From an uncultured Acidobacteriota bacterium (GTDB lineage Bacteria > Actinomycetota > Acidimicrobiia > Spongiisociales > ZC4RG35), in NCBI GenBank assembly GCA_963711895.1, contig CAVQFU010000002.1, positions 20,021-84,020 of the forward strand: a stretch of DNA of 64,000 nucleotides, read 5' to 3'. Positions 1 to 64,000 of the stretch are shown one piece after another (within the stretch, counting starts at the first letter, position 1; the number at the start of each line of letters is the position of its first letter). The notes below the pieces were generated by a model. It saw only the letters and a program-made list of their open reading frames with translations, searched no databases and was not told the DNA's origin. The translations under genes and the position numbers were made by a program.

Positions 1-481
1 GGCCACCGATGAGCGGGCCGATGAACTGACCGATTCTCATCGTTCCGCCCACCATCGACATGACCCGACCCCGATGGCGCAGGGGTGTGGCCTCGGTGGC
101 ATAGGCGAGACGTGCGAGGGCCCAAATCGCCCAGGCGCCTCCCATGAGAAAGACGAGGACCGCGAACACCGGGAGGGAAGGCCCTAATCCGATCCCGAGC
201 GCGACGAGGCCAAGACCCGCCGTGGCGATGAGCATCGCCCACCGCTCGCCGACGCGGGCGACGAGTTGGCCAGCCGGGAGGTCGAAGAAAAGGGTGCCGA
301 TGCCACGAAGGGCGACGATCGCTCCGGCCAGAGCCGGCGAGGCTCCGAGGTCCAGGGCGACGAGGGCGATAACGGGAGTGGCCGCCCCCTGGCCGATGGC
401 GAAGAGGATGCCGGGCACGTAGACCGTGCGGGTGAGAGAGGCGACCCGAAACTGCTTGTCGCCGTCGGGGGTCTCGCTCAC
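1..481 (-). CDS. MFS transporter (3' end runs off the window)
   Basis: Manual translation from GTG 481: MSETPDGDKQFRVASLTRTVYVPGILFAIGQGAATPVIALVALDLGAS...GQLVARVGER... It has hydrophobic helices and an MFS motif-A-like loop. Confidence 0.85.
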   Translation of the reverse strand, partial: MSETPDGDKQFRVASLTRTVYVPGILFAIGQGAATPVIALVALDLGASPALAGAIVALRGIGTLFFDLPAGQLVARVGERWAMLIATAGLGLVALGIGLGPSLPVFAVLVFLMGGAWAIWALARLAYATEATPLRHRGRVMSMVGGTMRIGQFIGPLIGG

Positions 482-494
482 GGGCCGAAGCCAA

Positions 495-878
495 TCACCG
501 CTCCAGCCCGCCCAGATCCTCCAGGTATCGGCACAAGGCGGTAGCGTCGAAGTCGCCGAGGCCCGCCTCGCTCAACGCCTCGTAGACCGGGACCGCGGTG
601 CCCGTCTCCAGGCAGGGCGGCCCGGGCCGATCCTGCTCCGCGATCTCGGCGGCCACCGAAGCCAGGGCCGAGGTGGCGGGCAGAGAGAGAATCATGAGGT
701 CGGAGACCGCCGCTACCTCGTCGGCCGACTTCGCCGGCTCGCCGCCGATGTCTGCGAGGGTGGAGACCCTGCTTGGGTCGATGTCGAAGCCGAGCAACTG
801 GTGGCCCGCCTTTATCAGGTTTCGGGCCATGGCCGAGCCCATCACCCCGAGCCCGACAACTCCAATCGGCTCAGCCAT
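495..878 (-). pseudogene. NAD(P)-dependent 3-hydroxyisobutyrate/6PGD-family dehydrogenase, internally deleted
   Basis: The IGVVGLGVMGSAMARNL Rossmann start is joined directly to a family-type C-terminal helix (YEALSEAGLGDFDATAL). It is 127 aa versus about 290 expected. Confidence 0.65.
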
Positions 879-2418
879 CGTCGTCTCCGCGGAGGGGGAC
901 GGTGGAGACGACACCGCGATGACCATCCACCGCCACGATTTGCTCACCAGGAGGGATGCTGACACCACACACGGCCGGGACTCTGAGGGCGCGAGCAGAT
1001 TCGAAGAGATGGGCGGCCGGGCTGCCCGATTCTGTCACCAGCCCGGCGGCGTCCCAGAGCAGCGGAGCGAGATTGGGAATGGGCTGGGAGGCGACGATCA
1101 CTGCGCGGGGCCGGTAGTTGGCGCCTGAACCGTCGGGTGGGTATCTGCCAACCGAGACGCCGGCCCCGATGCCCGGAGAGGCCCCGCTGCCGTGCTGCCT
1201 GGTGCCGGCAGCGAGGACCACCGAGGCGACGAATGGCTCCCATCTGCCGATCCCGCGTCTGGGGGTTGGATCATCTCGTTCCAACTGTTGCACCAGGGCC
1301 AGTAGGGAAGCGGCGCGCTCTGGGTGGGGGGACCGAAGACTGGCGACCACCTGCAGAGCCGGCGACGGGTCGGCCCCGAGAAGCGTGGTCATGCACGATC
1401 GAGCCGCGTCCAGGGCGTCTTCGACGGGTAGCCCCCAGACCTGGGTCACGAGGTTGTCCCGCATCTGGTAGGCCCGGGCGTTCCCGTCCTCGGGAAGGTT
1501 GCCGACATATGGCTCGCCGTCGGGGAGACCACCCAGGGCCCAAGGCAGGATCAGCTCCTCGCCGAGGCGGCTCCCGGCCCTGACCGCCAACCGGGCAATT
1601 CGCAGGAGACGAGGATCGGCGGGAGGGGATTGGGCGTTCAGAGGCTGCACCGGAACGTCGGTTTCGCCCAGCTGCATCAGCCAGACCCGGCCCTCCAGTG
1701 CCCATTCACATCGGTTGGCGCCCAGTGTGTCCCGGGCTCGGGACAAGGTGTTGGCGATCGCGTCGAGAGTGTCGACGCCAAGCAGGTCGACCAGGTCGTC
1801 GCCGGCCCAGGCTCCTGCTCCGTCGCGTGCGGCCTCAAACCCAGGGCTCCATCCCTGGAGAAGGGCGGCGGGGGAGCCCTTGACACCGATCACGACGATC
1901 GACCCGTCCTCCGCGATCGTGGCCGTGCCTCCCGCCACAGGATCCACTGCGGGCTGGATGAGTACCGCCATCGGGAACGAACCTGGCTCGATTCCTGCCG
2001 CCTCCTGCCGTTCCAGGGCCGCCACGGAGAAGGCCGAAGCCCAGCATCCCGTGACGGCCCGGGGCAGGTCTGCGGGGGACAGGTCGAGATACGAGGTGAA
2101 GGCGCCCGACCACTCCCCGGAAGATTCGATGACGGTCGACGAGCGGGCCACCAGGATGTCGCCGAGCAGGGCTCCACGCTGGACGAGTTCTTCAGCGAAC
2201 GGGATCGGTTCGGCGCTCAATGCCAGCCGGGCCCCACCTGAGCCCCGGGTGGCCATCTTCTCAGCCCCGAGCCGGAGGTGGGCGAGGGAATCGGCGGTGT
2301 CGACTATCAGTCCGGGCAGGACCGGGAGCCCTGCTCGCCTGCCCATGGCGAGCCAGGCGGCCTTGGCCCCGACCCTGGCGGGGTCGAGGGCGGCCTCATG
2401 GTCGAGGTCGTGGATCAA
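871..2418 (-). CDS. PEP/pyruvate-binding (ATP-grasp) plus phospho-His swivel domain protein (small-molecule dikinase-like)
   Basis: VGAKAAWL, VARSS..E, GAFTSYL and MAVLIQP motifs, with C-terminal TESGSPAAH..AR..VPAVCG and VDG..G.V. Confidence 0.85.
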   Translation of the reverse strand: MIHDLDHEAALDPARVGAKAAWLAMGRRAGLPVLPGLIVDTADSLAHLRLGAEKMATRGSGGARLALSAEPIPFAEELVQRGALLGDILVARSSTVIESSGEWSGAFTSYLDLSPADLPRAVTGCWASAFSVAALERQEAAGIEPGSFPMAVLIQPAVDPVAGGTATIAEDGSIVVIGVKGSPAALLQGWSPGFEAARDGAGAWAGDDLVDLLGVDTLDAIANTLSRARDTLGANRCEWALEGRVWLMQLGETDVPVQPLNAQSPPADPRLLRIARLAVRAGSRLGEELILPWALGGLPDGEPYVGNLPEDGNARAYQMRDNLVTQVWGLPVEDALDAARSCMTTLLGADPSPALQVVASLRSPHPERAASLLALVQQLERDDPTPRRGIGRWEPFVASVVLAAGTRQHGSGASPGIGAGVSVGRYPPDGSGANYRPRAVIVASQPIPNLAPLLWDAAGLVTESGSPAAHLFESARALRVPAVCGVSIPPGEQIVAVDGHRGVVSTVPLRGDDDG

Positions 2419-2424
2419 ACCCGG

Positions 2425-3663
2425 TCAGATGACCGAGATGATCTCGTGTGAGGCGTAGCTGGAGACCATCTCGATTCCCGTGTCAGTCACGTACAGCATC
2501 TCCTCGAGACGCACGCCGTGATCGTGGAGTTTTCCGTGTTGGGTCTCGAGGGCGAAGGTCATACCGGGCTGGATCTCGACCGGGTGGTCCAGCGACCAGA
2601 TGCGCGAAATGACCGGCGGGTCGTACTGGGCGAGGCCGAGACCGTGGCCCCAGAAGTTGGCCGCCGCCTGGTCTTCCTCCTCGTAGCCCCACACCTCCTT
2701 GGCGGAAGGCCACTTCGAAGCGACGTCGGCCGTGGTGACCCCGGGCCCGGTCGCCTCGATGGAGTCCCAGAGCCACTTGTGGGCCAGGTCGTACGTCTTC
2801 TGATGCTCGTCGGTTGGCTTGCCGCCGACGCAATAGGTGCGATAGACACACGACTTGAAGCCGTTCCAGGTGAGCGCGGCCAGGTCGACGATCACCAGCT
2901 CGCCGGGGCGGATCATCCGGTCGGAGAAGTTCCTCCAGTTGGGCCACGCATTCGGGCCCGACGAGACGATCACGTCCTCGACGTCCTCCATCCCCGGCAG
3001 GGAGTACAGCTTCTCGAAGCCGAAGGCCGCCACCTCGTTCTCGGTCAGCCCGGGCTTGATGTAGTTGGTGATCTCGTAGTGGACGTAGTCACAGATCGCA
3101 CCGACGATCGAGAACGCCTTGATCTCATCGGGGCTCTTGATGGCCCGAGCCTCCATCATCGGAGTCATTCCGTCGGTCCAGCTGATCCCGCGCTCCTCGA
3201 ACTGCTTGATCAGGTTGATGTCGATGAAGTCGACCCCGAGCGGCTGATCCTTGACTCCCGCCTCCTCCAGGTCGTTGAGGAGGGAGTTGATGAACTTGGT
3301 GACCTGCTGCTCCGCGGCAGGGCCAACTGCCCCCTTGATCCAGGAGTAGGAGTAGCGGATGTTCTCCTCGGGGATCCAGGGGTTGTGAACTTTGAGGTGG
3401 AAGCCGATGTCACCCTGCTCGTAGACGATCGGGGGCTTGCCCGCTGTCAAGACGACATAGCGGAGACCGGGCTTGAGGCGGTTCCAGCCCGGGGTCAGGG
3501 TCGAGGAGACGTATCTCATGTTCTCGTCGTACATGAGGAGGAGGGCTCCGAGACCGTGGCGCTCCATTGCGGCATGGGCCCGCTTCAGCCTCCAATCACG
3601 CACATTGGCCCAGTTGATGCCCTCTTTCCAGTCCGTGCTCAGCGCGAAGAACGCTTCTCTCAT
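2425..3663 (-). CDS. M24 (Xaa-Pro peptidase/creatinase-like) family protein
   Basis: RAIKSPDEI, GHGLGL, GMTFALET and GVRLEE motifs. Confidence 0.9.
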   Translation of the reverse strand: MREAFFALSTDWKEGINWANVRDWRLKRAHAAMERHGLGALLLMYDENMRYVSSTLTPGWNRLKPGLRYVVLTAGKPPIVYEQGDIGFHLKVHNPWIPEENIRYSYSWIKGAVGPAAEQQVTKFINSLLNDLEEAGVKDQPLGVDFIDINLIKQFEERGISWTDGMTPMMEARAIKSPDEIKAFSIVGAICDYVHYEITNYIKPGLTENEVAAFGFEKLYSLPGMEDVEDVIVSSGPNAWPNWRNFSDRMIRPGELVIVDLAALTWNGFKSCVYRTYCVGGKPTDEHQKTYDLAHKWLWDSIEATGPGVTTADVASKWPSAKEVWGYEEEDQAAANFWGHGLGLAQYDPPVISRIWSLDHPVEIQPGMTFALETQHGKLHDHGVRLEEMLYVTDTGIEMVSSYASHEIISVI

Positions 3664-3694
3664 CCCTACTCATGCCTCCGTGTGGGTTGCTTGG

Positions 3695-4927
3695 TCAGTC
3701 GACCCTATCCGGGATCACTTCGCGGACGATCTCGAGGAACTCGTCGTCCTCGAGGAGCCCCTTCTTGGCCAGTGAGCGGCCCTTGACTTCGGCCAGGATG
3801 GCCTCGATCTCCTTGGTCTCGGCATCGTTGATCCCGTGAGCGCCGAGCCAGATCGCCACCGAATCGAGACCGGAGCCCTTGCCGAGGACGATCTTCGGGT
3901 CGGCTTGTCCGACCAACTCGGGACGGAATGGGAAGGGCTCGAGGAGCTCGTCTCCGACGTTCTTCACCCAGGTGGCGATGATCCCGGACTCGACGTTGTA
4001 GAGCATTTCGCCGGTGACCGGCCGGTTGCCGGGCTGGGTGACTCCCGAGAGGTCGGCCACCATGCGGGCGATCTCGGTGAACTTGGTGGTGTCGATACCG
4101 GTGTCGATGCCATACATGGTGAGCAGGGCGAGGACGGTCTCCTCCGTCGGCGCGTTTCCGGCCCGCTCGCCGATCCCGCTGACCGTGGTGTGGATCACCG
4201 AGGCTCCTTCGGCGACGGCGAGGGCGGTGTTGGCCACTCCCATGCCAAAATCCATGTGGAAGTGGGTCTCGAGGGGGACCGCCATCCTTTCCCGAACCCG
4301 CTGGGTGTAGTAGCGAATGGCGTGAGGTGAGGTCACGCCGAAGGTGTCGACGAGGGCGATGTTGTCGACATGGCCATCGGTGGCGACCTGCTCCAGATCG
4401 TCGAGGAGCTCGGTCATCGTCGCTCGGGTGGCATCGATAGGGAAGAACGTCACTTTCAGACCGTTGTCGTGGGCGTACTTGGTGGCATCCACCGAGGCTT
4501 CTATCGCCTTCTCGACCGGCCACCGGTACGCCTTCTCGATGAGGTGATGGCTGGCCGGCACCTCCATCACCACGCCGCTGACCCCGCAGTCGAGGGCGAG
4601 CTCGACGTCAGGGACCATGCATCGGCTGAAGGCGTATATCTCGGTGGGGAGGCCCTCGGCCACCATTCGCTTTATCGCATCGGCATCGGAGGGGGAGACA
4701 GCGGGGAGACCTGCTTCGATGCGATGGATGCCCGCCTCGGCCAGGGCGGTTGCGATCCGCACCTTGTCGTCAGAGGTGAACTCGACTCCGGCTTGCTGTT
4801 CCCCGTCGCGGAGGGTCACATCGTGAACCTGGACATTCGAAGGGATCGAGAACCCCTCGGTCACCTCTGGCAGGTAATTCCAGGGACTCGAGAACCAGAG
4901 GTCGGTCTTCCAAGGCTCTCGGTCCAT
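3695..4927 (-). CDS. HMGL-like DRE-TIM metallolyase (isopropylmalate/homocitrate/citramalate synthase family)
   Basis: DVTLRDGEQ, HFHMDFGMGVAN and GIGERAGNA motifs. SD GAGGAG precedes ATG 4927. Confidence 0.88.
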   Translation of the reverse strand: MDREPWKTDLWFSSPWNYLPEVTEGFSIPSNVQVHDVTLRDGEQQAGVEFTSDDKVRIATALAEAGIHRIEAGLPAVSPSDADAIKRMVAEGLPTEIYAFSRCMVPDVELALDCGVSGVVMEVPASHHLIEKAYRWPVEKAIEASVDATKYAHDNGLKVTFFPIDATRATMTELLDDLEQVATDGHVDNIALVDTFGVTSPHAIRYYTQRVRERMAVPLETHFHMDFGMGVANTALAVAEGASVIHTTVSGIGERAGNAPTEETVLALLTMYGIDTGIDTTKFTEIARMVADLSGVTQPGNRPVTGEMLYNVESGIIATWVKNVGDELLEPFPFRPELVGQADPKIVLGKGSGLDSVAIWLGAHGINDAETKEIEAILAEVKGRSLAKKGLLEDDEFLEIVREVIPDRVD

Positions 4928-5031
4928 TTCACTGCTCCTCACCCGTTCGACAGGACGATCCTGCATCATATACGATCGATAATCGAGCAGAGCAAACAGG
5001 ATCGATCCTCTCACCGGCCCCGGACCTCAGG

Positions 5032-5952
5032 ATGAGCCGGAAAACACTGTGGATTGGGGGTTATGGGCCTAGGGAGAGTGCCCACGGGGACGGTCTCGAC
5101 GCCTTCAAACGGGCCGTCGAAGAGGGAACCGAAGGCGACGTCGCCGTCGATGTCACCTGGAACATCATGGATGATGGGCGGCCCAACACCGATCTATTCG
5201 ATCTGGTCGAGGCTGGGGAGATGTTCATGTGCTACTTCTCCTCCAGCTATCTCGGGAACCGGGTGCCGGAGCTGAATGTGCTGGAGACACCTTTCCTGTT
5301 CCCCGACCTGGCCACCGCGCATCGGGCCCTCGACGGTGAGCTCGGTGACGCACTTGCCGGCACGGTGCGGGCCGCGACCGGATTCGAAGTTCTCGGGTTC
5401 TGGGACAACGGGTTCCGGCACATGACCAATCGCCATCGCCCCATCCGCACCCCTGACGACTCGCGCGGGATGACGGTGCGGCTCCAGCCGAATGCCATCC
5501 ACGAGGAGTTGATCCGATCGTGGGGAGCGATTCCGGTGGCGGCCGAGCTAAGCGCGGGCATCCAGATGATCTCCCGTCTCGAAGTGGACGCCCAGGAGAA
5601 CCCCCTGGCCAACACGGTGGCATATGGGGTCGATCGGGTCCATCGTCACATCACGATGACCGCACATCTCTATGGAGCCAGGGGACTCTTCTCCCACCGG
5701 CCCACGTGGGATGACTTCGAGCCCGACCTCCGCCAGGTGGTGCACGGGGCAGCACGCGCAGCCATCGAGGTGCAACGACGAGCAGCCGCCGAGATGGAGT
5801 CTCATCTTCGGGCAAGATTGGAGGATGACGGAGTCGAGTTCGTGGATCTGACCGACAAGGAGCGCTCCGTCTTCGTGGAGACCTCGGCACCCGCCATCGC
5901 CATGGCCCATGAGGGGCTGTCGGAGGACCTATTCGAGATGACCCGGCCATGA
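5032..5952 (+). CDS. TRAP transporter substrate-binding protein (DctP family), no obvious signal peptide
   Basis: LETPFLF, WDNGFRHMT, GMTVR and VDAQENP motifs. Confidence 0.85.
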   Translation: MSRKTLWIGGYGPRESAHGDGLDAFKRAVEEGTEGDVAVDVTWNIMDDGRPNTDLFDLVEAGEMFMCYFSSSYLGNRVPELNVLETPFLFPDLATAHRALDGELGDALAGTVRAATGFEVLGFWDNGFRHMTNRHRPIRTPDDSRGMTVRLQPNAIHEELIRSWGAIPVAAELSAGIQMISRLEVDAQENPLANTVAYGVDRVHRHITMTAHLYGARGLFSHRPTWDDFEPDLRQVVHGAARAAIEVQRRAAAEMESHLRARLEDDGVEFVDLTDKERSVFVETSAPAIAMAHEGLSEDLFEMTRP

Positions 5953-6695
5953 ACCACGACTTCGAGGACCGAGTCGTAGTTGTAACCGGAGCCGCTGTCG
6001 GCATCGGGAGGGCCACGGCCGCCGCGTTCGGCAACGCAGGCGGCATCGTCTATCTCGTCGACATCGACGCAGATGCTGGATTGGCCTCGGCCGGTGCGGT
6101 CGGTGACGCCACCTTCATCCATTGCGACCTGACTTTGGAGGATGAGGTTGCAGCGGCTGTCGAGGCCATCGACCAAACTTCCGGGCGAATCGACATCCTG
6201 GTGAACAACGCCGGCGGGTTCCCCGAGGCGCTCGGGCTGGAGGAGACCTCGTTGGAAGAGTGGCATCGAATCCTCGACGCCAACCTGACCTCCGTGTTTC
6301 TGATGACACGAGCCTCTCTTCCCCTGTTGCGCCGTTCGGATGCCGGACGCATCGTCAACCTCGGGTCGCTGGCCGGACAGACGGCGGGTTGGCAGACGGC
6401 CCCTCCATATGTCGCCGCCAAAGCCGGAGTGCATGGTCTGACCCGCGTCCTCGCCACCGAGCTCGCCGGCGAGGGCATCACTGTGAACGCCGTTGCCCCA
6501 TCGGCCGTGCTGACAGAGCGCATCGCCAGGCTTCGCAGCGAGTCAGAGCTCGCATCCACCGCCGCATCCATTCCCCTCGGCCGGTATCAGTCACCGGAGG
6601 AGGTGGCCGAGTGGGTGCTGTTCCTGTCCTCGCCTGCGGCGGGCTTCATGACGGGTCAGACCGTGTCGGTAAACGGCGGTAGGTTCATGGCATGA
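5949..6695 (+). CDS. SDR family oxidoreductase
   Basis: TGAAVGIG, NNAG and YxxxK (YVAAK). Confidence 0.92.
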   Translation: MNHDFEDRVVVVTGAAVGIGRATAAAFGNAGGIVYLVDIDADAGLASAGAVGDATFIHCDLTLEDEVAAAVEAIDQTSGRIDILVNNAGGFPEALGLEETSLEEWHRILDANLTSVFLMTRASLPLLRRSDAGRIVNLGSLAGQTAGWQTAPPYVAAKAGVHGLTRVLATELAGEGITVNAVAPSAVLTERIARLRSESELASTAASIPLGRYQSPEEVAEWVLFLSSPAAGFMTGQTVSVNGGRFMA

Positions 6696-6711
6696 CGCCT
6701 GGGAGGGTCTC

Positions 6712-7095
6712 TTGGCCGAGCTGATCCGCTTCGACGAGGCCGATCCGGTGGCGAGAGGAGACGGGATCGAGAGCATCCGTCTGACCCCGACGCCGCTCGA
6801 AGGCCAGGGATTCACCATGGGTGTCACCAGCTTTCCGCCCGGGACCAGCATCCGCCTCCACAGTCACAACACCATCGAGCAGGTGACGATGCTGGAGGGT
6901 GAGGGTCTCGCCGAGCTGAACGGCGAGCAGGTCGAGGCACGGCCCTACGACACGACTCAAATCGCCCCGGGGGAGTGGCACCGGTTCATCAACACCGGGG
7001 CCGCCACGATGAGGATCCTCTGGGTGTACGGGAGCACCGAGGTCACCCGAACCTTTGCCGACACCGGGGAGACCGTGGACCAATTCGAGAGGTGA
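6712..7095 (+). CDS. cupin domain protein
   Basis: LHSHNTIEQV and IAPGEWHRFIN cupin motifs. Confidence 0.88.
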   Translation: MAELIRFDEADPVARGDGIESIRLTPTPLEGQGFTMGVTSFPPGTSIRLHSHNTIEQVTMLEGEGLAELNGEQVEARPYDTTQIAPGEWHRFINTGAATMRILWVYGSTEVTRTFADTGETVDQFER

Positions 7096-8129
7096 GATTC
7101 GCCTTCGAGCGTCTCGTCGCCTTCTCAAGGGATGCCCTGGTCGCAGTCGATGTGCTCCCCGCTCACGCCGAAGTGACCGCCCGCCGGTTGCTCGAAGCCG
7201 ATCTGCGAGGGAGGAGAGGCCACGGCCTGATCCGGATCCCCCAGTACGTGATGAGGATCGAGGCGGGTGGCATCAATCTGCGTCCCGAGATCTCGGTCCT
7301 CCGGGAGACACCGGTGAGCGCGCTGGTCGATGGTGACAATGGGCTCGGCCAGGTCGTGATGACCTTTGCCGCCGAGACCGCCACGGCCAAGGCCACCGAA
7401 TCGGGCATGGCCTGGGTAGGCACCGTCCATTCCAACCACGCCGGCGCCGCCGGCGTGTACACCACGATGGCGGTTCGCCAGGACCTGATCGCCCTCTACA
7501 TCGCCGTAGCCAGTGCCAACGTCATGCCGCCGTGGGGTGGGCAGGAGAGGTTGCTCGGGACCAACCCGATCTCGATCGCGATCCCTGTCGGACACGGGCC
7601 TCCCTTCGTCCTCGACATTGCAACCACCGTCACATCCCATGGCTCGATCAAGGTGTTGGCCCAGGCCGGCGAGCCGATGCCCGAGGGCTGGGTGGTCGAT
7701 CTCGAGGGCAAGCCGATCTTGGATCCGAATCGGGCCGACGAGGGCTTCCTCATGCCCATCGGCGGTTACAAGGGGTCAGGGCTCAACATCGGTCTCGGCT
7801 TGCTCGCCGGGGTGCTCAATGGCGCCGCGTTCGGGGACGAGGTGATCGATCATCGAAAGGTGCCGGGACAGGCTGCGAACACAGGTCAGGCGATGTTCGT
7901 GATGCGACCCGACCTGTTCGGGGACCTCGACGAATTTCGCGTCGGCATCGATCACCACCTGGGTGCCCTCCGCGCCGCCGGCCCGCCGGGATCGGTCCAG
8001 CTCCCGGGTGATATCGCTGCCGCCCTGGAGGAGGAGCAGTCCGAAGAAGGGATCCGGGTCGGCGAGGTCCTCCTCGGCCAGCTCCGTGATCTCGGAGCGA
8101 GGCTGGGAGTGGACGACCGGCTCGACTGA
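7092..8129 (+). CDS. Ldh_2 (malate/L-lactate/sulfolactate-type) dehydrogenase
   Basis: EADLRG..GHG, VDGDNGLGQ, SNHAG, GTNPI and GGYKGSGL. The GTG overlaps the cupin stop. Confidence 0.9.
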   Translation: MRFAFERLVAFSRDALVAVDVLPAHAEVTARRLLEADLRGRRGHGLIRIPQYVMRIEAGGINLRPEISVLRETPVSALVDGDNGLGQVVMTFAAETATAKATESGMAWVGTVHSNHAGAAGVYTTMAVRQDLIALYIAVASANVMPPWGGQERLLGTNPISIAIPVGHGPPFVLDIATTVTSHGSIKVLAQAGEPMPEGWVVDLEGKPILDPNRADEGFLMPIGGYKGSGLNIGLGLLAGVLNGAAFGDEVIDHRKVPGQAANTGQAMFVMRPDLFGDLDEFRVGIDHHLGALRAAGPPGSVQLPGDIAAALEEEQSEEGIRVGEVLLGQLRDLGARLGVDDRLD

Positions 8130-8134
8130 ACCGA

Positions 8135-9217
8135 TCAGGCCGGGGGCGAGGCGATCGACCATCGGACATGGCCGGGTGTGATGTCGGCTACCGACCGGCA
8201 GCCGATGTTGGCCATGGTGCTGCTGATCTCGTGTTCGAGGATCTCCAATACGCGCTCGAGTGCTTTGGCGCCACCGACCGCCAACCCCCAGCACTGAAGA
8301 CGCCCGATGCCGACCGCCCGGGCACCGAGGGCGAGCGCCTTGCACACGTCTGCGCCGCGGGTGAAGCCGCTGTCGACCGCCACCTCTCCCGACGGGCCAA
8401 GCGCTTCGACTATCTCGGCCAAGACCTCGGTCGTGCTGAGACCCTGATCGACCATGCGCCCGCCATGATTGGAGACATAGACGGCGGCCACTCCGCAGTC
8501 GACCGCCTCCAAGGCGTCCTCGGCGGTCATGACCCCTTTCACGGTCACCGGCAAATCGGTGTGGGCGCAGAGCCAGGCGAGGTCGGGCCAGGTGAACGTC
8601 GCCCGATAGGTGTAATCGAATCCGTGCCGGTTCAGGCTGTCCGTCCCTTCCGCCGGCACCGCCCAACCGAAGTCGCTCTCGATGCTCCGGTCGCGTCGTC
8701 CGATCACCGGCGAGTCGACTGTCACGCAGATCCCGGCGAACCCCGCCTGCTCGGCACGGTCGGCGATTTCGCGCATCCAGGTTCGATCACCCATCGGATA
8801 GATCTGGAAGAAGTGTCGGCCGGGCGCGGTGGCCGCCACCTCTTCCCATGACGACCCGGTGAGCATGGCGCAGAAAGCCGATGTCCCGCGTCGGGTCGCT
8901 GCCCCCGCCGCAGCCAGTGCATCGCCAGGGTCGTACAGCCCGAGCGCGGCGACGGGGGCGAGCATTACGGGGACTGCCAGCGGCACTCCGACGAACGAAG
9001 AAGTGGTGTCGACACTGCTCACGTCCCGCAGCATCCGCGGGATGAGGGCCAGGCGGTTGAGGGCCAGGGAATTGCGTGTCGTTGTCACTCCCTGGCCGGC
9101 ACCGGCATCTCCCCATTCGTAGGGGCCGGGCTCGATCGACTCACGAGCACGAGCAATGACCTGGTCGATGGTCACCAGGTCATCGAAATTGGTGGAGTCG
9201 GTCACCGAGACATCCAT
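8135..9217 (-). CDS. FMN-dependent alpha-hydroxy-acid oxidase/dehydrogenase
   Basis: PVTVKGV, VSNHGGR, DSGFTRGADVCKALALGA. Confidence 0.92.
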   Translation of the reverse strand: MDVSVTDSTNFDDLVTIDQVIARARESIEPGPYEWGDAGAGQGVTTTRNSLALNRLALIPRMLRDVSSVDTTSSFVGVPLAVPVMLAPVAALGLYDPGDALAAAGAATRRGTSAFCAMLTGSSWEEVAATAPGRHFFQIYPMGDRTWMREIADRAEQAGFAGICVTVDSPVIGRRDRSIESDFGWAVPAEGTDSLNRHGFDYTYRATFTWPDLAWLCAHTDLPVTVKGVMTAEDALEAVDCGVAAVYVSNHGGRMVDQGLSTTEVLAEIVEALGPSGEVAVDSGFTRGADVCKALALGARAVGIGRLQCWGLAVGGAKALERVLEILEHEISSTMANIGCRSVADITPGHVRWSIASPPA

Positions 9218-9224
9218 CGCTTCC

Positions 9225-10238
9225 TCAATAGGCCACTTCCAGCAGTCGCCGATCCCGGGCTGACCGCTCGATCGCTTCGCAGACCTGGGCGCTGCGCAGA
9301 CCGTCCAGACCGGACGCGTCCGGCTCATCACCGCGAAGCACCGCATTGGTGAAAGCAGCGAGAGACAACCGATGCGCGTCGGGGGCGGGGTAGGGCGTGA
9401 TGGTCTCGCCGGCATCGGTGAGGATCGCCAGCTCGCCGTCGCTGCGAGATCGTGTGAAGGATCTGCCCACCATCCGGCCTTCGGTGCCATAGATCACGAT
9501 GTCGTTGAGTGGGTCGCGCAACGTCTCGTTGGCGTCGTATTGGACCATGACGCCATTCTCGAATCGCAACTGGATCAGCGCCAGCATCTCGACCTCGCCC
9601 GATCCAGGAGCCTGATCGAACATGGCCATCACCTCCACCGGATCCGATTGCAACAGGACCCTGAGGAAATCGAGCCCGTGCACACCGACGTTGTGCACCG
9701 AGCCCAGTCCGGCCATCACCGGGTCGGCCCGCCAGTTGTCGTAGTGACGCGGCCCCGAGGCGATTTGGAGTTGGACCACGCGGACACCGCCGATCGTCCC
9801 CTCGGCGATGAGATGGCTCACATCTCGAACCCAGGGGAGATGGCGGTTGTGGAAGTTGACCCCGAGCGAGACGCCCGCCGACTGGCAGGCATCGAGCGCG
9901 CGCCTCGCCTCGGCGACATTGTTGCCCAGGGGCTTGTCACAGAAGACGTGCTTGCCCGCACCGGCGGCCGCCACCACCTGGTCGGCGTGGAATACGTTTG
10001 GCGTGGCGATGAAGACGGCGTCCACTTCGGGGTTGGCCAGCATCTCGTCATAGTCGATGTAGGCGAAACGGGCGCCAAATTGCTTTGCAAACTCATCGGC
10101 CCGGCCCTGATCCCTGCTCACAGCAGCCACCAGATCGGAACCCGGTTCGGCAACCATTGCCGGCGCCATCGTGGAGCGCACGATGTTGCCGATGCCGATG
10201 ATCCCCCAGCGGAGCCTTCCTCGCTCCGACCCTGTCAC
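9225..10238 (-). CDS. Gfo/Idh/MocA oxidoreductase
   Basis: WGIIGIGNI, VDAVFIATPN..H, GKHVFCDKP. Confidence 0.92.
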   Translation of the reverse strand: MTGSERGRLRWGIIGIGNIVRSTMAPAMVAEPGSDLVAAVSRDQGRADEFAKQFGARFAYIDYDEMLANPEVDAVFIATPNVFHADQVVAAAGAGKHVFCDKPLGNNVAEARRALDACQSAGVSLGVNFHNRHLPWVRDVSHLIAEGTIGGVRVVQLQIASGPRHYDNWRADPVMAGLGSVHNVGVHGLDFLRVLLQSDPVEVMAMFDQAPGSGEVEMLALIQLRFENGVMVQYDANETLRDPLNDIVIYGTEGRMVGRSFTRSRSDGELAILTDAGETITPYPAPDAHRLSLAAFTNAVLRGDEPDASGLDGLRSAQVCEAIERSARDRRLLEVAY

Positions 10239-11233
10239 GACAAGCCCAGGATCCTGGCCGGGTTTCCGCTGAGGATTGCCTGCTTCTCGCCAGCCGTCAG
10301 TTCCGGAAGGCCGTCGATCCAGTTGACCGCGTCGTGCTGCACCATCGGCGCCGGATAGTCGGTGCCGAGCACGACCAGGTCGATGCCGACTGCGTCGATC
10401 AGGAAGCGGAGGGCAGGCCCGCTGTATGTGCAGGAGTCGTAGAAGAACCGGCCGAGGTAGTCGCTTGGCGGCATCGCCTGGGCGAACCCGTCGCCCTTTC
10501 CGAATGGAGGGATGAACCCTTCGCCCGAATCGGGCTCCAACGCCCCCGCCACTTTGTCCATCCTGGCCACACCGAAGGAGGTGAACCCACCGCCGTGTGC
10601 CAGGTACGGCTTGAGCTCGGGGCAGCGATCGAGGACACCGCCGAAGACCAGGGTGGCGAAGACGAGTGCGCGCTCGGTGAGGTTGCCCACCGCGTTGCCG
10701 AGCTTGTAACGACGGATGCGGTGGTTGACCACCGTGTCCCCGCCCTGATGAAAGAACACGATCGCACCCAGCTCCTCGGCTGCGGTGAAGAAGGGGAGGA
10801 AATCCGGCTCGTCATACGTCCGGCCCGCCACGTGATCACTGACGATCACGCCTTCCAGGCCGAGGTGTCTCATTGCTCGCTCCATCTCGGCGATTGCGCT
10901 CGGCGGGTCCTGCATCGGCAACGTGGCCAAGCCGGAGAACCGGTCCGGGTGCGCCGCCACTATCTCGCCGATCTCGTCGTTGCACTCCCGGGCGATCCGT
11001 CGGGTCACATCCAGCTCGTTCCCGTACTGATAGAAGCCGACAGTCGGGGTGACCAGTTGCATGTCGACACCGAGGGAATCCATCTCCTCGAGACGCTGGT
11101 CGAGCATCTTGTCGAAACCACCTAGACCCAGCTCGCCGGGCACCGCGTCGAGCCCGTGCCACTCGCCTCGCTCCGAGATCGCCTTCTTGTACCGCTCCGG
11201 GGTGACGTGGGCGTGCATGTCGATCACGGGCAT
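10235..11233 (-). CDS. amidohydrolase_2 family (ACMSD-like decarboxylase/hydratase)
   Basis: IDMHAH, LAHGGG and LGTDYP motifs. Confidence 0.9.
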   Translation of the reverse strand: MPVIDMHAHVTPERYKKAISERGEWHGLDAVPGELGLGGFDKMLDQRLEEMDSLGVDMQLVTPTVGFYQYGNELDVTRRIARECNDEIGEIVAAHPDRFSGLATLPMQDPPSAIAEMERAMRHLGLEGVIVSDHVAGRTYDEPDFLPFFTAAEELGAIVFFHQGGDTVVNHRIRRYKLGNAVGNLTERALVFATLVFGGVLDRCPELKPYLAHGGGFTSFGVARMDKVAGALEPDSGEGFIPPFGKGDGFAQAMPPSDYLGRFFYDSCTYSGPALRFLIDAVGIDLVVLGTDYPAPMVQHDAVNWIDGLPELTAGEKQAILSGNPARILGLS

Positions 11234-11283
11234 TCCGGATCGATATTACATTATGCATTCTACCGAACTGACTGGGAGATCCG

Positions 11284-12057
11284 ATGCCCGAGCTGATGAA
11301 ACACCGCCTGCAACGAGGGGAACGATTGGTGGTCTTCGCCGTGGGCCGGATGTTCCATCACAACCTCATCCACTACCTGGGCATGGCGGGTGGCTTCGAT
11401 GGTTTTTGGATCGATGTCGAGCATGGAGGGCTCAGTACCCAGGACATCGAGATCGCGGCCACCGCCGGGATGGCACACGAGCTCGATTGCTTCGTCCGGT
11501 TGCCACCGACCGATTACGCCACGGTTACGCGTTGTTTCGAGAGCGGTGCCACCGGGGTGATGGCCGCCCAGATCAAGAGTGCCGAGGAAGCCGATGAGTT
11601 CGTCCGCTGGGCCAAGTTCGCCCCTCGGGGACGGCGGGGGCTGAATCCACTCGGCTTTGACGGAAGGTACGGGACGATCCCGCTGGCCGAGTTCGCCGAG
11701 CAGGCCAATCGGGACACGTTCGTCGCAATACAGATCGAGACGGCGCAGGCGGTTGACGAGGTCGACGACATAGCCGCCGTCGACGGAGTGGACCTCCTGT
11801 TCGTGGGACCGTCCGATCTGAGTCAGGCGGTGGGCGTGATCGGCGACTTCATGGGCGATGCCTCGATTGCCGCAGTGGACCGTGTTGCCGCTGCTTGCCG
11901 TGCCCACGGCAAACAATGGGGGGCGGTGACGCCAAACCCTGAGTACGCCACCATGCTCATCGACAAGGGTTGCACCCTGATCTCGCCGGTCAACGACGTC
12001 AAGCTGGTGACCACAGGTCTGGATGCGATGAAAGACGCCTACTCGATGCTCTGGTGA
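11284..12057 (+). CDS. HpcH/HpaI aldolase
   Basis: IDVEHG, QIET, FVGPSDLS. Confidence 0.92.
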   Translation: MPELMKHRLQRGERLVVFAVGRMFHHNLIHYLGMAGGFDGFWIDVEHGGLSTQDIEIAATAGMAHELDCFVRLPPTDYATVTRCFESGATGVMAAQIKSAEEADEFVRWAKFAPRGRRGLNPLGFDGRYGTIPLAEFAEQANRDTFVAIQIETAQAVDEVDDIAAVDGVDLLFVGPSDLSQAVGVIGDFMGDASIAAVDRVAAACRAHGKQWGAVTPNPEYATMLIDKGCTLISPVNDVKLVTTGLDAMKDAYSMLW

Positions 12058-12749
12058 GTTTCTAGCCGGCGCGGCCCCAGTTTCGACTTGGCATCGAGCT
12101 CGAAAGCCTCGAGGGGCAGGCTGATGTGACCGTGCTGGATCTCGATGGCCCGATCGGCCTCGCCCGCCTGAAACGCGTCGAGGAGAGCGAAGTGATCCGC
12201 AATGGCTTTTCGCCGGATCTCGGGATGGAGTTGCTGCGCCTGGGCCACGAACACTCCACCCGCCTCCTCCAACGAGAGGAGGACACTGCTCAAACGCCGG
12301 CTCCGGGTCGCCTTGTGGAAAATGGAGTGAAACTGGATGTTGGTCTGCACCCAGGAACCCAGGTCCTCCTCCTCGGAGAGCTGGGTCGCCACCTGTTGCG
12401 CTTCCTGCAGCTCTTCCGGGGTGATCTGTGCCAGCGCCCGGTGGATGGCCAGTCCTTCCAGGGACCGGCGCATCTCCACGATCTCCACCATCTCGTCCCA
12501 ATCCGGCATGCGGACGGTGCCGATCCGATGACTGTCGAGTGTGATCAGCCCCTCACTGGCCAGATCCCGCATCGCTTCCCGGACCGGTGTCGTGCTGACA
12601 TCGAGCTGCGCCGCGATGTCGGTCTGTACCAGCCGTGTCCCCCCGGGCAGGTCACCACGCAGGATCGCAGTGCGCAGGGCATCCCTGACCAGGTCGACGG
12701 CGGTGACCCGTCGGGAACGCGAGATATCAAGGCGGAGCCGGTCCTCCAC
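12039..12749 (-). CDS. GntR (FadR/FCD) transcriptional regulator
   Basis: LRTAILRGDLPGGTRL..VSTTPVREAMRDL HTH and FCD N..FH motif. Start uncertain. Confidence 0.9.
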   Translation of the reverse strand: MEDRLRLDISRSRRVTAVDLVRDALRTAILRGDLPGGTRLVQTDIAAQLDVSTTPVREAMRDLASEGLITLDSHRIGTVRMPDWDEMVEIVEMRRSLEGLAIHRALAQITPEELQEAQQVATQLSEEEDLGSWVQTNIQFHSIFHKATRSRRLSSVLLSLEEAGGVFVAQAQQLHPEIRRKAIADHFALLDAFQAGEADRAIEIQHGHISLPLEAFELDAKSKLGPRRLETHQSIE

Positions 12750-12812
12750 GTCCTGTACTATACCGAATATAGAGCGTATGATCCTGACCCTTCCGGAGAC
12801 CAGGAGGGAACA

Positions 12813-14033
12813 ATCTCCAGATACGCCAAGGGGCCATTCGCCGTCGACTGGGAGGATCGATACGACTTCGCCGAGCTTCGACGGCAGCGAGTGACCAAGG
12901 CCCATGAAGCTCTCGCCGACTCGGATGCCGATGCCGTCCTTGTCTGGAAGGACGAGAACGTCCGCTATCTCACGTCGCTGCGGGCGCAATTGATCGCCGG
13001 CAAGACCACATCCTTGAATGGCGCCCTCCTCACTGCCGATGACGATCCGGTCCTGTTGGGTTCGGGTGGTGAGATCGACAAGGCCAGATTCGGGATGAGC
13101 TGGATCGGTGAGGCCCACGCCGTCCCCATAATGGAGCAGAGGGAGCTCGTCGATGGGTTCGTCAGGGACATCCTGATCCCGCTTCTCCAGACCCGGGGCC
13201 TGACCACGGGGCGACTTGCCGTCGACCAGGCCAACATCTCCTTCATCGACTCGATGCGATCACATCTCCCCGACCTGGAGCTGGTCGATGGCGACACCGT
13301 CATGCAGCAGGCGCGATGGATCAAGACCGACGTCGAGGTGGCCGTGATCGAGGAGGCCTGCGCTATTGGCGACTCGGTTACCCAACGGGCACTGGATGAG
13401 ACCCGGGCCGGCCGTCGCGAGCTCGACGTGGCGGCCGACGCCATGCAGACGCTGTTCCAGCTTGGTGGCGAGATGGCGCATGTGATCACCCCGTTCGTTG
13501 CCACCGGAGAGCACATGTCGCCTCCCCACCGGCTCGCCACCGACAAGATCATCCGCAACCAGGATCTGTGCTTCATCGACATCGGCGCCATGTGGAACGG
13601 GTACTTCGCCGACATCGGGCGGACCACGATCGTGGGAAAGCCGTCACGGGAGCAGCAGGACATATACACCGCCGTCTACGAAGGTTTGATGGCCGGGATC
13701 GCAGCGATGCGTCCTGGGAACACGAACCAGGACTGCGCCGACGCCATCATCGGCAAGATCGCCGAGCACGGCCTCGCCGATCATCTGTTCAGTCTCTTCA
13801 TCGGGCACGGGATCGGGATGGGAGCCAACGAGCCGCCCTACATCGGTGAGACGCTGCCCGGGAGCCACCATCTACGAGTTCGAGCCCAACATGGTGTTCG
13901 CGGTCGAACCACTGGTATGGGTGCCCAACGTGCGCGGGGGTGGCGGTGTCCGTCTCGAGGACATGGTTCTCATCACCGAGGCGAACCGCACCTCCTCTCC
14001 CGGGTGGAGTACGAGGAGCGTCTGCTCGTCTAA
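12813..14033 (+). CDS. second M24-family protein; ATC at the expected start and two compensating indels near the 3' end
   Basis: IDIGAMWNGYFADIGRT and GHGIG are in the main frame. FAVEP and GVRLED are in a shifted frame (about 13860-13980). Confidence 0.8.
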   Translation: MSRYAKGPFAVDWEDRYDFAELRRQRVTKAHEALADSDADAVLVWKDENVRYLTSLRAQLIAGKTTSLNGALLTADDDPVLLGSGGEIDKARFGMSWIGEAHAVPIMEQRELVDGFVRDILIPLLQTRGLTTGRLAVDQANISFIDSMRSHLPDLELVDGDTVMQQARWIKTDVEVAVIEEACAIGDSVTQRALDETRAGRRELDVAADAMQTLFQLGGEMAHVITPFVATGEHMSPPHRLATDKIIRNQDLCFIDIGAMWNGYFADIGRTTIVGKPSREQQDIYTAVYEGLMAGIAAMRPGNTNQDCADAIIGKIAEHGLADHLFSLFIGHGIGMGANEPPYIGETLPGSHHLRVRAQHGVRGRTTGMGAQRARGWRCPSRGHGSHHRGEPHLLSRVEYEERLLV

Positions 14034-14960
14034 CCGGCCAGCGCCGTCATCACCTTCTCGACGATCGTCCTGGCCACCCGATCGACCGATTCGCGGGTGT
14101 TGCCCGCTACGTGCGGCGTGAGGAGCAGGTTGGGGACGGTGGCGAACACGCGGCCGGCTCAGGTCCCAGCGGCTCCGAGGCGAAAACATCGAGAGCGGCG
14201 CCTCCGAGCTTTCCGTCGAGCAGAGCCTCGCGCGAGAGCCGTCTCGTCGACGATGCCGCCCCTGGATGTGTTGATCAGGACCGCCGTCGGCTTCATGCGC
14301 TCCAAGGCGGGTGCGTCGATGAGGTTGCGGGTGTCGTCGCTCAACGGGACATGGACACTGATCACGTCGGCGGAGGCGAGCAGTGTCTCCAGGTCGCATG
14401 CTGCGAACCGTCCCCCACGCCGGGTCATCGTCGGGCACGAACGGATCGTGGGCGATGACCTCCATTTCCAACCCGGCGGCCCGCTTAGCGACCTGTCGAG
14501 CGATGGAGCCGAAGCCGACGAGCCCCATCGTCTTCCCCATGAGCTCGTGTCCGAATGCATGTCCCTGACGGGGCCACTCCCCGGCGATCATCGACGGTGT
14601 CATGCTGAAGACATCCCTGACGACCACCAGCATCGCTCCGATCACATATTCGGCGACCGAGACCGCGTTCTCGCCGGCGGCGGATATCACCTGCACCCCG
14701 GCCTGCTCACAGCCATTCATGTCGATGTTGTCGAGACCGACGCCGAGCCTTCCGACCACGCGCAGATCGGGTGCAGCCGCGATCAACTCCTCGTCGACCC
14801 GGGTGCGATTGCGGGTGAACAAGGCTTCGACACCGGCCAGCTGAGGGAGGAGCCGGCTCCGATCTGTGCAGAGGTCGGGGTCGTAAACCACAGCGTGATG
14901 TGTCCGAAGCAGATCGAGTTGCTCATCGGGCAGGTACTCCGAGACCAGGATGTTGCTCAT
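14030..14960 (-). pseudogene. D-2-hydroxyacid (SerA-like) dehydrogenase, multiply frameshifted (possibly sequencing error)
   Basis: GVGLDNID and GLVGFGSI are in one frame, SVHVPL..T and INTSRG in a second, and the C-terminus in others. Confidence 0.75.
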
Positions 14961-14963
14961 CCG

Positions 14964-15899
14964 CTATTTGCCGGATCCGGACACCAGTCCGGCCACCACA
15001 TATCTCTCCACCCGGGTGTAGACCAGGACGAAGGGGAGCACCGTCAGCAGTGTGAATGCCGCCTCGGCGGGGAAGTTGGCCAGACCCTCGATGCCCTGCA
15101 TCAGGTAGAGCTCGAAAGGAAGGGTGCGCTTCCCCGGCGTGCTGGTGAGCACGAGCACCAGCGTGAACTCGTTCCAGGCCTCGCGGAAGGCGAGCACCCC
15201 GATGGTGATCATGGCCGGAGCGGCGAGAGGGACCACGATGTAGCGGAGACGGGTCCAGAGCGTGGCCCCGTCGACGTTGGCCGCCTCCTCGATGTCGCGT
15301 GGGATCTGCTGGAAGAAGCCCACCATGAGCCACACAGCGAGCGGAAGCAGCATGCCCGTGTAGACGATGATCAACGTCGTCCGCTTGTCGAGTTGACCGG
15401 TCGCCACCGCCAACCGGTAGATCGGCACCATGATCCCGAGACTCGGCACCAGACGGGGGAGGAGCGTGAACAGCAGGAGCAGATGGCGGCCCCTGAACCG
15501 GAATCGGGCGAAGGCGTAGGCGGCGGGCACCCCGATCGCCAGGGTGAGGATTGTCGTGCCGACCCCCACGATGACGCTGTTGACGAAGGACGAGGTGAAG
15601 CTCTCGCTGGAGAGCACCTCCCTGTAGGCGTCGAGCGTGGGATCTCTCGGTATCAGGCTCGGTTCGGAGAAGACATCCCCCTTCTCCTTGAACGACACCG
15701 AGGTGGTGACGACGAAAGGAGCCACGGTCCAGATGACGAGTGCGATGAGGGGAATGGCGAGGAGGAACTGCCGGATCCCCCGGCGGAACCCACCGCCGGC
15801 CGGCCGCTTCTGCTCCCGTGTCGGGCCGGTCACCGCCCCTGCGGCTGCTGCCGTCTCCGCGGCCAAGGGCACGCCGCCGGGTCGTGGCGCGTCGGTCAT
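14964..15899 (-). CDS. carbohydrate ABC permease
   Basis: IPRDIEEAANVDGA EAA motif and TM helices. Confidence 0.92.
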   Translation of the reverse strand: MTDAPRPGGVPLAAETAAAAGAVTGPTREQKRPAGGGFRRGIRQFLLAIPLIALVIWTVAPFVVTTSVSFKEKGDVFSEPSLIPRDPTLDAYREVLSSESFTSSFVNSVIVGVGTTILTLAIGVPAAYAFARFRFRGRHLLLLFTLLPRLVPSLGIMVPIYRLAVATGQLDKRTTLIIVYTGMLLPLAVWLMVGFFQQIPRDIEEAANVDGATLWTRLRYIVVPLAAPAMITIGVLAFREAWNEFTLVLVLTSTPGKRTLPFELYLMQGIEGLANFPAEAAFTLLTVLPFVLVYTRVERYVVAGLVSGSGK

Positions 15900-16852
15900 T
15901 GCTCGTACTCGTAGCGTCGGGCCACGCCCACGTAGGCCAGGGTGAGCACGGCGTTGAGAATGAGGATGAAGGTGGCGTTGGCCAGGGCCTGGTTGAACTC
16001 GAGGGCGCGGAACGCGACGGTGTACATCTCCATGGCGAGGGTCTGGGTGGCAAGGAGTGGCCCTCCACCGGTCATCGCCAGGACGACCCCGAGCCCGGTC
16101 AACGTGGAGTAGCTCAGCCAGACGGTGCTGATCACGAGTTGTGGTGTCAGCAGCGGGATGGTGAGAGATCGGGCCCGGGTCCATCCGGTCGCGCCGTCGA
16201 CGAGGGCGGCGTCGAGATAGGACTTGTCGATGGTCATGAGACCGCCGAGCAGGACAAGGATGGTCAGGGGGAGGTCGGTCCAGACCTGAGTCACGATGAC
16301 GACGAACATCGCCAGCCCTGGGTCGCTCAGCCATCCCAGGCCATCGAGACCGAAGAACTCGATCACCTGGTTCACCGCCCCGAACTGACTGTTGAAGAGG
16401 AGCCGGAACATGACGGCGGCGGCGACGTTCGAGATGATGTAGGGCGCCACGGTCACCGCGCGGAGGAAACGTAGTTTCCCCACCACCCGGAACAGGGCGA
16501 AGGAGAACAACAAGCCGAGGACCGTCCCGAGGATGAGAGAGCCGAACACGAACACCGCCGTTCGGTTGAGCGCGTGCCAGAACTCGGGCCCGGAGAACAT
16601 GTCGACGTAGTTCTCGAAGCCGACGAATTCGACCGGTGCCCCCAGGCTGGGAGCCCTGAAGAAGCTCTGCCACGTCCCGTAGATCACAGGGAAGCCGAGG
16701 ATGGCTGCCACCAGCAGGATGGCCGGCAGGCTGAAGATGTAGGGCGTGGCCTTGCTATGCCCGATCAGGGCATTGCCGTCACGGCCTCCGTTGCCGCCTT
16801 TGTCGGGGCGGCGGAGCAAGCGTCGCGCTCTGGTGATCGTGGTCGCGGTCAT
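15896..16852 (-). CDS. carbohydrate ABC permease
   Basis: FVGFENY and YLDAALVDGA. Confidence 0.92.
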   Translation of the reverse strand: MTATTITRARRLLRRPDKGGNGGRDGNALIGHSKATPYIFSLPAILLVAAILGFPVIYGTWQSFFRAPSLGAPVEFVGFENYVDMFSGPEFWHALNRTAVFVFGSLILGTVLGLLFSFALFRVVGKLRFLRAVTVAPYIISNVAAAVMFRLLFNSQFGAVNQVIEFFGLDGLGWLSDPGLAMFVVIVTQVWTDLPLTILVLLGGLMTIDKSYLDAALVDGATGWTRARSLTIPLLTPQLVISTVWLSYSTLTGLGVVLAMTGGGPLLATQTLAMEMYTVAFRALEFNQALANATFILILNAVLTLAYVGVARRYEYEQ

Positions 16853-16887
16853 TCAGACGCCTCTTCGAGACACCACTCCGAGCATGC

Positions 16888-16923
16888 CACACCCACGTTC
16901 ACGGGGTCGTGAACGTGGGTGTG
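16888..16923. terminator. perfect 16-bp hairpin between SBP and permease genes (mRNA stabiliser or partial terminator)
   Basis: cacacccacgttcacg-gggt-cgtgaacgtgggtgtg. Confidence 0.7.
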
Positions 16924-16946
16924 TCTGTCACGACACGGAGGCCGGG

Positions 16947-18302
16947 TCAGGGCGCCGTTTCGTCCAGCTGTGGCTGGTATTCGGCTGCCAGCTCCTCGGC
17001 GGTCTTCTCGGTCCCGACGACGATTTCGCCGAACATCTGCTCGAGGATGGCCTCGACTTCGCCTGCGTTCTCGCCGACCGGAGTCGGGGTGCTGTTCAGA
17101 TAGGCCTCTTTGACTTCCTCGGTGAAGAACGGCCAGAACTCCTGGAGTCGGGGATCTTCGATCGCTTCGGTCTGGCGCATGGGCACCGACCCGTTGCCGG
17201 CCGCCGCCACCAGGTTTTCGGTCTCGGCGATATAGCGGAGGATCAATGCCGCCGCGTCCGGGTTTTCCGACCCTGCGAGAACGGCCCAGGTCCGGGCCGC
17301 GTTGAGGGCTACGCCGCCTTCTGATACCGGGACCGGGGTCAGGTTCCAGATGTCGGGGTAGGTGAAATCACCGACGTCGTTGAAGTCACCGGCAGTGGTG
17401 AACCCGTCGAGGATCAGCCCGGCGTCACCTGAGATGAACGCGCCTCTGGCCTCGTCCTCGCCCCAGGCAATGGCCTCGGGTGGCAGCAGCTCTTCAGCGG
17501 CGGCCTGGAGGAACCAATTGATCGTGTAGAGGCCACCTTCCGATGTGAGGTCTGGGATCGGTCCTTCGAACGGTGTGCCGGATGCGGCGAGCACCGTCTT
17601 GAGTGTCGTGACCCCGTCACCGGCACGGGCTTGAACGGTGAGCGGGATGCCATCCGGCCGGGCTTCCTTCATCGCTCGCATCCCGTCGAGCACCGCGTCG
17701 AGCGAGTCGAAGGGCACAGTCACCCCCGCCTCCTCGAACCAAGCGGAGTTGTAGTAGAGGATGTCGAAGTTGGCCGTGACCGACATGCCGGTCTTGGTTC
17801 CGTCCTCGAGGGCCGTCTCCTCCCAGACCAGGGGAAGGAGCAGTCCATAGGTGTCGGGCTCTTCCTCTTCCCACTGGGCCGCGATGTCGTCGTGGGACTC
17901 GACCAGCTCGGCGTCGTAGAAGGTCTCGAGGAGGAATGAGTCCTCAGCGCCGAGGATGTCCGGCAGGGGTTGGCCGGCGTCACGCATCCGGAGCATCTGT
18001 TGGAGCATGTCGTCGTTGGCCTGGATGTCGAAGGTGACGTTGACGCCCGTCTCCTCGGTGAAACTGGCGAACTGATCTGGCGGGATGTAGTAGTCGCGCG
18101 AGGCCCACACCAGAAGGTCGCCTTCGCCGGCTGGCTCCTCGCCTCCAGCGGCGGTGGTGTCGGTGCCGCCAGCGGCTGTCGTGTCGGTGCCACCCCCGGC
18201 CGTCGTGCTCGTGTCCCCGCCTTCGCTGGCGCATGCCGCTATCACGAGCCCGAGGACCAATAGAAGGGCAAGCATTCGCTGTCGTCCCGGTTTGAAGATC
18301 AT
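16947..18302 (-). CDS. sugar ABC substrate-binding lipoprotein
   Basis: Lipobox IAAC, Thr/Gly-rich linker, LYYNSAWFEEAGV. Confidence 0.88.
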   Translation of the reverse strand: MIFKPGRQRMLALLLVLGLVIAACASEGGDTSTTAGGGTDTTAAGGTDTTAAGGEEPAGEGDLLVWASRDYYIPPDQFASFTEETGVNVTFDIQANDDMLQQMLRMRDAGQPLPDILGAEDSFLLETFYDAELVESHDDIAAQWEEEEPDTYGLLLPLVWEETALEDGTKTGMSVTANFDILYYNSAWFEEAGVTVPFDSLDAVLDGMRAMKEARPDGIPLTVQARAGDGVTTLKTVLAASGTPFEGPIPDLTSEGGLYTINWFLQAAAEELLPPEAIAWGEDEARGAFISGDAGLILDGFTTAGDFNDVGDFTYPDIWNLTPVPVSEGGVALNAARTWAVLAGSENPDAAALILRYIAETENLVAAAGNGSVPMRQTEAIEDPRLQEFWPFFTEEVKEAYLNSTPTPVGENAGEVEAILEQMFGEIVVGTEKTAEELAAEYQPQLDETAP

Positions 18303-18422
18303 TGCCTCACTCCTCCGTGTCAAAAGGCTTGGTCCCCGAACCAAGCAGCAGGCACAGGGGACCTGTCCTGCACAATGCAAAATACTTACTATTGAGTGAC
18401 CGGTCAACAGACCCTGCGTGCA

Positions 18423-18472
18423 CGAACCTCAGCTTCTCCGACCCGGATACGGGCCAAATCGTCTCGAGTTCG
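18423..18472 (+). repeat. about 50-bp REP-like unit, homologous to 37493-37541 and 37563-37611
   Basis: gaacctcagcttc...cccggatacggg..aatcgtctc.agttcg aligns with the two copies downstream of prfA. Confidence 0.7.
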
Positions 18473-18520
18473 GCTGGCCGAGTGACTGTCTGCTGCGATA
18501 CTCACAACCCACAACTCCTT

Positions 18521-18675
18521 TGGGGGGTGGTGTAACCGGTAGCACCGTCAGGTACGGGGTCCTGCAAGGGCGGGTTGCATTTGCCGTCACCGTTAATCTT
18601 CGTGAGTCCCCGATGGGGGGTGGTGTGACCGGTAGCACCGTCAGGTACGGGGTCCTGCAAGAGCGTCACCGTTAA
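18521..18675 (+). repeat. two degenerate tandem copies of the 5' two-thirds of tRNA-Gln (starts 18521 and 18614)
   Basis: TGGGGGGTGGTGT(A/G)ACCGGTAGCAC...GGTCCTGCAAG is shared with the tRNA at 18701. The anticodon loop is altered and there is no proper acceptor 3' strand. Confidence 0.85.
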
Positions 18676-18700
18676 CCTGTCGACGGCCATCAACCACCTT

Positions 18701-18772
18701 TGGGGGGTGGTGTAACCGGTAGCACAGCAGGTTTTGGTCCTGCAAGAGCGGGTTCGAGCCCTGCCCCCCCAG
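18701..18772 (+). tRNA. tRNA-Gln(UUG)
   Basis: Cloverleaf: TGGGGGG/CCCCCCA acceptor, GCAGG-TTTTGGT-CCTGC anticodon arm, GGTTCGAGCC T arm. It lies upstream of glmU, as usual in Actinomycetota. Confidence 0.95.
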
Positions 18773-18799
18773 CTCATCAGGTCTTAGATATATAGAGAG

Positions 18800-20194
18800 G
18801 TGCCCTTGCCGATCCATGTCGTCATCCTCGCCGCGGGGCAGGGGAAGCGGATGATGTCCGACCTCCCCAAGGTAGCCCACATGGCGGCAGGGCGGTCTCT
18901 CATAGGTTGGGTCCTCGAGGCGGTCCGCCCACTCCAACCGGCCAGCACAGTCGTCGTCGTTGGCCACGGCGCCGAGCAGGTGGTCTCCCATCTTCCTGTC
19001 GGCGTAGTCCCTGCGTTGCAGGAGGAGCAGCTGGGCACGGGTCATGCGACACGGGTGGGACTCGATGCTCTCGAAGACGTCGGGCCGGAAGACACGATCA
19101 TGGTGCTCTACGGGGACATGCCGCTTCTCACCGACGATCTGCTCGAACGTCTCGCCGATCGCTCCGACGACGTCGCGGCCCGGATGGTCACCTCCGTCTT
19201 CGAGGACCCGACCGGCTACGGGCGGGTGATACGCGACGATGGCGGCCTGGTAGTCGAGGTCGTCGAGGAGCGTGACAGCGACGCCGCCCAGCGCGCCATC
19301 GGCGAGATCAACGCCGGGGCCTACGCCTTCAGGGCCAAGGATCTGATCGATGCGCTCGGCGGCCTCTCCAACGAGAATGCCCAGGGCGAGTTCTACCTGA
19401 CCGACGTCATCGGAATCCTCGTAGGACGAGGCGAGCGATTACAACCTGTCGAGACGACACCCGAGGAGGTGATCGGCATCAACTCTCAGGACCAACTCAC
19501 GGAGGCCAGGCACCTGTTGCAGGCCCGAACCAATCAACGGCTCATGGAGTCGGGGGTATGGATGCTCGACCCGGATCGCACCTACGTCGACGACACCGTC
19601 ACGGTCCAGGCCGGCGCTCGCATCTACCCCGGGGTCCACCTCGAGGGGAACACGACCGTGGCGGCTGGGGCCCAGGTCGGACCTGATGTCTTCGCCATCG
19701 ACTCATCGATCGGGGCCGGCGCCACCGTTTGGTATGCGGTGCTGCGCGGCGCCGTGGTTGGGGAGGACTGCGAGGTCGGGCCCTACGCATCGTTGCGACC
19801 GGGGACGGTCCTGGAGAAGGGCGCCAAGGTGGGCACTTTCGTCGAGACCAAGAACACCACTCTCGGGGAAGGAGCCAAGGCGCCCCATCTCGCCTATCTC
19901 GGCGACGCCACGGTGGGGGCGAGGTCCAACATCGGGGCCGGTTCGATCACCTGCAACTACGACGGCTACGAGAAGCATCAGACAGTGATCGGTGATGACG
20001 TCTTCATCGGATCTGACACGATGCTGGTCGCCCCGTTGAGCATCGGCGACAACGCCGTAACCGGCGCCGGGTCCGTGATCACCGAGGACGTCGAAGAAGG
20101 CGCTCTCGCTCTGGAGCGCAGTGAGCAGCGTGATTTCCCCGGCTACTCTCAGCGCCGCGCAGAGAGACAGGCCGCCAAGAAAACCGAGGACTGA
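18800..20194 (+). CDS. glmU: bifunctional UDP-GlcNAc pyrophosphorylase/GlcN-1-P acetyltransferase
   Basis: LAAGQGKRM, QLGTGHA, hexapeptide repeats, CNYDG. Confidence 0.97.
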   Translation: MPLPIHVVILAAGQGKRMMSDLPKVAHMAAGRSLIGWVLEAVRPLQPASTVVVVGHGAEQVVSHLPVGVVPALQEEQLGTGHATRVGLDALEDVGPEDTIMVLYGDMPLLTDDLLERLADRSDDVAARMVTSVFEDPTGYGRVIRDDGGLVVEVVEERDSDAAQRAIGEINAGAYAFRAKDLIDALGGLSNENAQGEFYLTDVIGILVGRGERLQPVETTPEEVIGINSQDQLTEARHLLQARTNQRLMESGVWMLDPDRTYVDDTVTVQAGARIYPGVHLEGNTTVAAGAQVGPDVFAIDSSIGAGATVWYAVLRGAVVGEDCEVGPYASLRPGTVLEKGAKVGTFVETKNTTLGEGAKAPHLAYLGDATVGARSNIGAGSITCNYDGYEKHQTVIGDDVFIGSDTMLVAPLSIGDNAVTGAGSVITEDVEEGALALERSEQRDFPGYSQRRAERQAAKKTED

Positions 20195-20195
20195 G

Positions 20196-21167
20196 TTGGA
20201 CATTGTCTCCCGCAACCGAATGATGCTCTTCACTGGGGGAGCCAACATCCCTTTGGCCGAGGAGGTCGCCGAGGTCCTGGGTGTCTCCCTGGGTGAGCTC
20301 GAGCGTTCCCATTTCGCCAACGGCGAGATCTATGTGAGGCCGGCAGAGAGCGTCCGCGGCGCGGACTGCTACGTGATGCAGAGTCACTGTGAGCCGATCA
20401 ACGACAACATCATGGAGCAGCTGATAACGATCGATGCCCTCAATCGGGCGTCGGCACGCCGGATCACCGCGGTCATGCCGTTCTTCGGTTACTCGAGACA
20501 GGACAAGAAGGTGCGGCCGCGAGAGCCCATAACCGCCCGACTCGTGGGGGACCTGTTCATGACCGCCGGCGCCGACCGTCTCGTGTCCGTCGATCTGCAC
20601 ACGGGCCAGCTTCAGGGCTTCATCCACAAGCCTTTCGACTCGCTGACTGCCCTCCCGATCATCACCGACTACCTGTCGCAGAAACTCAACGGGCAGACGA
20701 CGGTGGTCTCGCCTGATGCGGGCGGTGTGAAGCGGGCCGAGCGCTACGCCCGATTCCTCGACGCCTCGGTGGCTTTCGTCTACAAACGCCGCGACCCGGT
20801 CCTCCACAACGTCTCTGAGGCTCTCGAGCTGGCGGGATCGGTTGACGGCAGGCATGTCGTCATCGTCGATGACATCATCGACACCGCCGGCACGGTCACC
20901 AACGCGGCGGAGATGGTGCGCGATCAAGGAGCGCTCAGTGTTCGAATCGCCGCCACCCATGGCGTCTTCTCGGAGCCGGCGCTCGACCTCCTCAAGAACG
21001 CTCCCGTCGAGGAGGTGATCGTCACCAACACCCTCCCGGTGGCGCCGGAGGTGCTCGAGCTGGACAAGCTCCAGGTGCTCTCGATCGCACCGATCCTGGC
21101 CGAGACACTCCAGGCGATCTTCATGGACTCGTCGGTGTCGGAGATCTTCCTCGGCGAGAACGCCTAA
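20196..21167 (+). CDS. prs: ribose-phosphate pyrophosphokinase
   Basis: FANGEI, YSRQDKK, VSPDAGG, IVDDIIDTAGT. Confidence 0.97.
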   Translation: MDIVSRNRMMLFTGGANIPLAEEVAEVLGVSLGELERSHFANGEIYVRPAESVRGADCYVMQSHCEPINDNIMEQLITIDALNRASARRITAVMPFFGYSRQDKKVRPREPITARLVGDLFMTAGADRLVSVDLHTGQLQGFIHKPFDSLTALPIITDYLSQKLNGQTTVVSPDAGGVKRAERYARFLDASVAFVYKRRDPVLHNVSEALELAGSVDGRHVVIVDDIIDTAGTVTNAAEMVRDQGALSVRIAATHGVFSEPALDLLKNAPVEEVIVTNTLPVAPEVLELDKLQVLSIAPILAETLQAIFMDSSVSEIFLGENA

Positions 21168-21208
21168 CACTGCCGATTCGGCACCGTGCTTCCTAGACTC
21201 CCGCCGTC

Positions 21209-22547
21209 GTGAGCGCCCGCCATCGCCAACCCGCATCGACGACGGCCCAGGCCAGGCTCCGTGCTCTCGTGATCGCGCTGGTCGCCATCTTCGTCATCGC
21301 CTTCTTCTTTCTCCGTGGAGAGGGCGAGGGCGCCGGTCCCGAGGGCACCGACCCACCGGTCGCACGGCGCCACGACCACTGACGCCACCATCCGGCACCG
21401 GGTCGACGACGCCGGGCGGATCCGCCACCACCGTCCCCGGCGGGCCAACCACCACCGGGAGCAACCTGCCCGCCCTGCAGGGAGTGAGCCTGGAGACGCT
21501 GACCGGGGACGTCAGGCAACCGACCGCCATCACCACTCCCCCGGCGATGACCGCCTCTTCATCGTGGAGCGATTCGGGGTGATCCTGATGATGGACGCCA
21601 ACCGCGAGTTGCAGGAGACGGCGTTCCTCGATCTCACCGACCGGGTTCTCGCCGGAGGCATCGAGCAGGGTCTGCTCGGTCTCGCCTTCCACCCCGACTA
21701 CGCCAACAACGGGAGGTTCTACGTCTACTACACAGACCAGGGAGGCCGCCGCCAGCTCTCCGAGTTCCAGGTCTCGGTGTCCGATCCCAACATTGCCTCG
21801 CCCGACACCGAGAGGGTCCTGATCGAGTTGGAGCAGCCACCGGACGCCACCGACATCCGTCACTACGCCGGCAACCTCGCCTTCGGCCCGGACGGCTATC
21901 TGTATGTGTCGATGGGCGACGGCGCCGACTCCAGGGACCAGGGACAGGACCCGAACACCATGTTCGGCACTGTCTCCCGCATCGACGTCGACGGTGGCGA
22001 CCCGTATGGGATCCCGCCAGAGAATCCCTTCGTCGACGGGGGCGGGGCCGGCGAGGTGTGGGCCTACGGGCTCAGGAACCCGTGGCGATTCTCCATCGAT
22101 CCGGTCGACGGTCTCATCTACATCGCCGATGTGGGTCACGCCGACCAGGAGGAGATCAACGTCCTCCCGATCGCCGAGGGCGGTTTCAACCTGGGATGGT
22201 CGGACGTCGAGGGGACCCGCTGCTTCCACGTCCAGGAATGCGACCTGGCCAACTACACGTCCCCGGTCATCACCTACAGCCACGAAGAGGGATGCTCGAT
22301 CACCGGTGGCTACGTCTATCGAGGGGCGGCGATCCCCGAGCTCACCGGGACCTATTTCTACAGCGATTGGTGCTCGGAGTGGATCCGATCGTTCAAGTAC
22401 GTCGGTGGCCAGGTCACCGAGGAGCGGGACTGGACCGAGGACCTGGGCATGCTGGGACAGGTCAACACATTTGGTGTCGACTCCGCCGGCGAGCTCTACC
22501 TGGGCACTCACGAGGGCCTTGTCGCCCGGTTCGTCGCCGACCGCTAG
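21209..22547 (+). CDS. membrane-anchored PQQ-dependent sugar dehydrogenase (GSDH family), frameshifted in the 5' linker
   Basis: EQGLLGLAFHPDY, LAFGPDGYLY and YGLRNPWR. The N-terminal TM helix and Thr-rich linker lie in other frames. Confidence 0.8.
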
Positions 22548-22783
22548 CCCACCTGGGGAAGCTCTATCACCTCACCGGGATAGATGAGGTCCGGGTCGCC
22601 GGAGCTGAGCGCGGCCCGGTTCGTCTCGATAACGAACCGCCAATACGGATCGATCTCCGCAGGTTCGGCGGGACGGTCGAGGATCCCTTCGAGGTGAGTG
22701 GCACTGATCTTCCACAGATGGTCTCCGGGCTGAACCACGACGGACCCATCGGGACCCGGGCTTTCGCCGAGCGACACCGGCAC
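22544..22783 (-). CDS. LysM domain protein (5' part truncated or frameshifted)
   Basis: VVQPGDHLWKIS...N....DPDLIYPGEVIELP. Confidence 0.75.
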   Translation of the reverse strand: MPVSLGESPGPDGSVVVQPGDHLWKISATHLEGILDRPAEPAEIDPYWRFVIETNRAALSSGDPDLIYPGEVIELPQVG

Positions 22784-22929
22784 GAAGGCGGGAGCCCCCG
22801 CCGGCTCGGCGACTGGCCGCCGATCCGATCATGACCACCACGGTGGCGATGAGTGAGGCGCTTCCCCCATGCCATACCCACTGAATACGACATCGGGAGA
22901 CCGTCGAGAAGAGGGTTACAGTGCCGAAC

Positions 22930-23156
22930 ATGAAAGTTCGCATCGGGATCGCCGACACGGGCAAGGTCGTGGAGATCGAAATCGACGACGTGGAGGCGTT
23001 TCAGTCGGAGGTGGAGCGAGCGGTTGCCGACGGCGGCCTGGCCTGGTTCATCGACACCAAGGGCCGGACCGTGGGTGTTCCCGCGCAGTCCATCTCGTTC
23101 GTCGAGATCGAGGCCATCGAGGGCGGCCCTTCAGTCGGGTTCGCTCCAGCTGTAGG
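22930..23156 (+). CDS. DUF3107 family protein (the true stop is probably the TAG at 23153, out of frame as assembled)
   Basis: MKVRIGIADTGKVVEIE...DTKGRTVGVP..ISFVEI...VGF. The ORF track extension to 23352 reads through a repeat element. Confidence 0.75.
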
Positions 23157-23310
23157 CCCGTCGCAGAAATACTGGCGGTGTTCTCCGGCCCTCGACCCCC
23201 TGGCGGCGTCGAAGTGCTCGCGCAGCTCCCCGGCTGCGACTGCGCTCTCCTGGCCAGATGTCGCCGATGGCTCGGAGACACCCTCGCCCTATTTCAGCGA
23301 CAGACCACTA
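23153..23310 (-). mobile_element. MITE-like structured repeat, copy 1
   Basis: The reverse complement begins tagtggtctgtc and aligns along its length with 42044-42209 and 45936-46101. Confidence 0.85.
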
Positions 23311-23589
23311 GACGGCGCGTCTGCGTCGTTCGGCGAGCCAGCGCTTGCGTAGCCGTCTGCGGTCGTCCTCGGCGTAACCGCCCCAGACGCCGGATTCCTG
23401 ATTGGTCTCGAGGGCGTACTGGAGACAACTCTCCTGGACGGGACAGGTCATGCAGATGGCGATGGCAGCGTCGATCTGGTCGATTGCCGGTCCGGTGGTG
23501 CCGACCGGGAAGAACAGAGTCGGCTCCGAATCCCGGCAATCTGCGAGATCCCGCCAATCTGTGGTGATGGTGGTTGTGGTGGTGAGCAA
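23308..23589 (-). CDS. whiB: WhiB family regulator (WhiB1/WblE-like)
   Basis: Four Cys (C..C..CPV...C), LFFPVGTTGPA, GVWGG. Confidence 0.93.
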   Translation of the reverse strand: MLTTTTTITTDWRDLADCRDSEPTLFFPVGTTGPAIDQIDAAIAICMTCPVQESCLQYALETNQESGVWGGYAEDDRRRLRKRWLAERRRRAV

Positions 23590-23602
23590 GATGTTCCTCA
23601 GT

Positions 23603-23620
23603 TTGTGATCTTTTTCACAA
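23603..23620. promoter_or_regulatory. Rex/CRP-type operator upstream of whiB
   Basis: TTGTGA-tctttt-TCACAA palindrome. Confidence 0.75.
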
Positions 23621-23721
23621 GCGTTCCGTGAGAGATGAAGTCCTTTGGAACGGTGGTTTTCCGGGGGCGAACGATACTGTCACTTTCTCCGCCTGTAAAT
23701 GGTTTTCTTCAAAGGAGCCAG

Positions 23722-24417
23722 GTGAGCGACCTTCCAGTGGTGATCGGCCACAGGGGCTGGCCGAGCCGATTCCCCGACAACACACTCGCTGGTTTTCTCG
23801 CCGCCGCCAGCGTCGCCGGGTCGGTGGAGACCGATGTGCGGCGCAGCAGTGACGGAAAACTCGTCCTTTCCCATGATCCGGAATTGGGTGGCCTCGGCGT
23901 CGCCGATCATCCCTGGTCGGTCCTCGGCGAGCTCGATCTGGGTGACGGCCATCGGCCGGCTCTGCTGGACGAGGCCATCGCAGCCATCCCGGGGACGTCG
24001 TTCCAGTTCGAGATCAAGAACATGCCTCACGAGGCTGGGTTCGAGCCGGACCACCGTCTCGCTTTGGAGGCGGCGGAACGTGCCCGGCCGGGGGACATCG
24101 TGACCTCGTTCAACTGGCAGACTCTGGCCGCGGTCCGCCGGGTGTTCCCCGACGTGGCGACTGGTGTCCTCATCGACGGCCGGGGCGAGATCGACCACGC
24201 CATCGACGAATGCTTGGACGTCGGACACCCGGCGCTGGTTCCCTCGGTATTCCTCCCCACTCTCGGCCTGGTTCGAGCCCTCGAGGCGGGGCTCGCCGTC
24301 TACCCCTGGGTCGTCGACGACCCGGAGCGTGTAATCGAGTTGGCCGGTCTCGGGGTGTCGGGCATCATTACCGACGACCCAGCCGCTGTCGCTTCGGCCC
24401 TGGGGAGCCACGCATGA
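23722..24417 (+). CDS. glycerophosphodiester phosphodiesterase
   Basis: IGHRG, DNTLAGF, VETDV, SHD, EIK, GIITDDP. Confidence 0.92.
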   Translation: MSDLPVVIGHRGWPSRFPDNTLAGFLAAASVAGSVETDVRRSSDGKLVLSHDPELGGLGVADHPWSVLGELDLGDGHRPALLDEAIAAIPGTSFQFEIKNMPHEAGFEPDHRLALEAAERARPGDIVTSFNWQTLAAVRRVFPDVATGVLIDGRGEIDHAIDECLDVGHPALVPSVFLPTLGLVRALEAGLAVYPWVVDDPERVIELAGLGVSGIITDDPAAVASALGSHA

Positions 24418-24878
24418 GCATCAAAGAAGAGCTCGCCAACGAGTTGAGAGACGCAATGAGAGCCAAGGATGGCCCACGTCGTGATGTCATCCGCCAGATC
24501 GAGACCGAGGTCTCCGTGGCCCGGAGCGAGCCAGGGTTCTCCGGGGAGGTGGACGACGATCTCTACCGGCGTGTGATCGGCTCCTACGTGAAGAAGATGG
24601 ACAAGACACGCCACGAGTACCTCGAAATGGGCGAACGCGGGGCGTCCATGGCCGCCAAGCTGGGATATGAGGTCGACTACTTGTCCCGTTGGCTTCCCCA
24701 GAAGCTGGACGAGGCACACACGCGGGACCTGGTCAGGAAGACGATCGAGGATCTCGGTGTGGCGGGAGACGAGAAGGCGGCGGGGCGGGTGACCGGCCAG
24801 CTGATGAAGGAGCACGGCAAGGACCTCGACGGGGGGCTCGTGAACCGTCTGGTCCGCGAGGAGATCTCCGCCGGTTGA
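24414..24878 (+). CDS. GatB/YqeY domain protein
   Basis: MSIKEELANELRDAMRAKD...WLPQKL...LDGGLVNRLV. Confidence 0.9.
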   Translation: MSIKEELANELRDAMRAKDGPRRDVIRQIETEVSVARSEPGFSGEVDDDLYRRVIGSYVKKMDKTRHEYLEMGERGASMAAKLGYEVDYLSRWLPQKLDEAHTRDLVRKTIEDLGVAGDEKAAGRVTGQLMKEHGKDLDGGLVNRLVREEISAG

Positions 24879-25819
24879 GCGTCCCCGACATCGAGCCAAT
24901 GCTGGCGACGCGGGTGGAGGATCCTTTCGACGATCCCGGCTGGTGGTTCGAGGTCAAGTGGGACGGGTACCGCGCGGTGCTTGCTGCCGACAGTGGGCGA
25001 ATCCGGGCCCGATCTCGACGGGGGCTCGATCTGACCGGGCCATTTCCCGAGCTGGCCACGCTGCCCATCCCCGACGGAGTGGCGGTCGATGGCGAGGTGG
25101 TCGCCTTCGATGAGAACGGAAAGCCCTCTTTCTCCTATCTCCAGCAGCGCACCGGCTTTGGTGGCCGAGGGACCAAGGCCGACGTGGGTGTCAATCTCGT
25201 CGTGTTCGACCTGTTGTATCGAGGTGAAAGCCTGATCGCACGACCCTATGAAGAGAGAGTGGGGCGCCTCATGGACCTGGCGCTGCCTTCGCCGATCGTG
25301 GTCCCGACACCGACCCCTGAGGACGGGCGGGCACTGTTCGAGTTCGCCAGGGCTTCCGACCTCGAGGGCATCGTCGGGAAGAGGCTCGGGTCACCGTATC
25401 TGCCGGGTCGACGTTCGCCCGATTGGCGGAAGGTGTCGGTGAGACGCCGGCTGCGGGCGGTGGTGGGCGGGTATCTGCCCGGCGAAGGCGGGAGGGCGTC
25501 CACCTTCGGCTCGATCCTCGTCGGTCTCTACGACGACGTAGGGCTGCGCTGGATTGCGGCGGTGGGGTCCGGCTTCGACGACGCCACCCTCGGGGTCTTC
25601 GCCACCCATCTCCGCCAGATCGAGCGGCCGACATCCCCGTTCCACAACAGCGTGATCCTCCCCAAACCGACCAGACCGGTCTGGGTCGAGCCAGGGATCG
25701 TGGTCGAGGTGGAGTACAAGCAATGGACCCACGACCACCATCTCAGGGCCCCGGTCTACAAGGGTGTGGAGATGGCCGACCCCTCATCTGTGACCTGGGC
25801 CGAGGAAGGCCCGGGCTAG
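24875..25819 (+). CDS. ligD: ATP-dependent DNA ligase (LigD ligase domain only)
   Basis: EVKWDGYR, DGEVV, FDLL, EGIVGKR..SPY.PGRRS.DWRK. Adjacent to Ku. Confidence 0.88.
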   Translation: MSVPDIEPMLATRVEDPFDDPGWWFEVKWDGYRAVLAADSGRIRARSRRGLDLTGPFPELATLPIPDGVAVDGEVVAFDENGKPSFSYLQQRTGFGGRGTKADVGVNLVVFDLLYRGESLIARPYEERVGRLMDLALPSPIVVPTPTPEDGRALFEFARASDLEGIVGKRLGSPYLPGRRSPDWRKVSVRRRLRAVVGGYLPGEGGRASTFGSILVGLYDDVGLRWIAAVGSGFDDATLGVFATHLRQIERPTSPFHNSVILPKPTRPVWVEPGIVVEVEYKQWTHDHHLRAPVYKGVEMADPSSVTWAEEGPG

Positions 25820-26613
25820 CCCGCTTTCGCGGTCTTGGTCTCCTTGGTCTTGGTGGCCTCGACCGAAGCTTTCAGCGCCTCGAGCAGATCGACCACCTTG
25901 GTCGGCTCTGGTGAGACGGTGGCCACGATCTCCTCGCCGGCCACCTTCTTCGCCGCCAGGTCCTCGATCGCCTCACGGGTGCTGTCGACGTAGTCCTCCG
26001 CCTCGAAGGGACGGGTCAGGTTGTCGATCAGCGACGCTGCCATCTTCACCTCTTCGGGTCTTATCTCGACCTCGGAGTCGAGCTCCTCGAACTCTGCATC
26101 TCGCAGCTCGTCGGGCCAGTACATCGTCTCCATGACGATGACCCCTTCCTTGGCTCGGAGGGTGGCGAGCTGTTGCTTCTCCCGGATCGAAACCTTGGCG
26201 ATGGCGACACGCCCTTTGTCCTCGAGAGCCTTCTCGAGAATCTTGTAGGCCTTGACCCCGGTCTTCTCCGGTGAGAGGTAGTAGGCGGACTTGTAGAACA
26301 TCGGGTCGATCTCGGACTCGTCGACGAACTGGACGACATCTACCAGTTTGTTCCCGTCCGGATGGGTCGAGTCGAGCTCCTCGTCGGTGAAGACGACATA
26401 GCGGTCCTTTTCGAACTCGTAGCCCTTGACGATGTCGTCCCACTCCACTTCTTTGCCGTCGGCCTCGGCTACCCGCTTGTAGCGAATCGGGGAGTGGTCG
26501 GTCTTGCGCAGTTGCTTGAACTTGGGCGTCTTGTTGTCGGTTGCCGTATACAGACCCACGGGGATCGTGACTAGCCCGAAATTGATGGCGCCCTTCCAGA
26601 TGGCACGTGGCAT
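25816..26613 (-). CDS. ku: Ku protein
   Basis: MPRAIWKGAINFGLVTIPV, DIVKGYE, VVDLLEALKASV. Confidence 0.96.
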   Translation of the reverse strand: MPRAIWKGAINFGLVTIPVGLYTATDNKTPKFKQLRKTDHSPIRYKRVAEADGKEVEWDDIVKGYEFEKDRYVVFTDEELDSTHPDGNKLVDVVQFVDESEIDPMFYKSAYYLSPEKTGVKAYKILEKALEDKGRVAIAKVSIREKQQLATLRAKEGVIVMETMYWPDELRDAEFEELDSEVEIRPEEVKMAASLIDNLTRPFEAEDYVDSTREAIEDLAAKKVAGEEIVATVSPEPTKVVDLLEALKASVEATKTKETKTAKAG

Positions 26614-26735
26614 GTCAAAAGGGTAGTGGTAGCGGTTACAAACTGTTCTTTTCGGGGTAACAGCCCGGCCTCATACCTACAGCCCGAGACGCACTATGTT
26701 CGGGAGTCCCTGTGGTCCAGCGATTCGGAGGAAAC

Positions 26736-28427
26736 ATGAGCCGTTCCACCTGGAGAAGAAGCCGCCTCGTCGTTGCCGTCACCGTGATGGCATTGGTCGG
26801 GGCGGTGATGGCGGCGCCGGTGAGTGCCAAGGACAAGCCCGACGACAAGAAGTCGAAACAGGTCGAGCTTCAGATACTGGCTCTCAACGACTTTCACGGG
26901 AACATCAACACTTTGTCGTCCTCTTTCGGAGGGACCGGTGGCGCCCAGAACCTGGCGACCAACATCGCCGCCGCCGAAGCCGGGATCCGGAACTCGATCT
27001 TCGTCTCTGCCGGTGACCTGATCGGCGCCTCCCCTCTGATCTCGGCCCTCTTCCACGACGAGCCGACGATCGAGGTCATGAACGAGATCGGTCTCGACAT
27101 CAACGGCGTGGGCAACCACGAGTTCGACGAGGGAGCAGCCGAGCTGCTTCGGATGCAGAACGGTGGCAGCCACCCTGTCGACGGGGATCTCGACGGCGAT
27201 GGGTTCGAGGGGGCCGATTTCCAGTTCCTGGCCGCCAACGTCGTCGTCGACGAGACCGGGGAGACCCTGTTCCCGGCCTACACCATCAAGAACTATCAGG
27301 GTGTCAAGGTCGCCTTTATCGGCATGACCCTGGAAGGCACCCCGAGCATCGTCACGCCGTCGGGCGTCGCCGGGCTCACCTTCAAAGACGAGGCGGAGAC
27401 GGTCAACGCCATCGTCGAGCAGCTGCAGAAGCAGAACATCGAGTCGTTCGTGATCCTCCTCCACGAGGGTGGCATGTCTCCTGGAGGTCAGAACGACTGC
27501 TTGGGCGGACTCGCCGGCCCGATCGCCACGATCGTGCCCGAGTTTCACGACGCCGTCGATCTGGTGATCGCCGGGCACACCAACGACGAGTTCATCTGCG
27601 AGATCGACGGTAAGACCGTGACCATGGCCGACACCGCCGGCCGGCTGTTCACAGACATCGACGTCACCCTCGACAAGAAGACCAAGGACATGACCGTCGT
27701 GTCTGTGAAGAACGTTGCCAGCCTGCAGACCGCTGCCGATGACCCGGAGGTGCAGGCCATCATCGACAAGTACAACGGGTTGTCGGCGCCGCTGGCAAAC
27801 GCCGTCATTGGCACCATCACCAACTCGATAACGGCTGCCCAGAATGCGGCGGGTGAGTCTGCGTTGGGCGACGTGATCGCAGACGCCCAACTGGCGGCGA
27901 CCGCCCCGGCCGGCTTCGGTGAAGCCGTGGTCGCTTTCATGAACCCGGGCGGGATCCGCGCCGACCTGATCCACGATGGCCCCGATCCGTTGCAGCCTGC
28001 AGAGGTCACCTACGGTGAGGCCTTCGCCGTGCAGCCGTTTGGGAACAGCCTGGTCACCATGACCCTGACCGGTGAGCAGATCGACACTTTGCTCGAGCAG
28101 CAGTTCGACAACCCAGTCGTGGGCCAGCGCCGCATGCTGCAGGTCTCGGAAGGGTTCACCTACACCTGGGACGCCTCCGAGCCCACCGGCTCCAAGGTCG
28201 CCCCGGCGACGATCATGATCGGTGGTGTGCCGATCGACCTGGCTGCGAGTTATCGGGTCACGGTGAACAGCTTCCTGGCCGAAGGTGGTGGAGACAATTT
28301 CTTCGTCCTGGCCGACGGCACCGATCGACTCGGAGGCGAAGTCGACCTCGACGCACTGGTGACGTACTTCGAGGCCAATACCCCGGTATCGCCTGGGCCG
28401 CAGAACCGGATCACCACGGTTCCATAG
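26736..28427 (+). CDS. secreted bifunctional metallophosphatase/5'-nucleotidase
   Basis: Signal peptide, NDFHG, AGD, GNHEFD, AGHT, NPGGIRA. Confidence 0.93.
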   Translation: MSRSTWRRSRLVVAVTVMALVGAVMAAPVSAKDKPDDKKSKQVELQILALNDFHGNINTLSSSFGGTGGAQNLATNIAAAEAGIRNSIFVSAGDLIGASPLISALFHDEPTIEVMNEIGLDINGVGNHEFDEGAAELLRMQNGGSHPVDGDLDGDGFEGADFQFLAANVVVDETGETLFPAYTIKNYQGVKVAFIGMTLEGTPSIVTPSGVAGLTFKDEAETVNAIVEQLQKQNIESFVILLHEGGMSPGGQNDCLGGLAGPIATIVPEFHDAVDLVIAGHTNDEFICEIDGKTVTMADTAGRLFTDIDVTLDKKTKDMTVVSVKNVASLQTAADDPEVQAIIDKYNGLSAPLANAVIGTITNSITAAQNAAGESALGDVIADAQLAATAPAGFGEAVVAFMNPGGIRADLIHDGPDPLQPAEVTYGEAFAVQPFGNSLVTMTLTGEQIDTLLEQQFDNPVVGQRRMLQVSEGFTYTWDASEPTGSKVAPATIMIGGVPIDLAASYRVTVNSFLAEGGGDNFFVLADGTDRLGGEVDLDALVTYFEANTPVSPGPQNRITTVP

Positions 28428-28439
28428 ACAATCGACATG

Positions 28440-28463
28440 GGCGCCCGGTCTCGGCCGGGCGCC
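28440..28463. terminator. GC-rich hairpin between 5'-nucleotidase and the displaced tRNA 3' end
   Basis: ggcgcccggt-ctcg-gccgggcgcc. Confidence 0.65.
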
Positions 28464-28477
28464 AACGCTTGTACAGG

Positions 28478-28516
28478 GCGCTCCCGGCAGGATTCGAACC
28501 TGCGCACCCGGCTCCG
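28478..28516 (-). repeat. att site: 39-bp duplication of the tRNA-Arg 3' half
   Basis: Identical to 32078-32116 (gcgctcccggcaggattcgaacctgcgcacccggctccg). Confidence 0.92.
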
Positions 28517-28839
28517 CAGAGAGGTCACGGTCAGTCGCTTTCAGAATCAGCAAAACCCCTGGTCAGAGCGATTTCTGGTGGCTCTATGGTTTGTCTCGAC
28601 CGGGTGCGCTTGGTTTTCGGGATGCCTGGCCTCACAAATGCGCGGGATGATTCGAGAAGGCCACAACCGGTTTAGGAAAGTTCCAACACCCCTTAACTCG
28701 CAATCTTCTGATCGAAGAGCCTCGGCTGCAAACCCTGCGCCTGGTCGCCGATAATTGGAAGTAGAAGAACCTGACTCTCGGGACCCGAACGCGAAGAGCG
28801 GTGACCCATGGATGAATGGAGCGCGGTTAAGAAGTCAAC

Positions 28840-29104
28840 CGTCGCCTACACATACGAAGTGCGGGATTGGGTTCCGAAGGAACGGCTGGTGATGAGCACT
28901 GCCGATGGGCCCTTTTCTATGGAAACCACCTATGAGTGGCATGACTCTCCATCAGGCGGCACGACCATGGCCTCCGCAACCGCGGGACCCCGGCCGGCTT
29001 CTCCAACGTCGCCGCGCCGATGATGGTCGGTGCCATGCGTCGCGCCAACCGAAAGGACCTGGTGCGGCTAAAGGCGATCCTCGAGGCGCCGGACACCGCT
29101 TGAT
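28840..29104 (+). pseudogene. SRPBCC-family remnant
   Basis: YTYEV...LVMSTADGPFSMETTYEW, then after a frameshift LRNRGTPAGFS...AMRRANRKDLVRLKAILE. The N-terminus is missing. Confidence 0.6.
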
Positions 29105-29269
29105 GAGGATGGCCAATACGCGCCTCAGGCTTCGAATGGGACCGGCATCAACTCGAACAGGTCAATTGCGTAGCTGCCGAGACCCCGCTGAGAAGGTGTG
29201 GTCCTGAGGCCGGCGACCTTGGAGGCAGGGCGAGCACCTAGCATCTCCTCCCCGGGGAAGGAACCGGAT

Positions 29270-29809
29270 ATCAGGAACAGCCTCAGGCTCGGGGCAGCCG
29301 CCCTCGCCTTCGTCCTCGCCGGATGTGGGACACCCACCACGACGGTCAGCGACCCGCCCACTATGTCTCCCACCGCGCCGGCGACCGAGACGGAACCGGG
29401 CCCTTTCGACTTCACCGCCCAGACTCTCGAAGGGGAGACCATCGAGGGCGAGTCTCTCAAATACCACGATGTAGTGCTCTGGTTCTGGGCGCCTTGGTGC
29501 CCGATATGCCTGGTCGAGGGCAAGGACCAGGTGGCTCCGGCGTTGGCAGAGCTGCCCGATGGGGTCCAATTCGTGGGAATCGCCGGGCGCTCCGACGACC
29601 TGGCGTCGATGGACGAGTTCGTCGAATGGACCGGCACCGGCGGGGTGACCCACATCTTGGATCTCGACGGGTCGATCTGGGAGGGCTTCGGAGTGCTGTT
29701 GCAGCCGGCGTTCTATTTCGTGAACCATGACGGCACGGCACGCAAGGCGGGCTCGGGTCTCACCACTGCCGATCTCGTGGCCGAGTTCGAGGTCCTCACC
29801 AAAAGCTGA
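29270..29809 (+). CDS. TlpA/redoxin-family lipoprotein
   Basis: Lipobox LAGC, FTAQTLEG, FWAPWCPIC, cis-Pro QP. Start is ambiguous (ATC 29270 or GTG 29198). Confidence 0.85.
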   Translation: MRNSLRLGAAALAFVLAGCGTPTTTVSDPPTMSPTAPATETEPGPFDFTAQTLEGETIEGESLKYHDVVLWFWAPWCPICLVEGKDQVAPALAELPDGVQFVGIAGRSDDLASMDEFVEWTGTGGVTHILDLDGSIWEGFGVLLQPAFYFVNHDGTARKAGSGLTTADLVAEFEVLTKS

Positions 29810-29818
29810 TCCCGTCGG

Positions 29819-30739
29819 CTATTTCCGGTGGGGCATTCCGTCCTCGACGGCATCGACAGTCTCGGGTGACAGAGCCCCAGAATCGCCACTCCCCCGCCGG
29901 TAGACCCAGATCGCCAACCCGGCCACGGCCATCATCACTGCCACCAACAGCGGTGTCCCCCACGACCCGATCGCACCGGTCACAGCCGACTGCCAGCGGG
30001 CCGTTGTCAACAAGACCGGGTTGAGCACCTCGATGCCATGACGGGGCAGGATCTCGGCGAGCCCGAACACCACCACATAGAGCCCGGCGAGGATCATCAA
30101 CGCCCCACCCACCCTCATGATCAGGCCGGTGTTGCTACGCAGCGCCGCTATGACCCCAGAGCCAGCCACCACCGCCAGCAGGGTCACCGCCAACACTGAC
30201 GCCCCCATGCCGACCCCGTAGATGACGAAGGGGAGCACCACCCCCAGCGGGTTGGTAGCCACCAGCGCCTGGGAGACCACGGCCAGGAACAGGCCGATGG
30301 TGCAGCTCAACGAAGCCACAGCGAAACCCGCTCCGTAACCCACCTGAGACCAGAAGGTTGCCCGTGGCGCCGACAACTGCATGCGCAGGCCCGGCCCCCA
30401 AGGCTCGCCCCGGACCACGACCATCACACCCAGCCCGACGAGCAACAGGCCGATGGCCACGGTGACATAGGACACGTAGGGGAGGATCGAGCCCTGGAGG
30501 CTCAGGCTGACCGCGCCAAACAGCAACCCGAGCCCGGTGAACACCACCAGGAAACCCAGGGTCATGGAGAGGGCGAACCCGACGCCTCGTCGCAGCGCCA
30601 CCGGGCGGGCCACCGCCGAATCCGCGCTGCTAGTCACGATCAAGGTGACATAGGCGGGCAACAGGGCGAAACCGCAGGGATTGAATGCGGCCACCGCGCC
30701 TAGAAGCAGGGCATAGGAGGCGGCAGAGGCATCGAGCAT
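29819..30739 (-). CDS. ccdA: CcdA/DsbD-type membrane electron transporter
   Basis: FNPCGFALLPAY and ASLSCTIG Cys motifs, multiple TM helices. Confidence 0.88.
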   Translation of the reverse strand: MLDASAASYALLLGAVAAFNPCGFALLPAYVTLIVTSSADSAVARPVALRRGVGFALSMTLGFLVVFTGLGLLFGAVSLSLQGSILPYVSYVTVAIGLLLVGLGVMVVVRGEPWGPGLRMQLSAPRATFWSQVGYGAGFAVASLSCTIGLFLAVVSQALVATNPLGVVLPFVIYGVGMGASVLAVTLLAVVAGSGVIAALRSNTGLIMRVGGALMILAGLYVVVFGLAEILPRHGIEVLNPVLLTTARWQSAVTGAIGSWGTPLLVAVMMAVAGLAIWVYRRGSGDSGALSPETVDAVEDGMPHRK

Positions 30740-31036
30740 GGCGGGTTCTTCGGGAATCGCAGAGCCTAGGGCATAGGCAGGCTCATCCCTCGGTGTTGAG
30801 CCGGCCCCAACCGGCTAGTGCCGCGCACGCCCATTCCTGTCTAGGTGCCGTTCATTTGGCGCCGTTGATTTCGTCCGACCTGCAACGTGACCAGCTCGTC
30901 AGCCAGATTCGCAAGCGAACCGTCGTGGGGACCAGCACCGAGCAAGATCCGTCCATGGTCAAGGTGGCGCGCCACGTCGTAACAGACTGAGTCGAGAACA
31001 CTATGTTCGCCACCAAATTCGTGAGTGGGAGGAGCA

Positions 31037-31762
31037 ATGAGCTCACCGATCGATCCGGAAGGCAGCGAGGTCACCGTTATCCACGAGTTGGTGGATTTCT
31101 CGGGTGCTGATGTGCTCGAGGTGGGGTGCGGGGATGGGCGTCTGACCTGGCGGTACGCCGAGGAGGCGGCCACGGTGCTCGCCATGGACATGAACGCCGA
31201 GAAGATCGAGCGAGCCAGGGAGGCTACTCCTGCTTCGCTCCGCGCCAAGACGAGTTTTGTGGTGGCGGATATCGGCCAGGTGGAGCTTTCCCCGGACGCC
31301 TACGACGTGGCCATCCTCGCCCACTCTTTGTGATGCATTGAACTGGAGGGCGTGGTCCACGCCCTGAGGCGGATCCATCACTCACTTCGATCGGAGGGGG
31401 TCCTTCTCGACCTTCATCCCCAGCCGGAGCGGGCTGGAGTGGAGGTGTGGCAGGGTGGCCGGGTCGAACCTCTCGGCCACCTCGACCAGGAGGAGGATAT
31501 ACAGGACATCCTCGAGGCTCGGGCCCGACTCGACTCAGTCGAAGGGGACGGCTGGTACGTGACGGAGCGCCGAAGGTTCTTCGACCTGCTCGCTCACTTC
31601 CAGAGTGCAGAGGACTGGCTTGAGTACCAGGCTCGAGAGGGATACAGCGGCGAGGCTCCGGCGGAGTTAATCGCCTCGGCCAGTCGGTTGCTGGCTAGCG
31701 GAGGCGGTGAGTTTGTAGTCCGAGAGCCCATCCGGGTTTCGGTGCTCAGACGCCTTCCTTGA
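31037..31762 (+). CDS. class I SAM-dependent methyltransferase with in-frame TGA (predicted Sec99-Cys100)
   Basis: VLEVGCGDG motif I. YDVAILAHSL-TGA-C-IELEGVVHALRRIHHSLRSEGVLL continues the fold in the same frame, and a SECIS-like hairpin follows. Confidence 0.8.
31347..31365 (+). promoter_or_regulatory. putative bacterial SECIS element
   Basis: agggcgtg-gtc-cacgccct perfect stem with GGUC apex about 20 nt after the TGA. Confidence 0.7.
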
Positions 31763-32078
31763 CCTGGAGGCCATAAGGACGCCCCCCGGGTCTGGAGCTT
31801 CGTCAACTAGTACATCGAAGAAACTGAGAAGAACCTGACTCGGGTATTCGTCTTCGTTGAACACGGAATGGCAGGTCTCGTATTTGACGAAAGCGACGAC
31901 CTCTTTGCCACCGGACGCAATTAGAGGGCTTCGCGAGTCGTCGAGCGCTCTCAGGATTTCCATAGGTGCCCATGGTTCGTCACGCACCCACTTTGCCATC
32001 CAGAAACCGGGTGCACAGCCAGTCTCTCTAAGTTCATTTGACAATGAACGACCTGAAACCCCTGGTCAGAGAGTTGCG

Positions 32079-32150
<72 letters not shown>

Positions 32151-32197
32151 CCGAGGCCGTCGATTGTATCGACGGCTCAGCCCCTACCCTCCGCCCC

Positions 32198-33415
32198 GTG
32201 AAGTACGTCTCGACACGGGGTGAGGCCCCTCCACTCGATTTCAAGGGGGTGTTGCTGGCCGGGCTCGCCTCCGACGGCGGGCTCTATGTACCAGAGGAGA
32301 TCCCCTCGCTGCCCGATGGCTGGATGGATTGGTCATATCAACAGGCGGTCACCGCCACCATGACCCTGTTTGGCGCCGAGCAGGTTGGGCCGATGGTCCT
32401 GCAGGCTGCCGCCAAATTCGCCCGCGAGGAGGTCGCCCCACTGGTCGGTCTCGGTGACCGGTACGTCTACGAGCTGTTCTGGGGCCCGACGCTGTCCTTC
32501 AAGGACCACGCCTTGCAGATCCTCGGGGGCCTGCTCGATCGGGAGGTGACATCCCAGTCCACCATCCTCGGCGCCACCTCGGGAGATACCGGTTCAGCTG
32601 CGATCGAGGCATGTCGGGGCCGGGCCAACCTGAGGATCGTGGTGCTGTACCCCGAGGGATTGATCTCGGATTTCCAGCGGCGCCAGATGACAACTGTCCA
32701 AGACGACAATGTCGTGGCGGTGGCGGTAAAGGGGAACTTCGACGATTGCCAGGCCATGGTCAAGGCGGCCTTCCCCCGCCATGACGGCTTGCTCTCCTTC
32801 AACTCGATCAACTGGGCGCGCGTCGCCGCCCAGGCGGGCTACTACGTGTCTCTGACCGCCAGATTCGACCAACCGATCGATGTCGTGGTTCCTACCGGCA
32901 ACTTCGGCAACGCTCTCTCCTGCTTGGTGGCGAAGCAGATGGGAGCGCCCATAGAGAGAATCGTCATCGCCAACAACGCCAACCGCGGCCTATCCGACCT
33001 GGTCAATACCGGCTCGATGGAACCCGGCCCTGTGATCCCGACGCTGGCCCCGGCGATGGATGTCAGTGTCCCGTCGAACCTGGAGCGATTCACCGGGGAC
33101 CCTTCGCAGGCATTCAAAGCCGGGTATGCCGACGACGAGGAGATAGTCGACACGATCGCCGAGGTGAAACGGCGATATCGCTATCTGCTCGACCCGCACA
33201 CGGCGGCGGCGTGGCACGTCTCGGACTCGGTCGTCGGCGAGAGGCCCGTGGTCGTGGTCTCCACCGCCCATCCAGCCAAATTCGCTGACGCAGTGGAGCG
33301 GGCGGTGGGCCAGCGTCCCAACCCGCCTCCGGGTTTCGAAGACCTGTCCCAGAAACCGGAGCGTCTGATGATCATCGAGCCTGACCATTCAGAGCTCGAC
33401 CCGCTCCTCCGATAA
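32198..33415 (+). CDS. thrC: threonine synthase
   Basis: MKYVSTRG, GPTLSFKD, ATSGDTGSAA, NSINWAR, PTGNFGN, STAHPAKF. Confidence 0.95.
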   Translation: MKYVSTRGEAPPLDFKGVLLAGLASDGGLYVPEEIPSLPDGWMDWSYQQAVTATMTLFGAEQVGPMVLQAAAKFAREEVAPLVGLGDRYVYELFWGPTLSFKDHALQILGGLLDREVTSQSTILGATSGDTGSAAIEACRGRANLRIVVLYPEGLISDFQRRQMTTVQDDNVVAVAVKGNFDDCQAMVKAAFPRHDGLLSFNSINWARVAAQAGYYVSLTARFDQPIDVVVPTGNFGNALSCLVAKQMGAPIERIVIANNANRGLSDLVNTGSMEPGPVIPTLAPAMDVSVPSNLERFTGDPSQAFKAGYADDEEIVDTIAEVKRRYRYLLDPHTAAAWHVSDSVVGERPVVVVSTAHPAKFADAVERAVGQRPNPPPGFEDLSQKPERLMIIEPDHSELDPLLR

Positions 33416-33595
33416 CTACTTCGTCGCTGCTTTGCGCAATCGCGGCGAACCGCTACCATACGGGTAGCCGACAACGCCAAGGGACGTTGCGGCCACCCAC
33501 TCACAGTCCTCATCCGAGGCATGCCACATCATCGTTCTCGATGGTGCGTATCCCGGTCCGTTTGAGCCCGAAAGCGAAGAATCGCGAAGGATCCA

Positions 33596-35092
33596 ATGAC
33601 CACACGAGCTCAACTCCAGAGCAAGTCCATCGACGAGCTGCGACAGATCGCCGATGCAGTAGGTATCGAGACCGACGGTCTCCAGAAATCGAAACTGATC
33701 AGCGCCCTCGTTGACGCCGGTCAGGTCGCCGACCCCTCGCCCGACGAGGAGGTCGACCTTCCTCAGGCCACCCCTCGCACCGAGCGGGTAGGCCAGGACG
33801 GGGAAGTCGACTCCGATCAGAGCTCGGGCGATGAGCCGCGCCCCGAGTCACGTCAGGGCGGGCGGCCCGACTACGACGACCAGCGCCAGGGTGGAAACCG
33901 GAATCGAAACCGGCGTCGCCGCGGAGGTAGCGGTGGCGGTGGCCGTGAGGATGAGTACATCCCCGAGGAGGACCTCGAGACGCGTGAGGGCCTGCTCGAC
34001 ATTCTTCCCGAGGGCTATGGCTTCCTGAGAGTCACCGGGTACCTGTCCGGGGACAAGGACGTCTACGTCTCCGCCAATCAGGTGCGCAAGTTCCGCCTCC
34101 GCAAGGGGGACATCGTCTCCGGCCCGATCCGGCCCCCGCGCTCGAAGGAGAAGTTCGCCGCCGTCGTCCGCATCGACAAGGTCAATGGCATGACCTCCGA
34201 TGAGGCGATGAAGCGACCCAAGTTCGAGTCGCTCACCCCGCTCTTCCCGGACGAGAGACTCCGTCTCGAGATCGACGGGAGGCCCAACGGCATACTCACC
34301 CGGATCGTCGACTTGATTGCGCCGATCGGCAAGGGTCAGCGCGGTTTGATCGTCTCGCCTCCTAAGGCCGGCAAGACGACCGTCCTCCAGGAGATGGCCC
34401 AGGCGATCACCACCAACAACCCCGAGTGCTACCTGATGGTGGTATTGGTCGACGAAAGACCCGAAGAGGTCACCGACATGCAGCGTTCGGTCAAGGGCGA
34501 GGTCATCTATTCGACCTTCGACCGTCCGGCCGAGGAGCACACCCAGGTGTCCGAGCTGGCTTTGGAGAGGGCCAAGCGACTCGTGGAGATGGGCACCGAC
34601 GTCGTGATCCTTCTCGACTCGATCACCCGTCTCGCTCGTGCCCACAACCTGGCCACACCCGCTTCCGGCCGGATCCTGTCCGGTGGTGTCGACTCGCAGG
34701 CCCTTTACCCGCCCAAGCGTTTCTTCGGCGCCGCCCGCAACATCGAGGAGGGGGGCTCGCTCACCATCCTTGGAACCGCCCTCGTCGAGACCGGGTCCAA
34801 GATGGACGAGGTGATCTTCGAGGAGTTCAAGGGCACCGGGAACATGGAGCTCCGTCTCGACCGCAAGCTCGCCGACAAGCGGATCTACCCGGCCATCGAC
34901 ATCGAGGCATCGGGAACAAGGAAGGAAGAGCTTCTGTTCGACCAGAAGGAGCTCGCCCAGGTCTGGAAGCTTCGCAGGGTGCTGCTGGCCCTCGAGTCCG
35001 GAGCCGCCCTCGAGCTTCTCATTGACCGATTGAAGACCACGAAGTCCAACGCCGATTTCCTCGCCGAGGTGGCGAAGAGCAGCGGCGGCTAG
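33596..35092 (+). CDS. rho: transcription termination factor Rho
   Basis: [34 protein letters not shown]. Confidence 0.98.
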
Positions 35093-35105
35093 ATAGGAGC
35101 CAGCG

Positions 35106-35372
35106 GTGAAGACCGACATTCATCCGACATACGCCGAGACGCACGTCACGTGCTCATGTGGCAACACCTTCACAACCCGGAGCACCAAGCCGGGCGAGAT
35201 GCACATCGAGCTTTGCAATGAGTGCCACCCGTTCTTCACCGGCAAGCAGAAGCTCGTCGACAGTGGTGGCCGCGTGGAGCGATTCCAGAAGCGCTACGGA
35301 AAGACCGCCTTCACCAAGGCCGGCGACCCGGTCGAGGCTGACGCAGAGGCGGAAACCGCTGACGCGGAGTGA
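35106..35372 (+). CDS. rpmE: 50S ribosomal protein L31
   Basis: [22 protein letters not shown]. Confidence 0.97.
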
Positions 35373-35415
35373 GTCAACAGCTTCCGATTCGGAATCGGGA
35401 GCCTCAGTCCCGCAT

Positions 35416-36414
35416 TTGACGCCCGAGCGCCCCAGTTACCAAGGGCTGACCAGCCCTATCGACCCGGCCAAGACGGTCGGGGGCCAGGCCGTAATCGAAG
35501 GTGTGATGATGCGCGCTCCGGGTGCATGGTCGGTAACGATCCGCAAGCCCGATGACACCATCGTCGCCCAACGTCATGTCCTCGGGCGTCTCGCCGACCG
35601 CAATCGGGCCGCCCGCATCCCGTTCGTGCGTGGCATCGTCGTGCTCTGGGAATCGCTGAGCCTGGGGTTTCGCGCCCTTTCCTGGTCCGCCGAGATGGCG
35701 GCCGGAGACGAGGAAGAGCCGCTCAGTAAGACCCAGATCGGCTGGACCATGGCGCTGGCATTCGCCCTGTTCGCTGGGATCTTCATCGTGCTCCCGGCTC
35801 TCGCGGCGGGCGCGCTGTCGGGCGAATCCGGGATCTTGTTCAACGTCAGCGAGGGGGCCATCCGCCTCGCGCTCTTCATCGGCTACATCTGGGCGATCGG
35901 CAGGTCGAAGGAGATCGGGCGCGTGTTCGAGTATCACGGCGCCGAGCACATGTCTATCCACGCCTACGAGGCAGGGGAGCCGCTCAGTGTCGAATCGGTG
36001 CGTCGCTATCCACCCGAGCACCCCCGTTGCGGCACGAGCTTCCTGCTCATCGTCGTGCTCGGCTCGATCATTCTCTTCTCCTTCTTCGGTCGCCCCGGTT
36101 GGGTCTTCCTGGTCGCCTCGCGCCTGCTCGGCATCCCGATCATCGCCGGGATCGCCTACGAGTTGTTGCGTTGGTCGGGGACCCGGAGCTCCGGTTGGCT
36201 GGCTCGTGCCCTGGCCGCCCCCGGGATCTGGCTGCAGAAGCTGACCACACGTGTGCCCGACGAGTCCCAGATCGAGGTCGCCATCTCGAGCCTGGTGGTC
36301 GCCCTCGACGACGACATGGTCGACGACGTCATCGGCCGCGGCGGGCTGCCTGGCACCGCACTCGAGGTACGCCGCGCCGCATTTGGTCTCACCCCTCCGA
36401 CCGCGGAGGCCTGA
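35416..36414 (+). CDS. DUF1385 membrane protein
   Basis: GGQAVIEGVMM, YHGAEH, HPRCGTSF. Start uncertain. Confidence 0.9.
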   Translation: MTPERPSYQGLTSPIDPAKTVGGQAVIEGVMMRAPGAWSVTIRKPDDTIVAQRHVLGRLADRNRAARIPFVRGIVVLWESLSLGFRALSWSAEMAAGDEEEPLSKTQIGWTMALAFALFAGIFIVLPALAAGALSGESGILFNVSEGAIRLALFIGYIWAIGRSKEIGRVFEYHGAEHMSIHAYEAGEPLSVESVRRYPPEHPRCGTSFLLIVVLGSIILFSFFGRPGWVFLVASRLLGIPIIAGIAYELLRWSGTRSSGWLARALAAPGIWLQKLTTRVPDESQIEVAISSLVVALDDDMVDDVIGRGGLPGTALEVRRAAFGLTPPTAEA

Positions 36415-37472
36415 TGGACGACACGCTCGCGCTGAGGCTCGCCGAGATCGAGTCTGCCTTCGACGAGACCGAGGCGGCGCTGTCCGATCCCGAGACGCTG
36501 TCCAACCCTGCGTTGCTTGCCGAGTTGGGCAAACGTCATGCCGACCTTCGAGACGTGGTAGCCGATATCCGCCAGTTGCGCGGGCTGCGAGCCGATCTCG
36601 AAGACGCCCGCGGCATGGCGGATGACGCGGACATGGCTGATATGGCGCGGGAGCTCGCCGGCGAGATCGACGAGTTAGAAGCGCGGGTCAAGCTCGCCCT
36701 GATCCCGACCGATCCGGCCGACGCCAAGGATGTGATCCTCGAGATCCGATCAGCGGCGGGTGGCGACGAGGCTGCGATCTGGGCGGGGGACCTGCTCCGG
36801 ATGTATGAGCGATACGCCGACCGCATCGGGCTCGAGATCGAGCCGCTCGACAGCTCACCGTCCGAGGCAGGCGGCTACGACAAGGTGACGGTTGCCATCA
36901 AAGGCAAGGGCGCCTACTCGCGAATGAAATACGAGGCGGGCGTGCATCGTGTCCAGAGGGTGCCGAAGACCGAGTCCCAGGGGCGGATCCACACCTCCAC
37001 CGCGACAGTTGCGGTCCTGCCCGAGGTCGAGGAGGTCGACGTCGAGATCGACCCCAACGACTTGAAGGTGGATGTCTACCGGTCGACGGGGCCCGGCGGG
37101 CAGTCGGTGAACACCACCGATTCCGCGGTGCGGCTCACACACCTTCCCACATCTCTCGTCGTCACCGTCCAGGACGAGAAGAGCCAGCTCCAGAACAAGG
37201 AGAAGGCGATGCGGATCCTCAGAGCCAGGCTGTATCAGTTGGAGCTGGAGCGGCAGCAGTCGGAGCTAGCCGGGGCGCGTCGGTCACAGGTCGGCTCGGG
37301 GGGGCGCTCCGAAAAGATCCGTACCTACAACTTCAAGGAGAATCGGGTCACCGACCATCGGATCGGCCTCACCCTGAAGCGTCTCGATCACATCCTCGAG
37401 GGCGACCTCGACGAATTTGTTACCGCCCTCAGCGCCGACGAGCAGGCCACCCGCCTCGCCGAAGGGTCCTGA
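36414..37472 (+). CDS. prfA: peptide chain release factor 1
   Basis: PKT motif, GGQ motif, IRTYNF. Confidence 0.97.
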   Translation: MDDTLALRLAEIESAFDETEAALSDPETLSNPALLAELGKRHADLRDVVADIRQLRGLRADLEDARGMADDADMADMARELAGEIDELEARVKLALIPTDPADAKDVILEIRSAAGGDEAAIWAGDLLRMYERYADRIGLEIEPLDSSPSEAGGYDKVTVAIKGKGAYSRMKYEAGVHRVQRVPKTESQGRIHTSTATVAVLPEVEEVDVEIDPNDLKVDVYRSTGPGGQSVNTTDSAVRLTHLPTSLVVTVQDEKSQLQNKEKAMRILRARLYQLELERQQSELAGARRSQVGSGGRSEKIRTYNFKENRVTDHRIGLTLKRLDHILEGDLDEFVTALSADEQATRLAEGS

Positions 37473-37492
37473 GGGGGGTACCGCGGTTCCCG

Positions 37493-37611
37493 GAACCTCA
37501 GGTTCCCAGGCCCGGATATGAAACGAATCGCCTCAGCTTCGAGTCGGGCCGCGCCGCCGATTGAACCTGAGACGATTCGGCCCGGATGCGGGGCGCAGAA
37601 CCTGAGGTTCG
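37493..37611. repeat. inverted pair of about 50-bp REP-like units between convergent genes
   Basis: 37493-37541 and 37563-37611 are imperfect reverse complements and homologous to 18423-18472. Confidence 0.7.
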
Positions 37612-37622
37612 CACGACGGGTC

Positions 37623-39041
37623 TCAGGTTCGCTGTGGCGCCCCGTCGAGATTGGCGACGCCCTTGCGCTCCATGTTTCCCCAGGTGCGGGTCGCCCTGCC
37701 GCCGATGATGGCGCGGATGCGCCAAACGACAGTTATCTGACGCATGCCGAGGTTCTCGATGAGGGCCATCGTGATGAGGCGGAAGGTGTCCTTCAGCGAG
37801 TTGAAATAGCCGTACGACTCGTCGAGGAGCAGCGCAATCAGTGAGTTGATGAGGCCCACGCCGAAGGCAACGGCGAGGAGGATCACGAGAGATGTCGTGT
37901 TCAGGGCGCCGAGCAGGAACGCCACCACGATGGTGATCCACCCAAGGAACTCGATGACCGGGGCCAGGTACTCGAATAGGAACATGGCAGCCCATGTGAT
38001 CATCCCCACCTTGCCGTACTTGGGGTTGAAGGTCATCGGCATGAAGTCCTTCACCGCGGTCATCAACCCGCGGTGCCACCGGATTCGCTGACGCCGCAGG
38101 ACGCGGAGAGTGTCCGGCACCTCGGTCCAAATCACCGCCGACGGCTCGTACACGATCCGATATGGGATCTCGTTGTCGATGTGATGGCGATGGAGGCGCA
38201 TTGTCAGGTCCATGTCCTCACCCATGTGACCGGTTGTGAAGCCTCCGACGGCGATGACCGCCGATCTCTTCCAAACCCCGAAGGCTCCCGAGACCAGCGG
38301 AAGAGCCTCCATCTGCGACCAAGCGGGGCGGCTCGCGAGAAAGGTGCGCAGGTACTCCAGCACCTGCATCCGGGCGACGAGGCCCTTGGGAACGCCGGCC
38401 TCCACCAGATGACCGAGATGGACCTTGCTCCCGTTGAGGGGCCGGATGTTGCCCCCGACCGCGATCGTTCGCTGGCGGTCTTCCACGACCCGCCGCATGG
38501 CCCCGATCAGACAGTTGGCATCGAGAATCACATCGGCGTCTGTGCACAGGGCATACGGGTAACGAGCGGCGTTGATCCCGGCGTTCAGGGCGTCAGCCCT
38601 CCCAGCGTTCTCCTTGTCGATGACAGTGATGTCGAACGACCCGTGGCCCCGGTAGATGCCCTTGACCTGGACAGTGGCGATGTCCGGCCGATACGGGATA
38701 CGAACTCGCTCGAGATTGAACGCGTTGATCAGGGTCTCCAACGTCCCGTCGGTTGATCCGTCGTTGGTCACCACGATCTCGAATCGCGGATAGCCAACGA
38801 TCGACATCGATCGAACGGAGTCGACGATCCCCGCTTCCTCGTTGTAGGCAGGGATGACGATCGACACCGGTGGGGAGGTCTGGCTGGAGAGCATCTCGGA
38901 TACACGGCCGAATCGATCGAGATGATGGACCCGACGCAGGACCGCCGCCGACCGCAGCCCGAGCCCGATCATGTAAGCCTGCATGAAGATGAAGTAGACG
39001 ACGGTGCCGTAACCCGCCCAGCGCAGGATCTCGAGGATCAC
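37623..39041 (-). CDS. processive GT2 glycosyltransferase
   Basis: PAYNEE, NDGS, DAD, GEDMD, RQRIRW (QxxRW), TM helices. Confidence 0.92.
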   Translation of the reverse strand: MILEILRWAGYGTVVYFIFMQAYMIGLGLRSAAVLRRVHHLDRFGRVSEMLSSQTSPPVSIVIPAYNEEAGIVDSVRSMSIVGYPRFEIVVTNDGSTDGTLETLINAFNLERVRIPYRPDIATVQVKGIYRGHGSFDITVIDKENAGRADALNAGINAARYPYALCTDADVILDANCLIGAMRRVVEDRQRTIAVGGNIRPLNGSKVHLGHLVEAGVPKGLVARMQVLEYLRTFLASRPAWSQMEALPLVSGAFGVWKRSAVIAVGGFTTGHMGEDMDLTMRLHRHHIDNEIPYRIVYEPSAVIWTEVPDTLRVLRRQRIRWHRGLMTAVKDFMPMTFNPKYGKVGMITWAAMFLFEYLAPVIEFLGWITIVVAFLLGALNTTSLVILLAVAFGVGLINSLIALLLDESYGYFNSLKDTFRLITMALIENLGMRQITVVWRIRAIIGGRATRTWGNMERKGVANLDGAPQRT

Positions 39042-40183
39042 GACAGGACCCGACGCTCGGCTCCGACGTGATCGAGGAGCAATCGGTCGCCCTCGGTCGC
39101 CTTGCCGGCGTCGTGTCGCTCGCGAGCAGCTGCTAGTACGCCACAGTCGGCCAGGGCTTCGGCCGCCGCATCCCGCGCGAACGGATCGTCCGACCCGATA
39201 GCCAGCAGCAACAACTCGTCTCCGCCGGGCAGCACAGCCAGCGCGGAGGCGCTGTTGCGACGCACCCACCAGTTGGAATCCTGCAACCCCGATGCCAGGA
39301 CCCGGTTGATCGATGGGTCACCGATGTGACCGAGAGACGTCGCCGACTTGGCCCGGAGTCTCCAGTCCGGAGAGCGGAACGTGTACTTGAGCGGCCTGAT
39401 TGCCAAAGGCCCCCCGACCATCCCCAGAGACTCGATCGCGGCGATTCGGACTTCGGGCTCGGTGGCGACCCGAAGGATGCCGGCGAGGCTGGGGCCTACC
39501 TCGCGGTCGCCGATCACCCCCAGCACCCGAATCGCCTCGACGACGCCATGGATGTGATCGTGCGTGAGGTTGGCTCGGACGTAGGCCACCAGGGGCCACG
39601 TCGCCTTTGTCCCAAAGCCGACCAGGGTGTCGGCAAAGCGGGCCCTGACCCAAGGGGCCTCCAGACCGAACCGCTCGAGGATGGCGTCGATCCCCGGTTC
39701 ATGCTGCATGCGCCCCAGGCCGCGGGCACATTGGATCCTGATCTCCGGCTCCAGGTCGGAGAGATGTGCCATGAGCACCGGCGCCGTCGACTCGTCCCCG
39801 ATCTCGGCGAGCGAAACGGCAGCGCGAAGACGTCTTCCTAGGGGGAACCGGCTGCGCAGCCGAGCCTCCTGACGTCGCGCCAGCCCGACGCCGTCGATGA
39901 TCCCGGCCAGCGTGTCGATCTGCCGGCCGGTTACGACGTTGCGTATGTCGATCACTGCGTCCAGGAATGCATCGTCGTCTACCGCCGAGCCGTCGATTGG
40001 CTCGAGGGTGTCCTTTGCCGCGATGCGGCGGCTTATCAGCGCCACGTAGCGGATATGTCTCTCACGGCGGCGCAAGGCGCGTCGTCGGTTGATGGCCTTC
40101 AACGTCACCAGCCCCAGGAGCATGGCGAAGGCCACGAGCGTGACGACTCCCAGGATCACGAGGCCGATCGTGGTTTCGTTCAT
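39038..40183 (-). CDS. membrane-anchored HEAT-repeat protein
   Basis: N-terminal TM helix and repeated VR..A..SLG.IGD units. Confidence 0.88.
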   Translation of the reverse strand: MNETTIGLVILGVVTLVAFAMLLGLVTLKAINRRRALRRRERHIRYVALISRRIAAKDTLEPIDGSAVDDDAFLDAVIDIRNVVTGRQIDTLAGIIDGVGLARRQEARLRSRFPLGRRLRAAVSLAEIGDESTAPVLMAHLSDLEPEIRIQCARGLGRMQHEPGIDAILERFGLEAPWVRARFADTLVGFGTKATWPLVAYVRANLTHDHIHGVVEAIRVLGVIGDREVGPSLAGILRVATEPEVRIAAIESLGMVGGPLAIRPLKYTFRSPDWRLRAKSATSLGHIGDPSINRVLASGLQDSNWWVRRNSASALAVLPGGDELLLLAIGSDDPFARDAAAEALADCGVLAAARERHDAGKATEGDRLLLDHVGAERRVLS

Positions 40184-40239
40184 GGGACGTACCCAGCCGT
40201 ATAAATCGGCCATAAATCGGCACAGTTGAGCCGGCGTGC

Positions 40240-40608
40240 TCAGTCAGGCAGTCGTGAGCGGATCCGCGCCAATAGCTCGGGCATGCGGAAGGGCTTCCTG
40301 ACGAAGTCAACTGCTCCGGCGTCGAGACTGTCGACCGCGATCCGGTCGTCGTCCACACCGGAGAGCACGATGGTGGTGAACTTGTGGCCCTCCTTCCCCC
40401 AGCGCTCCAGGATCTCCAGCCCGAGTAGGCCGGGCATGAGGTGGTCGAGGATGATGAGGTCGTAGTTCCCGGTTATGCCCATCTCGTAGGCCGCCAACCC
40501 GTTATCGGCCTTGTCGACCTCGTAACCCTCCAACTCGAGGGCAGTTGCCAGGACCGTCGTCACCGTGTCCGAGTCGTCGGCAACGAGGACGCGCTTGATG
40601 TCACCCAT
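40240..40608 (-). CDS. single-domain response regulator
   Basis: VLVADD, ILDHLMPG, KPF. No output domain. Confidence 0.92.
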   Translation of the reverse strand: MGDIKRVLVADDSDTVTTVLATALELEGYEVDKADNGLAAYEMGITGNYDLIILDHLMPGLLGLEILERWGKEGHKFTTIVLSGVDDDRIAVDSLDAGAVDFVRKPFRMPELLARIRSRLPD

Positions 40609-40763
40609 ACCGGTCTCGGAATCTCCCGATGCAGCCGAAATTGCCTGGTGATGATGGCAGAACGAGGGGTTTCTCCATGGTTGCCGATGATCGAGGTGAC
40701 GGGCCCAAGTGCGAAAGCGAACTATCTTCTGTCGGCTGTCGCTTTGAGATAGCTCTGGGGCAA

Positions 40764-41489
40764 ATGACGACCATTCCCGAACATGAGAGGGTGAGGCTCG
40801 AAGCGGTCGCCCGCGACGATCTGCCTCTCGAGGACCTCATCGCGCGCCGTCTCCGTGGCGAGCCCTTGCAGTACATCGAGGGCACGGCGGCGTTTGGTCC
40901 CCTCGACCTCCTGGTCGACGAGCGGGTCCTGATCCCGCGACCCGAGACCGAGGGCATGTTCGAGTTGGCGATCCGGATGGTGCGGAGCCCAGAGATCATC
41001 GTCGACCTCTGCACCGGTTCCGGGGCCGTGGCGCTGGCACTGAAGAGCAGGTTCCCGTCGGCGGCGGTGTTCGCCACCGACATCTCCAAGGATGCCGTCG
41101 AGGTCGCCACCGACAATCGCTATCGAACGGGGCTCCAGATCTACCTCGCGGAGGGAGACCTCTTCGACCCGCTTCCCACGGCGATCCTCGGGACCGTTGA
41201 TCTCATCGTCGCCAATCCCCCCTATGTCGCCGACGTGGATTTCGGTGCGTTACCCGCCGACGTGCAGCGAGAGCCGAGGGTGGCTCTCGTCTCAGGGCCG
41301 ACCGGGTTGGAGGTCATCCAGCGGATTGGAGCCTCGGCGGCGTCATGGCTCCGGCCCGGGGGTGTGGTCATCTGTGAGATCGGAGAGAAGCAGGGGGTCT
41401 CTGCGACTAGCTCTTTCATGGATTTGCCCGCGATCGTGCGTCAGGACCTCACCGGGCGCGATCGATACATCGTTGCCGTCAAGCCTTGA
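40764..41489 (+). CDS. prmC: release factor glutamine methyltransferase (short N-terminus)
   Basis: GEPLQYI, VLIPRPETE, DLCTGSG, NPPY. Confidence 0.93.
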   Translation: MTTIPEHERVRLEAVARDDLPLEDLIARRLRGEPLQYIEGTAAFGPLDLLVDERVLIPRPETEGMFELAIRMVRSPEIIVDLCTGSGAVALALKSRFPSAAVFATDISKDAVEVATDNRYRTGLQIYLAEGDLFDPLPTAILGTVDLIVANPPYVADVDFGALPADVQREPRVALVSGPTGLEVIQRIGASAASWLRPGGVVICEIGEKQGVSATSSFMDLPAIVRQDLTGRDRYIVAVKP

Positions 41490-42046
41490 GCCTCGACCGG
41501 GCGATTGCGGCCATCCGGAATCGCGAAGTGGTCGGGCTGCCCACCGACACGGTGTACGGGATCGGCGTCGACCCACTCAGCGAGGTGGCCGTGGCCAGGC
41601 TGTTCGAGCTCAAGGGCAGGCCCGAGCACAAGCCGATCGGGTTGCTCGTCGCATCATTGGAGCAGGCCGCGGCCATCGGGGAGATCGAGGGCGTGGCGGC
41701 GGAGCTGGCCAGCCAGCACTGGCCGGGGGCACTCACCCTCGTCGTCACACCCAAGGTGATCCTGGCGGATTGGGTCGGCGACTCGCAGCAACAAACCGTT
41801 GGTTTGCGGGTGCCTGATCATCTGGTCGCACTCGAGTTGCTGGAAGCGGTCGGACCACTTGCGGTCACCTCGGCCAATCTCTCCGGTGCCAGCGAGTCGA
41901 TGAGCGACGAGGACGCCCGCGCCGTCTTCGGTGATCTCGTGCCGGTCTATGTGGAAGGCCGTGCCCCTGGCGGCGAAGCCTCGACCGTGGTGGACGTCAC
42001 CGGATTCGAGGTCGTGGTTCTCCGGCAGGGGCCTGTTTCCATCTAG
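41486..42046 (+). CDS. tsaC: threonylcarbamoyl-AMP synthase (YrdC/Sua5)
   Basis: PTDTVYG, KGRP..KP, WPGALT, TSANLSG. Confidence 0.93.
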   Translation: MSLDRAIAAIRNREVVGLPTDTVYGIGVDPLSEVAVARLFELKGRPEHKPIGLLVASLEQAAAIGEIEGVAAELASQHWPGALTLVVTPKVILADWVGDSQQQTVGLRVPDHLVALELLEAVGPLAVTSANLSGASESMSDEDARAVFGDLVPVYVEGRAPGGEASTVVDVTGFEVVVLRQGPVSI

Positions 42047-42209
42047 TGGTCTGTCGCCCAGATAGGGTGCGCGAATCTCCGAGTCATCGGCGGTAGCTGG
42101 CAAGGAGAAGCGCGCAGTCGCAGCCGCGGAGCTGCGGCGAGCACTTCGACGCAGCCAGGGACGTCGAGGGCCGGAGAGGCGCCACCATTATCTGGGCGGC
42201 GGGCCGCTG
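42044..42209 (+). mobile_element. MITE-like structured repeat, copy 2
   Basis: Begins at the tsaC TAG. Terminal inverted repeat tagtggtctgtc...ggcgggccgctg. Confidence 0.85.
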
Positions 42210-42223
42210 GTTACCCTCGGCCC

Positions 42224-43495
42224 ATGATCTCGATGGACCCCCTGGAGCAGGTCGATCCCGCAATCGCCGGCCTCATCCGCAAAGACGTGGAACGGCAGAA
42301 CAGCCACATCCACCTCATCGCCTCGGAGAACTTCGCCTCGCCCGCGGTGATGGCCGCATCGGGGTCGGTGTTCACCAACAAGTACGCCGAGGGCTACCCG
42401 GGCCGTCGCTACTACGAGGGCTGTGCCGTGGTCGACGAGATGGAGCAGTTGGCGATCGATCGGGCCAAGGAACTGTTCGGGGCGGAGCATGCAAACGTCC
42501 AGGCTCATTCCGGGGCACAGGCCAACATGGGCGTGTACTTCTCCCTTCTCCAGCCTGGGGACCGTGTCCTGGGGATGCGTCTCGATCAGGGCGGGCACCT
42601 GACCCATGGCTCACCGGTGAACTTCTCCGGTCTCTATTACGACTTTGTGGCATACGGCGTCGATCGGGAGACGGAGTTGGTTGACATGGACCAGGTCCGC
42701 GCCCTGGCCATCGAGCACAAGCCGAACATCGTCCTGGCCGGCTACTCCGCGTACTCCCGAACCCTGGACTACGAGGCGTTCCGGGCCATCGCCGACGAGG
42801 TGGGAGCGCTTTTCATGGTGGATGCGGCCCATTTCATCGGTCTCGTGGCGGGGCGGTCTCACCCTTCGCCCGTGCCCCATGCCGACATCGTGACCGGGAC
42901 CACGCACAAGGCCCTGCGCGGCCCCAGAGGTGGCCTGATCCTGAGCAAGGAGCGCTTTGCGAAGGACATCGATCGGGCGATCTTTCCCAATGCCCAAGGT
43001 GGGCCCATCGAATCACAGATCGCGGCCAAGGCGGTCTCATTCCAGGAGGCGATGCAGCCCGGGTTCCGCATCTACACCGACCAGATCGTGGCCAACGCCC
43101 GAGCGATGGCGGCGGCGATTAAGGAGCAGGGAGTGAGAGTGGTCTCCGGTGGCACCGACAACCATCTCTTTCTGATCGATCTCCGATCGGTAGCCGACGA
43201 TCTCGACGGCAAGGACGCGGCCAAGCTCTTGGACGAGGTGGGGATCACACTCAACTTCAACACCATCCCATTCGATCCACGACCTCCTTTCCGTGCCTCG
43301 GGCCTGAGGATCGGCACCCCGGCGATGACCAGCCAAGGGATGAAGGAGGATCAAGCCGTCGAGGTGGCAACTCTCATCGCTCGGGCCCTGCACAACCGAA
43401 ACGACGACAGTGACCTCGCCAAGGTGTCGACTCGAGTGGGGGAGTTGGCCGCCGAGTTCCCGCCCTACCCGCACGACTTCGTTGGCCATGTCTGA
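42224..43495 (+). CDS. glyA: serine hydroxymethyltransferase
   Basis: LIASEN, NKYAEGYPG, TTHKALRGPRGG. Confidence 0.98.
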   Translation: MISMDPLEQVDPAIAGLIRKDVERQNSHIHLIASENFASPAVMAASGSVFTNKYAEGYPGRRYYEGCAVVDEMEQLAIDRAKELFGAEHANVQAHSGAQANMGVYFSLLQPGDRVLGMRLDQGGHLTHGSPVNFSGLYYDFVAYGVDRETELVDMDQVRALAIEHKPNIVLAGYSAYSRTLDYEAFRAIADEVGALFMVDAAHFIGLVAGRSHPSPVPHADIVTGTTHKALRGPRGGLILSKERFAKDIDRAIFPNAQGGPIESQIAAKAVSFQEAMQPGFRIYTDQIVANARAMAAAIKEQGVRVVSGGTDNHLFLIDLRSVADDLDGKDAAKLLDEVGITLNFNTIPFDPRPPFRASGLRIGTPAMTSQGMKEDQAVEVATLIARALHNRNDDSDLAKVSTRVGELAAEFPPYPHDFVGHV

Positions 43496-43505
43496 TTGCG
43501 TCATG

Positions 43506-43585
43506 AGTTATGGGTTGCGAGTTGTGGGCAGTCGTCAAGTCTCAGGGCTCGAAACCCAAGACCCAAGACTCACCAACCACCACCC
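43506..43585. repeat. heptamer-periodic imperfect hairpin
   Basis: gagttat gggttgc gagttgt gggcagt ... ctcgaaa cccaaga cccaaga ctcacca. Confidence 0.6.
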
Positions 43586-43630
43586 ATTGCTAGGTTCCGA
43601 TTTTGCCCACTGAACCCACCCCCGTAGACT

Positions 43631-43648
43631 TTGTGAATAGATTCACAA
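43631..43648. promoter_or_regulatory. Rex operator upstream of the atp operon
   Basis: TTGTGAA-taga-TTCACAA matches the Rex consensus. Confidence 0.82.
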
Positions 43649-43688
43649 GCTCGGTCCAGAGTCAGACTGATCGAGCAGCGAGCCACCC

Positions 43689-43922
43689 ATGAGAGAGACC
43701 ATCAACCAGAGCGTCGGACGCGCCGTCAGCGATGGGTGGGGTCGATCCGGTGCCTTCGCCGGGTCGATCATCTCCGGCACCCTCCTCGGCCTCCTCGCCG
43801 ACAACTGGCTGGGGACCGAGCCCTGGCTGGTGGTGACCGGGGCGCTCGTGGGCTCCTACTCGGGCTTCATGAATATGTGGCGCTGGTCCAAGGAAATGGA
43901 AATGGCCGATCGTGAGCGTTGA
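43689..43922 (+). CDS. AtpZ/AtpI family protein
   Basis: LG..AD.WLGT.PW two-TM pattern, first gene of the atp operon. Confidence 0.85.
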   Translation: MRETINQSVGRAVSDGWGRSGAFAGSIISGTLLGLLADNWLGTEPWLVVTGALVGSYSGFMNMWRWSKEMEMADRER

Positions 43923-44312
43923 GCACGGCCCGCCCCTCGAGGCCAACCTGGCCAAGGAAACGGTGGCTCGCGCCGTCTACATCGGGCCTGCGCTGATCCT
44001 GTTGTTCGGCCTCCTCAATGGGTGGGATGGGGCATGGAGCGCCGCGCTCGGGGTCGTCGTGGTGGTGGCCAACTTCCTCCTCGCCGGGGCCATCCTGTCG
44101 ATTTCACTGAGGATCAGCCTCCAGGCTTATCATGCCGCCGCTCTGATCGGCTTCCTCCTCCGTCTCGCCTTGTTCGTCGGCGCGGTCTATCTGATCGCCA
44201 CGCTGGTCGAGGTGGACCGGGTGGCGTTCGGCATTTCGGCGGTGATCGCCTACATCGTGATGCTGGCGTGGGAGGCAGTGTCGATCACCAGGGATAGAGA
44301 AAGGGAACCCAG

Positions 44313-44325
<13 letters not shown>
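43912..44325 (+). CDS. atpI: ATP synthase protein I
   Basis: Four-TM protein immediately before atpB. Confidence 0.8.
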
Positions 44326-45373
<1,048 letters not shown>

Positions 45374-45383
45374 GGGAAACAGG

Positions 45384-45938
45384 ATGCAGTTCTTGAACGC
45401 CCTGGTGGTCCTGGCCACCGAGGAGGGGGGAGAGTCCGGAGGCGGGCTCAGCCTGGTCCTGCCCCATCCCGAGGAGCTGATCGCCGGCATCCTCGCCTTC
45501 CTCATCGTCTTCTTCTTCGTATGGAGGAGGGCCCTTCCCACCATCAACAAGACCCTGGAGGCAAGGCAGCAGGCGATTTCAGGTCAGCTTTCCGACGCCG
45601 AGGAGTCGAAGCGGGAGGCCGAAAGCCTGCTCGCCGACTATCGCGCCCAGCTCGCCGAAGCCAAGTCCGAGGGCAATCGGATCATCGAGGAGGCCCGGAC
45701 CGCCGGTGAACAGTTGAAGTCAGACGTCGTGGCCCGAGCCGAGGAGGAGGCTTCACAGATCCTGGCCAAGGCGCGTGATGAGGCCCAGAACGAGAAGACC
45801 CGCGCCCTTGCCGAGGCCCGTCGCGAGGTTGGTGAGATCTCGGTCGGTCTTGCCGAGAAGATCGTCGGCGAATCGCTCGACGGCAAGATGCAGAAGGACC
45901 TGATCGATCGCTACCTGGCGGACCTGGAGCGTCTGTAG
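45384..45938 (+). CDS. atpF: F0 subunit b
   Basis: Single TM helix plus coiled coil, operon position. Confidence 0.94.
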   Translation: MQFLNALVVLATEEGGESGGGLSLVLPHPEELIAGILAFLIVFFFVWRRALPTINKTLEARQQAISGQLSDAEESKREAESLLADYRAQLAEAKSEGNRIIEEARTAGEQLKSDVVARAEEEASQILAKARDEAQNEKTRALAEARREVGEISVGLAEKIVGESLDGKMQKDLIDRYLADLERL

Positions 45939-46101
45939 TGGTCTGTCACGCAAATAGTGTGCGCGTATCTCCGAGTCATCGGCGACATCTGGCAAGGAGA
46001 AGCGCGCAGTCGCAGCCGGGGAGCTGCGGCGAGCACTTCGACGCAGCCAGGGGCGTCGAGGGCCGGAGAGACGCCACAAGTATTTGGGGGGCGGGCCACT
46101 A
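45936..46101 (+). mobile_element. MITE-like structured repeat, copy 3, between atpF and atpH
   Basis: TA-flanked tagtggtctgtc...ggcgggccacta. Confidence 0.88.
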
Positions 46102-46102
46102 A

Positions 46103-46636
46103 ATGGACGATCGGATCAGCGGCTACGCGACAGCCATCCTCAACCTTGCCGAGGCCGAGGGTGAGCTGAGTCGCGTCGAGAGCGAGTTCCTGGCCCTGGG
46201 TCAGGCTTTCGATAAGTCCGCTGAGCTGCGGTCGACCCTCACCGACCCCCAACTCCCGGTGGAGAAGAAGCAGGCGATCGTCGACGACCTGATCGGGGGC
46301 CGTGCCTCGTCGCTCACGGTGGGCCTCGTCCAATTCATCGTCGGTCTAGGCCGATCGTCGGAGATCCCCGACATTGCCAGGAGCTTCGTCGAGAAGGCGG
46401 TGGAGTCGCGGTCCATGGCTCTCGCCGAGGTCCGCTCCGCTGTCCCACTGGACAATGCAACCATCGAGCGTCTTGCTGTGGCTCTGGGCAAGGCCACTGG
46501 CAAGAAGGTCGAGGTGAAGGTCGTGGTCGACGAGTCGGTCATAGGCGGCATCGTCGCTCGTGTCGGCGATGTCGTCATCGACGGGACCGTTTCCAACGCC
46601 ATAACCGAGCTTCGCCAGGCCGTGCTGAGCCGCTGA
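46103..46636 (+). CDS. atpH: F1 subunit delta
   Basis: [19 protein letters not shown]...GD.VIDG. Confidence 0.95.
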
Positions 46637-46644
46637 GGAGTCAT

Positions 46645-48186
<1,542 letters not shown>

Positions 48187-48198
48187 GGGGCACCGGGC

Positions 48199-49083
48199 AT
48201 GGCCTCCGCCCAGCTGCGGGACACCCGGCGGCGCATCAGGAGCGTCGAGGCGATCAAGAAGATCACCCGCGCCATGGAGCTGATCGCTACCAGCCGGATC
48301 CCGAAGGCTCAGGCCAGGGTCAATGCCTCGAAGCCCTATACCGCCAAGCTGATCGAGGTCATCGAGAATGTCGGCGCCGCAGGCGCCGGGGCCAAGCACC
48401 GCTTGCTCGAGCAGCGCGAGGTCAAGACGGTCGGGCTTGTCATCGTGACGTCAGACCGCGGTCTTGCCGGGTCTTATGCCTCGAACATCATCCGACTCGC
48501 CGAGAACCGGATTCGCGAGCTCGACCGGGAGGGCAAGGATGTCGCCCTGTACGCGATAGGCAAGAAGGCGCAGGCCTATTTCCGGTATCGGGGGTTTCGC
48601 ATCGACGGCGCCTATCTCGGTGTCACTGACACGCCGGGATATGGTGATGCCCGGGCCGTGGCCAGCTCGGTGCTCACCGCTTTCGCCACCGACCACATCG
48701 ATGCGGTCGAGGTGTTCTTCACCCGCTACCAGTCGGCGATGAAACAGCTCCCGACTCGTCTCGACCTTCTCCCGATCACGCCGCCGGAGCGGGCCGAGCA
48801 GGAGGGCCCGTCCGCCACCTACGAGTTCGAGCCCTCACCCGAAGAGATTCTCGACCGCCTCCTTCCCAGGTATGTCGAGGCGACCGTCTTCAACGTGCTG
48901 CTCGAAGCCTCGGCCTCGGAGCACAGCGCCCGGCGCAGGGCGATGAAAGCGGCGACGGACAACGCCGAGGACCTGATCAGGGTCCTCTCCGTCCAGGCCA
49001 ACCGTGCCCGTCAGGCCGAGATCACCACCGCCATCTCGGAAATCGTGGGCGGTGCCGAGGCGCTCGCCGAGGCGAGAAGATGA
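48199..49083 (+). CDS. atpG: F1 subunit gamma
   Basis: KITRAMELIA, SDRGLAG, RQAEITTAISEIVGG. Confidence 0.97.
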   Translation: MASAQLRDTRRRIRSVEAIKKITRAMELIATSRIPKAQARVNASKPYTAKLIEVIENVGAAGAGAKHRLLEQREVKTVGLVIVTSDRGLAGSYASNIIRLAENRIRELDREGKDVALYAIGKKAQAYFRYRGFRIDGAYLGVTDTPGYGDARAVASSVLTAFATDHIDAVEVFFTRYQSAMKQLPTRLDLLPITPPERAEQEGPSATYEFEPSPEEILDRLLPRYVEATVFNVLLEASASEHSARRRAMKAATDNAEDLIRVLSVQANRARQAEITTAISEIVGGAEALAEARR

Positions 49084-50585
<1,502 letters not shown>

Positions 50586-50586
<1 letters not shown>

Positions 50587-50942
50587 TGGCCAACACGTTT
50601 CAAGTCGATGTGGTCTCGCCCGAGGAGACAGTGTGGAGCGGAACGGCCACGTTCCTTCTGGCCAAGACGCCGGAAGGTGAGCTGGGCATCATGGCCAACC
50701 ACGAGCCCTTGATGGGATCCCTCGTTACCGGCGCTGTCATCGTCGAGGCCGAGGATGGCGCCCGGACCACGATCGGTGTCCACGGTGGCTTCCTTCAGGT
50801 TCTCGACAACCAGGTAACCCTTATCACCGACCGCGCCCAGATCACGGCCGGCGGCCGTGATGAGGCGAGACAGGTGGCAGAACAACTCGCCGCCCAGGCG
50901 GAAACACAAGAGGAAGCTCCGGCAGCCGAGCTGGAGCCCTGA
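50586..50942 (+). CDS. atpC: F1 subunit epsilon
   Basis: VVSPE, GELGIMANH, GGFLQV. Confidence 0.95.
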
Positions 50943-50945
50943 CCG

Positions 50946-51377
50946 TCACAGTCCGGCGACGAATTCCTCCACCGTTGCAGTGAAGCCGCTTCCGATGGCA
51001 GAGGCGATGACCGGGAAGAACATGGAGCCGAGCATCCCCGCTCCTTCTACATCGAGTCGAACCTTGACCTTCGTTCCGTGATCCTCCGGCGCGATCTCGA
51101 TGGCCACCTTGCCCTTGATCTCCGACGAATCGATGTTCCAGGCCATGAGACGAGCCTCATCCCGACGAGCAGGCGTCGCCTCCCCGAGGTACTTCCTCCC
51201 GCCAACCTCACTCTCGAAGGAAAAGCTGCGTAAACGGCCATCCCCGTCGACGACAGGGTCGATCACCCGGTCCACACCCGGGATGGCCTCCCAGGTGGTT
51301 GGCTCATCGAGCGATTTCCACACGTCTGAGACCGGTACGGGTGTAACCGCTTCGTGTTGAAAGCTCTTCCCGGACAT
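50946..51377 (-). CDS. SRPBCC/CoxG-like protein
   Basis: VW..LD.P..W..IPG pattern, 143 aa. Confidence 0.7.
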   Translation of the reverse strand: MSGKSFQHEAVTPVPVSDVWKSLDEPTTWEAIPGVDRVIDPVVDGDGRLRSFSFESEVGGRKYLGEATPARRDEARLMAWNIDSSEIKGKVAIEIAPEDHGTKVKVRLDVEGAGMLGSMFFPVIASAIGSGFTATVEEFVAGL

Positions 51378-51426
51378 CCAGGCAAGCTAACCCAACGAAC
51401 AGTTGTCTTCGCCTGGGCAGGCTTTG

Positions 51427-52011
51427 TCAGACGCTGGACAGCGCGGCCGCTTCGTCGTCCGGCAGGGGGTTGTAGAACAATGCGAGGTTCACTGCCCAGA
51501 TCAGGTGCCAGAGGACGATCGCAACGATTCCCTCACCGAGACCGAAGAGTGTCTCCCCGAACATGCCAGGGCTGAAGTCCGGGAACAGAACCGGCACCCA
51601 CCATAAGCCACTGATCAGAGCAAGCACTACCCCCCACACCACAGCCTTCCCCAGATTGCCGAGCGTTGTGTTCCGCCACCTCAACAGGGGATGCACCAGG
51701 ATCGCGTACACCAATGCCCAAACCACTCCCGTGAACAGGTGGACGATCCAGCCGATCACGAGCCGCGAGGTGCTGGTCGTGGCCTCGAATATCGCAGCCA
51801 TGTCTGCGATATCGGGTTTGAAGAGCAGATAGGCGTTGAAGCGTGGGAAATCCAGATTGGGCAGTCCGAAGATCCCGTGAAACCAAAACCCGAACACCGT
51901 TGCGATATGTGTGGCCAGGACCCCAGCCACGAGAGCCATTGCCAGTGGGCGCGTGGTGGCCAAGAGTCGCCATCGGGTCGCTGAATCTGTCCTCAATACA
52001 AGGGCCGTCAT
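51427..52011 (-). CDS. four-TM membrane protein of unknown function
   Basis: Hydrophobic helices with intramembrane His (GWIVH, LWHLIW). Confidence 0.75.
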   Translation of the reverse strand: MTALVLRTDSATRWRLLATTRPLAMALVAGVLATHIATVFGFWFHGIFGLPNLDFPRFNAYLLFKPDIADMAAIFEATTSTSRLVIGWIVHLFTGVVWALVYAILVHPLLRWRNTTLGNLGKAVVWGVVLALISGLWWVPVLFPDFSPGMFGETLFGLGEGIVAIVLWHLIWAVNLALFYNPLPDDEAAALSSV

Positions 52012-52128
52012 GCTGCCTCCTCCCGAGGGGCGATGTTCGCATATCGCCCAGTTGTGCGTTCAGCGTACGACGGGTTGGGTCAAGGATGCGTCGTAAAGAC
52101 GGAATTTCTTGACGAACTGCGGCGAGCC

Positions 52129-52707
52129 CTACTCGTCCTGTGGGGCGGAGTCGTCGACGAGATAGGCCTGAGCCTCGATTTCCAGCTCGACGTTCTTGGA
52201 CACCAGCCAGCCACCGGTCTCCAGTGCGACATTCCACGAGACGTCCCAATCTTCCCTGGCGATCTCGGTCTTGGCCGTCCACATAGAGCGAGCTCCTCCC
52301 CATGGGTAGGGCGCCAGCCCCTCGTAAGTGAATGGCAGCGTCACGGGATGGGTCGTGCCCCGGATTGTTAGGTCGCCCGTGAGCGTGCTCCCGGCCAGGT
52401 CGACCGACGTGCTTTTGAACGTGATATTCGGGAACTCCTCGACGTTGAGGAAATCGGCCGAGCGAAGGTGGTTGTCCCTGTCATTGACCCCGGTGGCGAG
52501 GGAACCAGCGTCGATCTCCAGCTCGACCCGCGATTGCGCCAGATCCTCCTCGATGAATATCGCACCGGAGAAGTCGATGAATCTCCCTCTCACTTTGGTG
52601 AAGATCATGTGCCTGGCCACGAAGCTGAGGACCGTGTGATCGTGGTCCAGCTCCCATTTCCCGGGTCCAGGAACCTCGATCCCATCCACAGTTCTGGTCT
52701 CGGTCAT
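52129..52707 (-). CDS. YceI family protein
   Basis: W.LD..H, RHM..KVRG.F, RDNHLRSADF. Confidence 0.93.
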   Translation of the reverse strand: MTETRTVDGIEVPGPGKWELDHDHTVLSFVARHMIFTKVRGRFIDFSGAIFIEEDLAQSRVELEIDAGSLATGVNDRDNHLRSADFLNVEEFPNITFKSTSVDLAGSTLTGDLTIRGTTHPVTLPFTYEGLAPYPWGGARSMWTAKTEIAREDWDVSWNVALETGGWLVSKNVELEIEAQAYLVDDSAPQDE

Positions 52708-52914
52708 TGACGCCCTCCATCCCTCGGCTGCCTATGTTCGCTTGTCGAACGTCGGTCCGCCAACCGTACGCATCGCCATGTGCCCGGTCAAGCCTCCAAT
52801 CGTTCGCAGAAGGTAGGTTTATTGCAGGTAACGCGTCCGGCTGCTATGTTCGGATACCGTACGATTGTGCGCCAGTTGAACATGACGGGACGCCCCAGGA
52901 TGGAGGTACGACAC

Positions 52915-53415
52915 TTGTACGAGACCAAGTTCGCATCGATCGGGGAATTCAACAAGGGTGGGATCGAGGTCATCGACGACGACCCCAAGCACTACGCCTT
53001 CTCCAACATGTTCGAGGTCGCTCGTGACTCGAAGCCGTACGAGAAAGTCGTCGTGGGGATGAACCGGGAGTACACCCTCGAGGCGATCCGGGCCGAAGGG
53101 ACATCCGAGTGGCGCACGGCGTCGCACGACGAGTTCGCCCTGGTCATGGACGGGGAAATCCTGATCCGGCTCTTCAAACTGGACAACCCGAGGGACTTCC
53201 ACAGTCCGGACGACGCAGGCTCCCGACGGATCGAGGGAGAGCCTGCAGGAGAGCCGATGGGCGTGGTGAAGGCGAAGCGGGGTCACATGACACTCCTTCC
53301 CGCCGACGCCGCCTACCAGTTCCACGCCGACGCCCCCGGTGTCGTGCTTCTGCAGACGATCAAGGGCCCCGACAGCCTCGAGCGGTGGGGCGAGATCTGC
53401 ATAACCACCGTTTGA
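52915..53415 (+). CDS. hqdA: hydroquinone 1,2-dioxygenase small subunit (HqdA/HapC/PnpC1-like)
   Basis: HYAFSNMFEVA..SKPYEKVVVG, HDEFA.VMDG, RGHM.LLP...AYQF. SD GGAGG precedes TTG. Confidence 0.85.
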   Translation: MYETKFASIGEFNKGGIEVIDDDPKHYAFSNMFEVARDSKPYEKVVVGMNREYTLEAIRAEGTSEWRTASHDEFALVMDGEILIRLFKLDNPRDFHSPDDAGSRRIEGEPAGEPMGVVKAKRGHMTLLPADAAYQFHADAPGVVLLQTIKGPDSLERWGEICITTV

Positions 53416-53436
53416 AGACGAGAAAGAGTAGATGAG

Positions 53437-54426
53437 ATGACAACACTCCAAGAGAAGCCCACGGTTCTGGCCTCCGAGCAGAACGAACAGGGCTACCGCG
53501 AGTTCTCCCTCGGGGAGTTCCACTTCCGTCGTGACGAGTACTTCGTCTACATGACCTGGCCCACCGGCTCCCACATACTGTCGGCCGATGCCTTCCTGCG
53601 CGCCCTGCAGCGTGATGTGGCCTGGGAGTTCTTCTACGGCATCGTGAATTTCGACGGGGTGCTCGGAACGGTGAACCATTACGGGACGGTCGATCTCTTT
53701 GCCGGCCGGTACAACGACTCATATCGGAAGGCCGAGTTGGACCACGTGGAGAACTTCCCCACTCCGCAGATCAAGGCGACCTTCGAGGAGATGCTCGACG
53801 ACTGGACCAATCAGACCTTTGACCCCTTCGCAGCCCCCCGCGAGACCGGGAGCGCCTTCGGGGTCAAGAATGGCGACAATCGGCGCGCCATCACCCGCCA
53901 TCGCGTCGCCGCGGCCCGGATGGTCAGTTGCACCGGCGACGAGCAGCTCCGCTCCGATGAGACCGGCCATCCGATCAACGAGCATTTCAAGGACGTGTCC
54001 CAGGAGGAGCCGGAGATCATCCCGGAACCGGGCTACGAAGACGAGGTCAAGGCGTTCAGTCTGTTCGCATATCTCTCCCGCTCGGACGTGACCTGGAACC
54101 CGTCGGTGGTTTCCAAATGCAAGGACAGCTTGTTCTGCCCGACCACCGAGGAGTACATCCTGCCGATCATCCACGGCAACGACCGGGTGGAATGGTTCGT
54201 GCAACTCTCCGACGAGATCCGCTGGGATGTCGAAGACCGTGACACCGGGACGGTGAGGGCAAAGGTGGTGATGAGGGCCGGCGACGTTGCCGCCATGCCC
54301 GCCGACATCAGACATCAGGGCTACTCACGCAAGAGGTCGATGCTCCTGGTCTGGGAGAACGCTGACGCAGCGCTTCCCGAGCTGATCGCCACCGGGCAGA
54401 CCCCGACATACCCGGCTGAGTTCTAG
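53437..54426 (+). CDS. hqdB: hydroquinone 1,2-dioxygenase large subunit (HqdB/HapD/PnpC2-like)
   Basis: RDVAWEFFYG.VNFD, LSRSDVTWNPSV, HGNDRVEWF, PADIRHQG (His/Glu/His iron ligands). Confidence 0.88.
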   Translation: MTTLQEKPTVLASEQNEQGYREFSLGEFHFRRDEYFVYMTWPTGSHILSADAFLRALQRDVAWEFFYGIVNFDGVLGTVNHYGTVDLFAGRYNDSYRKAELDHVENFPTPQIKATFEEMLDDWTNQTFDPFAAPRETGSAFGVKNGDNRRAITRHRVAAARMVSCTGDEQLRSDETGHPINEHFKDVSQEEPEIIPEPGYEDEVKAFSLFAYLSRSDVTWNPSVVSKCKDSLFCPTTEEYILPIIHGNDRVEWFVQLSDEIRWDVEDRDTGTVRAKVVMRAGDVAAMPADIRHQGYSRKRSMLLVWENADAALPELIATGQTPTYPAEF

Positions 54427-54441
54427 CCCGGGGGTGGCTGA

Positions 54442-55908
54442 GTGGAGGACCGGCTCTTCATCGGTGGCCGGTTCACGACTTCGCTGGCCGGCGCCACCAT
54501 AGAGGTGCGCAGCCCTCACGACGGGGGCAAGCTGGCGGATGTCTCTGAGGCAAGGGCTGAGGATGTCGACCGCGCCGTGGAATCTGCCTCAGACGCCTTC
54601 GCCGGCTGGTCGGGCACGTCGGCCATGGATCGCGGCCGGCTCTTGCTCCGGCTGGCCGATGCGATCGAGGCGGACGCTGCGGAGCTTGCCCGGATCGAGA
54701 CCCTCGACACAGGGCACCCGATAAAGGACACATCGGTCCTCGATGTTCCGAGGACCGCCGCCACGTTCCGATATTTCGGTGGGATGGCCGACAAATTCCA
54801 GGGCTCCATCCCCCCGGTCGAGTCCGGATTCCTCAACCACGTCTACCGCCGTCCTGTCGGGGTGGTGGGCCAGATCGTGCCCTGGAACTTCCCGCTCATG
54901 TTCACGAGCTGGAAGCTCGGTCCGGCTCTCGCTGCGGGAAATACCGTGGTCTACAAGCCGGCCGAGCTGACCCCGCTGTCCACGCTTCGACTTGCCGGGC
55001 TCATCGATGAGGTCGGTTTTCCCCCCGGCGTGGTCAACATCGTCCCTGGCTACGGACACACCGCCGGCGCCAGGATCGGGGAGCATCCCGGCATAGCCAA
55101 GGTCTCCTTCACCGGTTCGACTTCGACCGGGCGGAGCCTGGTGGCTGCCTCGGCGGGGAATCTGAAGCGTCTCCATCTGGAGTTGGGCGGCAAGGGGGCG
55201 AACATCGTCTTCGACGACGCCGATCTCGACGCTGCCCTGGCCGGTTCGGCGTTCGCCATCTTCCACAACCAAGGGCAGGCCTGCATTGCCGGATCGAGGC
55301 TCCTGCTCCACGAGCCCATCGCCGACGAGTTCCTCGAGCGCTTCCTCCGGCTGACCCGTACGATCAGGCTGGGTGACCCGTTGGACCACGACACCGAGAT
55401 GGGCCCACTGACTTCGCCCGGCCACAGGGATCGTGTGCTCGATTACGTAAAGGTGGCCCTGGACGAGGGAGGCGAGGTCCTCACCGGCGGGAAGGTGCCC
55501 GAAGATCCCGGGTTGGCCAACGGTTGTTATGTCGAGCCAACGGTGGTTCGAGCAAAGCCGGAAGATCGGGTGTGTCGCGAGGAGGTCTTCGGCCCGTTCG
55601 TCACAGTCTCCACGTTCTCGACGGAGGAGGAGGCGGTTGGCATCGCCAACGGCGTCGAGTACGGCCTGGGTGGGGGTCTCTGGACGAAGGACCTGACCCG
55701 GGCCCACCGCGTCGCAGACGCTCTCCACACCGGGATGGTGTGGATCAACTGCTACAAGCGGGTGAACCCGGGCTCCCCTTTCGGAGGGGTCGGCCTGTCG
55801 GGCTACGGCCGGGAGATGGGCTTCGAAGCTATGCACGAGTACACCGAGGCCAAATCGGTTTGGCTCAACGTGTCCGGCGGCCAGCCGGCCTGGTATGGGG
55901 GAGCCTGA
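54442..55908 (+). CDS. aldehyde dehydrogenase, likely 4-hydroxymuconic semialdehyde dehydrogenase
   Basis: PWNFP, FTGST, LELGGKG, FHNQGQACIAGSR, plus operon context. Confidence 0.88.
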   Translation: MEDRLFIGGRFTTSLAGATIEVRSPHDGGKLADVSEARAEDVDRAVESASDAFAGWSGTSAMDRGRLLLRLADAIEADAAELARIETLDTGHPIKDTSVLDVPRTAATFRYFGGMADKFQGSIPPVESGFLNHVYRRPVGVVGQIVPWNFPLMFTSWKLGPALAAGNTVVYKPAELTPLSTLRLAGLIDEVGFPPGVVNIVPGYGHTAGARIGEHPGIAKVSFTGSTSTGRSLVAASAGNLKRLHLELGGKGANIVFDDADLDAALAGSAFAIFHNQGQACIAGSRLLLHEPIADEFLERFLRLTRTIRLGDPLDHDTEMGPLTSPGHRDRVLDYVKVALDEGGEVLTGGKVPEDPGLANGCYVEPTVVRAKPEDRVCREEVFGPFVTVSTFSTEEEAVGIANGVEYGLGGGLWTKDLTRAHRVADALHTGMVWINCYKRVNPGSPFGGVGLSGYGREMGFEAMHEYTEAKSVWLNVSGGQPAWYGGA

Positions 55909-55911
55909 GCG

Positions 55912-56778
55912 ATGGCCGATCTCATGTCGCTCCGTGAGGCCATCACCGATTTGGTCCCGGACGGCGCCACGGTGGCGATGGAGGGATTCACTCATCTCAT
56001 CCCATTCGCCGCAGGACACGAGATCATTCGTCAGGGCAAGAAGGACCTGACGCTCATCCGGATGACACCTGATGTCGTCTACGACCAGATGATCGGCGTC
56101 GGCTGCGCCCGGAAGCTGATCTTCTCCTGGGGTGGCAACCCCGGTGTCGGGTCGCTGCACCGGTTCCGCGACGCCGTCGAGCATGGTCATCCCCGTGCTC
56201 TCGAGCTCGAGGAGCACAGTCACGCCGGGATGGCAGCCAGGTATACGGCTGGGGCGTCGGGCCTGCCGTTTGCGGTCCTGCGGGCCTACGTCGGATCCGA
56301 TCTGGCCAAGCACACCGAGGTGGCGTCGATCCACTGCCCATTCACAGGCGAGGAGCTGGCCGCAGTTCCGGCGCTCAATCCCGACGTGACCATCATCCAC
56401 GCCCAACAGGCGGATCGCTCCGGAAATGTCGCGATGTGGGGGATCACAGGCGTTCAGAAGGAGGCGGCGCTTGCGGCGCGGACAGTCATCGTGACGGTCG
56501 AAGAGGTGGTCGACGAGTTGACGCAACAAGGTCCGAATAACGTTGTCCTCCCCGGGTGGACGCTGGCCGGTGTTGCCGAGGTGCCGGGTGGCGCGCACCC
56601 GTCGTACGCGATGGGCTACTCGCAGCGTGACAACGCCTTCTACACCGACTGGGACGAGATCTCACGCGACCGCGAGGTGTTCGACAGCTGGGTAGAGGAG
56701 CACATCCTGGGTACCGACGACCACGCCTCCTACCTGGTGTCGATCGGGCAGCCGATTCGGGGAGGCCGGGATGGTTGA
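55912..56778 (+). CDS. catI: 3-oxoadipate CoA-transferase subunit A (CatI/GctA type)
   Basis: EGFTHLIPFAAGHEIIRQ, GGNPGVGSL. Confidence 0.85.
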   Translation: MADLMSLREAITDLVPDGATVAMEGFTHLIPFAAGHEIIRQGKKDLTLIRMTPDVVYDQMIGVGCARKLIFSWGGNPGVGSLHRFRDAVEHGHPRALELEEHSHAGMAARYTAGASGLPFAVLRAYVGSDLAKHTEVASIHCPFTGEELAAVPALNPDVTIIHAQQADRSGNVAMWGITGVQKEAALAARTVIVTVEEVVDELTQQGPNNVVLPGWTLAGVAEVPGGAHPSYAMGYSQRDNAFYTDWDEISRDREVFDSWVEEHILGTDDHASYLVSIGQPIRGGRDG

Positions 56779-57553
56779 CCTGCGAGCGCCGGATTCCACG
56801 TACACCTCGGACGAGATGATGACCGTGACCGCCGCCCGGTACCTCACCGACGGCCAGGTGTGTTTCGTCGGGATCGGGCTCCCCAGCGAAGCGGCCAATC
56901 TGGCCCGGATGTCGCACGCTCCGAACGTCGTGCTCATCTACGAATCAGGGACCATCGGCACCAAGCCCGACATTCTCCCCCTTTCGATCGGTGATGGGGA
57001 GCTCGCCGACAAGGCCGATCTGGTGGTCAGCGTCCCCGAGATCTTCACCTACTGGCTCCAGGCGGGCCGGATCGACGTCGGGTTCCTGTCTGCGGCGCAG
57101 ATAGATCGATTCGGGAACCTGAACAGCACCGTTGTGGGCTGCTACGAGGAACCGAAGGTGCGTCTTCCCGGTGCAGGTGGCGCCCCCGAGATCGCGACCT
57201 CGGCCGGCGAGGTGATCGTGATGCTCCGCCACACCGAGCGTGCATTCGTCCCGTTGGTCGACTTCGTCACCTCAGTCGGCTTCGGGAGGGGCGGCGAGGG
57301 CCGGCCCGAGCGCGCCGGAAAGGGGCCGACGGTGGTCATCACCGATCTCGGCGTTCTCCGGCCTGATCCCGCCAGCAATGAGCTGACGCTGGTCGCAACG
57401 CATCCCGGGGTGGACGTGGAAGAGGTCAAGGCCAACACCGGGTGGGACCTGATGGTCGCCGACGACGCGATCACCACCAGTCCGCCGACGACGGAAGAGC
57501 TCGAGATCCTCAGGGGCCTCAAGGCGAGGACGAAAGAGGCCCACGCCAAATGA
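56771..57553 (+). CDS. catJ: 3-oxoadipate CoA-transferase subunit B (CatJ/GctB type)
   Basis: FVGIGLPS, LIYESG, RLPGAGGAPEIA. Confidence 0.85.
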   Translation: MVDLRAPDSTYTSDEMMTVTAARYLTDGQVCFVGIGLPSEAANLARMSHAPNVVLIYESGTIGTKPDILPLSIGDGELADKADLVVSVPEIFTYWLQAGRIDVGFLSAAQIDRFGNLNSTVVGCYEEPKVRLPGAGGAPEIATSAGEVIVMLRHTERAFVPLVDFVTSVGFGRGGEGRPERAGKGPTVVITDLGVLRPDPASNELTLVATHPGVDVEEVKANTGWDLMVADDAITTSPPTTEELEILRGLKARTKEAHAK

Positions 57554-58614
57554 GACCCTTCGTGGTCGACCAACCGGCGACGAGGGTCCGCTTCGGCTCC
57601 GGGGCCATCGGCGACACCGGCGCCGAGCTCGACCGACTCGACGCCGAACGTGTGCTCTTGATCGCCTCCACCAGCGCAAAGGCCGAGGCAGACCGGATCG
57701 TGAACGACGTCGGAGACCGGGTGATCGCCCGGATCGACGAAACGCGGCCACATGTCCCCGCCGCCTGGGCGGAGAGGGCTCGTGAATTGGCCGAGTCGAG
57801 CCGGGCCGATTCGGTGGTCACCATCGGCGGTGGCTCCACGACAGGGCTGGGCAAGGCGGTGGCTCTGGCTCGCCATGTTGCGTTCCTGGCCATTCCGACC
57901 ACCTACGCGGGCTCGGAGATGACCCCGATCTACGGGATCACCGAGGGCGACATCAAACGGACCGGTCGTGACCTGCGGGTCAGGCCGGCGACAGTCATCT
58001 ACGACGTCGACCTCACCCTTCGCCTCCCTTCCGACGTAACCGCCGGGAGCACCATGAATGCACTGGCCCACTGTGTCGAGGCCATGTATGCGGAGGAGCG
58101 GAACCCGATCGTGTCGTTGCTCGCATTCGAGGGCATCGGGGCTTTGAGATCAGGTTCACTTTCGGTGTCCGAAGATGCCGGCAACATCGAGGGCCGTGGC
58201 CGGCTCCTCTACGGCGCGTTCCTGGCCGGTTCCGCTCTGGGCTCGGTGGGAATGGCGGTCCACCACCGGATCTGTCATGTCCTCGGGGGGACATTTGGAC
58301 TGGCCCATGGCGATGCCAATGCCGTGATTCTCCCCTACGTCGTCGCCTACAACCAGTCGTGGGAGCCCGAGGTGATGGCAACTATTGCCGCAGCTATGGG
58401 CGGCAGCGAGCCATGGGCTGCAGTGCACGACCTCGGTGGGAGGCTGGGCGCTCCGGGAAGCCTGTCCGAGTTGGGGATGAAAGAGGCCGACCTGGACAGG
58501 GCGGTGGAGATGGTGGTGGCCGCTGGGGGATACAACCCGAGACCGGTCGAGGCCGGTTGGTTACGTCAACTCTTGGGTGACGCCTATGAGGGGCGTGACC
58601 CCGCAGGGCAATGA
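57550..58614 (+). CDS. maleylacetate reductase
   Basis: HVP, GGGSTTGLGKA, PTTYAGSEMT, NALAH, HHRICHVLGG. Confidence 0.9.
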   Translation: MRPFVVDQPATRVRFGSGAIGDTGAELDRLDAERVLLIASTSAKAEADRIVNDVGDRVIARIDETRPHVPAAWAERARELAESSRADSVVTIGGGSTTGLGKAVALARHVAFLAIPTTYAGSEMTPIYGITEGDIKRTGRDLRVRPATVIYDVDLTLRLPSDVTAGSTMNALAHCVEAMYAEERNPIVSLLAFEGIGALRSGSLSVSEDAGNIEGRGRLLYGAFLAGSALGSVGMAVHHRICHVLGGTFGLAHGDANAVILPYVVAYNQSWEPEVMATIAAAMGGSEPWAAVHDLGGRLGAPGSLSELGMKEADLDRAVEMVVAAGGYNPRPVEAGWLRQLLGDAYEGRDPAGQ

Positions 58615-58649
58615 CAACAGGCAAGGCGGGACGAGACGGAGGAGGCATC

Positions 58650-60062
58650 GTGGCGCACAACGACAAGAGCGAGAGCACGGACGGAGGATCGAGCGGGCTC
58701 GGAACTTCACGCCGAGATTTCCTGAGGATGGCCGGACTGGGCGGCGTGGCGGTGGTCGGAGGGGGCCTGTTCGCAGCATGCGCCGACGACAGTGGCGCCA
58801 CCACCACCACTGGGGCCGCGGGGGCGACGACTACGACCGCGGCCGGGACTACGACGGTCAGCGCTGCCGCGGCCGGCCGTCCGATCAAGATCGGATACGT
58901 GTCGCCGCAGACTGGCCCACTGGCGGCCTTCGGTGAGGCGGACCAGTTCGTGATCGGATCCGTCGAGGCCCAGTTCGGGGACGGGCTGACCGTGGCGGGC
59001 GTGACCCATCCCATCGAGATCGTCACCCGGGACACGCAATCCGACCCGGTCATCGCCGGCACGGTCGCCGGGGAGCTGATCCTCGACGAGGGCGTCGACC
59101 TCATGCTTGTTGCGTCGACCCCGGAAACCACCAATCCCGTCTCCGACCAGTGCGAGATAAATGGCATTCCCTGCGTCTCCACGGTTGCCCCCTGGCAGCC
59201 GTGGTTCTTCGGTCGCAACGGGGATCCCGCGGTTGGCTTCACCTGGACCTATCACTATTTCTGGGGGCTGGAAGGGCTGATCCCGCAGTTCATCGCCCTT
59301 TGGGACCAGCTCGAGACCAACAAGGTGGTGGGTGGCCTCTTCCCCAATGATGGTGACGGGCAGGCATGGGGCGATCCGGAGCTGGGGTTTCCCCCGGCGC
59401 TGGAGGCCGCCGGGTACACGATCATCGACCCGGGGCGGTACGAGAATCTCTCCTCCGACTTCTCGGCGCAGATCACCGCCTTCACCGATGGCGGGGCGGA
59501 GCTAATCACCGGTGTCCCCCTGCCGCCGGATTTCGCTGTGTTCTGGACCCAGGCGGCCCAGCAAGGCCTGGCTCCGGTGGGCGCCACGATCGGCAAGGCG
59601 ATTCTGTTCCCGGCCGCGGTGGAGGCTCTCGACGGCGATTCGGGTGACGGTCTGACCTCCGAGGTGTGGTGGAGCCCGAGTCACCCATTCACATCGTCGC
59701 TCACCGGGCAGACCTCGCAGGAGGTCGCCGAGGCCTACACCTCGGAGACCAGTCGTCAATGGACCCAGCCGATCGGCTTTGTCCACTCCCTGTTCGAGGT
59801 GGCCGCGGATGTCCTCTCGCGCACACAGGACATCGAGGACAAACAGTCGATCCTCGACGCGGTCACCGGTACCAACCTGGCCACGCTGGTCGGGCCGGTC
59901 AACTGGACGGCGGAAGGGCCGGTTCCCAACGTGTCCACGACGCCACTGGTCGGCGGGCAGTGGGTGCTGGGCGGGGACTTCAGGTACGACCTGGTGGTGG
60001 TGGACAACTCACAGACGCCGGATGTGCCGGTGGGCGGTGCGATCAAGCCGATCGGCGCCTGA
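58650..60062 (+). CDS. LivK-type ABC substrate-binding lipoprotein (Tat signal)
   Basis: SRRDFL, FAAC lipobox, IKIGYVSPQTGPLA. Confidence 0.9.
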   Translation: MAHNDKSESTDGGSSGLGTSRRDFLRMAGLGGVAVVGGGLFAACADDSGATTTTGAAGATTTTAAGTTTVSAAAAGRPIKIGYVSPQTGPLAAFGEADQFVIGSVEAQFGDGLTVAGVTHPIEIVTRDTQSDPVIAGTVAGELILDEGVDLMLVASTPETTNPVSDQCEINGIPCVSTVAPWQPWFFGRNGDPAVGFTWTYHYFWGLEGLIPQFIALWDQLETNKVVGGLFPNDGDGQAWGDPELGFPPALEAAGYTIIDPGRYENLSSDFSAQITAFTDGGAELITGVPLPPDFAVFWTQAAQQGLAPVGATIGKAILFPAAVEALDGDSGDGLTSEVWWSPSHPFTSSLTGQTSQEVAEAYTSETSRQWTQPIGFVHSLFEVAADVLSRTQDIEDKQSILDAVTGTNLATLVGPVNWTAEGPVPNVSTTPLVGGQWVLGGDFRYDLVVVDNSQTPDVPVGGAIKPIGA

Positions 60063-60067
60063 CCGAG

Positions 60068-60790
60068 GTGCTGCCGGCTCTGGAGGTCGACGGCGTCAGC
60101 AAGTCGTTCGGCGCCCTAAAGGTCATCGATGACCTCAGTGTCACCCTGGGCCAGGGCGAGGCGCTCGGGATCGTTGGCCCCAACGGCGCCGGCAAGACCA
60201 CCCTGTTCAATCTGATCACCGGGTCGCTCCCGCCCGACAGCGGGACGATCCGGTTCGATCAGGAGGCCATCGTGGCGCAGGCCCCACATCTCCGGGTCCG
60301 GCAGGGGCTGGGCCGGACCTATCAGATACCGAGGCCGTTCGCCGGTATGACCGTTTTCGAGAACATCCTCGTCGCCGCCTCCTATGGCAGTGTCAAAGGG
60401 TCGGGCTCCAGCCACGAGCGATGTGTCGAGATCCTCGGAGCAGCCAACCTGATGCACAAGGCGAACTCCCTGGCCGGCACTCTGACCATTCTGGAACGTA
60501 AGAGGCTGGAACTGGGACGCGCCCTGGCCACCAATCCGACCGTTCTGCTCCTCGATGAGATCGCCGGTGGCCTCACCGATCCCGAGGTAGAGGAGCTCAT
60601 CGAGGGCATCCGGTCCATCCACAGATCAGGCATGTCGATCATCTGGATCGAGCACCTGCTGCACGCCCTGGTCGCCGTGGTGGATCGGGTGCAGGCCATA
60701 CATTTTGGAAGACACCTCATCGAAGGCGACCCGGCCGTCATCATGGACAGCCCTGAGATCCGTGAGGTCTATCTAGGGATCGAGGAGTGA
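60068..60790 (+). CDS. ABC ATPase (LivG-like)
   Basis: GPNGAGKTT, LLLDE. Confidence 0.92.
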   Translation: MLPALEVDGVSKSFGALKVIDDLSVTLGQGEALGIVGPNGAGKTTLFNLITGSLPPDSGTIRFDQEAIVAQAPHLRVRQGLGRTYQIPRPFAGMTVFENILVAASYGSVKGSGSSHERCVEILGAANLMHKANSLAGTLTILERKRLELGRALATNPTVLLLDEIAGGLTDPEVEELIEGIRSIHRSGMSIIWIEHLLHALVAVVDRVQAIHFGRHLIEGDPAVIMDSPEIREVYLGIEE

Positions 60791-61509
60791 CCGGGCCGGT
60801 GCCCAACATCCTCGAAGTGCATGCGCTGAACGCGTTCTACGGGCCGTTTCAGGCGCTGTTCGGAGCGCACATCGAGGTCGCCGAAGGGGAGATCGTTGCT
60901 GTGATCGGGGCCAACGGGGCGGGCAAGTCGACCCTGCTCCGCAGCATTGTCGGATGGTCGACGGCCACACCTGAGGCGGTCGTCTTCGCCGGGGAACCCA
61001 TCGGGGGCGAGCCGCCGGAGCTCGTAGCCGCCCGGGGTTTGTCGATGGTCCCGGAGGGCCGCCGCATCTTCCCCTCCCTGACGGTGGAGGAGAACCTGAT
61101 GATGGGTGCCTACGTGCGACGCCGGGGCCCATGGGACCTGGGTCGGGTCTACCAGCTCTTTCCTGTGTTGAGGGAGCGGCGGTACTCGTTTGGCACACTT
61201 CTCTCCGGTGGTGAGCAGCAAATGCTGGCCATAGGGCGCGGTCTGATGTCCAACCCGCGCTTGATCCTCCTCGACGAGATATCGCTGGGACTGGCGCCGA
61301 TCGCGGTTAGGGAGCTGTATCGGGCGATCCCCGCCCTTCGTGACGAAGGGATGTCGGTGCTGCTGGTGGAACAGGATGTCAAGCAGGCGACGGCAACGGC
61401 GGACCGGATCTACTGCCTGCTCCGGGGCCGGGTCTCCATGGAGGCACCGGCTGACAAGGTGAACCAGGAGGACCTCGTGGCGGCGTACTTCGGGGTCAGA
61501 GGAGGGTGA
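60787..61509 (+). CDS. ABC ATPase (LivF-like)
   Basis: GANGAGKST, LSGGEQQ. Confidence 0.92.
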   Translation: MTGPVPNILEVHALNAFYGPFQALFGAHIEVAEGEIVAVIGANGAGKSTLLRSIVGWSTATPEAVVFAGEPIGGEPPELVAARGLSMVPEGRRIFPSLTVEENLMMGAYVRRRGPWDLGRVYQLFPVLRERRYSFGTLLSGGEQQMLAIGRGLMSNPRLILLDEISLGLAPIAVRELYRAIPALRDEGMSVLLVEQDVKQATATADRIYCLLRGRVSMEAPADKVNQEDLVAAYFGVRGG

Positions 61510-62366
61510 CCGACGCCATAGTGCAAGGCGTGCTCCTCGGCGGCCTCTACGCCCTGTTCGCCGCAGGCCTGGCCATCGTTTTTGGAGTGATGAAGATCGT
61601 CAATCTCGCCCACGGGGATCTCATCATCCTCTCCGCGTACTTCACTCTGGTGCTTGCCGACCTGACCTCGTGGAACCCGATGCTGACCGTCGTCATGGTG
61701 GCGGCGATCATGGGTTTGCTCGGGTATCTGCTTCAGCGCGGCTTGATCCAGCGCTCGCTCGGATCGGGTCTGCTCCCTCCCCTCGTGGTCACCTTCGGGT
61801 TGTCGCTCATCATCCAGAACGTCCTTCTCGAAGTGTTCACTGCCGACACCCAGGGTCTCGACGCAGGCTCGATCGAATTGAGCAGCCTCCGGCTACCCAC
61901 CGGTACGACGGTCGGCTGGTTTCCTCTCCTCACTTTCGCCCTTGCAGTGGTCGTGCTCGGCGCCCTCCAGCTGCTCGTAGGCCACACCCGTCTTGGTCGA
62001 TCTCTGCGCGCCGTTTCCGACGATGCCGAGACGGCCACCTTGATGGGAATCCGCACCCGCCATGTATTCGCGATGACGATGGCTGTGGCCCTGGTAGTCA
62101 CGGCGATCGGGGGAGTGGTGCTCGGCATCCGCACTCAGTTCGACCCCTCACTCGGCCCGGCTCGCCTGATCTACGCCTTCGAGGCGGTGGTAATCGGCGG
62201 GCTCGGCTCGTTGTGGGGGACTCTCGTCGGCGGCATCGTTCTTGGTGTTTCACAGAGCGTGGGGTCCTACCTCAATCCCGGTTGGACAGAGCTTGCCGGG
62301 CACCTGGTGTTCCTGCTCGTGCTGGCGATACGGCCATCGGGACTGTTCGGCAGGGCCGAGACGTGA
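61506..62366 (+). CDS. ABC permease (LivH-like)
   Basis: FGVMKIVNLAHG, VIGGLGS. Confidence 0.92.
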   Translation: MTDAIVQGVLLGGLYALFAAGLAIVFGVMKIVNLAHGDLIILSAYFTLVLADLTSWNPMLTVVMVAAIMGLLGYLLQRGLIQRSLGSGLLPPLVVTFGLSLIIQNVLLEVFTADTQGLDAGSIELSSLRLPTGTTVGWFPLLTFALAVVVLGALQLLVGHTRLGRSLRAVSDDAETATLMGIRTRHVFAMTMAVALVVTAIGGVVLGIRTQFDPSLGPARLIYAFEAVVIGGLGSLWGTLVGGIVLGVSQSVGSYLNPGWTELAGHLVFLLVLAIRPSGLFGRAET

Positions 62367-63382
62367 CCACCACATATCGGGTAGAGCTGGGAACCCGCGC
62401 CAGCCGCCGATTCGGGGTGATAGCGGTCGTTGGATGCATCCTCTTGGCTTTCGTCCCGTTCGTAGCCGACCGATCGCTCCTCGTGTCCCTCACCCAGCTG
62501 ATGATCCTCATTGCCCTGGGTGAGCTGTGGAATCTCCTCGCCGGCTACGCCGGGATCTACAGCTTCGGACAGCAAGCCTTCGTGGGAATCGGTGCCTACG
62601 CCACGTTCGCCTTCGCCGACCTCGCCGGCTGGAACCTGTGGCTCTCTATCGCCCTCTCGGCGGTGGTCGCCGTGGTGATTGCCGTCCCCACCGCCCTGCT
62701 CGTCTTCCGCCTCCATGGGGGCTATTTCGCAGTCGCCACCTGGGTTGTCGCCGAGACCTACCGGCTGATCGTCAAGAACAACGCCACTCTCTATCCACGG
62801 GGCACCCCGCAGCCGCTCCGGACTCTCAGCACACTGGGCGAGAACAGGTTCGAGGTGGTCTATTGGCTCGCACTCGCCGTAGGAATCGGCACCGTTGTCG
62901 GCGCCTTGTATCTGCTCCGCTCCCGTCTCGGGCTCGCATTGAACGCAATCCGCGACGACGAGGAGGCGGCCACTGCCAGCGGGGTGGATGTGAGGCGGGT
63001 CAAGTTGACCATGTATCTGGCAGTCGCCGCGATGACCGGCTTGGTCGGAGCCATCTACCTGCTCAACAACGTTTCGATCGATCCCGACAGCTACTTCTCC
63101 ATCGGCCTGACTGCCCAGATGGTGATCGTGGTGGTGGTGGGCGGACTGGGGACGATCGAAGGCCCGATCGTTGGCTCCATCATCTACTTCCTGCTCGACG
63201 AGAACCTCAGCGAGCTCGGCGCGTGGTGGTTCATCGTCCTCGGCCTGTTCCTGATCATCGTGATGCTGTGGGCTCCAAAGGGGGTGTGGGGGACCCTCCA
63301 GGAACGCACCGGGCTCCGTTTGTTCCCGGTCCAGCGCCGGCTCGTGGCCGACGAGCCGGGGAGTGACCCCGCCGTGCCATGA
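62363..63382 (+). CDS. ABC permease (LivM-like)
   Basis: WNLLAGYAG, YFAVAT, AIRDDEEAA. Confidence 0.92.
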   Translation: MTTTYRVELGTRASRRFGVIAVVGCILLAFVPFVADRSLLVSLTQLMILIALGELWNLLAGYAGIYSFGQQAFVGIGAYATFAFADLAGWNLWLSIALSAVVAVVIAVPTALLVFRLHGGYFAVATWVVAETYRLIVKNNATLYPRGTPQPLRTLSTLGENRFEVVYWLALAVGIGTVVGALYLLRSRLGLALNAIRDDEEAATASGVDVRRVKLTMYLAVAAMTGLVGAIYLLNNVSIDPDSYFSIGLTAQMVIVVVVGGLGTIEGPIVGSIIYFLLDENLSELGAWWFIVLGLFLIIVMLWAPKGVWGTLQERTGLRLFPVQRRLVADEPGSDPAVP

Positions 63383-64000
63383 TGAGCAACGTTATGTCTG
63401 ACTCGGGCTCGGGTTTCGAGCCGACCTTCCGTGACCCGGACCAGGTGATGGAGCTCCTGGCCGGTGTGGCCTATCTCGCCGACGAGCGGATTGCCACTGC
63501 CATCTTCGTTGCCGACGTTCTCGGGAAACCCCTCCTCTGCGAAGGCCCCGCCGGGGTGGGGAAGACGGAGCTGGCCAAGTCGGTTGCGGCGGTGACGGGT
63601 CGACGATTGATCCGTCTCCAGTGCTACGAGGGGCTCGACGAGTCCAAGGCCCTCTACGAGTGGAACTACAAGAAGCAGTTGCTCCGCATCCAGGCCGAAC
63701 CGGAAGGCGCGGAGTGGGAACAGACCGAAGCTGACATCTTCGACGAAGACTTCCTTCTCGAGCGGCCCCTCCTGGCCGCCATTCGGTCCCCGGACCCGGT
63801 CGTCCTGTTGATCGACGAAGTGGACCGGATCGAGGTGGAGACAGAGGCCTTGCTCCTGGAGATCCTTTCCGACTTTCAGGTGTCGGTTCCCGAGCTGGGG
63901 ACGATCGTCGCTGCGTCGAGGCCGTCGGTCTTCCTCACCTCGAACAACACCCGGGAGTTATCGGAGGCGCTGAAACGGCGTTGTGTGTTCCTCGACATCG
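63379..64000 (+). CDS. MoxR/CoxD-like AAA+ ATPase (partial)
   Basis: Manual translation: PLLCEGPAGVGKTELAK, RLQCYEGLDESKALYEWNY, LLIDEVD. Confidence 0.9.
   Translation, partial: MMSNVMSDSGSGFEPTFRDPDQVMELLAGVAYLADERIATAIFVADVLGKPLLCEGPAGVGKTELAKSVAAVTGRRLIRLQCYEGLDESKALYEWNYKKQLLRIQAEPEGAEWEQTEADIFDEDFLLERPLLAAIRSPDPVVLLIDEVDRIEVETEALLLEILSDFQVSVPELGTIVAASRPSVFLTSNNTRELSEALKRRCVFLDI

Follow-up and report, generated by a model that had tools for sequence, protein, structure and literature searches.

The locus and its single reading frame

The window, by which is meant the whole stretch of 64,000 nucleotides that was analysed, carries on its forward strand a methyltransferase gene with an in-frame TGA, closely followed by a hairpin within the coding region. 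The features of the gene are the following.

31037..31762, + strand: class I SAM-dependent methyltransferase gene, very probably encoding a selenoprotein; 241 codons, then the stop TGA at 31760-62
31027..31034, + strand: Shine-Dalgarno-like GGGAGGAG, seen in the sequence, 2 nt 5' of the ATG at 31037
31331..31333, + strand: in-frame TGA, residue 99 and first codon of a pair, very probably read as selenocysteine; TGA in 72 of 80 related loci, Cys in 8 of 80 (6 CU, 2 CC)
31334..31336, + strand: TGC, the Cys partner, residue 100; this codon is TGA in 50 of the 80 related loci
31347..31365, + strand: SECIS-like hairpin, stem 31347-31354 / 31358-31365 with apical GTC at 31355-31357 (MFE fold, covariation and RNAalifold)
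30999..31812, + strand: the only stretch common at the DNA level to the relatives' copies and the window (blastn), namely the gene with short flanks

Two ORFs are called here, 31025-31333 and 31352-31762, which are in frame with each other and have nothing but TGA (31331-33) TGC ATT GAA CTG GAG GGC between them. Once the TGA at 31331-33 is read through, one open frame of 241 aa is obtained. The frame check from the ATG at 31037 to the TGA at 31760-62 thereby agrees with the first-pass annotation of this DNA, which had described the two ORFs as one frame split only by TGA and had given the read-through product as 241 aa. The ATG at 31037 is likely to be the start codon, and a start at this position agrees with the aligned N-termini of the homologs.

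The Pfam domain Methyltransf_25 (PF13649) is recognised with 56.6 bits against a cut-off of 27 and covers residues 26-121, so that the domain crosses the TGA at residue 99. PF08241 reaches 51.3 bits for a cut-off of 21.2, and Methyltransf_25, _11, _12 and _31 are all above their cut-offs and all span the TGA. The glycine-rich motif I is present as VLEVGCGDG; E28, G30, D33, G34 and R35 are invariant in the family alignment, and Cys100 is almost invariant when U is counted as C. That the locus would instead hold two separate genes coding for a split methyltransferase, the N-terminal part stopping at the TGA and the C-terminal part beginning at GTG 31352, is what gene callers propose here and across many public records. 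This arrangement has nevertheless next to no probability, since a single Pfam domain crosses the junction, a 79-row alignment shows the two halves in frame and equally spaced throughout, 50 of 80 loci have TGA at the second codon of the pair as well, uninterrupted Cys-Cys forms exist, and the listed starts of the C-terminal half vary from one record to another.

Both sides of the in-frame UGA are under purifying selection: in comparison with nine orthologs, dN/dS amounts to 0.12-0.30 5' of the TGA and to 0.12-0.29 3' of it, and orthologs at 60-91% identity keep the same internal TGA. Viewed in isolation, a stop codon that interrupts a frame in a single draft genome would usually point to a nonsense mutation or a sequencing error, but a pseudogene or an artefact is hardly credible in the present case, as TGA occurs in 78 of 80 genome loci and in all 24 metagenome loci and the dN/dS value 3' of the codon equals the 5' value. 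Besides, public contigs over the codon (DNA contigs of two runs and one RNA-library contig, all from relatives at 85-99% likeness, none of which spans the whole stretch) show no alternative letter at 31331-33 among the 40 differences listed, 61 more being unlisted; neither the TGC nor the TGG mentioned in the first-pass annotation is among those listed.

Outside the gene, DNA-level likeness to the relatives ends quickly, blastn of ortholog loci against the window giving matches at 30999-31812 for one locus (L017) and at 30999-31762 for another (L062). A promoter scan found none, and a weak terminator-like site at 31833-31845 is no more than expected by chance. The RNA-library contig covers 31276-31454; as such a library can hold DNA, it is no proof of transcription.

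A methyltransferase family with a probable Sec/Cys pair and a covarying hairpin

The family was surveyed in 80 genome loci, taken as the best among 195 confirmed ones; these 80 come from at least 8 phyla and many of them are close relatives, so that the counts are not independent. Within these limits, the pair is UU in 44 loci, UC in 28, CU in 6 and CC in 2; in other words TGA occupies one or both codons in 78 loci, and the two Cys-Cys loci are archaeal. A further 24 metagenome loci comprise 23 UC and one UU, while Cys-Cys is found in 25 of 36 full-length database representatives. None of 47 full-length genes has an internal TGA outside the pair, and at least 14 switches between Sec and Cys are counted at the pair on an 81-row tree. 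TGA or Cys at this column is what the first-pass annotation had expected of homologs. The DNA of the closest Cys-Cys protein (P0002) was not recovered from the metagenome collection, where the 24 informative loci are all TGA forms, and a protein-cluster search with another natural Cys-Cys homolog (P0003) gave generic class I methyltransferase clusters only.

In public annotation the gene is split systematically. Among the best 150 cluster representatives, 91 terminate at the pair and 19 begin right after it, making 110 halves, and 89 of 111 near-length hits cover just 50-59% of the query, the six inspected all being C-terminal halves. The earlier statements that standard gene calling hides the gene and that many annotated proteins would stop exactly at ...SL are borne out by these figures, and the selenoproteomes of the phyla concerned are accordingly undercounted.

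The members belong to Acidimicrobiia, Gaiellales, Chloroflexota, Acidobacteriota and other lineages, from soil and groundwater and mostly uncultured. Among 200 other genomes of the class, drawn evenly, none has a member at E <= 1e-40, which makes the family patchy within the class rather than a trait of the lineage. Likewise, all-against-all clustering of 1813 ORFs from the 80 loci detected no partner gene, the best non-self cluster being present in 10 of 80 loci, and the neighbourhood therefore offers no operon-based clue to function. No NCBIfam model reaches its cut-off on the methyltransferase, and a table published in 2026, with 119 prokaryotic selenoprotein families (PMC13188914), does not include the family. 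A widespread selenoprotein methyltransferase family of this kind, demonstrated by the present survey, could thus not be found in current catalogues, and is new relative to the NCBIfam models and the 2026 table.

The hairpin has an 8-bp stem, AGGGCGTG/CACGCCCT, starting 16 nt 3' of the UGA, with GGTC at +24 to +27 when counting from the T of TGA; the perfect stem and the GGUC that had been described in the first-pass annotation are both located where it had put them. Taken by itself, the sequence of this one hairpin does not exceed chance (fold z-score -0.95, with 28 of 200 shuffles folding equally well), whereas the family alignment does. Its consensus consists of a 7-bp stem and a 5-nt loop in which the G at column 25 is invariant and the U after it nearly so, T being present at column 26 in at least 90%. 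In this alignment 93.5% of cells are paired; sliding the 3' partners lowers the figure to 25-55%, and the covariation score is reached by 0 of 500 shuffles. Double, compensatory changes occur in 6 of the 8 stem pairs: columns 22-30, for instance, are A-U in 42 cases and G-C in 35 with none unpaired, and columns 20-32 are G-C in 71 and A-U in 6, again with none unpaired. RNAalifold independently predicts the identical helix. The covariation that had been suggested as a check on the SECIS is therefore present, and the recoding signature is observed at the level of the family. In the same line, the peptide coded across the hairpin, G[MV]VHAL, is found in 54 of 78 Sec forms and in only 1 of 32 Cys-Cys forms, which indicates that the constraint is on the RNA. 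No Rfam SECIS family was matched by 31250-31480, even with E values of up to 10 admitted.

The closest known parallel in architecture is the E. coli fdhF gene, in which an in-frame UGA is likewise followed by a GC-rich hairpin of the coding region with an apical G-U. Its GGUC, which the earlier reading had placed at +22 to +25, was read directly at these positions in the K-12 gene, compared to +24 to +27 in the window. The two systems are also alike in that Cys homologs exist and that selA, selB and selD occur in the lineage. They differ in the protein family concerned and in that most members of the methyltransferase family have two adjacent UGA codons for one hairpin. The loop G-U of the family lies at +25/+26 from the first UGA and at +22/+23 from the second, and thus brackets the +23/+24 of fdhF; neither a bulged U nor a conserved lower helix was found by RNAalifold in the family hairpin. 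Two adjacent UGA codons with a single hairpin would offer a direct test of the spacing tolerance of SelB-dependent recoding.

Selenocysteine machinery and the tRNA-Arg islet

In the lineage, the machinery needed to decode UGA is common. Of 61 relatives, 54 have selA above its cut-off and 52 give a tRNA-Sec hit, at 59.7-81.9 bits. SelB adjoins selA in all five genomes checked and is present in the four family holders checked. Moreover, all five relatives checked have a formate-dehydrogenase-like gene interrupted by an in-frame TGA, and in the two followed through to the Sec site (L179 and L181) GGUC lies at +22 to +25, as in E. coli. The view of the first-pass annotation that this is a lineage with few known selenoproteins finds no support in such a distribution of selA and of the TGA-containing formate-dehydrogenase-like gene.

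Across the family, 71 of the 76 genomes with a TGA form have selA above cut-off and neither of the two archaeal Cys-Cys holders does, the selenocysteine pathway being present in about a fifth of bacteria according to a figure quoted in PMC10418091. This co-occurrence bears on the idea that the UGA would be read through independently of selenocysteine, a near-cognate or suppressor tRNA inserting Cys, Trp or Arg and the hairpin merely stimulating the event. The presence of Cys at the column in TGA-free homologs is in favour of such read-through, which is however very improbable in view of the link with selA, of a hairpin whose loop and spacing are those of SelB-dependent elements in E. coli and in the lineage, and of the use of TGA as the commonest ordinary stop codon of this genome (460 of 630 long ORFs).

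On comparative evidence, the stretch 31037-31762 is very probably one methyltransferase gene in which the SelB pathway of bacteria decodes the UGA at codon 99 as selenocysteine. The hairpin 16 nt 3' of the UGA would present its G-U apical loop at a spacing close to that of fdhF and of the lineage's formate-dehydrogenase-like gene and recruit SelB with Sec-tRNA(Sec), so that the ribosome would insert Sec rather than terminate. The predicted product is a cytoplasmic class I SAM-dependent methyltransferase of roughly 27 kDa. Homologs, covariation and the machinery of the lineage agree in this respect with the first-pass annotation, which had named a candidate new selenoprotein, namely a SAM methyltransferase carrying a vicinal Sec-Cys motif together with an fdhF-like SECIS.

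The situation of the window's own organism deserves separate consideration, as the gene is carried by an insertion whose features are listed below.

28520..32077: inserted islet of 3.56 kb carrying the methyltransferase gene, absent from the relative G003
29198-29809, + strand: ResA/TlpA-like redoxin, within the islet
29819-30739, - strand: membrane protein of 306 aa, within the islet
28478..28519: left-hand direct repeat bordering the islet; its 42 nt reproduce one end of the tRNA-Arg, 39 nt of them exactly
32078..32150, - strand: tRNA-Arg (CCG) at the right border of the islet (ARAGORN)

The insertion is demonstrated by the empty site in G003 (L143), where the tRNA-Arg directly adjoins the homolog of window 28519 down to 26958, and by the tRNA-derived direct repeat, 28478-28516 being 100% identical to 32078-32116; the homology of the relatives with the window (synteny) resumes at about 32075-32078. 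The same tRNA borders different cargo in relatives, of 6.3 and 16.6 kb. The earlier placing of the gene on a mobile islet is backed by these data. While the tRNA-Arg(CCG) border, the 39-42-nt direct repeat of a tRNA end and the empty site in G003 are those of tRNA-gene-associated genomic islands, the islet differs from them in that no integrase was recognised and that its GC content is undistinguished: Pfam and NCBIfam scans of four islet ORFs matched the redoxin only and detected no integrase or recombinase, and the GC profile of the islet is no different from its surroundings.

Since the gene came on an insertion, it could be an import into a host that does not decode it, being a real selenoprotein gene in its donors and stopping here at codon 99 for want of selA, selB and selC. 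In keeping with this, the gene lies within an insertion that a close relative is without, and selA, selB and tRNA-Sec were not found in the window's own assembly, where tRNA-Ser gives the highest tRNA-Sec score. The assembly likewise yielded no further recognisable selenoprotein gene, a Sec-type formate dehydrogenase (FdhA) included. A screen of the genome for UGA-plus-hairpin junctions let 110 pass, with the methyltransferase among the longest perfect stems, and five others with Cys-adjacent motifs had no Pfam match; this screen is crude and cannot show the absence of further selenoprotein genes. Besides, in four genomes of the same genus that are without selA, the best tRNA-Sec scores are at the level of tRNA-Ser and no selD is above cut-off, which indicates that the whole Sec trait has been lost in parts of the genus.

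Such a loss is nonetheless unlikely in the present organism. The assembly, at 2.09 Mb, is only 76.7% complete and about 1 Mb below the size of its congeners, and the 20-kb neighbourhoods that surround selAB and tRNA-Sec in G003 are missing from it wholesale, with no specific deletion. In addition, selD is intact, with 392 bits. Within this genus selD tracks the whole Sec trait, given that G003 has both selA and selD and the four selA-less congeners have no selD above cut-off, and the search for selU, which also commonly makes use of selD, was negative in the assembly. The gene itself is intact, and its copies in genomes carrying selA and selB are 89-91% identical to it. The search for selA, selB, selC and selD that had been suggested in the first-pass annotation thus comes out positive for the lineage and shows selD only in the assembly itself. 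From these observations, we infer that this organism still decodes UGA.

The putative active-site pair and related methyltransferases

Among solved structures, RebM-type O-methyltransferases are some of the best relatives in a profile search (3bus, E 9e-13; 5gm1, E 2e-13). Their match is confined to profile positions 15-129, the part that binds SAM, and there the HH of 'SLHHM' (3bus) and the CH of 'SLCHM' (5gm1) stand opposite the Sec-Cys pair. In RebM-type enzymes, the His-His residues are catalytic. The predicted vicinal pair Sec99-Cys100 would lie right after strand beta-4, at the site of this His-His, and may constitute a catalytic or substrate-binding centre.

A second point of comparison is ArsM, whose metalloid substrate is held by Cys residues near the beta-4 loop. 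This class I SAM methyltransferase has natural Sec variants, listed as experimentally verified, and its motif is UxxG (PMC13188914), compared to an adjacent pair in the window's family. An identity with ArsM was rejected on the scores of the ArsM fusion models (17.3-27.8 bits against 575 for ArsM_DUF2284_UU, 38 bits against 510 for ArsM_AhpD_UU), and no ars gene recurs beside the family loci. MduS (NF045649) and the methyltransferase/UXPK-star family (NF047649) share with the present family a Methyltransf_25-type domain, two Sec residues and the status of comparative-genomics predictions. MduS is described by a 338-position model with a CxxU motif, whereas the window's family has about 240 aa and adjacent residues; its model gives 33.8 bits with the window protein and 31.1 bits with a UU member for a cut-off of 380, and UXPK-star gives 19-31 bits for a cut-off of 460. 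The best NCBIfam hit, CpaM (NF043040), was also discarded, with 45.6-77.6 bits against a cut-off of 180, no conserved neighbour in the 80 loci and no corrinoid gene beside the archaeal member; no paper joining CpaM and corrinoid was found in the literature search.

Adjacent chalcogen residues are also encountered in the Cys-Sec of mammalian thioredoxin reductase (GCUG) and in mercury-handling vicinal Cys. Such vicinal pairs form an eight-membered-ring selenenylsulfide or bind soft metals. These centres are C-terminal or belong to other folds, in contrast to the pair of the family, which is internal, located in the presumed active-site loop of a methyltransferase and mostly Sec-Sec. Several bacterial 'CU' selenoproteins are in turn listed in mercury and organometallic contexts (PMC13188914). 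The most likely roles of the pair would be to hold a soft chalcogen or metalloid substrate or to act as a nucleophile beside the methyl group of SAM; the first-pass annotation had suggested metalloids or thiols as possible substrates.

The tandem Sec-Sec is an unusual feature of the family, and no adjacent Sec-Sec centre of this kind is found in the 2026 table of 119 families or in the literature searched. It may be proposed, tentatively, that in the TGA-TGA majority form one hairpin serves to insert two Sec residues, that the resulting vicinal diselenol/diselenide on the methyl-acceptor side acts on Se, Te, As, Sb or Hg species or takes the methyl itself, and that a cassette of this one gene passes from phylum to phylum, the tRNA-Arg islet being its carrier here. 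Should chalcogens or metalloids be bound or methylated by the pair, the family would matter for how Se, Te or As are volatilised and detoxified in soils. Finally, the UU, UC, CU and CC forms constitute a natural series for evaluating what selenium contributes to the active site.

A single reading frame across TGA

Judged by comparison of its sequence with those of its relatives, the class I SAM methyltransferase gene at window positions 31037-31762 (+) is very probably a real selenoprotein gene. The first-pass annotation had described one frame split by a TGA, and this was borne out, as the ORFs 31025-31333 and 31352-31762 are in-frame and solely TGA 31331-33 (codon 99) and six sense codons lie between them. 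The likely start is the following:

31037 (+): ATG, 2 nt 3' of GGGAGGAG

The read-through product has 241 residues and ends at the stop TGA 31760-62. Pfam Methyltransf_25 matches this protein with 56.6 bits (cut-off 27), and the same model together with three sister Pfam models covers residues 22-124, crossing the TGA (residue 99). Comparison of the gene with nine orthologs gave dN/dS values of 0.12-0.30 for codons 1-98 and of 0.12-0.29 for codons 101-241. Besides, 460 of the 630 long ORFs of the organism's own genome end in TGA as an ordinary stop, as does the methyltransferase gene itself, so that the genetic code is not reassigned. Codon 99 is covered by public soil contigs from two DNA runs and by one RNA-library contig (31276-31454), and none of the 40 shown differences (of 101) of the covering contigs gives an alternative letter at 31331-33. 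The 3' end of the gene is overlapped by an antisense ORF of 125 codons, 31670-32044 (-), which has no family match and may not be a gene.

The hairpin downstream of the Sec/Cys pair

The claimed perfect stem and GGTC (+24 to +27, counted from the T of TGA) are indeed found in the window:

31347-54 with 31358-65 (+): hairpin stem, AGGGCGTG with CACGCCCT, perfect pairing

The spacing cited for fdhF likewise holds in the E. coli K-12 sequence, where GGTC lies at +22 to +25. By itself, the 76-nt hairpin stretch does not fold better than its shuffled versions (z -0.95), so that one sequence is no proof and the argument depends on comparison. The 66 nt from the pair (codons 99-100, hereafter written with U for TGA/Sec and C for Cys) align free of gaps in 79 sequences, namely the window and 78 TGA-bearing loci, two CC loci being left out. 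In the helix columns 17-24/28-35, 93.5% of the cells are paired, and shifting the 3' partners by 1-3 columns lowers this share to 25-55%; two-sided changes occur in six of the eight helix pairs of this alignment, and the covariation score was reached by none of 500 shuffles. The clearest pair, columns 22-30 (A-U 42, G-C 35, unpaired 0), links a Val-to-Met change in one arm with a synonymous His CAC-to-CAT change in the other. RNAalifold independently gives the same helix, with 7 bp and a loop of 5 nt, in which position 2 is invariably G and position 3 is U in at least 90%. Since 54 of 78 Sec forms, versus 1 of 32 Cys-Cys forms, contain the hairpin-encoded peptide G[MV]VHAL, the constraint belongs to the RNA rather than to the protein.

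All five relatives checked (G036, G012, G003, G030, G024) carry a formate-dehydrogenase-like gene interrupted by a single in-frame TGA; no such gene was found in the own assembly, GCA_963711895.1. In G036 (locus L179) and G012 (locus L181), its site reads ...CNRT-U-HAPS..., and the GC-rich hairpin after it has GGUC at positions +22 to +25; the SelB of this lineage therefore sees the same kind of element. Counted from the first UGA, the G-U of the methyltransferase loop is at +25/+26, and counted from the second, at +22/+23. These values bracket the fdhF spacing, and in this way a single hairpin may serve the two codons.

Family distribution, novelty and possible function

A word-indexed search with the methyltransferase protein returned 111 matches, of which 11 are full length, 89 span just 50-59% of the query and 11 are shorter fragments (23-41%). 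All six inspected members of the second group are C-terminal halves starting right after the pair, and all three inspected fragments are N-terminal, ending ...SL; four full-length proteins carry SLCC at the pair site. NCBI records call the C-terminal halves 'hypothetical protein'. A full HMM search against 1.84 billion representatives retrieved 146 proteins at E <= 1e-30, and the best 150 matches comprise 91 that terminate exactly at the pair, 19 that start right after it, 36 full-length proteins and 4 other fragments. The full-length ones are CC in 25 cases, AC, YC and WW in one each, and unresolved by motif pattern in 8. The full-length database protein P0117 has WW at this site (SWSLWWIP...), probably because a gene caller applied a TGA=Trp code to a TGA-TGA member.

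Every ortholog from the relatives (G030, G022, G036 with two copies, G024, G012, G006, G039) has an internal TGA. When one genome of each prokaryotic species was scanned, 195 relatives were confirmed, and the best 80 kept have the pair states UU 44, UC 28, CU 6 and CC 2. The unusual feature is the predicted adjacent Sec-Sec of most relatives, the window itself being UC. These 80 loci belong to Actinomycetota (Acidimicrobiia, Gaiellaceae and others), Chloroflexota (several classes), Acidobacteriota, Gemmatimonadota, Binatota, Thermodesulfobacteriota and Armatimonadota, and both CC loci to Thermoplasmatota archaea. Of 29 loci from a scan of metagenomes, 24 included the pair (UC 23, UU 1). TGA is confined to the pair in 47 of 47 full-length genes, and the pair state switches at least 14 times on a tree of 81 rows. 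Position 1 is nearly always Sec and position 2 is Sec or Cys, the second Cys alone being kept in rare full-length forms (AC, YC, RC). The family is patchy, with members in 7 of 60 relatives and in none of 200 other genomes drawn evenly from the class; the genome of the sole UU member within the Acidimicrobiia clade (L023/L075, G039/G073) is unpublished. Two diverged copies occur in some genomes (L019 and a second at C28 in G036; L065/L077; L069/L072), for example 73% and 62% identical to the window protein, each with its own TGA.

Of the selenoprotein catalogues examined in their main texts, none contains the family. Table 1 of a 2026 review of the prokaryotic selenoproteome lists 119 families and subfamilies, among them the methyltransferases ArsM, methylated-DNA-protein-cysteine methyltransferase, MduS, a UXPK-star fusion and two ArsM fusions, all of which lack an adjacent UU or UC motif (PMC13188914). 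The word 'methyltransferase' does not occur in the main texts of BSepDB and deep-Sep, and a literature search on adjacent or consecutive selenocysteine, tandem UGA and vicinal diselenide found nothing relevant among the papers listed. Every NCBIfam 20.0 model stays below its cut-off, including the top match, CpaM (45.6-77.6 bits, cut-off 180), and MduS (31-34 bits, cut-off 380), and both identities were rejected.

A profile search of solved structures returned generic class I methyltransferases only; the residues opposite the pair in the alignment are HH ('SLHHM') in RebM (3bus) and CH ('SLCHM') in 5gm1. These histidines lie to the acceptor side of the methyl group of SAM. ArsM binds its substrate by Cys ligands, and thioredoxin reductase uses an attacking-and-resolving pair. 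By analogy, a vicinal selenol/thiol pair placed beside the methyl donor may either bind a soft chalcogen or metalloid substrate, or itself attack and resolve. Across the 80 loci, no conserved gene neighbour narrows this role.

Sec machinery and the tRNA-Arg islet

The own assembly (2.09 Mb, 8 contigs) is 76.7% complete; it holds a Cys-type selD (392 bits), selA, selB and selU were not found in it, and its best match in a tRNA-Sec search is a tRNA-Ser. As the 20-kb surroundings of selAB and tRNA-Sec in G003, a close relative of the same genus, are essentially unmatched in this assembly, the absence of selAB and tRNA-Sec probably reflects an assembly gap rather than a deletion. Among 61 relatives, selA is above cut-off in 54 and tRNA-Sec matches with 59.7-81.9 bits in 52 (judged by score); selB adjoins selA in all five genomes checked, of which four hold the methyltransferase gene. 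Across phyla, selA is above cut-off in 71 of 76 TGA-form genomes (two have fragments, three none) and in neither of the two archaeal CC holders. The selA, tRNA-Sec and selD tallies include the unpublished G019, G027, G028, G039, G050, G062, G073, G079, G092 and G094, and no conclusion rests on unpublished genomes alone.

Within the genus, G003 has selA, selD and tRNA-Sec, while G001, G002, G017 and G028 gave no selA match, no selD match above cut-off and top tRNA-Sec scores at the tRNA-Ser level. The whole Sec trait thus seems lost in part of the genus, whose pattern would place the own organism with the Sec users. These four genomes, two of them 95% and 99% complete, are without the methyltransferase. 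In G006/G072 (L022, L074), the methyltransferase is broken, residues 2-160 and 160-239 being in different frames, and selA is likewise in two pieces (219 and 196 bits), either because both genes decayed once the Sec trait was lost or because of assembly indel errors.

Homology to close relatives spans rho and thrC and ends at a tRNA-Arg(CCG). In G003, this tRNA immediately adjoins sequence homologous to window 28519-26958, so that 28520-32077 is an insertion, with these features:

28478-28519: tRNA-end repeat, 42 nt (39 exact), islet border
29198-29809 (+): ResA/TlpA-type redoxin, lipoprotein-like, CxxC motif
29819-30739 (-): 306-aa membrane protein, no Pfam/NCBIfam match
32078-32150: tRNA-Arg(CCG), islet border

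No integrase was recognised among the four ORFs of the islet that were scanned, and the GC content of the islet is unremarkable. The redoxin and the membrane protein are not beside the methyltransferase gene in the other 80 loci, and 30999-31812, the gene with short flanks, is the sole stretch common to the window and other holders. No full tRNA gene was found in the holder loci examined; L017 has a 38-nt tRNA-Arg-like fragment 3' of the methyltransferase gene, and L062 a similar one about 2.1 kb upstream. With the site empty in G003 and islands in the window, G020 and G008, tRNA-Arg(CCG) is a hot spot for insertions in this genus. The first ~110-180 nt inside the left border are common to islands at this site, for which the loci covered besides the window were L166 (G020), L167 (G008) and L168 (G006). 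The island of G020 measures 6.3 kb. That of G008 is 16.6 kb long, and its four partial tRNA repeats suggest that insertions occurred serially.
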